Assembly: GCA_973851085.1 (NCBI GenBank)
Contig: OZ316775.1
Span: 12,338,001 to 12,402,000 of the forward strand
Length of the DNA: 64,000 nucleotides
Reading direction: 5' to 3'
Source: Ptychomitrium polyphyllum
Lineage: Eukaryota
Shown here: piece after piece, positions 1 to 64,000 of the stretch
Layout of the letters: each line of letters starts with the position of its first letter
Numbering within the stretch: the stretch's first letter is position 1
Position numbers and translations under genes: made by a program
The notes under the pieces: model-generated
Seen by the model: the letters and a program-made list of their open reading frames with translations, nothing else
Database searches by the model: none
Told to the model about the DNA's origin: nothing

Positions 1-254
1 AGGCCGTGCTGAACATGTGGATTCATAAAAAAGCTGCACTGGGCAAGCGGATTGCGGAACATCTGAAAGTGGTAAAGAACCAGGACTCCGTCGTGCACTC
101 AGCGCAGGGCTCCCACCAAACATCCTCGTTGTGGAGGAAAGGGGAAGAAAATAGCAGGTATCTTGTGGTTCATCAGGAGCACGGGCGGGCCAGTGCTGAA
201 CTTCGAGAGGAACTGTGCGGATTGGATTCCAGTTTCTATCAACGGTGCTTGTAA
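1..254 (+). CDS. Possible 3' end of a gene entering from the left edge; product unknown
   Basis: Frame is open from the window edge to TAA at 252-254 in GC-richer sequence, followed by UTR-like DNA. No recognisable motif. Confidence 0.35.
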   Translation, partial: AVLNMWIHKKAALGKRIAEHLKVVKNQDSVVHSAQGSHQTSSLWRKGEENSRYLVVHQEHGRASAELREELCGLDSSFYQRCL

Positions 255-643
255 TATTTACTCATTGTCACACTGAAAACATGCACAAGTTTATAAGAAT
301 ATGGTGTTGTGGTGCATATGTACTGCAAGTGGTAATAATCATGAAGAGTATTAAACTGATCATACCAAATAGGTTGGATCGCGGTTCTATAAGCCATCCT
401 CTCAAGGTTTGAAGCAATGGAGTAGGAGCTGTACTCATTAGCGTCACTGCTTGAAAGAGATCGGATCAGAGAGCGACCATCTAAGAACCTGTGTACCATT
501 CTCATGGGGTTGACTAACACTCGGAGCTCTGGACTAGATTTCCAAGCAAAGGAGGAATCGGTATCAGCTCCGCTCAATTGACATGTTTACAAGTTACCCC
601 ATTTACTAAGTGTTTATTTACTACTTTAGATGTAGGTTTACCA

Positions 644-753
644 TTTGGTTCTCAGACCTTTCTTCTCTGATGAGATGTTCAATTCTTTTGGTTCTCAGAC
701 CTTTCTTCTCTGATGAGATGTTCAATTCTTTTATTATTATTATTATTATTATT
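644..753. repeat. Exact 43-bp tandem duplication followed by an (ATT)n microsatellite
   Basis: TTTGGTTCTCAGACCTTTCTTCTCTGATGAGATGTTCAATTCT occurs twice (period 43), then ttattattatt... to ~753. Confidence 0.9.
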
Positions 754-2143
754 TTCTACAAATGCTTTTTTGCCTGTGGCAAGAGCAGAGTTTTAACAGT
801 TTGCTATTTTCTTGTGTCTATTTGGTGAATAATATTGTTTTAAGTTGTGCACACATGCATTGCAATCACTTGACCCAAAAACTTGCTATTGTCACGACGT
901 CACGATTTGCGCTCGATTTCAGGTTTCAAGAAAACAGTAGACTGGATAGTTTATCGTGTTAGACTTGTGTTCACATAAAGAGCGAATTAGAGAATCTAGT
1001 GTTGTTACGTACTGCCATTCTCCCCCATCTCAGGCTCCTAGCGCCGGAGCTGTTTTCAAGTTGGGAAGCATAATGGATAGCACATGCTGAATAGCCAGGC
1101 AGGCTGTCACTGGAAATTTACGCTACAACCACTGCAAGAAATTGAAAGACTGTACTGAGTACTGTATATAAAAAAAAAATCATGAAAACAAGTTCTCGAA
1201 GTAAATGCACACCATCCTAATGAAATTTTCACTGGACTTGATGCCTGCCAAAATGTAAGTTTGTCCCTACCACTATACTCACTCATGGACACAAGATGGC
1301 ATACGTGATGTCCAAATATCCAGGTTTATCAATTACAAAATAACCGCGCCTTGTAAACAATTCAAATGTTCCTAAGCACTCATTAATGAAAAATTAACTA
1401 AAGGAAAGTGGAAAGATCTGTTTTCTCTCCTCCTAATTTATTTCTAGTCATGAAATAAATCCAGAATAACTTCTGAATGTACTATCCCCATATCCTACGC
1501 ATTGGCCCCTCATGAACCTCTACACAAAAAGAATTCACTTTCTCAACAACTTATTAAATCGGGTCTGCCAAGTGGAGAACATGAATCGATCCCCAACCTA
1601 ACAGATGAACACTGAATTTTGACAGCGCACTGATTACTATTAATTCTAATGTAGAAAACAGACCTATGGCTAAGCTTTCTTGACGAAGATGACCATAAAT
1701 TGAATCTACCGTGCACTGATCTTCAATCTCTTAAACAGCCATTTCTGTAGACATCCACAATACAGCACTTCTCCTTCCCAAGGGATCTACAGAAAGAACA
1801 AAACCGTCGTACAAAACCGTTAATTCTTGCAAGGTATAGAAACAACTGCATTACACAACTGAAGCTCACAATGTCAAGTACTCGCACACATTTCTTTAAG
1901 CCTAGGAAGTTACGAATAGAATCGCTCTTCTTGCATTAAAGTGGTGTGTTGCTGTAGCAGGCTTACTCTTGTTCTAGCAGCGAATGCATCCTCGAGTTGA
2001 TAAACAGCAGCACTTACAACCAGAATTAGGTCCACCTTCAAAACCTCATACATGTATGTATGCACATGAGTTTGCCTCACACATGAGTTTGACAATGTAG
2101 CTCTCAGGTTTAGGGTTTAGGGTGTACTAAAGGCCTTCATTAA

Positions 2144-3843
2144 CTATATACCGGCGCTGGCAGCATATGAAGACAAGTCTTCTTTGTGCCTCTTGCTAAA
2201 AACCCCCATGACCCCTTTGTGTGTATTCACAACAGAGCGAAGATTCTTCCCAGTCATCTCTTGAAACACTCGACATGCCTCATCAACGCGTCCCTTTGTA
2301 TCAAGACCCTTAATCAACGCTGCATGAGCGATCGCGTCAGGGCTCAGACCCCGGTCTTCCATTTCCTGGAAAATGATAAACGCTTCGTCCACGTAGCCGG
2401 CCGTGCAAAGCCCTTCAATTAGACCATTGTATGTAAAATTATCCGGAACGTAACCATATTCCATCATTTTTGTGTATATGGACATGGCTTCCAAAGCTCT
2501 GGCACTCCAGACTAAAGAACGTATAACACACTTGAAAGTGAACGCATTGGGACTCCATCCATATTGCACCATTTGATTGAACGTTTCCACCACCCTGTCG
2601 GTATCGTTAGCCCGAGTAAATCCTAGCAAGAGAATGTTGAATGTCGAGGTGTTTGCTTGAAGACCTTGACGATGCATATCCTGCAAACACACAATCTCAA
2701 CTGAACATGATGTAGCAAACAGGGATAAAACACAATCACTGAAAAAAAAAATTAATTGGACCTCAGGTGAGAAGGTTGAAATATAAACAAAGGCGAGAGT
2801 AAGCGAGAAGCACTCACAACCACCACCTAATAAATCGAATATTTTCAGCACATACCGAGAATGGCCATCAAGTGTACATCAAAGAGTAGGATATGGTTTT
2901 AAGATATCTACCAAAAGAACTTAAAGCTCTCATAATTTCTCAATACAATGGCAGACAAGATATCCTTACGTGCGTTAACGTGCTCTTCAGTCTGTTTTCA
3001 ACACGCCAAAACAGAAACAAAACCATTCTAGAGAGTGCAATTAAGTTCAGCACTCTTGGTATTGGTTATGGGTACTTCTACCTCTCAGGTCATCGCAACC
3101 TCAGGACGGTTGTTTAAGAAAAGTAAGAATAAATTTAACAATGTAAGAGCAGTCTCCAACAAGTTTCGAAGCATCACACTTGGTTCGTCAATGGTTATTA
3201 AACCCTAAATTGTTTAGCCAGGTCACAAAGGCCGCATAACTATTGCGGAGAATCAGTCTAGATGGTGGGCAGAAGAGTTAACTCACCGAGCCAAGCAAAA
3301 AGATATCGAGATTGTGGTACGCGAGTGAGACGATACCTGGAGCAGCTGATTCTGCGTGTCGAATTTCTGGGCCGCACCCATGATCTCGATAATAGCATGA
3401 TAAGCTTGCAAGCTCTGGTGGAAGGAGGGCTGCTGTCTGGCCCATAGAAAGAAACAACGCGCCATGTCAGGGTCATCGAGTCCTCGGAGTATTCTGTTCA
3501 CGAGCTTGGATCGCAATCGTATGTTCAGCTTCTCCAACTCATTCACAGTGTCAATCCCCCACTCCCCCCTCTTGATTACTATACAAATCTTCTCCACGAA
3601 CTTCGCCTCTGCTGCTCTCAAATTCATCTGCCCATTCCTGACCACGGAATTAGTCCAACTGGCGTTCCCAGCGACAGCCTCCTCGCACTCGCGCCATCTC
3701 GTGATGTTGTGGAAACACGCATTGACCCATGACGGAGAACCGCATGCCGCCGCAGCTAAAACCCTCAAGTGGGTCGGAGGCGGTGGCGATGCGACGACTC
3801 TCTGCAGCAGATGGGAGAATGCTCGCCCCTGAGTTCTCCACAT
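2144..3843 (-). CDS. P-type pentatricopeptide repeat protein, 2 exons (3843-3337, 2680-2144), ~347 aa, probably mitochondrial
   Basis: Phase-0 GT-AG intron (CAG|GTATCG ... TTGCAG|GAT). Tandem ~35-aa PPR motifs (PNAFTFKCVIRSL, PDNFTYNGLIEGLCTAGYVDEAFIIFQEM, PDAIAHAALIKGL). The typical 'FFLWARQQPSF' segment precedes the repeats. The N-terminus is Arg-rich and lacks acidic residues. Confidence 0.9.
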
Positions 3844-4416
3844 CCTGTTACCGCTACCTCCCCAACGTTCCCTCTCCCCATAAAACTAATTCTCTCGAAT
3901 GTCCATCACACAAGTGCACTCCCAAGTGAGAAAATCGACAAACATGGACCACGGAAGATGAAAGCAAACTGAAAAGCAGAACATCATCACTAAAACCAAC
4001 GTTATTGTAACTAAATAATTTCATTATTATCCACTCTAAATGACATACGGTGCCAGGTGACCTTCGCGTATGACATCATGATGCTACGTACATGTGGAAG
4101 AATCTAAGAGTCGATGCGTTTGGTTCGGCTCGCTGCTGCAGCATCACGCCATTTCGATCGCTCATCAGAGCTCATCTTCTTGTTGGCAACCATCTACTGC
4201 TCGGTAGAGACATCTCTGATGCCCGTTTCGCAGGTGCTAGTGCATGTGGGTTTGTGACATTTTGGTTTTTGTTAGAGTTTTTCGTGGTTTGCAGACAATT
4301 GGGGTTTGAGGCGTTCTTTCTCATTTGGGTGGGCGTGGTTGTGTGATGCAGCGTGGTTTTGCGAGGGTTAGTTTGGTGGGAGAGGAGACGGGGGCTAATC
4401 GATTTCAGGGAGCAGG
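3844..4416. promoter_or_regulatory. Short divergent (probably bidirectional) promoter and 5' UTR region between the PPR and glutaredoxin genes
   Basis: The two ATGs face away from each other and are only 573 bp apart. Confidence 0.6.
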
Positions 4417-6183
4417 ATGTTGAGGACGGGCGGACGAGGGTTGTCGCAGTTGCTTCGAAGGGCTGTGGCAGCGGCACCGCCTGCAGCTCATGGTGGCCAG
4501 TTGAGGGTTTTAGCTGCGGCGGCGTCCACGGTTTCCTCTCTATCACGGCTCAATGCCAGTATGGCTCTCACTTCGATCGTGTTTCTCTTTTTGTTTGGAG
4601 TTTTCTTTGGAGATTTCATGATCGTATGTCATTTCAGGGAGTAGGAATGGTTCACGAGTGATGGCCTACTGCTGTGCTTGAAGGATGCTCTCAGCAAGCG
4701 TAGTTGTGGTGTTGGAGTTTGCTGGCATTCGGACTTTCCTACTCGCACCGAAACCTTAGGAATGATTGGTTCTAGCGTCTTCTTGACCATTTCCAATTCT
4801 TCAGAATTAGGGTATAAAAAAAGAGCGTTGGAATTGTTTGGGAAGGAGACGAACCCGGGTGATCTGGATGGCGTGTTTCTTGTGGAGTTCAATTTGATAG
4901 AGTAACAGTTTGTGAGATGTTGAACCGCCTTTGTTAATTTGCTGCATTTATTGTGCGGAAAGCGAATCTATTCATTGACATCGGAGTGTTTTCGGATTAG
5001 CAGTCCCATGGTTTCAACAGCTTGCTAGCATCACCATACCTGCTGGAGACGAAGCAGATTCGCATGACGACTTCAAGCCCGTCCAGAATCAAGCTTCTTC
5101 TGTCTCCTCCGCGCATGAGGCTATTGAGAAGGTATCCCACGTCATCCTGTAGCCGCCCCTCGCTTTTTATTCGGTGGTATTAAGCGGTGCTTATTGTTGC
5201 ACTTTTACAACTTGATTTTACTTCCCGATCCCTAAAAGATTGTAACGATCATAATGTGGGTCTCTGCTGTTGATGGTCACAGGATGTGAAGGAGAATCCA
5301 GTGATGGTTTACATGAAAGGGGTTCCTCAAGCGCCTCAGTGCGGATTTAGCGCCATGGTTGTTCGTATTTTGGAAGAATATGGTAAAGTATTCCACACTA
5401 TGCCAAGTAGATTGCTTTGAAAGTCAAGTTGATGTAACATGTATGATTTTGGACCGTCTGGAAGCATCAAGGTTATTTTATTGAAACTGCAGCTGTCAAG
5501 TTAGGTGTTTTGAGAGGTTGTTATATAATCTTGTCCTGTTGGAGAAATCAAGTAGGGATATTCTTAATTTGATGCTGATCTTTTAGTTTATCAGTAGAGC
5601 TGATTTACAAGGCACGTGCATGCTTAAAATACAGAGGTAGATTACCAGTCGAGAAATGTTTTAGCTGATCCGGAGCTCAGAACGGCCATCAAAGATTACA
5701 GGTACCTTGTTTTTGTATTGAGTGATAAATGGAGAATGGAACTTGTTTGCCCTTGTTGTTGATTGATTCGTCAGAGCTAGTTGATGAGCCTTATATTCTC
5801 TTTGAATCATAAGGTCAATTGCAAATACTTCGAGGAAGTCCTAGAAGCAAGGTCACTTACTCGTCAATGATTGTCAAAGTCAAATAGAACTGACTCGTGC
5901 TTTCTGAATGCAGCAAATGGCCAACTATTCCACAGGTTTATGTAAACGGCGAGTTTGTTGGAGGGTCCGACATTCTCATATCTATGCACCGGGTAACTCT
6001 ACCTTTGCGGTTATAATCTTTGCGTTGCTTGAGTACTATGCTATGTATGTGGATTACAGTGTCGAGCTCAAGCACAGTATCTGATTGACCGATTGAAATC
6101 CTGATTTACCTGTGCGGCAGTCAGGGGAGCTTGAGACACTATTGAAAGATGTGAAGAAGGTGGAGAGCCCATTCCTTTCCTAA
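4417..6183 (+). CDS. GRXS15: Monothiol (CGFS) glutaredoxin, mitochondrial GRXS15-like. Exons 4417-4558, 5001(or 5004)-5131, 5283-5382, 5635-5701, 5914-5992, 6121-6183; ~193 aa
   Basis: All introns are GT-AG with consistent phases. The spliced protein has [49 protein letters not shown] and SGEL, which match plant GRXS15. Confidence 0.93.
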
Positions 6184-8299
6184 GTGAGCTTTTCCTACAG
6201 AATTCAAACCTTGGATCGGTTATGGGATGACTTGTCATGCCTGTTTGACGTTAATATCGCTGTAACCTTCAGAAATTCTGCATCGAGTTGAGATTCATGG
6301 AAGGAGTTTAGTGCTAAAAATCCAGGTTTCAAGTGTAAGAATTGAGTTGTGCAGTGTGCGATCTCATACTCACGGTTAACTCTGACGGTATAAGCTTATG
6401 TTGAATGTATGGGTGCTGGTGAATGTTGCTATCACGTCTTCCAGCCACCTTTTCTAAAAGGATTTGGGAAACCTGCTTTGTTTTTTTTCCTTGACTTCTT
6501 CGTGACTTCTTCTAGTTATTACAACGAGTTTCTTGAAACTATTTGAACTTGTGTTTGAAGGTCGAAATGGTGGTGAAAGTTGTTTTATCGGCCTCACTCT
6601 TAAGTTCGAATTGGACATTTGTTTGGACGTTGCCTGGATCAAAGTTCGCTCTTTTAGTGTTTTTTCCGATTTGCAATTGTTGCATATAGTTATGTGAAGG
6701 AAATAGACTGATATAAACAAAAGTAGAGTGAGTGTGGTTGTTGTCTTCCTGTGAAACTTGAGGATGAGAAATAACTAAGTAACTGGTAGCGCCAGTTTTG
6801 ATTAAAACCAAGGAGTATTTGTAACTAACATCTTGCTGCGTAGACACCACTTGCAAGTGTTTTCTACATTTGAATGTGCATACGGTGGCATGCAAACGAG
6901 GTTGCATGTTGTATTGCGGTTCTTGGACTTGAAATTAATTGTTGAAAAATGTGTTTTTTTTAATACTCAAATTGCAAAGAATAGAGTCTATTTAGTTACA
7001 ATATATCTTTTGGAATGGTTGGAGGAATGCGATTCCAACTTAGTTTTAGGAAATTGCATCTTATTTAATTTAAGAGAATACTTTGGCTTTGCTTCTTTCC
7101 AAGTGAATAATAAAAAGATGATGAGATTGATGAAGATTATCAAAATTTTGATAATTCTCTCTTTTCTTTTTATATCCTTCTTTTTCTTATATTTTTTCTT
7201 TCTCTCTTTTCCATCATGTTCCTTTCTTTTCTTTCATTTGCATTCATTTTTATTTTTTCTTTTATATTGTTTTTTTATATTTATAGATATATAGATCAAC
7301 TATAACTATGGTATGACCTTTGAATGATTTTTGAATACCTTTAATATGAAATTATTTAAAGAATGAATTCATTTTTATTAAGAATATGAAATATCTTTAA
7401 AAAATTGTAAGAAATATTTTATAAAAAAATAGATGTTTGAAATTTTAAAAAGCCTTCATAGTTACATCTTGCAAAACAAATCTTTTACAAATTTATAATC
7501 ATAAGTCTTTTCTTATATTTTAAAAATCATTTGATGGCTTATGTATCCAATGTATAGGTAGTACATTATTTGTGCTACATTTGATATAATATTTTAATAA
7601 ATTAGATAAAGAATTTATTATTAATTTCTAAATAAAATTTGAAACTTTATAATAATCAATGTAGATCTTTTAAAAGAAAAAAGATCTTGAGGTAGATACA
7701 TATAGTATAATTTAATATAAAAATCATTTATTGAATGATTTTATTTTTACATAAGATGTTTTTGGAAGTGTTCTTCTTGAATTGGTCCAACTTAAAGATT
7801 AAGCTTCTAGACCTTTAAGTAGCAAAAAGATAATACTTAAAAATATGTAATATATAACAAATAAAGGTGATTTTTTTTAAATCACATTTATATATATAAC
7901 ATTAATTGAAGGTGCAATAAATAATAATTATTAGGAAAAAAAAGTACATATGGAATAATACAACAATTAAAAAATATATATATTAGTATTTTGGTAAGTG
8001 CACTAAATTTGACAATTGTTAGATATTTTTTAATATACTTCAACTTGGAATTAAGATGATCAACTACCATGGACTATTGCTCAATATAGGTATAAACAAC
8101 ATAAGTTCAATTACATTTTAAAATTCAACTTTGTGGAGGTAGTTGCATCAACTCTATGATTTCATCTTCTTTGGTTTTCGCTACATTATTCACTTGTACC
8201 ATTTGAAATATCTCTATATTAATTAGCAAATAAGGTGCATTTTAGTGAAATTCTTCTTTGTAAAAAATATATTCAAAAAGCTTCATAGCCAAAGATTCT

Positions 8300-9524
8300 T
8301 TTTCAAAGATGAATTCCTATGTTCAATTGAAAATCCCTTCTAATTGGTTTATTTCTTAATCATCATTTTATATCACCAAAGACATTCAAATTTGGAAGGA
8401 AATAAAAAAAATTGTGCCATCAATCATGTAAAATTGTTGATGGTTTGGCTTCTTTTTTCCAAGCCTTAACAACTATGTAAATTACTTGGTAACTACTTCA
8501 TTCTTCAATAAATGATTGAACTTATATTACACAAATGACTTCTTATAATGAGCCTTAAATGACTTGATAATTTTAGCATCCATTGATTGGAACTTATTGG
8601 TAGTGTTAAAAAGGAGAATTCCAGTGTCACAATTAAAAGCTAGATGTTTACAACTTTGTGTCTTGAAAAATTATCCACAGAAGCAAAACCATTTCTTCAT
8701 CTAATGCCACTATGTTCTTCTCAAAATCAACCAAGAATACCTCAAAAAAAATTGTAGTCATCTAAGCCTTAATATTTGCTTTCCGTAATATCCCAACATT
8801 ATTAGGATTAAAAATATGTCTATAATAAAAGTTTGGAATTTATATGATTTATTAATGTTGAAGCTAGCATGTTGTTAGCTAGTACAATTATAATTGTTCC
8901 CTTCTATTGTTTTGTACCTACCAATAGCTTAATACCTAAAGTCTTATTTGATTCTAAACAATAAAACAACCATGTTTTATTTATATTGAAAATAGCATCA
9001 AGGTTATAACCTTCAACAACAATATATAAATACTCTATTTCTTTAGATCATCTACTTTATTACAACCACAAATGTTGCTTTTTCATGTCTAGTATTGGCC
9101 CTTAATACCATGTCTCTTTTAAAATCCATCTATCCATCTATGAGAGAATGTTAACTTTGGCATCTTTGGTGTCAACCAACTGTTGTGCATAAAACTGCTT
9201 ACATGCCTTAATAACCAAATCATTTATTAAAACAATATTATTTTAATATTTAATATTATTGCCTTATATTAAAATAAATTTAATAAAAAGGGCTTCTTTA
9301 ACTTTTGGAGACACACCTTCCTTCATTCTTTTGACATTCAATTTAAACTTCAAATACTCTTCTTTCCATTGCAATAATCAAGAAATAGCCATTTCATACA
9401 CTTTGAGATCAACTATTTGGCTTACTCAAAGTACTAGAATCTTGATAATGATGAAGCTTCCAATTCTTCTATGATACAATAAAATCTCTCTCCTTTACTC
9501 ATTGCTTAATACCTTCTTGACCAT
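8300..9524 (-). pseudogene. Decayed pogo/Tigger-like (CENP-B HTH + DDE_1) transposase
   Basis: Manual translation of the minus strand gives family-typical remnants in the right order: FSHRW..FKKRHGI (~9150-9105, across a frameshift), AIFNINKTWLFY (~8995), ANIKA*MT (~8780), NTTNKFQSMDAKIIKSFKAHYKK (~8610-8540). Many stops; the 3' boundary is approximate. Confidence 0.75.
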
Positions 9525-10064
9525 AATAATAACCTCCAATCTATAAATTAATAAACCAATATACAAAAACTAATTTAGTCACTATCTACTCACCCATTCC
9601 ACTACAACACTCACTATTCACTTATCCATTCTACCAATTCTCCTTTGTCATCTAATAATCACCACCTACTCTCTCACCAATCAATCATCAATTATAATAA
9701 TAAGCATTTGTACATACTCTAAATACCAAAAGGAAGGGGAATATTATATAATATGGTACAATAAAGAAGAAGCATTGATAGTTCTTCAGTGTAATTTATA
9801 CTTGCAAAAGGAGGCTACATAAAAAACTCTTAATCCTTATCTTAAAATTACATATTTTTATGTAATCGTACATACAAATGATTAATTATACATTACACAT
9901 ATTAATTGAAATACAATATACTAGTAGAAATAATAAAAATAACAATTATCAATGGCAGATTAACAAAAGTTGTGTAACATTTAATATATAACATTTGCAA
10001 GTGTGATTTTTTTGAGAGCTTCAAAAACATAACAACTAATCCATCATAACATTTAAAGAAATAA

Positions 10065-10300
10065 CATTCAATAAGAGTTGATTATATGAACATATGCCTA
10101 GTACATATCCCTAATGCATAAGAATCAACTATATACCTTGTTCACAAGGGTCAAATGTATGCCTAATGCATAAGGATCAACTATATACCTAATGCATAAG
10201 GATCAATTATATGTGCATAAGGGTTGACTATGTGATCCACAAAAGGATCAATTGTAGTGCATAAGAGTTGACTATATGATCTCAACAATGCATAACAATT
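10065..10300. repeat. Degenerate short tandem repeats (TGCATAAGGATCAACTATA-like)
   Basis: About 6-8 imperfect copies of gcataag-gatcaac/gttgac-tata. Confidence 0.65.
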
Positions 10301-11310
10301 TGACCTCAACAATACAAGCACGCAGCCTAGATAGAGCAATTTAGTGCAGTTTTACACAGAAACACAGTAAATCGTATATTCATTTACAGAATTCCAAAAA
10401 GCATCCCTGTTCTTTTCGAGTCATTACGATAGCTGTACTGTACATAATTTTTTTCCTTTCACATAAAACAATTTGTAGAAGGTCTACCAAAAACTCAGAT
10501 TTCGTAAAGATCTGTGTTGCGTGCCTAATCCTCTGATTGTACTTGGAAATTGGGATGATTTCGAGGATTAGAAAATAGCTCAAACAAACATAACACATCA
10601 TCGAATTTCATAATCAAACTGACACATCTGTTCTCATTAAATCTGATGTCAAACCCCTAAACAGCCAAAACTCAGCATACATGAAGATCGCCGCAATAAT
10701 ACACTCTCCTTCCAGATGGTCTAAAGTAACATTAGAGAGAGGCATCCTACAATGCAAGGGTCGCAAATCCCTATCCACTAAGATCCAATGTGATTAGCCC
10801 TGTATTTTTCTTCCTAAACACCCCCTTCACCAAACTTGAAACCCATTGCCATCAAGGTCGTTAAATTACATGATAGAGCAGCTCTCCAGGGGTCATCTGC
10901 ACAATACAAAACATGCAAATAAGATTATTATTCCCCGCAGTGATTTCCAAGGATTTTTCACGAGTGAAAAATAACACTACCACAACAACAAACTAATTAA
11001 TTAATTAAGCAGACTATCCATCTACATATTTACAAAGGGCCAAGATATCATGGAATAGGATACAACTCTCGGAACATTTTCCAAGACGAGAGTAACGGAG
11101 TGTGTTAAAAAGGTAAAGAATATTATCATACCTTAGAAAAGAGCTAGGATTACAATAGGCCTGCGAAAGAACTGAATCTTTAAGAAATCCTGCTTCGCAC
11201 ACATAGTGGACACTCTCCTGCCCGTATATCCACACAATACCTGGATATTCTAAAGCCGCGTTGTCTAATCTCAAATTTGTTATTCTATGCTTTCTTTACG
11301 TAAATTTTCT

Positions 11311-14300
11311 TCAGCTAGATTCGTCCATTGGTGCCTTTTCCTCCCCAAGGTCATTCGTAAGCTTTGAAAAACCAACTTCTTGACATTCATTAGAGCCACT
11401 AGATGTTGACACTGGTGGACCGGACTGAGCCATGCCACTTTCTTCGTTACATGAGAAAACCGATCTAGTATCTAGGTCTTCTGCAAGAACTTGACTGAGC
11501 TCCTTTAAGCCTGTGGCATGCTGCAGCCGCTTCCTCTGTATTATACCAACTCTCAGCTTACTAAGTTCCTTCTGTGATGAGCTTGACAAGTTCTGGGCTG
11601 GTCTAACTCGTTGCTCACCATTTGCCCCATTCCGCAATTGTGATCCAATCGATGAAGGAAGGTCATCACTCGTACTACCAGCTCCAGTCACATTGCCCTG
11701 CAAGTGCCCACCCAATGGGCTTTCTCTAACAGCTTCTGATGAAATGCCACTCTGTTGTTCAGTAGTATCAATGGTTCTTAAACCTGATCCATCCTGCAGA
11801 CTTGAGACAGGAATAGGTACCACAAGACCTTTGGGGAGTGGGAGTGAAGGTGCTGAGCCCATGTCACCACTAGTAACCATGCCTGGCTGTATCTCTTCGA
11901 CCATATTCAATTGAGCAGTTTGTGAAGCCCAGTTACCTTGTGGCACACCTCCTTGATTCCAGGCGGTATGGCCGTTCGTCTGTCCTGCGAGACTATTGTG
12001 TGGGGGACCAACATGATTACTATCAATGCTGGGTGCCACTTGAACAGGATTAAGCTGAGGTTGCATTTTGTGAAACAGCAAATGCGCGATAGACCGATCA
12101 ATAGGATTTGTCTGTGTTTCCACCCCATTCATGTCCATTCTGCAAACAGTAGACCATAGCACATCAGAAAACGACGGATCACTGTCCACATGCCTACCAA
12201 TTACGATTCAACGCTTCACATTCAACTAAGACATTAAAAATAAAATACTTTGGAGCTAATGCACAAATATATGTGGAACCGGAACGCAGCAGTCTATACC
12301 TAGAAACTCTGCTGGACGATGAGGGGTCACTGCTTATAGAAGCTTCAAGGCCAGATGATGTCGCGTCTGCGTCCTGAGAAACTTGAGAGCAATCGGCACC
12401 ATCATCACCAGTTGATCGTCCAGTTAAAGCTTGCCTTCTCATAGCGCTCCTCGCCAATCGATACAAGGCATCCCTTATACCCAATCTCGTTCCCAATTCC
12501 AACTGCTGAGACCAAGAAAACCATGTCAAGTAATACCCATGTACGACTCTACTAGTACGAACTGTTTACCACAGCACTCTCTGTAGATTACATAAGAATA
12601 AATGCACGATATCAGGAAAAAATGTAAATAGAATATATAGGCATAATGAAAGACTGAAGATTGATCATCCCAAGAAACATTCCTCCCAACTGGTCAAGGG
12701 TGGCACACATACCGTCTTTATGGTAATCTGGAGCTGATCCAAAACCGCAGCTTCCAATGAACCACCTTCATCATCAGACGTGACTTCTACACTGGTCTGA
12801 CCAACTGAAAGAGATGGCTCGTAATCACTGTCTGATAATGGTATCTTTGTTTCACTAGGCTTCACGTCTACATCCAACTCTTTTACAGCTATATTCTGCG
12901 GCGCAGGTATAACCCCCTTCCTCAAGCCACTGGTATCCAGTGAAGCAATCCCGTGAGCAGCAAACTGTTGTTGCTGCTGCTCAACTGCATAACGTGCCTG
13001 CATCTGCTGCAGAAACTTCAGCTTCTCAATTTTCTCCTGTGGAGTCATAATTGGAGTACTAGGTTGCGGAAGAGCTTGAACCTCTCCAGGCGGCTGAAGT
13101 TGATGTTGCTGATAAGGTGCCAAAGGTTGTGGAAAAGCACAGGGCTGTTGATACCCCACATACAAACCTTGTCCTTGCATCTGGCCAGAGACAGAAGCTG
13201 GTGCAACCTGTGAGATGACATGCAGAGGAGGACTATACCCAACGTGCACATAAGGAGGCACAGGCCGAATCATTGGCTGCAGGGGTAATAGAGTTGGAGC
13301 GTTCACTGGAAAACCATGCGTATTAGGAGTAGATGGCTGATGAAGATGCGCTCTCTGTGCCGGGATTTGCAACGGCATCGAATGGAGCACCTGCAGAGCC
13401 TGTGGACCCCCGTAGGCAGCAGCGTGAAAAATCTTCCGATGGTTAAGTTGTCGCTTAGTTCGTTCTTCAGATCTTTTCCGGTTCACAGCATGCCGTCGCG
13501 CTCTGTGAGCCTGACACAACCAAGTTCATATGCTTTCAGAGGAAAAAACCACAAGAGAGAAGTAGGAAAAAAAGCTACACGTGCTAGTGTCGATCCAGAG
13601 ATAATGGAATTACAAAGAGGTGAGGTAGCCTCTCAAACTGTTACAATCTATACAACACATACCAGTTTCATTAAGTGAAAGGATAGAATCTAAACATCCA
13701 TGGTGAATGCTAGGAATAGTCCATAAACATCTGAACCGTACATACAACATCCACATACCTGAGCCATTTTGACTTTCTCCGAATCAGAGACGCCGACAGA
13801 AGATGGACCCGATTCGTCTTCCGTAACATCCTTTCCTACTGACGGATTGTCAGTACTTTCAGACGTAGGCACGCTTCCAGTGAGAGCCTCCATCATCTAA
13901 AAGAACACCACCATGAAATTGCATGCATGTGTTATTAAATAGTTGCAGACTGGCCAAAATCCTTCAGCAGCTTTCCACTCACCAATAAATGGACTCCACT
14001 GGGTTCAGAATCTATCTGAGGTCAAGATACATTCTGCAAAAGGGATTATTGATAATGCTTCAAAAGATACAACCGGATACAGGTAGTACCAAAGAGGCCT
14101 ACCTGAAATACTGGATATCATGGCTACTTCAAAGAGTCCCTGGCACTGACCTCCAAAGACCGAAAAACTACTTGAAACCTGACCGACACATAAAATCTGA
14201 TAAAAAGTCACAACCAAACGTAACTTCCGGGGTTCATGCACTAACAGCCCTCAACAAAAAATAGATGGTAATCCCACATGTTCACCGAACAAACAGCTAA

Positions 14301-15156
14301 TAGAATGTCGATGACTATAAGAAAATAAACAGTAGAAGTACCTTCTCGTCATCTAAATAATCGCTTGAATTGATCTGGCCCCCAGATAGCAGATCAGACT
14401 GTTGCTCGGCTTGTACGCTGTCAAAACTGGCTGGAGCTTGAAACTCTGCCTCTTGAAAGGTTGCATTATGATCGCTCCCTCCACATGATATAGGTAGAGA
14501 AGCGTTTAGGGAAACAAACTTCGGGTCAAAGAAGTCTATTTTTCCGTTCCTGAGTGACCCAGTGTTTATGACTGACGACGACTTCGTCCCAGATAACTCA
14601 CTCTCCGACTGCAGGTCGAGAGGAGATGTTGAACCGTCCCACTGCAAAGTCGCAGGGCTGAATGTCGACCGCCCAAAAGCAGAATCCGGATCAGAGCTGT
14701 AATCAAGTAAAACTATAAGCAACTCTTAAAAAAGTTCTCAACCAAACTCCAGCTAAGAAGATGCAACCAACACGTCATAGCACACTAAACGTATTCAAAT
14801 CTCGAAGAAAGTGATATCAGTTCAAATCCGTTTACAAGTTCCATAATGAACACTTACTTCATTTAACGCTAAACCAGAACGCATGTTCTTCTAATTATCC
14901 GGAGGATGAGATTTTACCTGAGCAAATTATCAACGTCTTCCAAACTACCAAAGCAGTTATCCCAGCTGTAGTCTCCTTTAACATCACCACCATCACCTCC
15001 TCCGAACAACGACAAGCCGCTTTCCTCGGGGTCAACATCACACAGCGAGAAGTGACAACTAGTTGTAACTATGCTGGAATTATCCTCCGAAAACAGGGCA
15101 TCAGCCATGTACGCCCCCAAACCACCACCGCCTAGAATTGGCGAGTCGACCTTCAT
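11311..15156 (-). CDS. LNK: LNK (night light-inducible and clock-regulated) family protein. Exons 15156(start uncertain; acceptor at 15185)-14918, 14696-14342, 13896-13759, 13510-12713, 12502-12300, 12139-11311; ~853 aa
   Basis: GT-AG introns with consistent phases join the ORF-track fragments. LNK signature motifs are present: W..FGSLEDVDNLL.S.D.AFG, SLEAAVLDQLQ...LELGTRLGIRDALYRLARSA, ETQTNPIDRSIAHLLFH. Q-rich middle region. Confidence 0.85.
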
Positions 15157-16576
15157 ATCGTCCTCTTCAGAATAGCTATGTCTAACTGCAAGACCCAACA
15201 CAATGCGGCACATTTAGGTACATTTATACATTCAGAGTTATCCTCCAACCCGTCACGTATCCAAATGCACCATTGAAACCGAGACACTATTTACAGGTGT
15301 TTCAAGGTGCTGACAGCCAGGAAATTATGCAATATTGAGACCATTTGCTTTGCAAGCGTCCTTGAACTTGGCCATATGCTGAGCGCTACTGAACTTTTAC
15401 ACATCCAGTTTACGTCACTTTCGAAATCGACAATAGTTTCCTAAACTGCCTTCACAGCCTGACGAAGTATAGATACATAAATGAAAGATACGACTAGAAA
15501 AAGGAAGCTCTGACCACACACCTGCCAAAGAATTCGCATCTTCTACACTCCGTCCACCACCAGGAGCACCTCCTGAAACTTATGATCTTGCATCCACATA
15601 TGCCAGTAGAGGTGCTTGCTATCCACGAAACGGTTCCCAAACCAGCTGCACGCCAGATACCATCGACAGCTCAGGCCCGCCTCTCTTAAAAAGATTGGAC
15701 CTCCGGTAAACACACTTTCACTTTTACCAAGCGGAAAACGCCTTCAAACTCGGTGTCACGATCATCTACAGCTTGTTGAGCCTAGCCATCTCACACGCAC
15801 AAAAGAACTACGACTCCCGTCTATCATCTCCAATTTCTACGTAAATGCGCTTCTCATAAGCAACCTCAAACGGAGAAGCGCTCGCCACTTGTCCTCCGAC
15901 TCCTAAACTCCTCACACCACCTGCAACCACCAAAAACTCCTCAGGCCGCACCCCTCGAATTCAGAAACAAAAGAATAACAGGTCACATGCAACCGCTGCA
16001 AGTCACGCCTCCCCGAAGACGATGAAAACCAAACTCGCGCGATGCAGGAACAAGATCAACACCACTAATAACCTCCAGAAACATACGAAGCCAAGAATGA
16101 AGTCATTACCGCCCGTCAAGCAAAACTCTAGATCTGACGAAATTTCAAAATGGAGACTCAAGAATTAGGAGCTCGGCGATTGAATCCACGTCTCCTACCT
16201 CGAACAGTGTCCACACGCGCCGCTTAGAGCTACGTGAAGTCCCTCGGACCGCTGCCGCTTCGAAACTCTCTCCGACCTTCCTTCCCCCTGTGAAAGCTTG
16301 CAGACAGAGTGCATTAGGGTTCAGAGAGACAATGGAGAGTAATGAGGCCTGACAATGCGGCGGACGATAAAGGCAAAGCGCAGAGAGCGGCCGTGGAGCA
16401 GCGCGCTCGGAAGGGGAACCCCAGGCCCTGATGGCGATGGCGTCGAGCGGGACAGCTAGCTAGCAGCGTTGCGGAGGATACGAGAACCACAAACCGGGGC
16501 GCCCAAGCCACAGCCTCTCACTTCGCCACTCCCAGGCAGGGCCAGGCCAGAGCCAACAGCGCTGGACGAACGTCAT

Positions 16577-16584
16577 CCACGTGG
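16577..16584. promoter_or_regulatory. G-box (CCACGTGG) in the GC-rich LNK upstream region
   Basis: Perfect 8-bp palindrome upstream of a light/clock gene. Function is inferred. Confidence 0.45.
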
Positions 16585-19500
16585 TTGGTTTTCATCGAGG
16601 CGCTGGCTACGGAGCGGGCCCTGGGGATGGAGGGGTGATGGGACGGTTCGGGCATAGTGGGCTGCGTCAGCCACTGCGGCCGTGTCACCTTCTGTCCGTT
16701 TTTCTGATGCGATCGGGGATGCTGTTCAACGTTGAATCCATAGCCAGACAAGTGGGGCCACCCCCGCTACTTTTGGCTGTCGATTCCTCTGCACGCTGCG
16801 GGGTGGACCAGAGCGTGCGAGCCTGTTTACACTGGAGAGCTTGAGCTCCAGCTCAAGGAAACAAGTGGACCCGTGCTTGAACGACACCGAGCTATTTTTC
16901 TCGTTCTGGCTATCGATTCACGTTTGCAACGTTTTATCCGAGCCCATGCCTCAAAAATTTGGATGATAGTTATTGTTTCCATTTAGTACTCTTAAGCTAT
17001 TGGCGAATATTTGATTAAAGATTGTTAACATTAAAGCAAAGTCACTTCTTGTATACACTGTTCGTTTTGTTAAAAGCAACTCTTATCATCCAAATTTTCA
17101 GAAGTGCAATGGAAATTGCCTTCAAGGATTTAAACCACCAATTAGTTTAAATTTTAGAGGTATTTTAAATTGTAACCTTATTACAAACTAGCTCTATTCT
17201 TTTTTTGAATGTTCTTAAATGAGACCATTATAAGTGGACCACCTTCTACTAAATAAGAAAGTCTTGAATTGAATGTAGACCAAATTTTAGGTATAAATTT
17301 AAATATGAAGACCATGTTTACAGTGAAGAAAATATGATAATAGTATAAACATCAAAGCTTTACAAATTAACATAATGATTTCAATTTCTAAAAGTTTTCA
17401 GTTTTTTATATAATATGATTAATATAATATTCATAAAACACAACAATCTTAACTCTAAAATTTATTTCTATTCTCTTTTTTTGTAATCTTTTGCAGAGAA
17501 ATTTTTATTCAAGTACCATTCTATTTGTAATCACTATATAGAATTCCAAATATGTTATTTATTAAATAAAACTTTCTTATATTTAATCCATAATTTACTT
17601 GATGAACTTCCAATTTTTCATCTAAAAATGAATTAATTTTCATCTGATTTGAGTTATAATTCAAGTTTTATGTATAAAATCAAGTATTCAACACTAATAA
17701 AATTTAAAGTGGTTTTATTTATACATACATATATTATTGTTATTTATTTCAAAGAAGTTTACATTTTTATTATTTTAGACTAAGCAAGTAATGTGAAAGA
17801 TTCAAAATATTTGTGATTTAGGTTACATAAAGCTTTTAATGTAATTTATGGCCACAAACAATAATTCCAACTTTTTAGCAATGTTGTATTTAAAAGAGAA
17901 AAATATAAATTGAAATGTGGATAATAAAAGTATCTAAAATAATTTATCTAGTAAAGAAAGATTGAGCAAAAACAAAGCTTTTCTTAAATAAAAATGATGA
18001 CAAAATTAATCTATTTTAGCTTTGAATTAAATAAAAAATTGAAGGAAACAATGCTAAATTGCAAAAAGTTGTTAAATTAGCCACCTCTTTGAATTTAGAA
18101 GAAAGTTCTTCACCTTCTTTCAAATCTTGAAGCTTTCAATTAAAACCGTTGAAAACAAAGGAAGCTCAAGTTTAAGGTGGTTTTATAGATAATTATAATT
18201 CAATTGCAACAAGCTTAATTTTTTATAAGTGTATATTTTTACATAGCACAATAGGCTTTTATAAATTAAACACATTTATTTTGTAACTGTATGTTTTTTC
18301 AATTTTTCTTATTTTATACTTTGTACTGAAAAACATTCCATTTTTAATGTGGTGAAAGGAAAGAAAAATAGCTTTGATATTTCAAGAAGTCAACAATTGA
18401 AAATTTTGTGTTTCCAAGGCTTTTTACATGTATATACAAGGCTTATATTCATTATCCAAGAAAAAAAGAATTAACTAAAATCCAAAGCTATCATTTATTA
18501 GTGGATCATATAAAATCTAAAATCAAAGTACAATACTTTTGGATGTTATTAGCAGTTGTAAATTCTTCACTTATATGGTTTTTAATACACCTAACTTCAT
18601 ATTTGAAACTCCATTAGTCTTTATTTTAATGATTTACTATTAAATGATTGTGAAATAAAAAATACATTTCCACTAGAATAATTCACTTTTCTAAAATGAA
18701 ATCCATGTCTGTTTCATATTGTGTAGATATGAATACATGGTATATGTTTGATTTTATGTAATTCTAATAAATTTTTTAAATGGAATCTTGTTTTGACTTT
18801 TATAAAAAAATTCAAGAAACTATATTAAAAACAATTTTTTTGGTATTTGTGTAATTTCATAGAATTTTTGAATGATTTTAAGAAATTCTTTAAATAAAAA
18901 CTCATTCCATCATTTAAAGATTAAATTCCATTGTTAAAACTTTATTCTATTACAATGCAAAGAGTATATGAGCTAAGTCATGAAATTAGACTTATGCCAT
19001 TATGTATTCACTTTAACATGTTCTTTACTATCATTCATTGTGTAATTTCTTACTTTCTAAAATGCCAATGTATTGCTCCAAGTTGAGAGTTTGAATATGA
19101 ATACTTCAAAGGTCAACATAAGATTCATAGTGTGATTTAAGTAAAAACAATTGTTGATTTCCTTCCTACATTTGTAAGCTAACTACACCAACTTAACCTT
19201 GGCATATTCATCCTCAAATTACAACTTCTTCCAAGTATTGAAGAAATGTTAATCTTTTGAATTTGTTTAAATACAATTATAGGCAATGATTTTTTAAATA
19301 ATATTATGGTATAGTAAAGTAATTCAATAAAAATAGATGTTTTCACAATTATATTCCATAAATAGAAGTACAATTTACCTTAATATTGAAAGCTTGCAAA
19401 TTCTATAGATATAAATTAAAAGATGGAACAAATAGGCACTTCATTTATATTTGGAATGAGAATTTTTTATCATAAATTTGTAAATTCATTATATTGAATG

Positions 19501-22500
19501 AAGTTTTTTAATAGTACATTTAAAACTTGAAGTATATTATAACATTCTTTAACAAGCATTATAGGTAATAAAGCCTTTAAAATATCCAATTTTGAACAAT
19601 TATGATTTTCTTATCAAAAGTTCAAATATCATGTTTTAAAGTGTATTTTAATTTTTTCCTCTTTTGGCTCTTTAAAATTATTTGAATCAAAATATATAGA
19701 AATCATAATTATGGATGCAATTCTTTGAATATAATTCACATCAATTGCTAAAAATACAATGGAATGTTAATTCTATTTCTCAATAAGATTTTTACCAAAT
19801 CAAAAAAATTTAAAAAACATATATTCCTCCAAATTCATATAAATATAATTTCATCTTAGTGAAGTTATTGCTTAAAATCTTAAAACATAATTTTTATTAA
19901 TCAAATGATGGTTACTTCAAAATACAAAGCCATAAGTCCATTGGCATAGGTATCTCCATAAATTTGGCAAAATACATCTCCTTAAAAAGTCCAAATTTCA
20001 TTATTTCCATGCTAATTCACTACCTATAATGAAGGCACTTTCTATGAACTATTCTTAGTTATTACTTGATTAAGAAAAAAATTGCTTTAAAAAGAATGAA
20101 CTACCTTTGAATGTCCATTCTATCCTATGACCTTGTAGGCAAAGGCTCAAGGAATAGGAAGATAAAATGCTTCTTTTGCAATGGCTCTTTTTTGGCCTTT
20201 GTTCTTCTTCTTGCAAAAATTGATACTTCATTTATGCTAATCCTTAAACTCCAATGTTATTATTTGATTTTTAATTTTTTCTCTACTTAAAATTTTTTCT
20301 AACATAGAATACAATGTCAAATTGAATGTGTGTCAAAATGACATTTAATATCATTTTAAGAACATTTTGATATCATTTGAACTTATGTCATTTCAATGTC
20401 AAGACGACATGAACAAGACATGAAAATGATAAGTTATGTATCGATGTCATTTCAACATCAACAAGTTACTGGTGTACACGCTTGATGTCAATACGAGAAC
20501 CATTTTTTTTGGCACTTAGGTCGCATAAAATAACGTGACGAAGCAATCTTTGTGGATCCCCATAAATCATTATCTCAGAGCTCATTGGTAGCTATATTTA
20601 TAGTTCCAAGCTGCAAGATTAGGAGCAGTTTGTCGCTGCAATATCCTTACTGTGCAGTACCTAGTCACCTCTATGACTGAGAAGTGGAAGTAAATTTAGT
20701 GTGCACTGTGGATAGGATCAAAGGATGCTTCTAGAGTTACGTCATTTAATGAACTGTTCAATCTATAAGGTCACGGACCCATTACAGTGAGGACAGTAAA
20801 ACGGAACTCTACTTAATCTTTATGCTTTTCTTCTTGACTTCCCATTTTCTTTCCTCCCTAAGCTTTTAAAAAAAATTGTTGGAGTTTTAAAAGTTTTATG
20901 GATTCTTTTTTAAAATACATGTTTTTTGATTCTATTTTATAAAAAACTCTTATGTAATTGTTAATTTTTTCTTACCAAGTAGTTATAAGTATAGAACACT
21001 CAAAACCAAAAGTGGATTTATGTGGAACACCAATTGATGTTTACAAGTGTTATAGAGACTCTGCTTCTGTAGTTTTAAAATGCTTTTAGATTCATATTTA
21101 GGGCCCTTTTACTTTCAACTTGAGGAATTTTCAATACTATATTTCCATCACAATATTTTTTAGAAAATGAATTCTTTAAAAATTGATTCAATTCAAACTT
21201 GAAATTGTAATTATACTAATCTTCATTCTTTTTCTTCATTTCTATTTGTAATTGGAACTTGTTTATTAACTCATAAATTTTGAATATGATCCTTAAATAC
21301 TTGACATCCTTTCCAAATTAAAAGGCATGGTCTACAATTCAACTTCATAGCCTATTTTGGCAGACATATTAAAACAAATTTTACAAATCATAATTTGCAT
21401 ATTATTTCTTACATTCAAACCTAGTTTTTGCTATTACTAGTATCTCAAAAATGGTTTAGAAAACCTAAATTCTTATTTTTTCAAAATTTATTAATAAAAA
21501 ATTTAATAATGATTTCTTCTAATGGTATTTAAAAGAAAGATTTTCAACACTAAAACTTTAAAATAACAATTGAACAACTAAAATTAAAGATTTTACTTTT
21601 GTAAGCATTAATTTTTGAGTTTGAGAAGTTATGATTTCTTTTGAACCATATTTTCAAGTAAATGCTCATTAAATGCAGCTAAGAATTTTGATTTAAAAAC
21701 CTATCCAGTTTAAGAATTAAAGAAGAATGTGATGAGTGGACTCAAAAATTGATGGTAGCAAAGAAAGTGGTTCAAATTTGCTAATCATTTGGAATTTAAA
21801 TGCTTGCACAAAATTGGATTAAAGGAAATATGCATATGTTTTGTGCAATAAATTAGGTAAATGTAGCTCATGCTTTTAACTTTGGTCCAGTGGTAGCATC
21901 ATATTGAGTTCAAGTAAGTGGTAACAATGTGAAATTAACAAAATTCACAATAAATGGTAGTGGACACATATGGTAGCAAGTGCAAGTAGGTATGAATTTA
22001 GATTGGTGAAATGGCCACATACTCTCTCACTCATCTATTCACACTCTTTTAACCCGTAAGCATGCCGACTTACAAATTCTGGTAAGTGCTGATTAATCCA
22101 AGCATACGTGCCATTTATCAATCATTTGACCTTGATGTACCTATATTACAATTTCAGCAACTTGCCGAGAAAGAAGAAATTACTCAGTTATGGAAAAAGT
22201 CGTGGCCCAAATGCCAACCCCTTCAACATATACTAGGACCAGAGTCCAGTCACCGGTGTACCTTCGTCGTGTCATTTTAAACGAGTAAAATGTTGTGGCT
22301 ACATAGCTTTGGAGGTGATTCGGCGCAATTATACGATGGGCTGACTGAGGCTTTCAACAGATTTGGAGCTCCAGTGTGAGATGCGCTCCTCCTTACTAGG
22401 CCCTACCCAAATTGTTTCATCCTCTCATGTTCTAGATAAAGACTGTGGCGCTGAGACCCGGCAGGTGCACGAACCGCGTGTCTGGAGATGCGTTTTCATG

Positions 22501-22641
22501 CGCTGCACACCACAAGTTCACTGCGTGGCTCACAATTATCCTTCCTGATCAAACTCTTCCACTTGCTCGCACTGGATGGTGGGGCTTACTGAACTCAGCT
22601 TGGCTCCCAGCGCCTGGCCTGCCTTCAAGAATTATTGTGCC

Positions 22642-22762
22642 AAACATGCTTGGGCTGTAACTTACTGCAAAACATGCTTGGGCTGTAACTTACTGCAAAA
22701 CATGCTTGGGCTGTAACTTACTGCAAAACATGCTTGGGCTGTAACTTACTGCAAAACATGCT
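22642..22762. repeat. Perfect 28-bp minisatellite, 4 copies plus a partial
   Basis: The unit AAACATGCTTGGGCTGTAACTTACTGCA recurs at period 28 with no spacers. Confidence 0.97.
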
Positions 22763-23862
22763 GCAGTGTACTGGACATGATGTCAATATGGGTTCTCGAC
22801 GGAGGCTCTTCACATAGCCCAGATCAGAGCAGAGTCCAATTTAATGGAGAAGCAGGATTCCCTCAGTAGCATCAGTAAGGTACATGCCACTGTTCCCGCT
22901 TCCTTAACCGATTTCGTAGCCCTTCTGATCCTAGCACTCAGCAAGCCATAAAGCAAGCCATAAAGTCTTCCAAGTAATTACTTTCTAATGTTCCTTTTCT
23001 TATCATAAACTACGGTACGCGTCTTCCTTGAGCTTTACATAATCGTTGAAGATATTTTGAATTTTTTGTGAACTTCCAGAAGTGTAGATTCTTGCAAACA
23101 CATAAATAGTTACTGGTGATTTCTTTGAGATAATACAAATTTCAATTTCAAACTATATTTACATTAGAAATTTTGTCATTGTTAAAGATTTAGAATGCTT
23201 GAAAAAATCATACTCAATGGAACTTAAAGTTGGAATTGCAATAAAAATTATCATTAAATTACTTAACTTGGCATTTAAAGATGGTATTTATATAAATGGT
23301 AAATTAATTTTTTTTGCAAAGTAACTCAACTTGGTTCATTCCAATCATGTGACAATTTAGTACATTAAGGATTAAATAATTTAGTATATTTTCAAAGTTA
23401 GTGTACAGAGAGATCTTAAAGAGAAGGCAAATTTCATTTTTAATTCAAAAATTATTATTTTATTTTTGTATGAATCTTAGAAAAACTTATTAAACCCTAC
23501 AATTATTAGTTAATTGAGATATTTTCAATTACTTCTTTTCTACAAATCACCTATTGAACAATAAAATATGGTATTAATTCTATATTTTTTAAGTTACATC
23601 TTTTATTATATGTATTGTAGGCTAAATTATTAAAAGTAATCTACAAAGTTTGAAAACATTTCTATTAATGTGGGCTACTTTAATTAAGCAATGTGCATTA
23701 GTGAAATTATTATAGAATCTATACTACATATTTTGCAGGTTTATTTTCATTCTTGCACTACTTTGTATTACTCAATAGTTTTTGAAATAAATCCTTAAAG
23801 CTAATCTTTGAAACTACTTCTTCTTTATTTTTATGTTTCTTGTGTCTTTAATACCTACATTT

Positions 23863-24200
23863 TGTAACACCTTTTATACAAGGTCATGGAAAGCTATGTA
23901 AAGGTCTCATAAATGTTTTGAATCTTTGCTAAAATTCTTGGAAGTTTATAAAAGGTTTTAGAAGGCCATGGAATATTATAGAAGGTTGTGGAATATTCTA
24001 AAAGACTATGGAAGTTTTTAGAAGGTTGTAGATGATATATATCTGTTAAGGTAGAAGGTGTTTTTGAAATAAGAAAAATCTTTTCCAATATGGAAATATA
24101 GAGCTCTTTATATGAATGCAATGGACATATTTTAAGAAAAGAAAAATTAGGTATTTTAGTTTGTGCATAGGTATTTGATTTCTATGATTAAATTCTACCT
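23863..24200 (+). mobile_element. Degenerate LTR relic of a further gypsy-like family
   Basis: Starts TGTAACAC, followed by GAAGGTT/TTCTAGAA-like repeats typical of LTR U3. The right end is unclear. Confidence 0.55.
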
Positions 24201-25199
24201 TTGATCATTTAACTATTTTTTTCTTAATTAAAAATTGGAACAAATTAGATGATTAATGGTAGTCAACATTAAAAATATTAATAAATCTTTTATATTTTAA
24301 AACTTTGTGGTGCACTTGGAAAATACTATGATTATAATTAAAACCATATCAAAGCTTTATTCTTTCATAAATACTTCATTATAACCTCAATTAATTTGAT
24401 TACTCATTTGGTGTTAATGAAATAGGCAAATTATTAAAAAAACTAAAGCCTTTGTATGTGGCTATGACTATATTAATCTTTCTCAATTTACTATTCTTTT
24501 TTGATTTGTCTTTATAAATATTAGCACTTTCAAAAGATGGTGGATTAAACAAAGAAAGTTTTCAATATTCACATACAAACCAATCCTAAATAACATAGAT
24601 CTAACACACATATTACAATATATAATCAAGGCTGTTCAATATGACGAGTTGAAAAAAAAATGGATTAACTTGTTGATTGACAATTGTGACAAATGTAACA
24701 AGTGGCACAATAAGCTTGTTTAATATTCTTTGCTACAATTTGGTTTTGTTTTTATTATTACTGCGCTTTAAGTTGGAATTTTCTCTGTAAATATTTAGAA
24801 TATCTGTAGTATTTTAGAAAACAAAACTTACATATATAAAAGATTATGTGACCCAAACAAAAGCCAAGTTGAAAAAAAAAATGAAAATCCATGTAGAAAA
24901 TTACTGACCGCAAATTTGGAGACATTAGGTTTAGCAACACAAATGCTAATATTCAACAATTAACCATTTGCGCAAGTATTGGCAACTGCAAGTTTATAAT
25001 AGTAGTCTATACATTATTTTAACCATTGTTATAAATAAAACAACAATAAGGTAAAGCATTAAAACTTCAAAATATAGAAAAAGGTACTTATAAAGTATAT
25101 TACAAGCAAAGACCTATTACAAAGTACAAAGACACAAATGGGAGGTTTGTGCTAAATAAAAAGAAATAGATTGTTGAAATTGAAAATTTCTTGAGCCTT

Positions 25200-25680
25200 G
25201 GCTTATATATATTAAAACTATAAGCTTTGGAAACTTCTTAAAAGACTTATGATACAATATTTTGTGCTTAAACAACCTTAGCTTGCTTCATTATAAGCTT
25301 TCTTATCCAAAGTTATTTCTTTGGTTTATTCAAACCTTCTATGAACTTTTATACATGCTTCTAACATGTATGTCCGTAACATCACCTCTTCTTTTAGCTT
25401 ATGGTCTTTGACTACCATACAATAATAAGTGTTCTAATCTGCAAAAAGTCATGAAAAATTCACATGGTACCTCCAACATACTTCAATTGCCTATCATAAT
25501 TCAAATGAATCATAGTGCTTTATAACCATCAATAATGACCAATTCCATCTACTTTAGACCAAGCATAAACCTTTGTATTTTTGTAAAAGCATCCTTCAAA
25601 CATTGCTTCTAAATAACCTTTATAGACAAGCTTTACTTCAAAGACAATTACGAATAATCTATTATTAGGTATCCTTCATT
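25200..25680 (-). mobile_element. Old LTR-retrotransposon 3' region, PPT and LTR start (at 25381); homologous to 48600-49200
   Basis: The minus strand reads AAGAGGTGA|TGTTACGGACATACATG. Upstream sequence aligns with 48650-48780 (TTTGAAGGAyGCTTTTACAA...). Confidence 0.6.
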
Positions 25681-27532
25681 ATTTTATTAATCCAATATAT
25701 TTTTTAATTTTGAGATTGTTGACGTGAGCCATTTGATTGAAATGATACCATTAGCATGGTATCTGCACGTTAACTATACATATCTAATATACTAAACTAC
25801 TATCGAGGACTTATAATAAACTCAAAATACAAAAGACTAGATTTTATATCATATATTTGACTAAAAAACTTATGTTTTAGGAATTTTTTTTTCTTTTGCT
25901 TAAAAGCCCAAGAATCAAGAATCTTCATGCTTATGCAATTTTTCTATGCCACTATTTTTTGTGTAGCTTTTTTTAATTTGGCTAGAATTGTTGATGGAAC
26001 TCACAAATAATTATTGGAAAATTGGCAAGATCATTAAATGGCTCTTAGGTGTGTTCACCAATATCATATTTCCGCCAGTGGACCAAACATTCCAACTTTC
26101 CACATCTTATTTATGAATCAAACACTTATTCTACTTCAAATTCAAGATGATTGTCAATTTGAGCGTTTATTAGGTGGTAATTGTCTTTGTCTAATGGTAG
26201 TTAATTTGTTGTAGGCTTCTCAAAGTGAAAAATGGAAGATTAAATGTACCTATATTGATGCTGTCACGGACATAGATCATGCAACATAGTCCTTAGAACA
26301 TTCTAGAACCTTCTAGTATACTATAATAGCTTCTTAGAATACTTTTAAATGTTTCCATAGCCTTTCAATGTTTTTAGGAGGCTTCCTAGGAAAGTTCCTC
26401 TACTTTAAAAAACTTCCTAGGAAGGCTCTATCACCTTAAGTAACTTCCTACAAAACTTCCTACAAAGATTCCATCACCTTAAGAAATTTTCTAAGAAGGT
26501 TCTACATCTTCAGGAAACTTCCTAAGAAGATTCCGCTACCTTAGAAAACTTCCAAGGAAGGTTCCAACTCCTTGGAAGCTTCTCAGGAAGGTTCCAACCT
26601 CTTAGGAAACTTCTTGAGAAGGTTCCCTAGACTTCCAGAACATTCCTAAGCCTTGTAGGAAGCTTCTTTAGAAGTATCCTAAGGAGATACAAACGTCATA
26701 GTATAAATAGGAGGCAAGACAAGCTATTCCTTAGTCTTGCCAACACAAGTTGTGGATCATCTTGAATCCTGCCTTGTTCTAGTTTTGTATCAAATTCTTG
26801 TTAATCATTAGCTCTTTAGAAGCTAATTCTTGGAAAACACTTCGTTTCTGCTTCTTGTTTCATATGTCCCTAACAGTTTGGTAAGACTACTGTTCATCTC
26901 TGTCAGAGCTAAGGTTCTTTGAAGAAGATTGTGGATTACCCATCTTCTATAGGATTCCATAATGTCTTAGAGGTTGCGGATTATCCTCCTCTAAGCTGGC
27001 ACCATAGAGTTGGTTTCTCCTTCTAAAACCAAGTATTACTTCTTTCAAAGCACGTGGATTTTTCTCCTTTGAAGGTACTCATACTCTTTCTGTCTTTGAG
27101 AGTCTTAAAAAATGGATAACGTGCCTGAAACATCAGAGAATAGGTTTGCAACTATTGCAGAGCTTCAAGAATTATGATACATAGTTCAAACAGAACTCGC
27201 CCGTTTTAATACCACCAACAATTTGGAGCAACACACTCGGCAAGCTGAAGAATCCAATGGTGATATTCAAAGCCTATATCAAGAGGTTGTTCGATTGCGA
27301 GAGGCCAATATTGGAAGGGAAGGCTTACGTCAAACCCATGCAGAGCCAAAGATTAGCATGCCAGACGAGTATAATGGATCAAGATCAAAATTGAGAGGCT
27401 TTGTTCAACAAGTAAGGCTCTTCCTTAATTTGCATCAATCTTGCTATCCTGATGGGACAATTCAAGTGGGATTTGTGGCCACTCTTTTATCAAACAATGC
27501 ACTATTGTGGTTTGCACCACTAAAGCAGAAGC

Positions 27533-28677
27533 TGTCGCGCACCTCTCATTGAAGAATGCCCACAACACTAAGGACACAAAGAGGACCTTAGAGTGACGTC
27601 TGGAACTTGTGGCGCTGATAATGAGGGGAACCAAGTGGGCCTAGTGTGAGAAAAATCACTAGAAGGAGAAACATCCTAGCCCATGTAGACCAAGGGCCAC
27701 AAGGAATAAATCATAGGCATTGGAGGAATCACAAAGAGCTGATTCTAGAATGCTAAAGATTGCTCAAATCAAACAAGGGAGCTAAAAGTTATGGCATCCC
27801 AAAGTTGGGGCTGCCAAGGGGCTCTTCTGGACTGTGGCAGCCCTACATAGTGACTGTACTAGACTAGGACAGCCCAGGGAGAGACTCCCCGGGAGTCCCT
27901 AACCTTGGAAGAGGCATATCTCCCACAATACAAACTCAAATCGGACGTTTGAGGAGTCTATCGACATCTCCTTGAGGAATAGACGACAATAGAATGGTTT
28001 CTTGATAGATTCAAGAACCGAACATGGAAGATATGGCTCCCTGAAGGTCCGCAAGGAGTTACGGAGGCTTCCAACGGCTAAGTCCCAAGGGAGATCGGGT
28101 GGTGCTCTAAAACTTTGGGTGTGTCGAGGTTCAGCTAGCTACGGAGGGTCAGGGGGCCTGCCAAATCCTACAAAGAGTACTATACGGGAGGGCTGGTCCC
28201 CCTCCCCACTCCCCTAGTGTCCCTGTAAAAACCAAGAGTGAGTCCCGGTTGGTGCAGCTAGTATTGGGGCTTCACCACGGGGACTCCCACACCATTGTGA
28301 GCCGGTGGATGGCCGGTTTCACGGAAGGAACTAGTGAGATCAAGAGGGCATGCTTATTACCACTAAGTTGGGGTGGTGTCTTCACGTTGGCTCTATGTTG
28401 GCTCGAGGTGATCTTAGGATCACATGGGGATCATGAGTGGTGGTGAGGAGACACCACTACGTGCGGTTAGGCTGTGTGGAATGGGAATAACACCAAGTGA
28501 GGCTTTGGACATGAATGGAAGTCTACACCTAAACATTGGCTATCAATCAATTGGATGTCCTAAGAGAAATGGTAGAGGGACTTGGAGAGTGAGAAGGGGG
28601 GTTAACCATGTGCATGTGGGGGTGTACAGGGTTGATATGCGTGACGCTTGCTAAGGTGCATTGCAAGGGTTGCGACA
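27533..28677 (+). mobile_element. Family B solo LTR (1145 bp) inserted in gag of A1
   Basis: TGTCGCG...TGCGACA termini. 5-bp TSD GAAGC at 27528-27532 and 28678-28682. Confidence 0.95.
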
Positions 28678-31600
28678 GAAGCAGTCACCATTATTGAACA
28701 ACTTAGATGCTTTTATAGAAGCATTGACATCTACTTTTGGAGACACCGACCGAGAGAGGGTGGCTGAGACAAGGATCTAGGGTCTCCAACAATGGCAGCG
28801 CTCAGCTGCTACATATGCTGCAGAGTTTCGACAATTAGCTTGCGACCTTGATTGGAATGATAAAGCCTTGGTCACACGATTCCGATGGAGCTTAAGAGAG
28901 AACGTAAAGGACTTGCTACTCACAAAGCCAAGAATTGAAACATTGGACGAATTCATCACTCAAGCAATAGCATGTGACGACAGACTATTTGAGAGGCGCC
29001 AAGAACAACGCTTGGAATGGCGACCAGTACATCAAAACATGGCTACCACTTCTTCAAGAATATTGGAAAATCGACCACAAGAACCAGAACCTATGCAAAT
29101 TGATGCTGCCCAGTTTAGACGTTTGACTCCAAAAGAAAAGAAAAGGCGTCAAAGAGAAAACCTATGTTTGTATTGTGGCAAGTCTGGACATAAAATGCGC
29201 AATTGCCAAATCAAAAGATTTGCCTTCAAGGCTCAAAGCACAATGGTGGAGTTGGAAAACAAGGCTGTCTAGTCACAGTAGGGACCATGCAACTAGACAC
29301 CATAAGGAAACGACCATCAAATCAAGGTCTCTTTCTACCTTCAAACCCTACCTCTTGTTTTATATTTCCTATCAAAATTAAGTTATTAGATGATGAAATA
29401 ATTAGTGAGGCTCTTTTAGACATTGGTGCAACAATATGTTTCATGGACAAGGATTTTGCAACCAAACATCACATGGTGCTTATGAACAAAAAATATCCCA
29501 CACTTGTTGAAGTTATTGATGAATGATCTCTTGCGTCTGGCAAACGTTATTGAAGAAGCTCAACTCCAAGAGGTTGTTTTAGGAGGTCAGGCATCTAAGA
29601 TTGTCTTCAACATCATTAAATGCCAAACAAATCCTATTGTTTTTGGCCTTCTTTGGTTTAAATTACATAGTCCAGACATTGACTGGCGCTCACAAAGTGT
29701 GGTCTCAAAGAAAAGACGTCAAAATACAAGAAATCTTGGGCCATCATTTATTGGAGCTAAGGCATTTATGAGAGCGGCAAAAGATGAACCAATCTATGCC
29801 GTTTATGCCACACTAATGTCTAGCTCTACAATAGAGACTAATCAAAACATACCTCGTCAATATCAAGATTATAAAGACCTTTTTGAAAAGAAGAATGCGG
29901 ACATGTTACCAAAGCACCGGCCTTACAATTGTACCATTGAGTTGCAAGAAGGAGCCCAACCACCCTTTGGACCTATTTATAACTTATCACAAACTGAGTT
30001 GGCTGCCTTGAGAGAATATATTGATGAAAACCTTGGAAAGGGTTTCATTCAATACTCTAAATCACCTGCTGGAGTACCCATTCTATTTGTAAAGAAGAAA
30101 GATGGATCATTACGTATGTGCGTGGACTATCAAGGCCTCAATAAAGTAACAAAAAAGAATCGCTATCCATTACCATTAATCTCAGGACTCCTACAACAAC
30201 TTGGCCAAGCAAAGATAATCACCAAAATTGATGTTAGAGGATCCTACAATCTTGTATGCATCAAAGAAAGAGACGAATGGAAGTCAATTTTTTGATCTCG
30301 ATATGGTCATTTTGAATACAATGTCATGCCTTTTGGCCTAACTGATGCTCCCGCAATCTTCCAACATATGATGAATGATATCTTCCATGAATATCTGAAC
30401 GAATTTATAGTCATCTACTTAGATGACATTCTGATATATTCAAAGGATGAACAAGACCACGAATGTCATGTGCAAATGGTCTTAGAGAAACTACACCATC
30501 GAGGATTATATGTAAGATTGGAGAAGTGCCTTTTTTTTGAATCCGCGGTTGAATTTTTAGGCTACATCATTTCCAAATGAGGAATCCATATGGATAAGAA
30601 AAAAATAAGCACTGTCACGAAGTGGAGTACGCCAAAATCAATTCGAGATGTTCAATGCTTCTTGGGATTTGCAAATTTCTATAGAATATTCATCAAGAAT
30701 TATTCCAAGATTGCGGCACCATTAACACGTCTTACGGGGAAGCAAAATTTCATTTGGAATGAAGAGGCGGAAAAAGCATTTCAAAGTCTTAAGAAGTCAT
30801 TCACGTCGGCTCCAATTCTAATTCATCCAAATCCATCAAAGCCTTTTTATTTGGAAGCGGATGCCTCAGATTTTGCGCTTGGCTCAATACTCTCACAATA
30901 TGATCAAGATGAGAAACTTCACCTTCTTGCCTTTCGTTCAAGGAAGTTTTATTTGGCAGATATCAACTATGATATACATGATAAAGAACCACCTGCAATT
31001 GTGGATGCGTTCGAAGAATGGCCACACTTATTGGAAGGAGCTCAACATACCATCACAATATACACAGACCACAAAAACTTGGAGTATTTCATGAGTGCGC
31101 GCGTTTTGAATCGCCGTCAAGCAAGGTAGAGTATGTTGCTTTCCAAATTTGACTTTGTCATTACCTATCGATCTGGTAGCTTGCAAGGTATGCCAGATGC
31201 CTTATTTTGAAGATCTTATTTAGCTCTTCAATCTGGAGATGATGTTTTTGTTTCAAATATAAAGAAGTGCCTCAAACACAATGGAGGTCTTTCAAATAAC
31301 GATGAGGATTTTGAATTTCAAGAGGGCCTACTTTATTATAAAAGACTTTTGTACCTACCTCCGGGCCTTTTGCGGTTGAAGATCCTTCAAGCACGTCATG
31401 ATTTTCCCGCAGCAGGATATTTTGGATTCAATAAAACAATGGAATTGATTGCTAGAGACTATTGGTGGCCACAAATGTGGAAGTACGTGAAGGACTTTAT
31501 TCGATTATGCGACACTTGTGCAAGAGCCAAGGTACCAAGGCACCAACCTCATGGTCTCCTCCATCCGCTTCCAGTGCCAAGGGGCGCATGGTTGTCTTTA

Positions 31601-32341
31601 TCAATGGATTTTATCACGGACCTTCTAAATTCCGATTCTAAAGATTCTATTTTGGTAGTGGTGGATCGATTTACCAAAATGGCACTTTTCATTCCATACA
31701 ACAAGACGGTAACTGGAAAACAAACTGCCAAGTTGTTCCTAAATCACGTCTACCGCATACATGGACTATCAGATGATATTGTATCCAATTGGGGGCCGCA
31801 GTTCATTTCCAACTTTTGGAGGGCTCTATTCCAACTGTTGCGTGTAAAGATTAATCTTTCTTCAGCACACCATCTACAAACTGATGGCCAAACCAAACGT
31901 GTGAATCAAATTTTGGAGCAGTACCTTTGTTGTAGCATAAACTACCAGCAAGACAACTGGATGGATCTCTTGCCTTTGGCAGAATTTGCTTATAACAATA
32001 TGGTGCACTCTTCAACAAGTCAAAGTCCATTCTTTGCAAACTATGGCTATCATCTTCGAACAGATCCATTTCAAGTGAAGCATGTTGAAAGTCCTGCAGT
32101 AGAGGATTTTGCAATTCAACTTGCTAAAATCCATCAAGAAATTACCTTCCAGTTACAAGATGCTCAAGATCGTTACAGAACTTATGCAAATTGCCATCGA
32201 AAGGACCATCCAAAGTTCAAGGTTGGAGATAGCGTATGGCTCCTACAACAAAATATACAAACAAAAAGACCATCAAAGAAGTTGGACTATCATAGGCTGG
32301 GACCGTTTGAAATCAGCAAACAAATAAATCCGGTTAGTTTT

Positions 32342-32955
32342 TGTTAGAGATACAAGAAATAAGGAGCAGAAACAAAGGGTTTTCCAAGAATTAGCTTCCA
32401 AAGAGCTAATGATTAACAAGAACTTGATACAAAGACTAGAACAAGGCAGGATTCAAGATGATCCACAACTTGTGTTGGCAAGACTAAGGAATACCTTGTC
32501 TTGCCTCCTATTTATACTATGACGTTTGTATCTCCTAAAATAATTCTGAAGAAACTTCCTACAAGGCTTAAGAATGTTTTGGAAGTCTAAGGAACCTTCC
32601 CAAGAAGTTTCCTAAGATGTTGGAACCTTCCTAAGAAGCTTCTAAGGAATTGGAACCTTCCTTTGAAGATTCTAAAGATAAGGGAACCTTCTTAGGAAGT
32701 TTCGTAAAGAAGTAGAATCTTCCTAGGAAGTTTCATAAGGTGATGAAATCTTTGTAGGAAGTTTTGTAGGAAGTTAATTAAGATGATAGAACTTTCCTAG
32801 GAAGTTTCTTCATGTGCAAGAATTTTCCTAAGAAGCTTCCTAAAAACATGGAAAGGCTATGGAAATATTTAAATGTATTTTAAGAAGCTATTATGGTATA
32901 CTAAAAAAATCTAGAATGTTCTAAGGACTATGTTGCATGATCTATGTCCGTGACT
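32342..32955 (-). mobile_element. Family A solo LTR (614 bp) inserted antisense in the integrase of A1
   Basis: Reverse complement of the A LTR. TSD GTTTT at 32337-32341 and 32956-32960. The host reading PVSF|CLK resumes after it. Confidence 0.93.
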
Positions 32956-34567
32956 GTTTTTGCCTGAAGCTAGCACCAAGCATGCAAATTCATCCAGTAT
33001 TTTACGTATCATTATTGGAAACCTATACAAATCATATATACCAAAGAGAATTGTCCCTCCACCTCCTCCGTTGGAAATCAATAATGTAATTGAATATGAA
33101 GTGGAAGAAATCTTAGATTCACGCATGAAGAACGGACGTGTGGAGTACCTTATTCATTGGCAAGGATATGGCATCAATGACCGAACATGGGAACCTTCAA
33201 CGAATGTAACAAATGCATCGGAGAAGGTACTCGAATTTCATCAAAGATATCTTTAGAAACCAGGTCAGTGATGATGTGTCATCAGCAGCCGTTTGCTTCA
33301 TATAGAAGTTTTTCTTTCATAGACAAGTATAAGAAGGGAAGAGAGATATCCAAACCTCCAATTGTATGGAGCATTATTTCCAAGATAGATCATTTCCAGA
33401 TCCTAGCTAGTATGTCAAATCTTCGTGTTATCATGGATATGCATAAAGAGCAGTTGGCCATGCTTTCATCAATAACAACATCTGTTGAGCCAACTCAACT
33501 TTCTCAGCCCTTGGTAACGGAGGATCTAAGCCAAGATATGAGAGGAACATTCCAACGTCAAGTACGACCTTGTGCAAAAATATTGACTAGTCGCTTTTCA
33601 CATTCCAGTCTTGATTCAGATGCTCGCGCTCTAGTCATCTTATTAGAAATTGGAAGAGTCACTCCTGGAAGACCCAAAATCTTGTTTGGAGGATGTTTTG
33701 AAGGACTTAATCAAGATCAGATCTTAGGATGGAACATATCAACAATAGAAGTCTTAGCTAGTAGCCATTGGCGCTAATTGAAAGGACCAGTTGAACCAGT
33801 GAATAAAAAACAACGAGCAGACTATGTTGCTTCACTACTTCAAAAGTATTTGGAATTTGTAGAAATGTAACAAATAAGCCAAGAAAAGAGCACCTCATAA
33901 GACTCGTTGCTAAATGGGGAGGTGATGTCACAAACATAGATCATGCAATATATTTCTTAGAACATTCTAGAACCTTCTAGTATATTATAAAAGTCTCTTA
34001 GAAAACTTTTAAATGTCTCCATAGCCGTTCTATGTTCTTAGGAAGCTTCCTAGAAAAGTTCTTCCACCTTAGGAAATTTCCTAAGAAGGCTCTATCATCT
34101 TAAGTAAGTTCCTACAAAACTTCCTACAAAGATTCCATCACCTTAGGAAATTTCTAAGAAGGTTCTACCTCTTTAGGACACTTTTTAAGAAGGTTCTACC
34201 TTTTTCAGAAACTTTCTAAGAAGGTTCCCTTGCCTTAAGAAACTTCCAAACAAGGTTCCAACTCCTAAGAAGCTTCTCAGAAGGTTCCAAACTTTGATAA
34301 ACTTCTTGGGAAGGTTCCCTAGACTTCCTGAACATTCCTAAGCTTTGAAGGAAGCTTCTTTAGAAGTATCCTAAGGAGATACAAACGTTATAGTATAAAT
34401 AGGAGGCAAGACAAGCTATTCCTTAGTCTTGCCAACACAAGTTGTGGATCATCTTGAATCCTGCCTTGTTCTAGTTTTGTATCAAATTCTTGTTAATCAT
34501 TAGCTCTTTGGAAGCTAATTCTTGGAAAACACTTCGTTTCTGCTTCTTGTTTCATATGTCCCTAACA

Positions 34568-34930
34568 GCTTGGCAAGACTACTGTTCATCTCTATCAGAG
34601 CTAAGGTTCTTTGAAGAAGATTGTGGATTATCCATCTTATTTAGGATTCCATAACGTCTTAGAGGTTGCGGATTATCCTCCTCTAAGCTGGCACCATAGA
34701 GTTGGTTTCTCCTTCTAGAACCAAGTATTACTTCTTTCAAAGGATGTGGATTTTCTTCCTTTGAAGGTACTCATAGTCTTTTTGTCTTTGAGAATCTTAA
34801 AAAATAGATAATGTGCTAGGAACATTATTAAAGGTTTGCAACTATTGCAGAGCTTCAAGAATTATGATACATAGTTCGAACAGAACTTGCTCGTTTCATC
34901 ACCATCAATAATTTCGAATAATATACTCTA
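34568..34930 (+). mobile_element. Family A leader and start of gag (copy A3), directly after the A1 3' LTR
   Basis: GCTTGGCAAGACT PBS, then sequence homologous to 26876-27240. Truncated by a family B LTR. Confidence 0.85.
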
Positions 34931-37900
34931 TGTTGCGCACCTCTCTTTGATGACTGCCTGCAACTTTAAGGGCACAAAGAGGACCCCAGAGTGACATTTG
35001 GGACTTGTGGCACCAATAGAGACGAGAACCAAGTGAGCTTAGCTTGGGAAGGATCCCTAAGGGGAGAAACATCCTTGCCTATGTAGACCAAGGGCCACAA
35101 GGAATAAATCATAGGCATTGGAGGAATCACAAAGAGCTGATTCTAGAATGCTAAAGATTGCTCAAATCAAACAAGGGAGCTAAAAGTTATGGCATCCCAA
35201 AGTTGGGGCTGCCAAGGGGCTCTTCTGGACTGTGGCAGCCCTACATAGTGACTGTACTAGACGAGGACAGCCCAGGGAGAGACTCCCCGGGAGTCCCTAA
35301 CCTTGGAAGAGGCATATCTCCCACAATACAAACTCAAATCGGACGTTTGAGGAGTCTATCGACATCTCCTTGAGGAATAGACGACAATAGAATGGTTTCT
35401 TGATAGATTCAAGAACCGAACATGGAAGATATGGCTCCCTGAAGGTCCGCAAGGAGTTACGGAGGCTTCCAACGGCTAAGTCCCAAGGGAGATCGGGTGG
35501 TGCTCTAAAACTTTGGGTGTGTCGAGGTTCAGCTAGCTACGGAGGGTCAGGGGGCCTGCCAAATCCTACAAAGAGTACTATACGGGAGGGCTGGTCCCCC
35601 TCCCCACTCCCCTAGTGTCCCTGTAAAAACCAAGAGTGAGTTCCGGTTGGTGCAGCTAGTATTGGGGCTTCACCACGGGGACTCCCACACCATTGTGAGC
35701 CGGTGGATGGCCGGTTTCACGGAAGGAACTAGTGAGATCAAGAGGGCATGCTTATTACCACTAAGTTGGGGTGGTGTCTTCACGTTGGCTCTATGTTGGC
35801 TCGAGGTGATCTTAGGATCACATGGAGATCATGAGTGGTGGTGAGGAGACACCACTACGTGCGGTTAGGCTGTGTGGAATGGAAATAACACCAAGTGAGG
35901 CTTTGGACATGAATGGAAGTCTACACCTAAACATTGGCTATCAATCAATTGGATGTCCTAAGAGAAATGGTAGAGGGACTTGGAGAGTGAGAAGGGGGGT
36001 TAACCATGTGCATGTGGGGGTGTCAGGGTTGACGCGCGTGACGCTTGCTAAGGTGCATTACAAGAATCGCAATATTTGGTATCAGAAGAGGCTTTGAATC
36101 TCCGAGTGCTACGTTGCGAAGAGGCTATGGATAAGAAGAAGGCTGGTGATGGCAAAGGGTCCGGGGCCTCTAAACAACTACGCACAAGGGTGATCAAAGA
36201 CCCCGATCCGATTAATGAGGCTCCATCCTTTGGTTCCAATGAGCAAAGGAATGACATTGGAGTCATCAAGGAAGTTGAGGAAATTCAATAAGACGAAGCG
36301 TTGGAGGGTGGAGAGTACTCAAGAGCTAGGATTCTTGAACCACCTGAAGGCCTAAAAAGTCAGGACCCTGACTTAAGTTTTCACATGAAAATGCTTAAGT
36401 TCATGGACGGTGTGAACCAAGAACTCAAGCGTGGGAAAGAAGAAAGGGCCCATTAAGAAAGGTTGATTGAGCACTTGATGGCACAAGGTTCCAGGCCCTC
36501 ATCATCAACCAAGAAGTTGGCCAAGGTAAACATGCCAAGTACTTTTTCTGGGCTTAGTAAAGCAAGGAAGGTGAAGGAGTTTTTTTTAAAAATAGACAAC
36601 TATTATGATGTTCAAAAGCCAGACGAGGGGGATAAGGTTTTTTAATTGCGGTTATCTTTTTAAAGGACCATGCACTTCAATGGTGGATAAGTAAAATAGA
36701 GCAAGAGCCGAAGTTGGTGGCAACTTTGTCTTGGGGCAATTTTAAAGAGATTTTGAGTGAACGCTTCACTCCGGAATACCAAGAGTTGAGGGAGGGCATG
36801 AACTTGGTGCAAATGAGGCACACTGGGTCACTCAAGACTTATGTGCGAGATTTCAACGCCCAAATGAATGCCACATTTAAAATAGATGAGTTTTCAAAGA
36901 AATGCATCTTTTTGGGTGGACTTCAAAAGTGGGTGGTGGACGCCTTGTTTAAATTTCCAAAGCTTCCAGAGGATGTAGCAGGAATCATTAAGATTGCGGA
37001 AAGAATTGAAGCCGTCGGTCCCGAAAGAAAATCAACTGGTACCTCTTACTAAAGTGGATTGAGCCGAAATGTATCTTGCGGCAGAGAATACAAAGAATTT
37101 GGCTTTGGAAACAAACACAAGGGACAAGTAGATGGAAGGGCCTACAACAAAGTGGACCATCATGAGAAAAAACCATTCAAATTGGGAGATAAGGGTGCTG
37201 AGGTGAAGCACAAGCGTTGCCATGGGTGTGGCAAGATTGGTCACTTCATTGTGGAGTACCCTAATAAAAAGGTGAGTACCAAAACTTGTCACACTTGTGT
37301 TGTAAATCACATTTTAGAAGGTGAATTTGTGGCCAATGCTAGTAGTCTTAAGCTAAGGTCGAGCCTCTTATACCTTGAGGCCCAAATAAATGGCAAAAAT
37401 GTCTCATATTTGATTGACACATGGGCAACGCACTCCTTCATGAATCCCAAGCTAGCAAGGGAGTTGGACTTGTCGGCTCAAAAAGCTAGCAAGCCCATCA
37501 ACGTGCGATTTGCAAAAGGCAAACCGTACAAGACGAAGGAGATGGTGTTGGATGTGGCCTTAAGTAGTGGGACATTGGAGTTGAAGGAAAGTTTTACACT
37601 ATGTGAGATGGATGAGGTAGACCTCATTTCAGGTGATACCTTTTTCAAAACTCATGTGGTGGATGTGAAGCAAAAGCCAGCACGATTAGTAGTGCACTGT
37701 GGTGGGAAGGAGGCAATATTGAAGTTGACTCGGACTCCTATGGCTGCGAGAGGCAAGTTGAACTTAGTCTCCTTAGAACAATTAGTGAATAATCAATTTG
37801 TGGTTGTGATGCAAATGGAACAAAAAGAGGGGAATAGGCCAAGTGCCAAGGAGGTTAGGATTATTCCCAAGTGCATTCAAAATGTACTAAGTGGTTACAA

Positions 37901-40900
37901 AGATGTGCTCACCAATGAGCTGCCCGCAGAGTTACCGCCAAGAAGAGAAGTGGATCACAAAATTGAAGTGATACCGAGAACGGAGCCCCCTTCAAAGGCT
38001 CCATACCGGTTGAATCAAAAAGAGCTAGAGGAGTTGAAGAAGCAATTGAATGACTTGTTGGAAAGAGGCTATGTTAGGCCAAGTAAGTCGCCATATGGAG
38101 CACCGGTCCTCTTCGTGGACAAAAAGGATAGGAAGCTCCGCATGTGTGTCGACTATAGAGCCTTGAATAAAGCCACCATCAAGAACAACTATCCTTTGCC
38201 TCGCATTGATGACCTGTTTGATAGATTGGCGGGAGCTAAATACTTTAGTCGGATAGACTTGAAGTTGGGCTACTATCAAATCCGCATTGCGGATGAAGAC
38301 GTGCCAAAGACCGCATGCCGCACTAGGTATGGGTCCTATGAATTTTTGGTGATGCCATTCGGGTTGTGTAATGCTCCTTCGATGTTCACGATCCTCATGA
38401 ATACCATCTTTTGAGAAGAGATGGATGACTTTGTCATTGTCTACATTGATGACATCTTGGTGTACTCCAAGTTGGCGGAAGAACATGCAAGACACCTCGA
38501 AGTGGTGCTTCAAAAACTTAGGGACCACAAACTTTATGCCAACGGAGAAAAAAGTGAGTTTGTTCAACTTGAGATTGCGTTCTTGGGCCATATAATGACG
38601 GATGATGGAATCAAGCCGGACATAAGGAAGATAAAGGCAATTAGAGAATGGAAACAACCTTCTACACAAAAGGGACTGAGATCATTTCTCGGCCTAGCAA
38701 ATTATTATAGGAGGTTCATACGCACTTTTCCAAAATTGCTAGACCTTTGTCCGACTTGTTGAAGAAAGGAGCTAGCCAAGTATGGGATGGATTTTGTCAC
38801 CAAGCTTTTCAAGAACTCAAGGATAAATTGTCACAACCGCCGGTATTGAAGTTTCCCAAGTTTGAAAAGCCCTTTGAGGTCCACACGGATGCAAGTGACT
38901 TTGCCATTGGCGGAGCGCTCATGCAAGAAGGCATGCCAATTGCCTATGAGAGCAAGAAGTTGGATGGGTGCCAAAAGAGGTGGCCCACGCATGAGAAAAA
39001 ACTCTTTGCTGTAGTGCATTGTTTGAAAACATGGCGGCACTACTTAGGCCTACATAAAACCAAAGTCTACACGGACAACGTGTCCTTAAAGTACTTTGAG
39101 TCGCAGGCACAATGAGTGCAAATTCAACACTAGAGTTTAACCAAGATGGTGAGGACTTGGCCAAAAAGTGGGAACAGATGTTGGAAAAGACCAAGCTTTT
39201 GTTGGAAAAGGCACAAAAGCGGTACGAGAAAGAAGTCAATGCCGGAAGACGTGAAGTGGAGTATGAAGTAGGCCAAAAGATGTTATTGAATGTGAAGAAC
39301 TTTAGCTTGCCCAAAGGCCTCACTCCAAAGTTCATGTCCAAGTTTGCGGGGCCGTTTTCCATTGTGGAGCGGGTGTTTAAAGATGTGTACAAGTTGGAGC
39401 TACCACCCGAAATCAAAGTGCACCCAAAATTTCATGTTTCACTCCTTAATCCATTCAATAAAGATACCTTATGATCCAATCGCAAACAAGTGATTTGGCC
39501 ACCGTCGGAATTGGTAGGCGACCACTTGCAATACAAAGTAGAAGGAATTTTCAAGTGTAGGCACCACAAGAAAGTAGGAAAAGAGTATTTGGTGAAGTAG
39601 AGAGGGTACCATGAAAAGGAAGCAACTTGGGTAGCGGCCAAGGACTTGGGAAATGCCAATGAAGTGGTGGAACGCTTTGAAAGGGATAGGAACTCCAACA
39701 AATGACAACGTCGGCATTGATGAGGACATCAATCTCTTTTAGTAGGAGGAGAGAGGCTTGTAGCAGTAACTTCTTCATATGGTGTATTGATTCTTTGACT
39801 TATGGCATTAAAATTCAACTTTTGGGTGTGCAGAGAGAAGAGTATAAGATGACGTCTTAGTCTTGTGATTGTGCTAAGTTGGTAGAAGAGGGAGAATAGA
39901 CATGTGAAACCAAGTTGGGAAGGGCGAGTAATGTGGACCAAGGCTGGGAGGAGGAATGGTTAAAATCATGAAACCTCCTTACCTTGGGCTTTTCCGGGCG
40001 AGGACAAGTTAATTGTGCGTGCTCATAAAAGCGCCACTCCTACAAACTAATAAAAGTTAGTGCATGGGAGTCATGAACCCATGTCTCAATAGAGATAGTG
40101 GGATCCAGGTTGGGCGGAAAATGGCATTACCCCCGTGCGATTGAGTCGTGAAATGAAAGCCACCTTGGGTTTGCAACCAAGACAACTTGGTCGAGCATTG
40201 AGGTCTAGCCTAGTCAGAGAGGAGGAGTTAGGGCAGTGTAGCCTAACTAGGGAGTGTATCCCAAGAGGGTCTCAAAGTGAGTAGGTCTAGAGTAATTTAG
40301 GGCCCCAAAGATTTTTGTCTAGAGTGCCTAAACAGACCACCTCCTAAACGACACCTTTGAGACTTTGTCAAAGACTTATGAGTGCATTGTTGGGGTCGCA
40401 CCTTGGATGAAACACAATGCTGCACCACTAGAGGTTGGTAACCTTGGAATTGGTGTGCCGACTACAAGTATATTGAATGAGGGCATTGACTCCATTAAGG
40501 AGGAGTGCCCGCAACACTAAGGGCACAAGGGAGACCTTGGAGTGACGTCCGGAACTTGTGGCGCTGATAGTGAGGGAAACCAAGTTGGCCTAGCGTGGGA
40601 AGGATCCCTAAGGGGGAGAAACATCCTTGCCCATGTAGACCAAGGGCCACGAGGGATAGATGGCTGGCATTGGAAGAATCACGAAGAGCTGATTTTAGAA
40701 TGCTAAAAATTGTCCAAATCGGACAAGGGAGCTAAAAGTTATGGCATTCCAAAGTTGGGGTTGCCAAGGGGCTAATCTGGAGTGTGGCAGCCCTACACAG
40801 TGAATGTACTAGAGTGGGACAGTCCAGGGAGGGACTCCCCGGGAGTCCCAAACCTTGGGAGAGGCATATCTCCCACAATACTAACTCGAATCGGACGTTT

Positions 40901-41626
40901 GAGGAATCTATTGGCATCTACGCAAAGAGTGGATGACGATAGAGTGGTTGCTTAATACATTTGATCACCGGATGAGGAAGATATGGCTCCCTGAAGGTCC
41001 GCTGGGAGTCTCGGAGGCTTCTAGCGGCTAAGTCCCAAAGGAGATCGGGTGGTCTTCCAAAACTCTAGATGTGTCGGTGTTCAGCTAGCTACAGAGGGCC
41101 AGGGGGCCTGCCAAATTCCACAGAGAGTACTATAAGGGAGGGCTGGTCGCCCTCCCCACCTCTCTAGTGTCTCGGTAGAGACCAAGGGTGAGTTCCGGTT
41201 GGTGGAGCTAGTGTTGGGTCTTCACCACGGGGACTCCCACACCATTGTGAGCCGGTGGACGGCCGGTTTCACGAAGGGAACTAGCATGTTCATAAGGTTA
41301 CGCTTGTTACCACTAATTTGGGGTGGTGTCTTCACACCGGCACCATGATGGCCCGGGGTGATCTTAGGATCACATGGGCATCATGAGTGGTGGTGAGGAG
41401 ACACCACTAAGTGCGGTTAGGCCGTGTGGAGTGGGAGTAACACTAAGGAGGCCTTGGATATGAATGGAAGTCCGCACCTAAACATTGGCTACCAATAAAT
41501 TGGGTGTCCTAAGAGAAATGGTAGAAAAACTTGGAAAGTGAAAAGGAGGAATAACCATGTGCATATGGGGGTGTATAGGGTTGACGCGCGTGACGCTTGC
41601 TAAGGTGCATTACAAAGGTTGCGACA
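34931..41626 (+). mobile_element. Family B Ty3/gypsy chromovirus (defective, chimeric). 5' LTR 34931-36074, PBS 36077-36086, gag, PR, RT, RH, integrase core deleted, chromodomain ~39530-39680, 3' LTR ~40506-41626
   Basis: PBS TGGTATCAGA (tRNA-iMet type). Degenerate knuckle [15 protein letters not shown] protease, YIDD RT, TDASD RH, and YKVEGI..EYLVK*RGY..ATW chromodomain. The flanks (CTCTA / GCTGC) do not match. Confidence 0.92.
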
Positions 41627-42907
41627 GCTGCCGTTGTTGGAGACTCTGGATCCTTGTCTCAGCCACCCTCTCTTGGTTGGTGTCTCCAAAAGTAAATGAC
41701 AATGCTTCTATAAAAGCATCTAAGTTGTCCAATAATGGTGACTGCTTCTCCATTAGTGGTGCAAACCACAATAGTGCATTGTTTGATAATAGAATAGCCA
41801 CAAATCCCACTTGAGTTGTCCCATCAGGATAACGAGATTGATGCAAACTAGGGAAGAGTCTTATTTGTTGAACAAAGCCTCTCAATTTTAATCTTGATCC
41901 ATTATACTCGTCTGGCATCCTAATCTTTGGCTCTGCGTGGGTTTGACGTAAGCCTTTCTTTCCAATATTGGCCTCCCGCAATCAAAAAACCTCTTGATAT
42001 AGGCTTTGAATATCACCATTGGATTCTTCAGTTTGCCAAGTGAATTGCTCCAAATTGTTGGTGGTATTAAAACGGGCAAATTTCGTTCGAACTATGTATT
42101 ATAATTCTTGAAGCTCTACAATAGTTGCAAACCTATTCTTTGATGTTTCAGACACATTATCCATTTCTTAAGACTCTCAAAGACAGAAAGAGTATGAGTA
42201 TCTTCAAAGGAAGAAATCCACGTCCTTTCAAAGAAATAATACTTGATTCTAGAAGAAGAAACCAACTCTATGGTGTCAGCTTAGAGGAGGGTAATCCGCA
42301 ACCTCTAAGATGCAATGAAATCCTAAAGAAAATGGGTAATCCATAATCTTCTTCAAAGAACCTTAGCTCTGACAAAGATGAAAAGTAGTCTTGCCAAACT
42401 GATAGGGACACAAGAAACAAGAAGCAGAAACCAAGTGTTTCCCAAGAATTAGCTTCCAAAGAGCTAATGATTAACAACAACTTGATACAAAACTAGAACA
42501 AGGCAGGATTCAAGATGATCCACAACTTGTATTGGCAAGACTAAGGAATAGCTTGTCTTGCCTCCTATTTATACTAGGACGTTTGTATCTCCTATGATAC
42601 TTCTAAAGAAGCTTCCTACAAGGCTTAAGAATGTTCTGGAAGTCTAAGGAACCTTCTCAAGAAGTTTCCTAAGATGTTAGAACCTTCCTAAGAAGCTTCC
42701 AAGTAGCTGGAACCTTCCTAGGAAGTTTTCTAAGATGCTAAAACCTTCCTAGGAAGTTTCATAAGGTGGAGGAACTTTCCTAGGAAGCTTCCTAAGAACA
42801 TGGAAAGACTATGAAAACATTCAAAATTATTCTAAGAAGCTACTATAGTATACTAGAAGGTTCTAGAATGTTCTAAGGACTATGTTGCATGATCTATGTC
42901 CGTGACA
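41627..42907 (-). mobile_element. Family A copy A2: 5' LTR (42907-42400), PBS and 5' gag, truncated at the family B 3' LTR
   Basis: Reverse-complement A LTR of 508 bp with fewer internal repeats. ORF 41610-41981 is gag. It sits inside the RT of the inverted copy to its right. Confidence 0.9.
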
Positions 42908-45900
42908 TTGTTCATCCTTTGAATATATCAGAATGTCATCTAAGTAGATGACTATAAATTCGTTCAGATATTCATGGAAGATATCATTCATCATATGTTG
43001 GAAGACTGCGGGAGCATCAGTTAGGCCAAAAGGCATGACATTGTATTCAAAATGACCATATCGAGATCAAAAAATTGACTTCCATTCGTCTCTTTCTTTG
43101 ATGCATACAAGATTGTAGGATCCTCTAACATCAATTTTGGTGATTATCTTTGCTTGGCCAAGTTGTTGTAGGAGTCCTGAGATTAATGGTAATGGATAGC
43201 GATTCTTTTTTGTTACTTTATTGAGGCCTTGATAGTCCACGCACATATGTAATGATCCATCTTTCTTCTTTACAAATAGAATGGGTACTCCAGCAGGTGA
43301 TTTAGAGTATTGAATGAAACCCTTTCCAAGGTTTTCATCAATATATTCTCTCAAGGCAGCCAACTCAGTTTGTGATAAGTTATAAATAGGTCCAAAGGGT
43401 GGTTGGGCTCCTTCTTGCAACTCAATGGTACAATTGTAAGGCCGGTGCTTTGGTAACATGTCCGCATTCTTCTTTTCAAAAAGGTCTTTATAATCTTGAT
43501 ATTGACGAGGTATGTTTTGATTAGTCTCTATTGTAGAGCTAGACATTAGTGTGGCATAAACGGCATAGATTGGTTCATCTTTTGCCGCTCTCATAAATGC
43601 CTTAGCTCCAATAAATGATGGCCCAAGATTTCTTGTATTTTGACGTCTTTTCTTTGAGACCACACTTTGTGAGCGCCAGTCAATGTCTGGACTATGTAAT
43701 TTAAACCAAAGAAGGCCAAAAACAATAGGATTTGTTTGGCATTTAATGATGTTGAAGACAATCTTAGATGCCTGACCTCCTAAAACAACCTCTTGGAGTT
43801 GAGCTTCTTCAATAACGTTTGCCAGACGCAAGAGATCATTCATCAATAACTTCAACAAGTGTGGGATATTTTTTGTTCATAAGCACCATGTGATGTTTGG
43901 TTGCAAAATCCTTGTCCATGAAACATATTGTTGCACCAATGTCTAAAAGAGCCTCACTAATTATTTCATCATCTAATAACTTAATTTTGATAGGAAATAT
44001 AAAACAAGAGGTAGGGTTTGAAGGTAGAAAGAGACCTTGATTTGATGGTCGTTTCCTTATGGTGTCTAGTTGCATGGTCCCTACTGTGACTAGACAGCCT
44101 TGTTTTCCAACTCCACCATTGTGCTTTGAGCCTTGAAGGCAAATCTTTTGATTTGGCAATTGCGCATTTTATGTCCAGACTTGCCACAATACAAACATAG
44201 GTTTTCTCTTTGACGCCTTTTCTTTTCTTTTGGAGTCAAACGTCTAAACTGGGCAGCATCAATTTGCATAGGTTCTGGTTCTTGTGGTCGATTTTCCAAT
44301 ATTCTTGAAGAAGTGGTAGCCATGTTTTGATGTACTGGTCGCCATTCCAAGCGTTGTTCTTGGCGCCTCTCAAATAGTCTGTCGTCACATGCTATTGCTT
44401 GAGTGATGAATTCGTCCAATGTTTCAATTCTTGGCTTTGTGAGTAGCAAGTCCTTTACGTTCTCTCTTAAGCTCCATCGGAATCGTGTGACCAAGGCTTT
44501 ATCATTCCAATCAAGGTCGCAAGCTAATTGTCGAAACTCTGCAGCATATGTAGCAGCTGAGCGCTGCCGTTGTTGGAGACCCTAGATCCTTGTCTCAGCC
44601 ACCCTCTCTCGGTCGGTGTCTCCAAAAGTAGATGTCAATGCTTCTATAAAAGCATCTAAGTTGTTCAATAATGGTGACTGCTTCTGTCGCAACCCTTGCA
44701 ATGCACCTTAGCAAGCGTCACGCATATCAACCCTGTACACCCCCACATGCACATGGTTAACCCCCCTTCTCACTCTCCAAGTCCCTCTACCATTTCTCTT
44801 AGGACAACCAATTGATTGATAGCCAATGTTTAGGTGTAGACTTCCATTCATGTCCAAAGCCTCACTTGGTGTTATTCCCATTCCACACAGCCTAACCGCA
44901 CGTAGTGGTGTCTCCTCACCACCACTCATGATCCCCATGTGATCCTAAGATCACCTCGAGCCAACATAGAGCCAACGTGAAGACACCACCCCAACTTAGT
45001 GGTAATAAGCATGCCCTCTTGATCTCACTAGTTCCTTCCGTGAAACCGGCCATCCACCGGCTCACAATGGTGTGGGAGTCCCCGTGGTGAAGCCCCAATA
45101 CTAGCTGCACCAACCGGGACTCACTCTTGGTTTTTACAGGGACACTAGGGGAGTGGGGAGGGGGACCAGCCCTCCCGTATAGTACTCTTTGTAGGATTTG
45201 GCAGGCCCCCTGACCCTCCGTAGCTAGCTGAACCTCGACACACCCAAAGTTTTAGAGCACCACCCGATCTCCCTTGGGACTTAGCCGTTGGAAGCCTCCG
45301 TAACTCCTTGCGGACCTTCAGGGAGCCATATCTTCCATGTTCGGTTCTTGAATCTATCAAGAAACCATTCTATTGTCGTCTATTCCTCAAGGAGATGTCG
45401 ATAGACTCCTCAAACGTCCGATTTGAGTTTGTATTGTGGGAGATATGCCTCTTCCAAGGTTAGGGACTCCCGGGGAGTCTCTCCCTGGGCTGTCCTAGTC
45501 TAGTACAGTCACTATGTAGGGCTGCCACAGTCCAGAAGAGCCCCTTGGCAGCCCCAACTTTGGGATGCCATAACTTTTAGCTCCCTTGTTTGATTTGAGC
45601 AATCTTTAGCATTCTAGAATCAGCTCTTTGTGATTCCTCCAATGCCTATGATTTATTCCTTGTGGCCCTTGGTCTACATGGGCTAGGATGTTTCTCCTTC
45701 TAGTGATTTTTCTCACACTAGGCCCACTTGGTTCCCCTCATTATCAGCGCCACAAGTTCCAGACGTCACTCTAAGGTCCTCTTTGTGTCCTTAGTGTTGT
45801 GGGCATTCTTCAATGAGAGGTGCGCGACAGCTTCTGCTTTAGTGGTGCAAACCACAATAGTGCATTGTTTGATAAAAGAGTGGCCACAAATCCCACTTGA

Positions 45901-46851
45901 ATTGTCCCATCAGGATAGCAAGATTGATGCAAATTAAGGAAGAGCCTTACTTGTTGAACAAAGCCTCTCAATTTTGATCTTGATCCATTATACTCGTCTG
46001 GCATGCTAATCTTTGGCTCTGCATGGGTTTGACGTAAGCCTTCCCTTCCAATATTGGCCTCTCGCAATCGAACAACCTCTTGATATAGGCTTTGAATATC
46101 ACCATTGGATTCTTCAGCTTGCCGAGTGTGTTGCTCCAAATTGTTGGTGGTATTAAAACGGGCGAGTTCTGTTTGAACTATGTATCATAATTCTTGAAGC
46201 TCTGCAATAGTTGCAAACCTATTCTCTGATGTTTCAGGCACGTTATCCATTTTTTAAGACTCTCAAAGACAGAAAGAGTATGAGTACCTTCAAAGGAGAA
46301 AAATCCACGTGCTTTGAAAGAAGTAATACTTGGTTTTAGAAGGAGAAACCAACTCTATGGTGCCAGCTTAGAGGAGGATAATCCGCAACCTCTAAGACAT
46401 TATGGAATCCTATAGAAGATGGGTAATCCACAATCTTCTTCAAAGAACCTTAGCTCTGACAGAGATGAACAGTAGTCTTACCAAACTGTTAGGGACATAT
46501 GAAACAAGAAGCAGAAACGAAGTGTTTTCCAAGAATTAGCTTCTAAAGAGCTAATGATTAACAAGAATTTGATACAAAACTAGAACAAGGCAGGATTCAA
46601 GATGATCCACAACTTGTGTTGGCAAGACTAAGGAATAGCTTGTCTTGCCTCCTATTTATACTATGACGTTTGTATCTCCTTAGGATACTTCTAAAGAAGC
46701 TTCCTACAAGGCTTAGGAATGTTCTGGAAGTCTAGGGAACCTTCTCAAGAAGTTTCCTAAGATGTTGGAACCTTCCTGATGAGCTATTATAATATATTAG
46801 AAGATTCTAGAATGTACTAGGGATTATGTTGCATGATTTATGTCCGTCACA
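42908..46851 (-). mobile_element. Family A copy A1': inverted near-identical duplicate of 26583-30454, including the B solo LTR (44685-45829); LTR outer end at 46851
   Basis: Matching ORF coordinates all sum to 73362 and the translations are nearly identical. Confidence 0.95.
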
Positions 46852-46899
46852 CTGCCGTCCTTGTGGCACATTCTTTTATTGTTGGATTCTCATATTGTA

Positions 46900-47950
46900 G
46901 AGGCCATAATATTGCATCTTTGGATCTTGTCCATAATTGGAATTGAATGATGTTTATTAGGTGGATGTTTGGACGGTGTTGTTGGCAAACACAACCAGTG
47001 TCAAGCAAGAAGTATAATCATATGTTGGTAGTTGGTAGTACACTTCAAATATTGTTTCAAGATTTGGTTGATTTGCTCTATTTGGCCATGGATTCGAGGA
47101 TGGAAGGTTGAAGAGAGTTTGATGTCCATCTTAAGGTTTTCAAAGAGTGACTTCCGGAACGTTGATATGAATTGCAGTCCACAATCCAATATAATATTGT
47201 CGGACGATCCATGGTTGCGGTAGATTTTATCTATAAAGAGTATTGCAATCTCTTTGCTTTTAATCAATTTTTTGCAAGGTACAAACTATACCATCTAGGT
47301 CAACCAATCTACCACTATAAAGATGGTATTAAAAATATGTGACAGTGGATGATCCATGATGAAATCTATAGAAATAAGTGACCACGTTTGTCTTGGAATA
47401 AGCAATGGTTGGAAAAGTCGATATGGGCAGTGTCAAAGATTCTTTAGTAGAAAGCATGTATCATACAAGAGAATGAATTTCTTAATTATCTTTCACATTG
47501 AGGCCACCAAAAGTTTTAAGAAAGGAGTTCCAAAGCTTTGTTGACTTCAAAATGTCTAGCGGCAAGAAGTTCATGATGTGTTTGAAATATCCAAAGGTGG
47601 ATTGATCTTTTAGGAATATATAAGCATTTTCCAAAGTATAGGAGATTGTTTTGAAACTTGAACTTAGATACATCTTTGGGCACTTTCAAACAAGTGGCGC
47701 CATTCTTATGAGGAATCTACAATTGCAAGGATTTCATTGTTGTGAATCTTAAAGCAGTTGAAAGTATTTTTAGAATGGAATGCAACCAAGTGGACTCTCT
47801 CTTCTTTTCATAATTGTGTCAAAAGTGCTTCTAATGCGAAATTGCAAGCATCTGTCTTTATATCAATTGCCTTTGAAAAATACAAATGGAACAAAATATG
47901 AACTATTATAAAAGCTTGCTTTAAATTTTGAAATGCATCCACAACATTAA
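46900..47950 (-). pseudogene. Highly decayed gypsy pol fragment (RNase H to integrase)
   Basis: ORF 47001-47267 resembles the integrase core (LSSTFHPRIHGQIEQINQILKQYL). An RNase H-like ..TDACNFALEALL segment lies at ~47860. Confidence 0.7.
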
Positions 47951-48599
47951 GATTTAATCATAAACATAGATAATAAAACAACGTCTTTAGAATCTATTGC
48001 AATCAATTGCTACATTTTACTAGCTTTTTTAATTACTTAAATGGTTCCATAGCCAATCCAATTCTTGAGGAACCTCTACAAAAGATTCCACTTCTTTGAA
48101 AAACTTCTTAGGAAAATTCAACCTCTTTAAGAACTCCTTGCAAATGTTCCATCTTGTTTGAAAAATTCCTAAGCAAAGTTTTAAAGACTTCAAAAACATT
48201 CTTAAGTTCATAAAAAGCTTCTAGAGACGTATTACAATAAATACAATCGTCATAATATAAAAAAAAGTAATGGTCTTTTTGAAGAAGGCTAAATCTCTTA
48301 AAAGATGCAAATACTTTTCCACTAAAGATAATGATGGTCTTATTGTCTCTAACAAACTTAAATAGGAAACAAAGCAACTCCTTGACCATAAATTTCCAAA
48401 GTTCCATACTTGATTTAGAATCTAAGCCTTTATATATTGGATTTATTATAGTTCTTTGAAATTCATTTGGTATATTAGATATAGGCGGAAAAAACGCAGA
48501 TATTATGCTAGTGGTGTCAATCCAACCAAGTAGCTTGCAACAATGACGTCGTAACAAAGAACAAATTGGACAAAGAACACGTTGAAAGATACCTAACAA

Positions 48600-49201
48600 A
48601 AAAATGTTGGTGATTGTCTTTAAAGTAGAATTAGTTTAGGAGGACATTCAGAAGCCGTATTTGAAGGACGCTTTTACAACAAAGATACGGAAGTTCATAC
48701 TTGATCCAAAGTAAAAGGAGTTGGACACCATCAATGGTTACAAAAACCCATAAACCATTTGAATTGTGAAAAACAGTTGGAGTATGTTGTAGACACCAAG
48801 CGACAAATTTTTGACTTCCTCAGATTCTGAGTACTAAGTGCAACATACTTCTTAGAGATTTCAGAGCTAGAAGAAGAGATGATGTCACAGACATACATAT
48901 TATGCGCATCTAGAAAGGTTCTTAGAAATTAAAAGAAGCCTCTAAGGAGGTCACCTTAGTATATGAAGCTTCTAAGGAACTCACCTTGACTTAGAAGCGT
49001 CCAAAGAAGATACTAGCGGTTCCTTGAGTTTGAAGCAATGTATTAAAAGCTTCTTAAGAAGCTTCCAAGGCTTATAGCCTTAATATATATAAGAGTCGAG
49101 GTTGAAAATACCTTTGCAATTGACAATGCATATTTTGTGGTCTAGCTCAGATCTTCCGGCCCTATTCTTATATTTTATTATAGCTCTTTATTTCTAATAT
49201 A
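48600..49201 (+). mobile_element. Old element 3' region, PPT and LTR beginning at 48883
   Basis: AAGAAGAGATGA|TGTCACAGACATAC. Homologous to the 25200-25680 relic. Confidence 0.6.
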
Positions 49202-49206
49202 CATTG

Positions 49207-49775
49207 TGTTAGGAACACAAGAAACAAGAAGCGGAATCAAAGCGTTTCTATAGAATTAGCTTCCAAAGAACTAATGATTTACAAGAACTTGATACAAAGA
49301 CCAGAATAAGGCAAGATTCAAGATGATCCACAACTTGTGTTGGCAAGATTAAGGAATATCTTGTCTTGCCTATTATTTATACTATGATGCTTGTATCTTG
49401 TAGGATGCTTTTAAAGAAGCTTCCTACAAGGCTTAAAGATGTTTTAGACTATGGAACCGTTCTAAGAAGTTTCTTAAGATGTTGGAACCTTCTTAAGAAA
49501 CTTTCAAGGAAATGGATCCTTCTTTGGAAATTTCCTAAGGTGGAGGAACCTTTATAGGAAGTTTCTTAAAGAGTTAAAATCTTCCTAGGAAGTTTTATAG
49601 AGTGATGTAACCTTACTAAGAAGTTTCTTGAGGTAGTGGAACTTTCCTCCAAAATTTCTTAAATATGTGGAAACGGTTATGGAAACATTTGAAAGTATTC
49701 TAAGAAGCTACTATTATATACTAGAAGGTTTTAAAAGGTTCTAAAAACTATATTGCATGATCTATGTCCGTAATA
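49207..49775 (-). mobile_element. Family A solo LTR (569 bp, degenerate)
   Basis: Reverse complement of the A LTR. TSD CATTG at 49202-49206 and 49776-49780. Confidence 0.9.
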
Positions 49776-52700
49776 CATTGGACATATTTTGTTTCATATG
49801 ATGAAATCCTGAAGCCTTATTTTGTTGTTACTTTATTTGTAACTCTCACAGTCTAAAGTATGTAGATTTTCATCTTGAAATTATAAAAGATCATTAGAGA
49901 TTGTGAATTACCCTCTTTCAAATGAATTCTATATTTTTTCTTTCTATTTCTGCTTCATTCACAAAGTCTATTGGTCTGAACATAGTTAATATGCTAGAAA
50001 CATTGGAAATAGGTTTGCAACTATTTTAGATCTTTGATGGTTATTAAACACATTTTTCATGGAGCTTTTTATCTTTAATACCACCAATAATTTAAACCAA
50101 TACACTTGTCAGGCTGAAGAATCCATCGGTGATATTTAGAGTCTATATGAAGAAGTTGTTTGATTGCAAGAAGCCAATACTGGAACAAAATTCTTATGTC
50201 AAAACCATGTGGAGCCAAAGATTAATATGCCAGACAAGTTTGATGGATCAAAACCAAAGTTGGAAGGCTTTGTTCAACAAGTATGGCTCTTTCTCAATTT
50301 GCATCAATCTTGCTATTTTGACGATACCACTCAAGTGGAGTTTGTAGCCACTTTTCTATCAAACAATACACTATCATGGATTGCACCATTAATAGAAAAG
50401 CAGTCACCATTATAAAACAACTTAGATGCTTTCATGGAAGTGTTGACATCTACTTTTGGAGACACCGACCGAGAGAGGGTGGCTAAAATAAGAATCCAAA
50501 TTTTACAACATAGACAACGCCCGACTGCTATATATGCTACAGAGTTTCAACAACTAGCTTGCGACCTTAACTGGCATGATAAGGCCTTGGTTGCGCAATT
50601 CCGATGTGGCTTGAGAAAAAATGTGAAGGATTTGCTACTTACAATGCCAAAGATTGATACGTTGGACAAATTCATTGTTGAAGTAATATCATGTGACAAT
50701 AGACCATTTGAAAGGCGCCAAGAACAACGCTTGGGATGGAAACTACTACATTAAAATATGGCAATCATTTCTTCAAAAATATTGGAAAGTCGACCACAAG
50801 GACCAAAATCCATGCAAATTGATGCCATTTAATTTATACATTTGACTCCATGGTGAAAAGAAAGATGTCAACAAAGAAACCTATGTTTGTATTGTAGTAA
50901 GTCTAGGCGTAAAGTGCACAATTGTGAAATCAAAGGATCTGCCTTCAAGGCTCGGAGCACAATGGTGGAGTTGAAAAACAAGGATGTCTAATCACAATAG
51001 GCACCATGTGTTTAGACACCACAAAGAAATCAACCATAAAATTAAAGTCTCTTACTACCTTCAACTTGTACCTCTTGCTTTATTTCTTCTATCAAAATCA
51101 AATTATCAAATGATTAAATATCTAGTGAAGCTCTTTTAGACACTAATGCAACGACATGCTTTATGGATAAGGATTTTGCAACCAAATACCAGATGGTATT
51201 GGTGAACAAAAAACATCTTGTACTTGTTGAAGTTATCAATAGACAATCTCTTGATTCAAGTAATATTATTGAAGAAATTCAGCTTTTAGAGGTTGTTTTA
51301 GGAAACCAAGCATCTAAGATTGTCTTTGACATCATTTGATGCCAAACAAATCCTATTGTCTTGGGTATTCTTTGGTTTAAATTATATAATCTAGACAATG
51401 ATTGTAGTTCACGGAGTATAGTCTCAAGGAAAAGACGTCAAGGTATAAGAAATCTTTGATATCATTTATTGGAGCTAAGGCGTTTATGAGAGCGGCAAAA
51501 GATAAACCAGTCTATGCCATTTATGCCACACCAATGGTTGGCTCTATAGAAGAAACTAATCAAATCATACTCCACCAATACCAAGATTATAAGGACATCT
51601 TTGAAAAGAAGAATGCAGACATATTACCAAAGCACCGGCCGCATGATTGCGCCATCAATTTGCAAAAAGGAGCTCAACCACCTTTCGGACGTATCTCTAA
51701 TTTATCACAAACCGAGTTGAATGCTTTGAGAAAATATATTGATGAAAACCTTAGAAAAGGCTTTACGCAATATTCCAAATCACCTGCTAGAGCATCCATC
51801 CTATTTGTAAAGAAGGATGGATCATTACGTATATGCAAGGACAATTGAAGCCTCAATAAAATGACCAAGAAGAATTGCTATTTGTTACCATTAATTTTAG
51901 GACTTCTACAATACCTTGGCCAAGTAAGGATATCACCAAGATCGACTTTAGAAGAGCGTACAACCTCGTACATATTAATTAAGGAGAAAAGTGGAAGACA
52001 ACCTCTTAATCTATTTACAACCATTTTGAATTCAATGTTATGCCTTTTGGCCTTTTTAATGCCCATGCGGTCTTCCAATGCATGATGTATGATATCTTCT
52101 ATGAGCATTTTGATAATTTTTTAGTCATCTACTCGAATGACACTTCAAGATATTCAAAAGATGAATAAAACCCCAAATGTCATATGTGAGTGGTGTTAGA
52201 ATAACTACACCAGGATTATATGCCAAATTGGAAAAGTACCATTTGTGTGAATCTTTGGTTGAATTTTTAGACTACATATCCAAAGGAAGAAACCCTATGG
52301 ATGAAAATAAAACAAGCACTGTTATGGAGTGGAATATGCTAAGATTAACTCAAAATATATAATGCTTCTTTGAATTTGTAAACTACTGCACAATATTCAT
52401 GAAAGATTATTCCAAGATTGTGGAGCCATTGACGCAATATACAAGGAATCAAAGCTTCACTTGGATTGAAGAAGCAGAAGAAGCATTTCAAAGTCTTAAA
52501 AAGTCATTCATGTCGGTTCCAATCTTTATTGGCTCAAATCCATCAAAATCTTTTTATTTGGAAGCGGATGCCTCTGACTTTGCGCTTGGCTAAGTACTCT
52601 TAGAATGTGATAAAGACAAAAGACTATATTCAATTGCTTTTCATTCATAGAGGTTCTCAGCGGTAGAGATTAATTATAATATACATGACAAAGAATTACT

Positions 52701-53063
52701 TGCAATTGTGGATGGATTTTGTAAATGGCAGTATTTATTGGAAGGAGTTCAACATACCATCACAATATATATAGACTACAAGAACTTAAAGTACTTCATG
52801 AGTGCACATGTTCAAAATTGCCAACAAAGAAGGTGGAGTATGTTGCTTTCCAGATTTGACTTTGTCATTTTCTAATGTCCTGGTGGCCTACAAGGTAAGC
52901 CAGATGTCCTATCCTAAAGATCTTATCTGGCTTTAAAACCTTAAAATGATATTTATAATTAGTAAAAGACTATTTTGTTGAAGCCACAAATTCTTCAATT
53001 GAAAGCAGCGACCATCACCACAATATCCCAACTTGACCAAATTTGAAGAGATTTGAGGTATGA

Positions 53064-56000
53064 TGTCGCAACCCTTGTAATGCATCCTAACAAACGTCAT
53101 GCGCATTAAACTTGTACTCCCCTACATGCACATGGCTAACCCCCATTTTGACATTCCAAGTCCTTCTATTATTTTTCTTCGGACATTCAATTGATTGGTA
53201 GTCAATGGTTAGGTGCGGACTTCCATTCATGTCCAAGGTCTCACTTGGTGTTACTCCCATTCCACACGGCCTAACCGCACTTAATGGTGTTTCTTCACAA
53301 CCATTCATGATCCCCATGTGATTCTAAGATCACTCCAGGCCATCATGGTGCCGACGTGAAGACATCACTCCAACATAGTGGTAACAACCGTGCCCTTGTT
53401 ATCTTACTAGTTCCCTTTGTGAAACCAGTCATCCATCAGCTCACAATAGTGTGGGAGTCCCCGTGGTGAAGCCCCAACACTAGTTCCACCAACTGGGACT
53501 TACCCTTGCTTCCTACCGAGACACTAGGAGAGTGGGTAGGGAGACCATCCTTCCCCTATAGTATTCTCTGTGGAAATTGGCAGGCCCTTTGGCCCATTGT
53601 AGCTGGTTGAACCCCGACACACCCAAAGTTTTGGAAGACCACCTGATCTCTCTTGGAACTTAGCCGTTGGAAGACTCCGAGACTTCATCTAGACCTTCAA
53701 GGAGCCATATCTTCCACGTTTGATGTCCAAATCCATCAAGCGACCACTCTATTGTCATTTATTTTTTGCATAAATGCCGATAGACTCCTCACACGTCCGA
53801 TTTGAGTTACTACTCTGGGAGATATGCCTCTCCCTGTTAGGAACACAAGAAACAAGAAGCAGAAACCAAGTGTTTTCCAAGAATTAGCTTTCAAAGAACT
53901 AATGATTAACAAGAACTTTGATACAAAGACTACAACAAGGCAGGATTCAAGATGATCCACAACTTGTGTTGGCAAGACTGAGGAATACCTTGTCTTGCCT
54001 CCTATTTATACTAGGACGTTTGTATCTCCTATGATACTTCTAAAGAAGCTTCCTACAAGGCTTAAGAATGTTCTGGAAGTCTAAAGAACCTTCTCAAGAA
54101 GTTTCCTAAGATGTTGGAACCTTCCTAAGTAGCTTCCAAGGAATTGGAACCTTCTTTGGAAGCTTCCAAGGAGTTGGAACCTTCCTTGGAAGTTTCCTAA
54201 GGTAGCGGACCCTTCTTAGGAAGTTTCTTGAAGAGGTAGAACCTTCTTAGGAAGTTTCCTAAAGTGATGGAACCTTCCTAGGAAGTTTCCTAAGGTGATG
54301 GAACCTTCCTAGGAAGTTTCCTAAGGTGGAGGAACTTTCCTGGGAAGCTTCTTAGAAACATAAAAAAGGCTATGGAGACATTTAAAAGTATTCTAAGAAA
54401 CTATTCTAGTATACTAGTAGGTTCTAGAATGTTCTAAGGACTATGTTGCATGATTTATGTCCGTGACATCACCTCCCCTTTTAGCGACGAGTCCCATGAG
54501 GAGTTGTTTTCTTGGCTTGCTTGTCACATTTCCACAAATTCCAAAATTTGTCAATAGAGTGAAGCAACATACTCTGCTTGTTGTTCTTTGTTCACTGGCT
54601 CAACTGGTCCTTGCAAGAAACGCCGATGGCCACCAGCCAAGACTTCTGTTATTGAAATGTCCCATCCCAAGATCTGATCTTGATTAAGTCCTTCAAAACA
54701 TCCTCCAAACAAGATTTTGGGTCCTCCAGGAGTGACTCTTCCAATTTTCAACAAGATGACTAGAGCGCGAGCATCTGAATCAAGACTGGAATGTGAAGGG
54801 CGACTAGTCAATACTTCCGCACGAGGTCGTACTCGACGTTGGGATGTCCCTCCCATATCTTGACTTAGATCCTCCGTTACCGAGGGCTGAGAAAGTTGAG
54901 TTGGCTCAACAGATGCTGTTGTTGATGAAAGCATGGCCGACTACTCTTCACGCATATCCATGATAACACGAAGATTTGACATACTGGCTAGGATCTAGAA
55001 ATGATCTATCTTGGAAATAATGCTGCATACAATTGGAGGTTTGAATATCTCTCCTCCCTTCTTATACTTGTCTACAAAGGAAAAACTTCTCTGTGAAGCT
55101 AACGGCTGCTGATGACACATCATCACTGACCTGGTTTCTGAGGATATCTTTGATGAAATTCGCGTACCTTCTTGGATGCGTTTGTTACATTCGTTGAAGG
55201 TTCCCATGTTCGGTCATTGATGCCATATCCTTGCCAATGTATAAGATACTCCACACATTCGTTCTTGATGCGTGAATCTAAGATCTCTTCCACTTCATAT
55301 TCAATTTCATTATTGATTTCCAGCAGAGGAGGCGGAGGAACAATTCTTTCTGGTATACATGATTTGTTATAGGTTTCCAACAACAATACGTGGAATACTG
55401 GATGGATTTTCATGCTTGGTGGTAGCTTTAGGCAATAACTAACCGGATTTATTTGTTTGCTGATTTCAAACGGTCCAAGCCTTTGATAGTTCAACTTCTT
55501 TGATGGTCTTTTTGTCTGTATATTTCGTCGTAGGAGCCATACGCTATCTCCAACCTTGAACTTTGGATGGTCCTTCCGATGGCGATCTGCATAAGTTTTG
55601 TAACAATCTTGAGCTTGTTGTAACTGGAAGGTAATTTCTTGATGGATTTTAGCAAGTTGAATTGCAAAATCCTCTACTGAGGAACTTCCAACATGCTTCA
55701 CTTGAAATGGATCTGTTCGAGGATGATGCCCATAGTTTGCAAAGAATGGACTTTGAGTTGTTGAAGAGTGCACCGTATTGTTGTAAGCAAATTCTGCCAA
55801 AGGCAAGAGATCCATCCAGTTGTCTTGCTGGTAGTTTATGCTACAACGAAGGTACTGCTCCAAAATTTGATTCACGCGTTCGGTTTGGCCATCAGTTTGT
55901 AGATGGTGTGCTGAAGAAAGATTAATCTTTACACGCAACAGTTGGAATAGAGCCCTCCAAAAGTTGGAAATGAACTGCGGCCCCCAATTGGATACAATAT

Positions 56001-59000
56001 CATCTGATAGTCCATGTATGCGGTAGACGTGATTTAGGAACAACTTGGCAGTTTGTTTTCCAGTTACTGTCTTGTTGTATGGAATGAAAAGTGCCATTTT
56101 GGTAAATCGATCCACCACTACCAAAATAGAATCTTTAGAATCGGAATTTAGAAGGTCCGTGATAAAATCCATTGATAAAGACAACCATGCGCCCCTTGGC
56201 ACTGGAAGCGGATGGAGGAGACCATGAGGTTGGTGCCTTGGTACCTTGGCTCTTGCACAAGTGTCGCATAATCGAATAAAGTCCTTCACGTACTTCCACA
56301 TTTGTGGCCACCAATAGTCTCTAGCAATCAATTCCATTGTTTTATTGAATCCAAAATGTCCTGCTGCTAGAAATCATGACGTGCTTGAAGGATCTTTAAC
56401 CTCAAAGGGCCTGGAGGTAGGTACAAAAGTCCTTTATAATAAAGTAGGCCCTCTTGAAATTCAAAATCCTCATCGCTATTTGAAGGATTTCCATTGTGTT
56501 TGAGGCGCTTCTTTATATTTGAAACAAAAACGTCATTCTTTAAAGCCTTCCAAATTTCGTCAAAATGGGATGTTGTCATAATAATGGCTGCTTTCAATTG
56601 AAGATTCTCAGGCTTCAATAAAATAGTCTTTTGTTGATTCAAAACATCATCTCCAGGTTGAAGAGCTAAATAAGATCTTCAAAATAAGGCATCTGACTTT
56701 CCTTGCAAGCTACCAGATCGATAGGTAATGACAAAGTCAAATCTGGAAAGCGACATACTCCACCTTGCTTGACGGCGATTCAAAACGCGCGCACTCATGA
56801 AATACTCCAAGTTTTTGTGGTCTGTGTATATTGTGATGGTATGTTGAGCTCCTTCCAATAAGTGTGGCCATTCTTCGAACGCATCCACAATTGCAGGTGG
56901 TTCTTTATCATGTATATCATAGTTGATATCTGCCAAATAAAACTTCCTTGAACGAAAGGCAAGAAGGTGAAGTCTCCCATCTTGATCATATTGTGAGAGT
57001 ATTGAGCCAAGCGCAAAATCTGAGGCATCCGCTTCCAAATAAAAAGGCTTTGATGGATTTGGATGAATTAGAATTGGAGCCGACGTGAATGACTTCTTAA
57101 GACTTTGAAATGCTTTTTCCGCCTCTTCATTCCAAATGAATTTTTGCTTCCCCGTAAGACGTGTTAATGGTGCCACAATCTTGGAATAATTCTTGATGAA
57201 TATTCTATAGAAATTTGCAAATCCCAAGAAGCATTGAACATCTCGAATTGATTTTGGCGTACTCCACTTCGTGACAGTGCTTATTTTTTTCTTATCCATA
57301 TGGATTCCTCATTTGAAAATGATGTAGCCTAAAAATTCAACCGATAATTCATAGAAAATGCACTTCTCCAATTTAGCATATAATCCTCGCTGGAGTAGTT
57401 TTTCTAAGACCATTTGCACATACCTTTCGTGGTCTTGTTCATCTTTTGAATATATCAAAATATCATCTAAGTAGATGACTACAAAATCATCCAGATATTC
57501 ATGGAAGATATCATTCATCATATGTTGGAAGACTGCGGGAGCATCAGTTAGGCCAAAAGGCATGACACTGTATTCAAAATGACCATACCTAGATCGAAAA
57601 GCTGTCTTCCATTTGTCTCCTTCTTTGATGTGTACAAGATTGTAGGCTCCTCTAAGATCAATTTTGGTGATTATCTTTGCTTGGCCAAGTTGTTGTAGGA
57701 GTCCTGAGATTAATGGTAATGGATAGCGATTCTTTTTTGTTACTTTATTGAGGCCTCGATAGTCCACGCACATACGTAATGATCCATCTTTCTTCTTTAC
57801 AAATAGAATGGGTGCTCCAGTAGGTGATTTAGAGTATTGAATGAAACCCTTTCCAAGGTTTTCATCAATATATTCTTTCAAGGCAGCCAACTCAGTTTGT
57901 AATAAGTTATAAATAGGTCCAAAGGGTGGTTGGGCTCCTTCTTGCAACTCAATGGTACAATTGTAAGGCCGGTGCTTTGGTAACATGTCCGCATTCTTCT
58001 TTTCAAAAAGGTCTTTATAATCTTGATATTGACGAGGTATGTTTTTATTAGTCTCTATTATAGAGCTAGACATTGGCGTGGCATAAACGGCATAGATTGG
58101 TTCATCCTTCGCCGCTCTCATAAATGCCTTAGCACTAATAAACAATGGTCCAAGATTTCTTGTATTTTGACAACTTTTCTTTAAGACCACACTTCGTGAG
58201 CGCCAGTCAATGTTTGGATTATGTAATTCAAACCTAGGAAGGCCCAAAACAATAGGATTCGTTTGGCATTGAATGATGTTGAAGATAATCTTAGATGCCT
58301 GGTCTCCTAAAATAACCTCCAATGGTTGAGTTTCTTCAATAACGTTGCCAGACGCAAGAAATTGTCCATCAATAACTTCAACAAGTGCGCGATATTTTTT
58401 CTTCACAAGCACCATGCGATGTTTGGTTGCAAAATCCTTGTCCATAAAACATGCCGTTGTACCAATGTCTAAGAGAGCCTCGCTAATTATTTCATCATCT
58501 AACAATTTAATTTTGATAGGAAATGCAAAACAAGAGGTAGGGTTTGAAGGTAGTAAGAGACCTTGATTCGATGGTGGTTTCCTTGTGGTGTCCAATCGCA
58601 TGGTCCCTACTGTGACTGGACAGCTTCATATTCCAACTCCACCATTGTGCTTTGAGTCTTAAAAGCAGATCCTTTGATTTGGCAATCGCGCACTTTATGT
58701 CCAGACTTGCCACAATACAAACATAGGTTTTCTCTTCAACGCCTTTCTTTTTCTTCTGGAGTCAAGCGTCTGAACTGGGCAGCATCAATTTGCATAGGTT
58801 CTGGTCCTTGCGGTCGACTTTCAGATACTCTTGAAGAAGTGGTAGCCATGTTTTGATGTACTGGTCGCCATTCCAAGCGTTGTTCTTGGCGCCTCTCAAA
58901 TAGTCTGTCGTCACATGCTATTGTTTGAGTGATGAATTCGTCCAATGTTTCAACTCTTGGCATTGTGAGTAGCAAATCCTTGACATTCTCTCTTAAGCCC

Positions 59001-60875
59001 CATCGGAATCGTGTGACCAAGGCTTTATCATTCCAATCAAGGTCGCAAGCTAATTGTCGAAACTCTGCAACATATGTAGCAGCTGAGCGCTGCCGTTGTT
59101 GGAGACTCTAGATCCTTGTCTCAGCCACCCTCTCTCGGTCGGTGTCTCCAAAAGTAGATGTCAATGCTTCTATAAAAGCATCTAAGTTGTTCAATAATGG
59201 TGACTGCTTCTCCATTAGTGGTGCAAACCATGATAGTGCATTGTTTGATAAAAGAGTGGCCACAAATTCCACTTGAGTAGTGCCATCAGGATAGCAAGAT
59301 TGATGCAAACTAAGTAAGAGTCTTATTTGTTGAACAAATCCTCTCAATTTCGATCTTGATCCATCAAACTTGTCTGGCATACTAATCTTTGGCTCTAAGT
59401 GGGTTTGACGGAAACCTTCCCTTCCAATATTGGCCCCTCGCAATCGAACAACCTCTTGATATAGGCTTTGAATATCACCATTGGATTCTTCAGCTTGCCG
59501 AGTGTGTTGCTCCAAATTGTTGGTGGTATTAAAACGGGCGAGTTCTGTTTGAACTATGTATCATAATTCTTGAAGCTCTGCAATAGTTGCAAACCTATTC
59601 TCTGATGTTTCAGGCACGTTATCCATTTTTTAAGACTCTCAAAGACAGAAAGAGTATGAGTACCTTCAAAGGAGAAAAATCCACGTGCTTCGAAAGAAGT
59701 AATACTTGGTTCTAGAAGGAGAAACCAACTCTATGGTGCCAGCTTAGAGGAGGATAATCCGCAACCTCTAAGACATTATGGAATCCTATAGAAGATAGGT
59801 AATCCACAATCTTCTTCAAAGAACCTTAGCTCTGACAAAGATGAAAAGTAGTCTTGCCAAACTGTTAGAGACACAAGAAACAAGAAGCAGAAACCAAGTG
59901 TTTTCCAAGAATTAGCTTTCAAAGAACTAATGATTAACAAGAACTTTGATACAAAGACTACAACAAGGCAGGATTCAAGATGATCCACAACTTGTGTTGG
60001 CAAGACTGAGGAATACCTTGTCTTGCCTCCTATTTATACTAGGACGTTTGTATCTCCTATGATACTTCTAAAGAAGCTTCCTACAAGGCTTAAGAATGTT
60101 CTGGAAGTCTAAAGAACCTTCTCAAGAAGTTTCCTAAGATGTTGGAACCTTCCTAAGTAGCTTCCAAGGAATTGGAACCTTCTTTGGAAGCTTCCAAGGA
60201 GTTGGAACCTTCCTTGGAAGTTTCGTAAGGTAGCGGACCCTTCTTAGGAAGTTTCTTGAAGAGGTAGAACCTTCTTAGGAAGTTTCCTAAAGTGATGGAA
60301 GCTTCCTAGGAAGTAACCTAAGATGATAGAACCTTCCTAAGAAGTTTCCTAAGGTGGAGGAACTTTCCTGGGAAGCTTCCTAGAAACATAAAAAAGGCTA
60401 TGGAGACATTTAAAAGTATTCTAAAAAACTATTCTAGTATACTAGAAGGTTCTAGAATGTTCTAAGGACTATGTTGCATGATTTATGTCCGTGACACTCC
60501 CAAGGCTTGGGACTCCCGAAGAGTCCCTCCCTGCACTGTATCAGTCCAGTACAATCACTGTCTAAGAGTGCCATAGTCCAGAACCGCCCCTTGGCAATCC
60601 CAACTTTGGGATGCCATATCATTTAGCTCCCTTGTCCGATTGGAGCAATCTTTAGCATTCTAGAATCAACTCTTCATGAGCCCTCCAATGCCCACGATTT
60701 CTCCCTCGTGGCCCTTAGTCTACATGGGCAAGGATATATCTCCTCCTTGGGATCCTTCCCACGGTAGGCCCACTCGGTTCCCTTCATCATCGGCGCCACA
60801 AGTCTCAAATGTCACTTTGGGGTCCTGCTTATGCGCTTAGTGTTGTGGACACTCTTAAAAGAGAGGTGCGCGACA
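53064..60875 (-). mobile_element. Family B solo LTR split in two (53064-53834 and 60502-60875) by copy A4
   Basis: TGTCGCAACC...GCGCGACA termini. TSD TATGA/TGTGA (1 mismatch). Confidence 0.9.
53835..60496 (-). mobile_element. Family A full-length copy A4, the most intact. 5' LTR 60496-59863, 3' LTR 54468-53835
   Basis: Two 634-bp LTRs with about a dozen differences by eye. Perfect TSD CTCCC (53830-53834, 60497-60501). PPT AAAAGGGGAGGTGA. Long PR-RT (430 aa), RH and INT-chromodomain (404 aa) ORFs, still interrupted by stops and frameshifts. Confidence 0.97.
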
Positions 60876-63479
60876 TGTGATGTTCTTATTTCAAATATGA
60901 AGAGGCATTTCAATGACAAATAGAGATTCTTCAAAAAAGAATGAGGAATTTGAATTACAAAAGGACCTATTTTACTATAAATAATTTATGTATCTATCTT
61001 TGGAACCTTTACAATTGAATATTTTTCAAGCACGCCATGATTTTCCAACGGTAGAGCAGTTTGGATTCAATAAAACAGTGGAGTTGAATGCTAGATATTA
61101 TTAGCATCTATAAATATGGAAATACGTGAAGGATTTTGTTTGATTATGCAATACTTGCACAAGAGCCAACATACCAAGATATTAACCTCATGGTCTCTAC
61201 CATCTACTTCCAGTGCCAAAGGGTTCACAATTATCATTGACAATGGATTTCATCACGGACCTCTTCCGTTGCATTATTAAGGACTCTATCTTAATAGTGG
61301 TGGATCAATCTACCAAGATGGCTCATTGTATTCCATAAAATAAGACAGTTATTGGAGAAATACCTACCATGTTGTTCCTAAATCACATTTACCACATACA
61401 TAGACTATCAAATGATATTGTATTCAATTGACGGCCGCAATATATTTCCAACTTTTGGAAGGCTCTATTCCAATTGCTTTGTGTAAAAATCAATCAATCC
61501 TCAAGATACCATTTGCAGACCTTAGATTACGCCAAATGTGTAAAATATAATTTAGAGCAGTACCATTTGTAGCAGCATAAACTACCAACACAACAATTGG
61601 ATGAATCCCTTACCATTGATGCATTTTGTATACAATAATACAATGCATAATTCCACAATGCAAACTCTGATCTTTGTAAATCATGGCCATCATCCTTGAG
61701 CAAATCCATTTCAAGTGAAGAACACAGGTGGTGTTGTAACAAAAGATTTTGCAACTCAACCTACTAAAATCCACCTAGAACTTGCTTTCTGGTTACAACA
61801 AGCTTAAAATTGATACAAAAACTATGCAAATCATCATTGGAAAGACCATCCAAAGTTTAAGATTGGAGATAGCATATGGTTCTTATAATGAAACATACAA
61901 GTAAAAAGACCGTCAAAGAAGTTGGACTATCAAAGGCTTGAACTATTTGAAATCATCGAATAAATAAATTTCGTGAAGTATTGCCTCAAACTACCACCAA
62001 CCATGCAAATTCCTTGAGTATTTTATGTATCTTTGTTGAAATCCTACAATAAGTTATATATACTAGAAAGGGTCGTTTTCCCACCTCCTCTGGTGGAAAT
62101 CAATAATGAAATGGAATATGAAGTTGAAGAGATTTTAAATTCATGCATAAAAAACGAACGTGTGGAGTATCTTATACATTGGCAAAGATATGGCATCAAT
62201 AGCCAAACATAGAAACCTTCAATGAATATAACAAATGCATTTGATAAGGTATGCAAATTTTATCAAAGATATACTCAAAAACCAAGTCATTGATGATGTG
62301 TTATGATAAATCAATAGCTGTTAACTTTTACAAAGAAGATTTTTCCATAGACGAGTGTAAGAAGGAGGCAGTCATATCCAACCTTCAATTGTATGCAACA
62401 TTATTTCCAAAATATATAATTTCTAGATCGTAGTTAATGTGCCAAAGCTTGTGTTTATCATAGATATGCGTGAAGAGCAGCCGGCTATTATAAACCAAAT
62501 AAACCTCCATTAATAGAAGGAATTTTATTTTATACAATCCTACTTGTATATGTAAATATTTATGATGCGTTGTACTCTAATTGAAAATTGCCTAATTGAT
62601 CTAACTTCTTAATTGGATAAAACGCTATATATTTAGGGTAATGTTGATGCTATTGCAAAAATTACAGTGTAATAGCATATGGGCAACTATATTCTTAAAT
62701 TATTTACTAGTTATTTAGCCAAGATCTTGCAAATCTCAGCTTTTAAATCGTCGTTTCATTTCTAAGAGGCAGCAGACTCCTGGTACTAAAGTATTTGCCG
62801 CCGCCATCTTTGTGGTTTAAATCTTTAGATCTTAGATTTTCAAAAAACTAGAGTTCATGCGGCTTTTGCAAAATTTAATATTGTAGCAATTGGCCTTATT
62901 ACTACCATAATGTGCCTTGCCTAATTTGGGCTTACAAGACTGCCCAACTAAAAGACACCTTCACTTCAAAGGGTTGTTATTTCTTTTATGCTTCTTTAAA
63001 TTGAGCATTCTTTAGCTTGTTGATGAACTTATAACTCCTTCTATTAACCCTTCAAATTTCAATTATTAGAGTTGCACAATGAAGGACTATTAGGTCAAAA
63101 TCCGAGCCCTAATTGTTGTTGTTTTCTTGCTACAATGTTAACTTTTTTTGCATAACATCAAATCTCTTCCTTGCTCATAACCAACTCCTATTGGCTGAAA
63201 ACTAATTGTGTCAACTGACTCCCAAACCTATTTGAAAAAATCTGATTTTTAATACCTAACTTCAAACCTCAACTTCAAACCCCAATTTCAATACCAAATT
63301 CTCTTTGCTTTTTGAACAAAAACCTCTCTTGCTAAAACTAATGGTGTGCTTCCAACTAAACTTTGCTTGAAAAAAATTCTCTGCTCTATGTTTCTTTACT
63401 TCCCCTTTTATAGGGAACCTCACTACCCTACTCCATTTCTATTGGCTGCTGAAATTTCTAAGCCACTTGATTCTAAGCC

Positions 63480-63810
63480 ATACTTTAACTTACTCCTAAA
63501 TGTAGCTATTGATTGTTATGTAGCTATTGTTCTAAACTTAATAATTGTTGTAAATTTAATTACTATTTTAACTTTAGCTATACTCCTAGATTTCATCTAT
63601 TATTCTAAATACAGCTAATATTCTAAATTTAATTATTTCTAGACTTGGGCAGTTGTTACCAATTTAACAATTGTTCTAATTTCAACTATTTTCTAAATTT
63701 CAGCAGCTATTCTAAATTAAACTAATATTTTATTTTTATCTATTATCTTAAATTTAGCTATGTTCCTAAGCTTTAGCTACTATTTTAAATTTTAGCTACT
63801 ATTTTAATTA
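63480..63810. repeat. Degenerate ~17-20 bp AT-rich tandem repeat (TTTAGCTATTnTTCTAAA-like)
   Basis: Recurrent tagcta...ttctaaatt motifs. Confidence 0.55.
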
Positions 63811-64000
63811 GTGGTAATCTTTTATCTCATTTTCTCACTTATTCTTTGTCTAATTTTGAGAACTTGTTCATATTCCTTTGATTTTCTCTATTTATTAGAC
63901 TTAACCACCATAGGCCATCAGCGTTTGCCCAAATTACACTAAAATCTCTTTAAAGTTCAACTACACCCTTAATTTGGCGTTTTGGCACTACTTATGTCTA

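What the first reader, a model, noticed from the sequence alone, without database searches (positions are those of the whole stretch)
3720..4558. Head-to-head PPR and glutaredoxin genes share an inverted-duplicated 5' UTR and mitochondrial presequence
Seen in sequence: two unrelated proteins begin [33 protein letters not shown] and [36 protein letters not shown]. There is an exact 23-nt inverted match, TTGAGGGTTTTAGCTGCGGCGGC (3746-3768 minus; 4501-4523 plus). Both ATGs lie in CAGGATG. Similarity extends into the non-coding 5' region: TTTCTCAcTTGGG..TTGTGTGATG vs TTTCTCAtTTGGG..TTGTGTGATG, and TTAGTTTtatgGGGAGAGG vs TTAGTTTggtGGGAGAGG. Inference: one gene gained its leader and targeting peptide through a local inverted duplication of its neighbour's first exon. 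That would create a co-regulated, co-imported pair (RNA maturation and Fe-S assembly), and the two mRNA 5' ends would be homologous.
Basis: partly seen in the sequence, partly recalled or inferred. Interest (0 to 1): 0.85.

Follow-up and report, generated by a model that had tools for sequence, protein, structure and literature searches.

The report
Neighbouring moss genes share copied leader
In this moss two unrelated genes that sit back to back, an RNA-binding PPR protein and an iron-sulfur glutaredoxin, begin with mirror-image copies of the same ~220 bases, and relatives including Ceratodon carry it too, so an old local copying event likely swapped one gene's predicted mitochondrial address tag for its neighbour's.

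Summary
A P-class PPR gene (minus strand, ATG 3843) and a CGFS glutaredoxin of the GRXS15 type (plus strand, ATG 4417) share an inverted homologous block, 3719-3933 against 4317-4556: about 90 bases upstream of the ATG plus the first 42-47 codons, about 75% identical, far above shuffles. It ends at the glutaredoxin's first intron. Single contigs of two related mosses span both genes, and the block is also on PPR and glutaredoxin proteins of other mosses, including the annotated Ceratodon purpureus PPR. So it is old, and arms group by gene, not by species. The Physcomitrium PPR orthologue and the Sphagnum and Riccia glutaredoxins have their own, unalike N-terminal extensions, so this is likely a replacement of one presequence by another, not a first gain of targeting. 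Direction is not settled (I lean glutaredoxin to PPR). The 23-base exact match may be a later small gene-conversion tract. Import, transcript ends and co-regulation are untested. It is a new variant of a known process, presequence copying between plant genes, here with donor and recipient still side by side.

The parts
2144..2680 (-). PPR gene exon 2 (P-type repeats, stop at 2144-2146)
   Evidence: Pfam PPR, PPR_1, PPR_2, PPR_3 above cut-off; 155 of 176 residues identical to Ceratodon P0014, 154 of 177 to P. patens P0001
3337..3843 (-). PPR gene exon 1 (ATG at 3843); intron 2681-3336
   Evidence: GT-AG ends; spliced frame of 347 aa with a single terminal stop; orthologues P0001, P0005, P0010/P0014
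3719..3933 (-). left arm of the inverted block: ~90 nt upstream of the PPR ATG plus the first ~42 codons (predicted presequence)
   Evidence: 93 of 125 coding and 65 of 87 upstream columns identical to the right arm; shuffles
3746..3768 (-). exact 23-nt match, PPR copy (codons for LRVLAAA)
   Evidence: longest-run permutation P 0.0095 in the coding part
3934..4316 (.). spacer between the arms, likely holding the promoter(s) of both genes; no significant mirror symmetry
   Evidence: 3948-4080 is conserved in the most distant laid relative X6
4317..4556 (+). right arm of the inverted block: ~100 nt upstream of the glutaredoxin ATG plus coding exon 1 up to its donor site (4558|GT)
4501..4523 (+). 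exact 23-nt match, glutaredoxin copy; base 4502 differs in relatives X4 and X6 (Ser instead of Leu)
4417..6183 (+). GRXS15-type monothiol glutaredoxin gene, coding exons 4417-4558, 5001-5131, 5283-5382, 5635-5701, 5914-5992, 6121-6183
   Evidence: GT-AG ends, 193 aa, CGFS/TIPQ/GGSD present; mature part 128 of 138 identical to P0007, 95 of 135 to the Sphagnum-type P0015, 97 of 139 to Riccia P0006; Pfam Glutaredoxin

Best explanation
The two genes share an inverted ~220-base block because an old copying event, likely repair of a break using the neighbouring gene as template, likely pasted the glutaredoxin's 5' end (about 90 upstream bases and coding exon 1) in frame over the 5' end of the adjacent PPR gene, which would have replaced one predicted mitochondrial presequence with another. 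Shown: the homology, its limits, its presence on both genes in several mosses, and the head-to-head order in two relatives. Inferred: the repair mechanism, the direction (about 55-60% glutaredoxin to PPR), that the peptide is a cleaved mitochondrial presequence, and that the swap survived because presequences are largely interchangeable. Since then the arms have mostly drifted apart on their own, with perhaps a short later conversion tract over the 23 identical bases.
For: Homology far above shuffles and above other presequences. No further significant copy in the 64-kb window, so the copy is local here. One contig each of X4 and X6 spans both genes in the same order. A profile of four N-termini run over 1.84 billion proteins gave 6 hits: 2 glutaredoxin-type exon-1 read-throughs (P0008, P0009), 1 PPR (P0010), 1 unassigned block carrier (P0013) and 2 unrelated repeats. 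P0010 clusters with Ceratodon purpureus KC19_1G020500, which begins MWRTALSQLLQR and keeps the GQ that the window PPR lost. The three PPR arms form one group in a tree of 8 block sequences (bootstrap 72). All 4 listed PPR-arm differences shared by X4 and X6 restore the glutaredoxin base. For the direction: the block stops at the glutaredoxin's first donor site, an intron also present at about the same place and phase in the Sphagnum-type loci; more divergent forms of the block are on the glutaredoxin side (P0007 53%, and P0013 57% if it is one); the glutaredoxin set shows a faint likeness to the L004 glutaredoxin N-terminus (30-54 of 1000 shuffles).
Against: The direction signal is weak and two-sided. 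The PPR set resembles the P. patens PPR N-terminus about as faintly (14 of 1000 by profile; 12-65 of 1000), and RVL..AACS...SA in that protein is collinear with the 3' half of the block. The glutaredoxin profile does not recognise the Sphagnum, L004 or Riccia glutaredoxin N-termini (135, 233, 373 of 1000). The tree is short and unrooted with low support. The P. patens glutaredoxin sequence and locus could not be fetched. No target-site scar or junction signature was found that would show the repair mechanism.
Confidence: 0.5

Rival explanations
1. Same local inverted copy, opposite direction: a glutaredoxin gene (perhaps a duplicate, since relatives hold a second GRXS15-like copy) took the PPR's 5' end and presequence, and the copied sequence supplied or ran up to the first donor site.
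For: The P. patens PPR N-terminus is collinear with the 3' half of the block and scores 14 of 1000 against the PPR profile but 160 of 1000 against the glutaredoxin profile. Outgroup glutaredoxins lack a recognisable block. A second glutaredoxin-like contig appears in X3, X4 and X6, and L004 shows a moss-like glutaredoxin with another N-terminus.
Against: The 5' half of the P. patens PPR N-terminus does not match and has about 17 extra residues; an unrelated control (L002) scored 46 of 1000 against the same profile; the end of the block at the glutaredoxin exon boundary fits a whole-exon copy.
Confidence: 0.35
2. Add-on, not exclusive: the two arms are still homogenised from time to time by short gene conversions, which the inverted, closely spaced layout would favour.
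For: Longest identical run 23 nt: P 0.0095 in the coding part and 0.017 in the whole alignment, 20,000 permutations each. All 7 third codon positions inside the run are identical against 22 of 39 overall. Glutaredoxin codon 29 is Ser in X4, X6, P0008 and P0009 but Leu in the window, matching all three PPR arms. Non-coding columns are as alike as coding ones (65 of 87 against 93 of 125) despite the age. The region folds back as one strand (z -7.2, 0 of 20 shuffles), which only restates the repeat.
Against: Arms group by gene, not species. The 4 PPR-arm sites above show free drift. The run was picked after the fact and covers a likely cleavage-site region under selection. Codon 29 is a single C-to-T change. 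The exact match is broken in X4 (3748, 4502) and X6 (4502), and only 40 of 96 differences were displayed.
Confidence: 0.35
3. Both genes drew the block from a third source, a dispersed repeat, mobile element or another gene's leader, and adjacency is secondary.
For: P0013 carries the block with mixed PPR-like and glutaredoxin-like residues and cannot be assigned to a gene. A transposon-derived 5' UTR is described for rice rpl6 (PMC2631504, passages).
Against: No other significant copy in the window; only 4 true carriers among 1.84 billion representatives; P0013 ends like the glutaredoxin exon-1 read-throughs; two independent insertions head to head are unparsimonious. No whole genome was available to count copies.
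Confidence: 0.1
4. Chance or convergence of Arg/Ala/Leu-rich presequences.
For: Presequences share composition.
Against: 0 of 2000 protein shuffles and 0 of 1000 DNA shuffles reach the score; the homology includes non-coding bases and synonymous sites; other presequences score at shuffle level.
Confidence: 0.01

Closest known systems
Presequence acquisition by copying an existing targeting signal (rice rps11-1 from atp2, Arabidopsis sdh3 from hsp70, carrot rps10 from hsp22)
   Same: Two unrelated mitochondrial proteins carry homologous N-terminal presequences because DNA was copied from one gene to the other (as stated in passages of PMC2631504; similar cases in passages of PMC4045975, and PMC8317393; the original EMBO J 1996 paper was not held).
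   Different: Those recipients are genes newly moved from the mitochondrion that needed a presequence. Here both are nuclear genes whose outgroup orthologues have other extensions, the copy includes ~90 upstream bases, and donor and recipient are immediate head-to-head neighbours.
Shared presequence by alternative splicing (rps14 inside sdhB/sdh2 in rice and maize)
   Same: One targeting sequence serves two different mitochondrial proteins (passage and reference in PMC2631504).
   Different: There one exon is physically shared; here there are two diverged copies on opposite strands.
GRXS15 (Arabidopsis At3g15660), mitochondrial monothiol glutaredoxin
   Same: Single CGFS glutaredoxin domain behind an N-terminal extension; listed with the mitochondrial ISC machinery in passages of PMC3721309.
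   Different: The name is assigned by motif and by likeness to Riccia and Sphagnum proteins, not by a tree with the Arabidopsis protein; the presequence is moss-specific.
PpPPR_11 (Pp3c3_2440) of Physcomitrium patens, a lead only
   Same: Table 1 of PMC9459714 (section 5 read) lists it as five P motifs, predicted 'other', seen in mitochondria, stabilising nad7 mRNA (marked unpublished). The orthologue P0001 has about five P motifs, a longer 485-aa model (P0002) with a non-presequence start, and lies on a 25,566,168-base record that I recall as chromosome 3.
   Different: No call links accession XP_024369648.1/BBU25487.1 to that name (0 papers hold the accessions); the match rests on recall and elimination, about 60%.

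Membership tests
P-class PPR protein | tandem P-type PPR motifs | tested here: met
   Pfam PPR, PPR_1, PPR_2, PPR_3 above cut-off in exon 2
P-class PPR protein | no E/DYW extension | tested here: met
   no such Pfam family among the 9 hits; protein ends shortly after the repeats
P-class PPR protein | organellar location and RNA binding | not testable with these tools
   only composition of the N-terminus (4 basic, 0 acidic in 35 residues)
GRXS15/Grx5-type monothiol glutaredoxin | single glutaredoxin domain with CGFS site, TxPQ and GGxD motifs (motif set recalled) | tested here: met
GRXS15/Grx5-type monothiol glutaredoxin | mitochondrial import through a cleaved presequence | not testable with these tools
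   5 basic, 0 acidic in 35 residues; hydrophobic moment 0.87; no targeting predictor or experiment run
Presequence copied from an existing gene (rps11/atp2 type) | homologous presequence-coding DNA on unrelated genes | tested here: met
Presequence copied from an existing gene (rps11/atp2 type) | recipient is a gene recently moved from the mitochondrion, lacking its own presequence | tested here: not met
   both genes are intron-bearing nuclear genes whose outgroup orthologues have their own extensions
Presequence copied from an existing gene (rps11/atp2 type) | the copied peptide drives import | not testable with these tools
   needs GFP fusion or import assay
Bidirectional gene pair | divergent genes with 5' ends under about 1 kb apart (criterion recalled) | tested here: met
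   ATGs 574 bases apart; same order on single contigs of X4 and X6
Bidirectional gene pair | shared promoter and correlated expression | not testable with these tools
   no transcript data obtained; recalled site II, telo-box, TATA and G-box motifs are absent from 3844-4416
Transposon-derived leader (terminal inverted repeats, dispersed copies) | further dispersed copies | tested here: inconclusive
   none significant in the 64-kb window; the genome was not available

The most novel reading that the evidence does not exclude
A head-to-head gene pair in mosses forms a long-lived inverted repeat whose arms are the working 5' ends of two unrelated mitochondrial genes; one leader overwrote the other before Ceratodon and this lineage split, and the arms still exchange short tracts, so the translation start context and import signal of an RNA-stabilising PPR protein and the mitochondrial iron-sulfur glutaredoxin evolve partly in concert.
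Probability: 0.25. Interest if true: 0.7.

Novelty: new variant of a known kind. Interest (0 to 1): 0.5.

Why it matters
How plant proteins gain and change their targeting peptides is usually inferred from scattered copies whose origin is lost. Here the likely template sits 574 bases away in mirror orientation, both copies are intact, and the pair can be followed across many moss genomes. That makes it a clean natural case for testing neighbour-templated replacement of a presequence, the interchangeability of presequences over long times, and short gene conversion between unrelated genes. Ceratodon, and possibly Physcomitrium as the contrasting state, are laboratory mosses, so the tests are practical. 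No new biochemical function is implied.

Tried and rejected
No whole genome is held, so copy number outside the window was not counted. No RNA holder was listed among 7 runs, so transcript ends, 5' UTR introns and expression were not examined. A metagenome scan for PPR relatives matched 433 stretches and confirmed none. Word-index protein searches gave few relatives: 1 of 844, 2 of 634 and 2 of 23 candidates. The P. patens and Ceratodon full-length glutaredoxins were not obtained; 3 forms of the L004 protein were not in the collection, so its organism is unknown. An eye-catching GGQLR and AAS.SSL.R.N likeness between the window glutaredoxin and the Sphagnum-type exon 1 did not pass shuffles (P 0.09; 135 of 1000; 171-404 of 1000), so I do not count it. 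The distal upstream alignment 3934-4000 was dropped as not significant. No PPR match lies in the 4 Sphagnum-type genomic loci, which hold 4.1-5.9 kb upstream of the ATG; these may be another paralogue, so this is weak. The Atlas search only returned generic PPR clusters. My first guess of glutaredoxin exon 2 limits was wrong and was corrected. Literature: no paper held all six terms for a head-to-head inverted duplication of a targeting sequence; the listings showed no title or abstract start on this locus; most subscription journals are not covered, and no supplement of PMC3858427 could be read, which may bear on the PpPPR_11 match. Earlier findings of this scan: none in three look-ups. No structure or complex prediction was run, as it would not bear on the question.
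Full report
Observation. The quoted translations, the CAGGATG contexts and the exact 23-nt inverted match are in the sequence. A local alignment of the minus strand 3719-4000 with the plus strand 4246-4556 has 201 identities in 269 aligned columns. None of 1000 dinucleotide shuffles reached the coding score and 1 of 1000 reached the score of the 200 upstream bases. Split further, the proximal ~90-100 upstream bases are significant (0 of 2000), whereas the distal part (325 of 2000), the inner spacer (1856 of 2000) and the sequence beyond the glutaredoxin's first donor site (909 of 2000) are not. The block is thus 3719-3933 against 4317-4556, with 93 of 125 coding and 65 of 87 upstream columns identical; codon positions 1, 2 and 3 are 33 of 41, 34 of 40 and 22 of 39 identical, the pattern of coding sequence under selection. 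The 64-kb window holds no further significant copy.

The genes. The minus-strand gene has two coding exons (3843-3337, 2680-2144) with a GT-AG intron and gives 347 aa with P-type PPR repeats and no DYW domain. The plus-strand gene has six coding exons with GT-AG introns and gives 193 aa with a CGFS site, a GRXS15-type glutaredoxin by motif and likeness to Riccia and Sphagnum proteins. The closest named relatives of the PPR are from Ceratodon purpureus and Physcomitrium patens, at nearly equal distance (exon 2: 155 of 176 and 154 of 177; exon 1 core: 71 and 68 of 91), so the window is from a moss distant from both (inference). Both ATGs are the first in-frame ATG of their open frames. Both N-termini have 4-5 basic and no acidic residues in 35 and an amphipathic start, which fits mitochondrial presequences; no predictor or experiment was run.

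Spread and age. Of 4 laid runs from three related organisms, one contig of X4 and one of X6 span both genes in the same head-to-head order; X3 and X5 cover both genes in pieces. A profile of four block-bearing N-termini gave 6 hits among 1.84 billion representatives: P0008 and P0009 (glutaredoxin-type exon 1 read into the intron), P0010 (PPR), P0013 (unassigned), and two unrelated repetitive proteins that I dropped. P0005 with P0008, and P0009 with P0010, are recorded on contigs of equal length (7,861 and 7,297 bases), so each pair is probably one locus (inference). P0010 clusters with the annotated Ceratodon protein KC19_1G020500, which starts MWRTALSQLLQRVVVASPPPPTHAGQLRGLAA. The block therefore predates the split of Ceratodon from this lineage (an age of some 200 million years is recalled, not computed). 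P0005 and the Ceratodon PPR keep residues shared with the glutaredoxin (GGR, SQLL, GQ) that the window PPR has lost, and all 4 listed PPR-arm differences shared by X4 and X6 restore the glutaredoxin base (40 of 96 differences were displayed). In a tree of the 8 block sequences the three PPR arms group together (bootstrap 72, other nodes 43-72): one old event followed mostly by independent drift.

Gain or replacement. The P. patens PPR orthologue and the glutaredoxins of Riccia, the Sphagnum-type loci and L004 have their own basic N-terminal extensions, none clearly matching the block. Both genes therefore likely had presequences already, and one was overwritten in frame.

Direction. For glutaredoxin as donor: the block ends at its first donor site, an intron also seen at about the same place and phase in the Sphagnum-type loci; more divergent block forms lie on the glutaredoxin side; the glutaredoxin set faintly resembles L004 (30-54 of 1000 shuffles). 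For PPR as donor: the P. patens PPR is collinear with the 3' half of the block and scores 14 of 1000 against the PPR profile (12-65 of 1000), but 160 of 1000 against the glutaredoxin profile. With ten or more tests per scoring neither signal is firm. I lean glutaredoxin to PPR at 55-60%.

Mechanism. A short inverted copy beside its template is what break repair or template switching on the neighbouring gene would leave (established knowledge, recalled; not shown here). An in-frame swap between two mitochondrial proteins would be close to neutral, which explains survival without any need for co-regulation. The 23-nt run is longer than expected from the alignment's own identity (P 0.0095 and 0.017), all 7 third positions in it agree, and glutaredoxin codon 29 is Leu like the PPR only in the window, Ser in X4, X6, P0008 and P0009. 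This hints at a later short conversion, but the run was chosen after the fact, selection near a cleavage site could do the same, and codon 29 is one transition; about 35%.

Known and new. Copying of presequences between unrelated plant genes is known for genes moved from the mitochondrion (passages of PMC2631504, PMC4045975, PMC8317393), and exon shuffling is discussed for plastid transit peptides (passages of PMC7456531). This case works like those but fails one defining feature, a recipient newly arrived without a presequence, and adds adjacency in mirror orientation, copied upstream bases and long retention. The searches showed no paper on this locus; most subscription journals are outside the library. 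Verdict: real, old, a new variant of a known process; co-import, co-regulation and homologous transcript ends remain untested. Interest 0.5.

Noticed in passing
window 3906(-) and 4346(+): The shared TTGTGTGATG holds an upstream ATG in both arms: a 6-codon frame ending before the PPR start, and a frame 4346-4423 that overlaps the glutaredoxin start out of frame. CAG|GATG could also be a splice acceptor; donor-like and acceptor-like sites lie at 4048 and 3969 on the PPR strand.
   Followed up: partly
runs X3, X4, X6 at window 5292-6159: Extra contigs match only the conserved glutaredoxin exons with other intron sequence, suggesting a second GRXS15-like paralogue or another organism in the runs.
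   Followed up: no
protein P0013: A 77-aa unnamed frame carries the block with a mix of PPR-like (W2, SWVN) and glutaredoxin-like (GGRGLS, HGGQ) residues; gene and organism unknown.
   Followed up: partly
window 4402-4417 and 4631-4646: A 16-nt near-perfect direct repeat of the pre-ATG sequence recurs in glutaredoxin intron 1, followed by an ATG; E 0.72 in the window, probably chance.
   Followed up: partly
window about 26,000-62,500: A nest of gypsy-like LTR retrotransposon pieces (gag, protease, reverse transcriptase, integrase, chromodomain), with a 3,878-base inverted pair 99.8% identical at 26577-30454 and 42908-46785: very recent or an assembly artefact.
   Followed up: partly
window about 10,800-16,400, minus strand: A multi-exon gene whose two longest frames (298 and 286 aa) have no Pfam match.
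   Followed up: no
window about 645-730 and 2106-2122: A tandem duplication of about 44 bases, and a short telomere-like TTTAGGG run just past the PPR stop codon (read).
   Followed up: no
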